From NCBI RefSeq assembly GCF_032062105.1, contig NW_026918875.1, positions 372,001 through 436,000 on the forward strand: a DNA stretch of 64,000 bases. The letters are read 5' to 3'. A program made the position numbers and the translations under genes. This document shows positions 1 through 64,000 of this stretch, in pieces. How positions within the stretch are numbered: the stretch's first letter is position 1; the number at the start of each line of letters is the position of its first letter. This DNA is from Saccostrea cucullata. Its lineage: Eukaryota. A model generated the notes under the pieces. The model did no database searches, was not told the DNA's origin, and saw nothing but the letters and a program-made list of their open reading frames with translations.

Positions 1-55246: not shown

Positions 55247-58200
55247 CATTGTTCGCACAGAATAATTGTTAATTTGTTAAGCACAGAAGGTACCCTAAAA
55301 CAACTTACTTATGCTGCAGTCTGTACGAGAAGTGGCTCCAGTGCCTTGTGTGGTGTACCCAGAGGGACACGGCTTACAGTCAAACCCTTCAGTTTTGTCT
55401 CTATAGGTACCCTGCAGACACACTTGACAAACACCTTGTGTCTCAAACTGTCCAGAGGGACAATCCCCTAAAAAATAGAAATACAAATCCAAATGTTGAG
55501 GTGGTTGAAATCACATGCATGATGCTAAAAAATATTCTGTTGTTACTGATTACCTGGTAGCTTAAGGCTGGGTTACTATCATATTTTGCAGAATACAGGG
55601 TACATATAATATACCACTTTATTATATACCTAATGTGTATCACTCAATTTTACTGTAGATTTAACGCAATAATGTGATGTCGTGATCTGACTTTCCCAAT
55701 CACCACACTGTGGTTTTCTGAATCCATATCACCACTATCTGAAACTGATGACATAGTACGCAGAAATATTTCTTGCGCTTTATAAAAAGTCCCGTGTTAT
55801 AATAATATATATATATAGCTATTGTTTAATGACATAACAAAAACATCTTCTTAAGATAGTATATATTATACTGCTATTACATAATGGATCTCTAAAGGTT
55901 TATTTTAATATATTTAGTATCGAATACTAAAATACTCGGGGATGTATATTAATAAATTTATCATTATACCTGTTTAGTAAATTTCATACCTGGCGAGGCG
56001 GAGCCGAGTCTGTTATGAAATTTACTAACCAGGTATCATCCCATACCCTGTCACTAAAAGTCTATGTAACGAATTTACCCCACCGATGAAACATTTACGT
56101 TTTATTTGTGGTTTATAAATGATTTTCTCTGCTAAATGCTTCATCACGCTTATACTGCGCCTATTATGACGTCACATTGTGTTTGTTACGTAATGCATCG
56201 ACCGGGTATGGATTTACAACTGACCGGGTATAAGTAATCCACCGCCTTCACGTGACAGACTTTAACCAATCGTAAGCCAGGATTTCATGGAAAAATCAAC
56301 AGAGGTGGGGTAATTTTAAATATTTCTGAGCTTATATATTTATTAATGCATTAAAACATTGATTTTAAAATATATATATAGGGTTTCCTAAATGACCGTT
56401 ATATACAGTAATTACCGATGTGCCTACCTGGCTTTTCTCACCTTCGACTGTTTTCTACCCTAATGTTTAGTTTGCTTTAATTATTTGTTTTCATTGAACA
56501 CATTGTTTAAGGTCCATTATATTTGAATAAATTAAATAATTTTGTCAATTCTCCAAGAAGCCGTAGAGACAGACGATATTGCATGTGCGATTGTTGATAT
56601 GGATGCGTTTGATTACATGCCAATTAATGCCAATGGTTGAAGGCAAATGCTTTAAAAATCTTATGTTCTCGTAATTTTATGAAATCTCGGATCAAAAAGC
56701 ACGTATAAATCCTCTCTGTTGTAGGATTATATAAGTTTATACCGTACATGTAGCTCTGACAACTTATTTCGTCAAAGGCATCAAAGCTACATATACAATT
56801 AATGGATTATTTGAAACAAAAACACTGTGAACAATTTATGATTTTATGTGATAAATAAATTGAACTTAAAAAGAATTTCGTCGCGTACAAAGTGGTCATA
56901 ATTATATTATTATAACGCATTGTTTTATATACTACAAGAGTTTACCATGTTTTACAGTTATCAATTAACTTGTTCCTATTCATTTACACTTTACCGAACC
57001 CGGGTCCTACTAATAAAAATTGACCGATTTGGCATCCCTAGTAATTATCCATTGTTTTATATACTAAGACATTCTATAAATAGAATCCTACTTAGACCAG
57101 GTACCAGTACATGTATTAAAATGTAATAGTATCATCCAAGAAAATCTTAGGTACAGTAGTGCTAAAGGTCTTCGAGGAATGGACACCACTTACTGATGCA
57201 GGGACATAACTCTGACAAACCTCTGTTGCACTCTGTAAAATATTTATTGGATAAATAAGGTACATCACGACTTACTGGTGCAATTATCCCTGCTGGTCAT
57301 TCCTCTTGCTCTGGTTGTGTAGCCTTGTGGACATTGGGTACAGCTGTCCTGCCATTTATATTCATTGAACGTTCCCACTGGACAATCTGTACACTGGTTA
57401 TCTGCTGGATTTCTGTACTGACCAGGGGAGGTGCAGTTTCCTAAAAGTAGAAGAGAGCAAAATCATATACTCTATGTGGTATAAAAGAGAAAACATCGCT
57501 GCCTAAATGAAAAAAATTAATAAATTAATAGAATGATGTTTCAGTTCAATATACCAATTAATTTCTATCTGAATTTTACAATGATGCAAGGAGCTTCAGT
57601 CTTGTGCAAAGTAAAAGATTTACAGGTGTTCAAACTCATCCCAAAAAGTACAGTATATGGGGAGCTAAAAATTGGAACAAGGGGCCTTAAGTTTTGATCT
57701 TAATATTCAAGTAATTCTATTGGGACTAGAAGGATTGATGTAACCAGGGATTTGAAAGTAAATGGATGTGGGTTTTTTTTTTCTTTGAAAAGACTAAATT
57801 GCTGGAAAATAAAATTTGAGGGCAAGAACATTATTTTCCAATTAGATAATGTATTTTTGGAGATGTATTATCCAAAACAATCCTGAATTCTCTTCTGCTT
57901 TGGCAAAATGTATCCTCAACAAATGGACAACATGAAGCTAAGTATGTGTATGCAGAGTTAAGTATTGAAATTTTATACCTCATTGGTGCATTGTGGAATT
58001 ACATTCATTTGCTTATATGAAGAAATGTGTAATCTGACTTACTGATGGTACAGTTACTATCACTAGTGGCCCGGTCAGCTGAGGTGATGAAATCTACTGG
58101 ACACATCTGACATGTTAGCTGAGTGCGATCCGTTTTATCTCTGTAGTAGCCACGCAGACAACCATTACAGCCCTTAGTTACAGGATCATACTGATCACCA

Positions 58201-61200
58201 GAGGGACAATCCACTGAAGAAAAAATCATAAAACATGATTAAAACTTTTGACTTTTATTAATTACAAAATTTAATATACTCTTGTTTGTATTAGTGATAA
58301 ATATTGTAAAATTTTCAAAGTCCCCCTTTTTTTATCCATTGAAAACAATTAAACAACCCTCAATTATCATTAAATTTTGTTACAGTTGCGGTATGTTTTT
58401 TTGTCTTTGACTTTCACAAACCTCTTCTCGGGACTGTTATAGTTTGATTATATGCAACTTATTTCATGGTCAAAATTCTTAAGTTGCAATTGGAGAAAAA
58501 TTTCAAACTGACTATATAAATAACTTTAACTTGTTCAGTAACTTGCACCATTTGACAAGTCTGGGGTTAACAAAGAAGGACTGAAAGCTTCAAACTCACC
58601 CACACACTCGTCGAGACTGGTGGCTCCCATTTTCTGTGTCACAGCCTTGTTAGCAGGACAATTTACACAAGATGTCTGCCATTTATCTGGCTGGTATGTA
58701 TCATAAGGGCAAAGCTCACACTTATTGTCTTTAAGATAAGATCCAGGGTTGCAGGCAGCTACATATAAAAGAAGGAGGGTATGAATACTTTTCTATTGGT
58801 GTTTTACTTTGCAGCAGTTGTAATTTGATAATAATACTACACTATTTGAAATACAGCACACAAAAGAATTTCCATCCATTTAAATTTGCCAATGACAGCA
58901 TACTGATTATGCATTGTTGAAAAACATTTTTATAACTGACCACTTGTCTTTTAAAATATTTTCCATTGCAATAGAGATATATAAATCTCAAGATATTTCA
59001 TGATCCCTGGGGCTTTGTCATCACTGTTCAAATTCAAAAGGGAATTAATTTTTCATATACAGTTCAGAAAATGTCTAGAAATACTGACGGACAGAGCAGT
59101 TTGCTGCCAGAGTGGCTCCCTCGGCTTGTGTTATGAATCCTGAAGGACATTCCTTACACAGGGCAGCAGCATACTCAGTCTTGTAATATCCAATCTTACA
59201 CTTGCTGCAGTTTCCACCGATGTCTTCATAACCAGGACTACACTGTACTGTAATTAAAACAGAAGAATTAAAACGTCAGCAGAATAAAACTGAAGAGTTT
59301 ACAAGATGTAAAATCTCTGTCTGAAGGTTTGTTTTTGGGGTCATATTTATATTTTAAAAGTTAACAATTCAGGAAAGAGTAAAATTTCTGTGGATATACA
59401 CACCAAATTTCCTTTAATGAATGTATATTGAAAATCAGGGTCTGCGGGAGAGAAATTCCTATAACGTTAGATCTCTAGACGATTGTAATAAAAAACTTTT
59501 AAATATGACCCTGTATTACAATCTTACATTGACACATGCTGAGGGAGGTCGATCCGGTGGACTCAGTGGTTTTGTCTGTGGGACACTGAACACAAGATGT
59601 CTGCCATCGCTCCGGCTGGTAGAAACCCTTGGCACAAGGCTGACACTGGTTGCTATTATCTCTATAATGTCCAGCAGAACAATTGGCTGTTGGATGAAAA
59701 CCAAACATAATGAACAGAGATGAAAAACACGTCTTTGCAAAGAAATACCTGCTAGTACATGTATAAAACTTAAGGGGATTTTTTGGGGCTCCTCTTTTCT
59801 GCAGTTCTAACATATTAAAACTTTATAAACATAACAATTAAATTGGAAAAAAAAATCAAGGAACTGAAAATTGTAAATATCTCTACATAAATGAAAGCAG
59901 AAGTTAGCATTCATTGTCCAATACAAATAAAATGAATCAATGAGAAAGCTTTTAAGTTGCATTCCCCTGGAAAAGCATCCTCGCAAAAAAACATACAAAG
60001 AAAAAAAGTCTACCTATTGTACAGTCTGTTTTTGCAGTAGATCCATTGTTGGCGGTGATGAATTCCACAGGACAGAGAGTACACATGGAGAACTTATCTT
60101 CATTGTTATCTTTGTAGTATCCCACTGTACAAGTAACACAAGCTCCCCCTGTCTTCTCCTGGCCAGAGGGACAGAATGCTGAAGAATATATCAATGGTTT
60201 ACTTACTAAGATATGATATTGCATTCAGACTATACAATTATTTAGATCGTCTTCAGTTCATCATAGAGAATTGACGAGTATCAACATACAAAGCAATCTT
60301 ACTTTCACAGTCTGTCTGTTTGGTGGAGTTGACGTCGCGGGTGTATGTGTTGGCTGGACAGTCTAAACACGATGACTGGTGGGGATTGGGCTGGTACTGC
60401 CCTCTCAGACATCCATCACAGCCTGTGTCACCCGTCTGTCTCTTTGTTCCTGCTGGGCAATCCCCTGAAGATGAAAATAAGGATCGAGAGCTTTGTCAAG
60501 GTGTCAACAAAAATTACAGAACTTGCTAAACAAAGATCTCTTGGGAAATTTAGATTCTTGATAATAACATTACAACTGATTAGTATAGGTACAGTATGTG
60601 AGGAATAGTGGAATACAATTTTGTGCCCTTTGGCCTTCAACTCTGTAAACCATTGTAATTCGTGGCAAAATTTTTTCTTTTATGATGTATGGTCTTGACA
60701 AAGAAGAATTTCATTCATCTGAATGTATTACAATAAACTCCTCCGTGGTAGTTGTTACTTACTGACGGTGCAGTCCGAGACAGAATCTGATCCAGTAGCG
60801 GGAGTGACATAGTCCACGGGACACTTTGTACAGTTATTGAACTTGAAATCTGTGTTTGTCTTGTAGTAACCAATAGGACAGTCATCACACCTCTGAAGTT
60901 GTTCATTACGGACCTTCCCAGACTCACAGAACACTGGAAATAAAGCAAAGTTCAATATTGTCTTACCATTTATTAAATCTGCCAATTTAAAGACTTTTTT
61001 CCCATTTTTGCTCAAAATTTTCAAGATTTTAAATAGTGTTGGCAAATTGGACGATTTTTAGTAACCGGTTACTCGCTTCATCTTCCGATCGAGTACCCGT
61101 ACTCGGATGATTTTTCGTGAAAGTATCCACATCTTTTATTTATCTTATGCTTTACTTATCGGTAGTAGTAATACACAAATATACTGTATATATATGGACA

Positions 61201-64000
61201 TTATATTAACAATAAACACATGCGATATTGTCAACGAATTTTTATTTTAGATGAAAGAAAATAAGGAATTTGACACACGAAGAGGACAAATAAAGACATC
61301 GTCAATCACCATCTCACAATTGCTTTCCTTATGCTTTCCTTAATTTTCAGCCCCCGAAATATGTCGCTATCAAGGAGAATAATAATTATCTACATATTCC
61401 TTAATTAATAATTTTGTTGAGATTTTGAATCAGCTGTTCTTTCTTACAACTCCAAGCTTAATTTGTCTGTGGCGGCATAACGTTAAATTATCAAATGAGG
61501 TAATCATAACTCAGGACTTAAACTGTTGTATACCCCCAAGCAATCAAAGCTTTTAATTATATAAAGTGTGAAAACTAATCAAAACAATTTGATCCACAAC
61601 AACCATGTATTAGATCAAGTCTAACGGTACCTGAAACAAGGGAAATGTGTAAATATACATTTATAAATGATGAAACAATCATTTTATATGCATTTACTAT
61701 GTAAATTTTTTTCATGCGAGTAACCGAATAGCAGTTTTACTAACTGATACTCGCATCGTTCGACGGTTAACCGGTTAACCGGGTACTCGTTGCCAACACT
61801 AATTTTAAATATACATCAGAATGTTGGTAAAAACACATAAGAATGTCCAAAAAAGATAAACATCATTTTGGGAAATTATGACTTAGCATCCATATTGTGT
61901 TTACAAGGTTCTCTATATATCAATAGAATATGGATCCTTTTTTGTACCTTTACAGTCAGATGACTGAGTGGAGGCTATCTGATGAGTACTATAACCAGCG
62001 GGACAAACGGTGCAGTTCTCCTGGTCGGCCTGACTCTGATAAGTACCGTAAGGACAGGGGTCACAGCCATTGGCGGTGGCATTGGGGCGGTAACCGGCAC
62101 CACATCGGACTGTAAGAGAAAAATCAATGTAAACCAACTATTACTCGGGACAACTTTCATTTCTGATTCATCAGTCTGAACAATTTTCATTGTTGAAGAA
62201 GAATTATACACAAATAACAAAATTACCTTAAAGGTTACGTATTATAAGGACTTTTTTTTAATTGTTCAAAAGTAGGAAAATGTATAATAATTACAAGGGA
62301 ACTAAATTTAACCCCATTTCACAAAAGTATCAGGTCCTTAAGTCATATATAACAATTCAGGTTAATCCAATATTTGGCTAATGCCTGTATAAACCAAAAG
62401 TTGTATTCTGACATTTGCCAGCACTTACAAATTGAGCAGTCATCAATGGAATCAGATCCTGTTGTGGCGGTTAATTTTCCTCCAGGACAGGCTACACATT
62501 TGCTTGTTGGGTCTATGGAGTTGTCCTTGTAAAATCCTACTTTACAGTTAACACAGGTCAGAGAACTGGTACTGTTGTCTACTTCTTGTCCACTCTCACA
62601 GAAGACTGCACAATAAAATTACAATGTACAATGTACACAGAAACGGCCAGACAAAAAAACATAATTAGATTCTAATTTGTATCTATTTTGGGATGGAGCA
62701 GGGCTAAATATACTCAATGATACATTCAAACTATTGGATGGAGACACTATTGTCAGATTTTGGGGTGGAACAGTGCTAATACTTACAGATACAGTCTGAC
62801 TTTTGTGTGGAGCCTTTATTGAGGGTCATGTATCGTACGCCACCACAGGATTTACAGGAGGTCTGCCATTTTTCGTCTTGATACTCTCCCTTAAGAGAAA
62901 GTTTTGGAATCTTGTAAATGTTATATACGAGGGGTGATCAAAAAATTCGCAAACTTATTGAATAACTTCCAAAAAAGAAATGATATAGGGTTCTCCACTT
63001 CTGTAAGTTCCCTGGAGGCAAGAAGCTGGAAAAAATTTTGTAATCAAGTGAGAAATTATCTCATTGTTTGGCAATGTGACATTTAGGATAATGAACTTTT
63101 TAAAAATTATGTTTTTAAAAAGATTTTTGACATGTAATTTGAATGCTAGCACAACCATATTCCTATATCTGTAAATGATAACACATAATTAAATCTTTAA
63201 ATGTCTACTTACTGAGTGAGCAGTTAGCTATGGAGGTAGACCCCGGTTATTACTTACTGAGTGAGCAGTCAGCTATGGAGGTAGACCTGGTTGTTACTTA
63301 CTGAGTGAGCAGTTACCTATGGAGGTAGACCCCGGTTATTACTTACTGAGTGAGCAGTCAGCTATGGAGGTAGACCTGGTTGTTACTTACTGAGTGAGCA
63401 GTCAGCTATGGAGGTAGACCCAGTCGTTGGAGTCGTCTTGTCAGATGGACACGTGACACACACAGCTGTAGTTCCCAGAGTTCTGTATTTACCCAACGGA
63501 CAACGTACGCAGGTTCCATTGGGGGCCAGCTCAAAACCAGGATTACAGTCATCTGCAATTTGCAAAAAATACTTTTTTTATTACTGTTTGTGTACTTAAA
63601 AAAAATATTTAAGCAGCTTTTTAGCAGACCAAAATCTGCCAATTCATGAATACCATAAATAAATCATTGATACATGTGTAAATCAGCATATGGCATGGAA
63701 GTTTGAAGCACTAATTCATGATTATGCTTATGTTGGCACTAAAATTTGAATCTGCTGATTTATGTTCACAAACAGTTTTATTAAACAAACCAATAAATAT
63801 TTAGAGAAGGTTTTGAAATATTGTAAATAGTTAAATGTTATAAATTATAGTTACTTACTGTAGCATTCACTTTGAGAGGTGGATTTAACCGCTCGAGTTG
63901 TTTGACCCACTGGGCACGGGTCACAGTAAAACATTCCGGACTGGTTCTGGTAGAAGCCCACCTGACAAGGTTCACATCTGCTTCCTGTCTGGTAATGGCC
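50921..64000 (-). CDS. Multi-exon type I membrane protein: GCC2/GCC3 (ephrin-receptor-like) Cys-rich repeats, 2 EGF, TM, Tyr-rich tail; 5' part lies outside the window
   Basis: 19 intact exons with GT-AG sites join in frame: 63859-64000, 63391-63552, 62429-62605, 61948-62109, 60763-60933, 60303-60464, 60014-60178, 59528-59686, 59089-59247, 58600-58758, 58043-58213, 57276-57440, 55309-55467, 53198-53362 (repeats), 52592-52708 and 52076-52183 (EGF), 51687-51804 (TM), 51323-51513 and 50921-50946 (tail). Confidence 0.9.
51323..51513 (-). CDS. Cytoplasmic-tail exon (RPEKYSHH...AYHNPGFQ)
   Basis: tttcag acceptor and gtgag donor, phase 2-1. Confidence 0.85.
51687..51804 (-). CDS. Transmembrane exon (VIIASVTAGAALMILAILIVCCVA-RAR)
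   Basis: Hydrophobic stretch followed by basic residues, gtaag donor. Confidence 0.88.
52076..52183 (-). CDS. EGF-like exon 2 (CDLGYCVHGTCVKSPKLLCQCGTAYLGDRC)
   Basis: Six-Cys EGF spacing, phase 1-1. Confidence 0.88.
52592..52708 (-). CDS. EGF-like exon 1 (CDAGNNNCHLAASCTPTSNSFTCQCNQDFQGDGTNC)
   Basis: EGF_3-type spacing, phase 1-1. Confidence 0.9.
52670..52874. repeat. 97-bp tandem duplication spanning the EGF-exon splice acceptor
   Basis: Units start at 52670, 52767 and (partial) 52864. Confidence 0.92.
53386..53593. mobile_element. TA-flanked CTGT..ACAG MITE, intronic
   Basis: TIR ctgtaaaatcacatattttcatgggg / ccccacgaaaattaatgatttcacag. Same family as 43020-43315. Confidence 0.85.
53867..55245 (+). 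mobile_element. Cg170/CvA-type Helentron-associated element with a ~166-bp satellite array, intronic
   Basis: acaagaggcccatgggccac...gctcacctgag 5' end, about 5 full monomers of ~162-167 bp plus partials, (GACG/GACA)n, and a 3' hairpin gagccttcggctc-aggtgagctaaaa. Confidence 0.92.
61034..61801. mobile_element. hAT-type non-autonomous element, intronic
   Basis: 12-bp TIR tagtgttggcaa, exact 8-bp TSD attttaaa, subterminal taaccgg repeats. Confidence 0.88.
62787..63025 (-). pseudogene. Disrupted GCC2/GCC3 repeat exon (pseudo-exon)
   Basis: Intact acceptor plus SCLQGTYRSGE, and KGEYQDEKWQTSCKSCGGVRYMTLNKGSTQKSDCI plus a gtaag donor, are separated by ~97 foreign nt with an in-frame TAA. The CxxC is missing. 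Confidence 0.85.
63206..63421. repeat. Five copies of a 44/45-bp unit containing an exon 3' end and its splice donor
   Basis: tacttactgagtgagcagtcagctatggaggtagacc units start at 63206, 63251, 63295, 63340 and 63384. Confidence 0.95.

What the first reader, a model, noticed from the sequence alone, without database searches (positions are those of the whole stretch)
62787..63025. Broken repeat exon inside an otherwise intact gene, rescuable by in-frame skipping
Seen: ~97 nt, including a mariner-TIR-like tacgaggggtgatcaaaaa at ~62926, replace the CxxC-coding segment. This gives a 239-nt exon with a stop at 62955-62957, while both splice sites remain intact. The A/B alternation predicts an A exon exactly here. 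Because the flanking exons are phase 1, skipping yields an in-frame protein one repeat shorter, whereas inclusion gives a null or truncated product. Inference: a recent loss-of-function or repeat-loss allele caught in the act.
Basis: partly seen in the sequence, partly recalled or inferred. Interest (0 to 1): 0.7.

Follow-up and report, generated by a model that had tools for sequence, protein, structure and literature searches.

The report
Two-haplotype chimera breaks one repeat exon
One exon of a giant cell-surface protein gene is broken in this assembly by a 99-base patch made of a transposon end and a copy of a nearby intron, whereas four other samples carry the exon intact, so the break is likely an assembly mix-up of two haplotypes, or else a private dud allele.

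Summary
The sequence observation holds: exon 63025-62787 (minus strand) is 239 nt, keeps AG/GT, and stops at 62957-62955. Public reads give the normal form: a 165-nt exon in 6 of 7 runs laid (4 of 5 samples), so 99 nt replace 25 nt. The patch is not an insertion into the exon. It is 64 nt of one end of a ~960-bp non-autonomous mariner, its TA, and 33 nt matching another allele of the intron 0.9 kb upstream. It is therefore likely a transposon-intron junction taken from a second haplotype. It lies almost exactly one element length from that intron site (851 nt against 849-905), and similarity to the closest RNA sample drops across it (9 of 941 against 12 of 276 differences). I read this as an assembly chimera at a heterozygous insertion (0.55), or a real template-switch or recombinant null allele (0.33). 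No laid run shows the broken form. Skipping is in frame by arithmetic, but no skip junction was listed, and no carrier's RNA was available. The gene is single-copy and uninflatable-like. Low interest until the source reads are checked.

The parts
62787..63025 (-). Broken Ephrin_rec_like repeat exon, 239 nt (165 nt in other samples)
62992..63025 (-). Intact 5' part of the exon (34 nt); 62992 is one letter shared with the element
   Evidence: joints to 62992 in X1, X9, X10; element copies
62928..62991 (+). 64-nt solo end of a ~960-bp non-autonomous mariner-type element (terminal inverted repeat of about 30 nt plus subterminal DNA); the rest of the element is absent
62926..62927 (.). TA next to the terminal repeat; also covered by the intron-allele match
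62890..62925 (-). Copy, in the same orientation, of the start of the intron 63553-63858 as another allele has it; 62890-62892 are shared with the exon's 3' part (3-nt overlap)
   Evidence: X9 record 22, joints 63567->62890 and 62927->63851; alignment and shuffles
62787..62892 (-). Intact 3' part of the exon (106 nt), PF07699
62955..62957 (-). Premature TAA in the acceptor frame, inside the element end
63800..63843 (-). The assembly's own, diverged version of the copied intron stretch; the inferred empty insertion site is near 63843
63391..63552 (-). Upstream repeat exon (162 nt, phase 1-1); differs from both X1 alleles at 7 and 9 of 137 letters
62429..62605 (-). Downstream repeat exon (177 nt, phase 1-1); differs from X1 at 1 of 177 letters
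63206..63421 (.). Tandem array (44/89-bp period, 4.8 copies) of the upstream exon's 3' end and donor
51273..64000 (-). 3' part of an uninflatable-like gene: repeat exons, two EGF-like exons, a hydrophobic membrane-spanning-type exon and a tail; it continues about 37 kb beyond the window (C-type lectin exon near C1012:472,900)

Best explanation
The 99-nt patch is the end of a mariner element with its TA and 33 nt that match another allele of the upstream intron, and it was likely spliced into this exon by the assembler, which would have mixed the two haplotypes of a diploid that is inferred to be heterozygous for a ~960-bp insertion in that intron. Shown: what the patch is made of, the intact 165-nt exon in other samples, the single copy of the locus in the assembly, and a step in similarity to sample S1 across the patch. 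Inferred: a second haplotype with the whole element at the TA near 63843 (not seen in any record); reads of that haplotype, aligned without a 960-nt gap, put the element's far end on this exon; the consensus kept about 100 nt of them and changed haplotype there. On this reading the animal's gene is intact on both chromosomes and there is nothing to rescue.
For: Intact exon in X1, X2, X3 and X1, X4, X9, X10, and in a more distant relative, P0004; broken form in 0 of 7 runs. The letters beside the element's TA are intron letters: an X9 contig anchored on both flanking exons was laid on 62890-62927 rather than on the assembly's own intron, so the source is not the assembled intron. Distance from the empty site (63843) to the left junction (62992) is 851 nt; element length minus the 64-nt remnant is 849-905 in the 14 of 16 delimited copies that are 900-1000 bp; 25 of 32 two-ended copies are of that size. 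A toy banded alignment put the element end at 63030-62828, in or at the edge of this exon, in 28 of 28 trials with those copies (this restates the length match and is not independent of it). X1 differs from the assembly at 9 of 941 exon letters 3' of the patch and 12 of 276 5' of it (Fisher p 6e-4). The locus is present once, with no second haplotig. A solo end this short is unusual: 0 of 38 other copies end within 120 nt. Heterozygous transposon insertions are common in oysters (abstract of 10.64898/2026.02.10.705023; that this animal is a bivalve is my recalled impression, not tested). Artificial chimeric haplotypes are a reported assembly error (passage in 10.1101/2021.07.02.450803).
Against: No reads of the assembled individual were available, and the element-bearing intron allele was found nowhere. 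The length match was noticed after the fact, and the copy closest to the remnant (L002, 63 of 64 letters) is only 562 bp, which would land in the upstream exon instead. The junctions are sharp, with 1-nt and 3-nt overlaps, as repair junctions are. The rest of the gene reads cleanly (817-aa open chain), so the consensus is otherwise good. The step in similarity is not unique: X3 has patches with 15 of 159 and 10 of 127 differences elsewhere in the gene, so divergent blocks segregate anyway. The counts behind the Fisher test come from the rows that searches showed, not from all exons.
Confidence: 0.55

Rival explanations
1. A real, rare null allele. A break in the exon lost 25 nt and was repaired by template switching onto the transposon-intron junction 0.9 kb upstream on the homologous chromosome (or on the same chromosome before a later crossover), copying 99 nt and returning at short microhomologies. 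The mRNA would include the exon, stop early and likely be degraded by nonsense-mediated decay; any product would lack the membrane anchor. It would survive as a recessive in a heterozygote.
For: Small deletion plus templated insert with 1-nt and 3-nt overlaps. Both splice sites are unchanged and the donor scores with the gene's best (10.0 in a leave-one-out matrix), which favours inclusion. Template switching and microhomology joining at meiotic breaks are described (passages of PMC7615360). Clean consensus elsewhere.
Against: It needs two coincidences that the artefact explains at once: the break one element length from the template, and a haplotype boundary at the same place. The templated insertions of PMC8421209 are defined as inverted copies from within 100 bp (passages); this one is direct and 850-900 nt away. 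Seen in 0 of 7 runs. Fly uif nulls die as late embryos (passage of PMC12867482), so such an allele should be rare if the gene is as important here (inference).
Confidence: 0.33
2. One reading: a real allele that is rescued at the RNA level, either by skipping the exon (63391 joined to 62605, one repeat shorter) or by splicing out part of the patch as a new intron (62966-62890, 77 nt, leaving a 162-nt in-frame exon without the CxxC).
For: Both routes keep the frame. Indels can cause exon skipping by destroying splicing enhancers (abstract of PMC6731291). The cryptic acceptor at 62889 scores 2.5, within the range of the gene's true acceptors (1.6-11.9).
Against: It needs the allele to be real. 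The cryptic donor at 62966 scores -0.7, below 16 of the 17 true donors (a crude matrix from 17 sites). No skip joint among the 12 joints, though those samples carry the intact exon, so this does not test a carrier. The exon is conserved in length and cysteines in a more distant relative, which argues against a drift towards loss.
Confidence: 0.1
3. A plain mariner insertion into the exon that later lost most of its length.
For: The 25 lost letters hold one TA (table 5c), and the family is abundant.
Against: The letters beside the element's TA are not the exon's but the intron's; there is no second end and no duplicated target in the exon; 0 of 38 other copies are cut so short.
Confidence: 0.02

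Closest known systems
Chimeric or haplotype-switch consensus errors at heterozygous structural variants in collapsed assemblies (10.1101/2021.07.02.450803, passages seen)
   Same: One copy of the locus, sequence from two haplotypes joined, a coding break not seen in other samples.
   Different: Not verified against source reads; the aligner behaviour I propose is inferred and only modelled with a toy script.
Templated insertions of polymerase theta end joining or MMBIR (PMC8421209 and PMC7615360, passages seen)
   Same: Short deletion replaced by copied nearby sequence, 1-3 nt overlaps at the junctions.
   Different: Direct orientation, template 850-900 nt away and on another haplotype; longer than the usual theta insertions (size recalled, not from a call).
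Non-autonomous Tc1/mariner elements (MITE-like), mobilised by PF01359 transposases
   Same: About 30-bp terminal inverted repeats, TA on both sides, no long frame, same terminal repeats as transposase-bearing elements in this genome.
   Different: At this locus only one end of 64 nt is present, and its TA flank belongs to an intron, not to the exon.
Drosophila uninflatable (Uif) (PMC3340373 and PMC12867482, passages seen)
   Same: Very large single-pass protein with C-type lectin, CUB, Sushi, HYR and EGF modules.
   Different: 16 Ephrin_rec_like repeat exons in a row before the last EGFs, plus PAN and WxxW modules; no FA58C domain among the exons scanned; orthology not tested by a tree.

Membership tests
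Non-autonomous Tc1/mariner element (the family) | Terminal inverted repeats at both ends | tested here: met
   32 of 38 other copies have the second end within the locus fetched
Non-autonomous Tc1/mariner element (the family) | TA target site | tested here: met
   TA at this end in 35 of 38 copies, at the far end in 31 of 32
Non-autonomous Tc1/mariner element (the family) | Terminal repeats shared with a transposase-coding partner | tested here: met
   4 of 20 PF01359 loci have a pair of similar ends; in L039, L046, L050 five of six ends differ from the window's by 1-2 of 24 letters
Non-autonomous Tc1/mariner element (the family) | No intact transposase frame | tested here: met
   Longest stop-free stretch 67-175 aa in 16 of 16 delimited copies
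Mariner insertion into this exon | Both ends present and exon sequence flanking a duplicated TA | tested here: not met
   One end only; the flank matches an intron allele, not the exon
Templated insertion (TMEJ/MMBIR) | Microhomology at the junctions with a small deletion | tested here: met
   1 nt at 62992, 3 nt at 62890-62892, 25 nt lost; overlaps this short also arise by chance or from alignment
Templated insertion (TMEJ/MMBIR) | Template inverted and within 100 bp (definition used in PMC8421209) | tested here: not met
   Direct orientation, 850-900 nt away, other allele
Templated insertion (TMEJ/MMBIR) | Present in the DNA of an individual | not testable with these tools
   No run of the assembled individual was identified; 0 of 7 runs show it
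Assembly chimera | No source read spans the junctions; both haplotypes intact | not testable with these tools
   Only contigs of other samples could be laid
Assembly chimera | Locus collapsed to one copy, with material of two haplotypes | tested here: met
   Single copy; filler from another intron allele and step in similarity. A recombinant chromosome would look the same.
Uninflatable-like protein | C-type lectin, CUB, Sushi, HYR, EGF modules in one large gene with a membrane-spanning segment | tested here: met
   Pfam hits on single exons; hydrophobic exon at 51829-51686 read directly. The exons 5' of 65471 and 3' of 57276 were not joined by RNA here.
Uninflatable-like protein | Two FA58C domains (PMC3340373) | tested here: inconclusive
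   None among 22 frames scanned; the frames were chosen by G+C content, so exons may have been missed
Uninflatable-like protein | Orthology by phylogeny | not tested
   No full-length relative was retrieved; the profile search did not run
Frame-rescuing exon skipping | Symmetric exon whose removal keeps the frame | tested here: met
Frame-rescuing exon skipping | Skip junction in RNA of a carrier | not testable with these tools
   No carrier among the runs; no 62605->63391 joint in the 12 joints

The most novel reading that the evidence does not exclude
A real germline event in which a break in a coding exon was patched with a transposon-intron junction copied from the homologous chromosome 0.9 kb away, at the very point where two divergent haplotypes were joined, leaving a symmetric exon that is skipped. 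It would show how a heterozygous transposon can knock out a neighbouring exon without inserting into it, and how a repeat can be trimmed from a large adhesion-type protein in one step.
Probability: 0.1. Interest if true: 0.45.

Novelty: not a real feature. Interest (0 to 1): 0.15.

Why it matters
If it is an artefact, it is a useful warning: in a collapsed assembly of a heterozygous animal, a short transposon end plus a diverged copy of DNA one element length upstream can fake a loss-of-function allele, and that signature can be screened for. If it is real, it is one private null or repeat-loss allele made by a known class of repair, with an unusual donor (the other haplotype). Neither opens a new kind of system. 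The rating 'not a real feature' follows the best reading (0.55); if source reads confirm the patch, it becomes a new member of a known kind.

Tried and rejected
No RNA holder was listed as such; X1-X3 are labelled 'DNA?' but their contigs skip introns at CT..AC ends, so I treat them as spliced RNA. 7 of the 11 listed runs were laid; X5-X8 (same samples as laid runs) were not. X11 includes the exon's 3' part but shows no joint across the patch, so it is uninformative on the middle. Fixed species-wide loss or an ancestral long exon: rejected, four samples and a more distant relative have the 165-nt form. A paralogue or second haplotig holding the intact exon or the element-bearing intron: none found. 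Exact search of metagenome contigs for the filler-element junction: 0 matches, no evidence either way. Rescue by the four extra donors in the 44-bp array: rejected, all four extensions hold stops. Full-length relatives for repeat counts: not obtained (searches found only single-exon frames or nothing; the profile search of cluster representatives did not run because the queue was full). Cluster look-up gave no names. Earlier scan notes: none near this place or by words. Five paper searches were for background; none was aimed at this locus, so I make no claim that it is absent from print. Supplements were not read.

Full report
The observation. On the minus strand, 63025-62787 is a 239-nt exon with a normal acceptor and donor; the frame set by the acceptor stops at TAA 62957-62955, and the 3' 106 nt read as the second half of an Ephrin_rec_like repeat in another frame. 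It lies in a row of 16 repeat exons (15 found by the scan between 64762 and 53198, plus this one), all phase 1-1. The 15 others join into an open frame of 817 aa; with the broken exon the frame closes at residue 183.

The host gene. Single exons match C-type lectin, LDLa, CUB, Sushi, EGF, HYR, PAN, WxxW, laminin G (weak, below cut-off) and Ephrin_rec_like families, and a hydrophobic exon at 51829-51686 precedes a short tail. This is the layout of Drosophila uninflatable as listed in PMC3340373 (passages), except that I found no FA58C domain among 22 frames scanned and made no tree; I call it uninflatable-like. It is single-copy in the assembly. Spliced contigs confirm the introns between 57439 and 65376. 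Fly null mutants die as late embryos (passage, PMC12867482).

The normal exon. Seven of 11 listed runs were laid, all as contigs. Six of 7, from 4 of 5 samples, join 62892 or 62893 to 62989 or 62992 with 21-25 other letters between: X1, X2, X3 and X10 as spliced contigs, X4 and X9 as genomic ones. X11 is uninformative in the middle. The normal exon is 34 + 25 + 106 = 165 nt, in frame, and the 25 letters, read by hand from table 5c, encode the missing CxxC. A more distant relative has the same exon with the same length (P0004). So 99 nt replace 25 nt and the intact state is ancestral. No listed contig carries the broken form. None of the runs looks like the assembled individual: X4 and X9 differ by about 7 in 100 letters, and X1 shows two alleles of exon 63391-63552, neither like the assembly. 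No joint 62605->63391 is among the 12 joints; one search showed 15 of 45 joints. As these samples have the intact exon, this does not test skipping in a carrier.

What the patch is. 62928-62991 is one end of a repeat family (929 candidates, 40 scored). Of 38 other copies fetched, 35 have TA at this end, 32 have the second inverted end, 25 of those are 900-1000 bp, and none is cut within 120 nt. They have no long frame and share their terminal repeats with PF01359 mariner elements of 1.2-1.3 kb in this genome. The remaining 33 nt resemble the start of the intron between exons 64014-63859 and 63552-63391: 30 of 37 columns, reached by 0 of 1000 shuffles. An X9 contig anchored on both of those exons was laid on 62890-62927 rather than on the assembly's own intron, so the filler and the TA are another allele of that intron (the number of differences in those 38 letters was not shown). 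The simplest reading is that the whole 99 nt is one junction, element end plus TA plus intron flank, from a haplotype with the element inserted near 63843. That haplotype is inferred: X4 and X9 lack the element there, and searches of the assembly and of metagenome contigs did not find the junction elsewhere. A direct insertion into the exon is rejected because the flank beside the TA is not exon sequence.

Artefact or allele. Two further facts need explaining. First, the patch starts 851 nt from the empty site, and a full element minus the remnant is 849-905 nt (14 copies): the patch sits where the element's far end would fall if the two haplotypes were laid side by side without a gap. A toy banded alignment does this in 28 of 28 trials, landing at 63030-62828, which only restates the geometry. 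Second, X1 matches the assembly closely 3' of the patch (9 of 941 letters differ) and less well 5' of it (12 of 276; p 6e-4; counts taken from the rows shown, using the closer X1 allele), while X10 shows no such step. An assembler collapsing a diploid that is heterozygous for the insertion would give both at once. A real template-switch repair would give the sharp junctions with 1-nt and 3-nt overlaps, but needs both facts as coincidences, unless repair and crossover were one event. Against the artefact: the length match is post hoc, the closest copy to the remnant is 562 bp, X3 has equally divergent patches elsewhere (15 of 159 and 10 of 127), and the rest of the gene is clean. I put the artefact at 0.55, a real null at 0.33, a real allele rescued by splicing at 0.10, and a decayed direct insertion at 0.02.

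If the allele is real. Both splice sites are unchanged, so inclusion is the default; the stop lies far upstream of many junctions, so decay of the mRNA is expected from general knowledge, and any protein would lack the membrane anchor. Skipping keeps the frame. One internal route also does (77-nt intron 62966-62890), but its donor scores -0.7 against -0.8 to 11.7 for 17 true donors in a crude matrix. Indel-induced skipping is known (abstract, PMC6731291) but is not shown here.

Comparison and verdict. The locus works like either a haplotype-mixing consensus error (passage on an artificial chimeric haplotype in 10.1101/2021.07.02.450803) or a templated insertion (passages of PMC8421209 and PMC7615360); it fails the inverted, within-100-bp definition of the former paper. 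Heterozygous transposon insertions are abundant in oysters (abstract only, 10.64898/2026.02.10.705023); that this genome is a bivalve's is my recalled impression from its repeats, untested. Nothing here is a new kind of system. Interest 0.15; the source reads decide it.

Noticed in passing
window 63206-63421: Tandem array (44-bp unit, 89-bp higher order) of the 3' end and donor of exon 63391-63552, giving four spare donors; every extension holds a stop. X4 and X9 have no cover at 63178-63319.
   Followed up: partly
window 63553-63858: The intron is 306 nt here and of like length in X4, but about 118 nt in X9; 63575-63730 is an old dispersed repeat at about 70% identity to many places.
   Followed up: partly
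window 59089-59247 and 59560-59686: Run X3 has contigs with 15 of 159 and 10 of 127 differences here but 0-2 in the next exons: short, deeply divergent blocks within one sample, perhaps mixed individuals or introgression.
   Followed up: no
window about 52820-52670 (-): The acceptor and first 39 nt of an EGF exon are duplicated 97 nt upstream of the real copy, a possible decoy acceptor.
   Followed up: no
window 33261-34703 (-): 481-aa open frame with one C2H2 finger (below Pfam cut-off); its N-terminal motif recalls the NocA/Elbow/ZNF503 family (name recalled, not tested).
   Followed up: partly
window 44340-46800: AT-rich array of 21-bp units, more than 80 copies, with long inverted matches inside the array.
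   Followed up: no
window 54034-55124: About seven copies of a 166-bp unit inside an intron of the gene; recalls an oyster satellite carried by Helitron-type elements (recalled, not tested).
   Followed up: no
L054, about C1012:481,970-484,330 (-): Exons of a gene that looks like a SAM-domain sphingomyelin synthase-related protein, 5' of the uninflatable-like gene (read from the translation; name recalled).
   Followed up: no
L012:648-2509: One element copy is followed by two further copies of its end at about 470-bp spacing.
   Followed up: no
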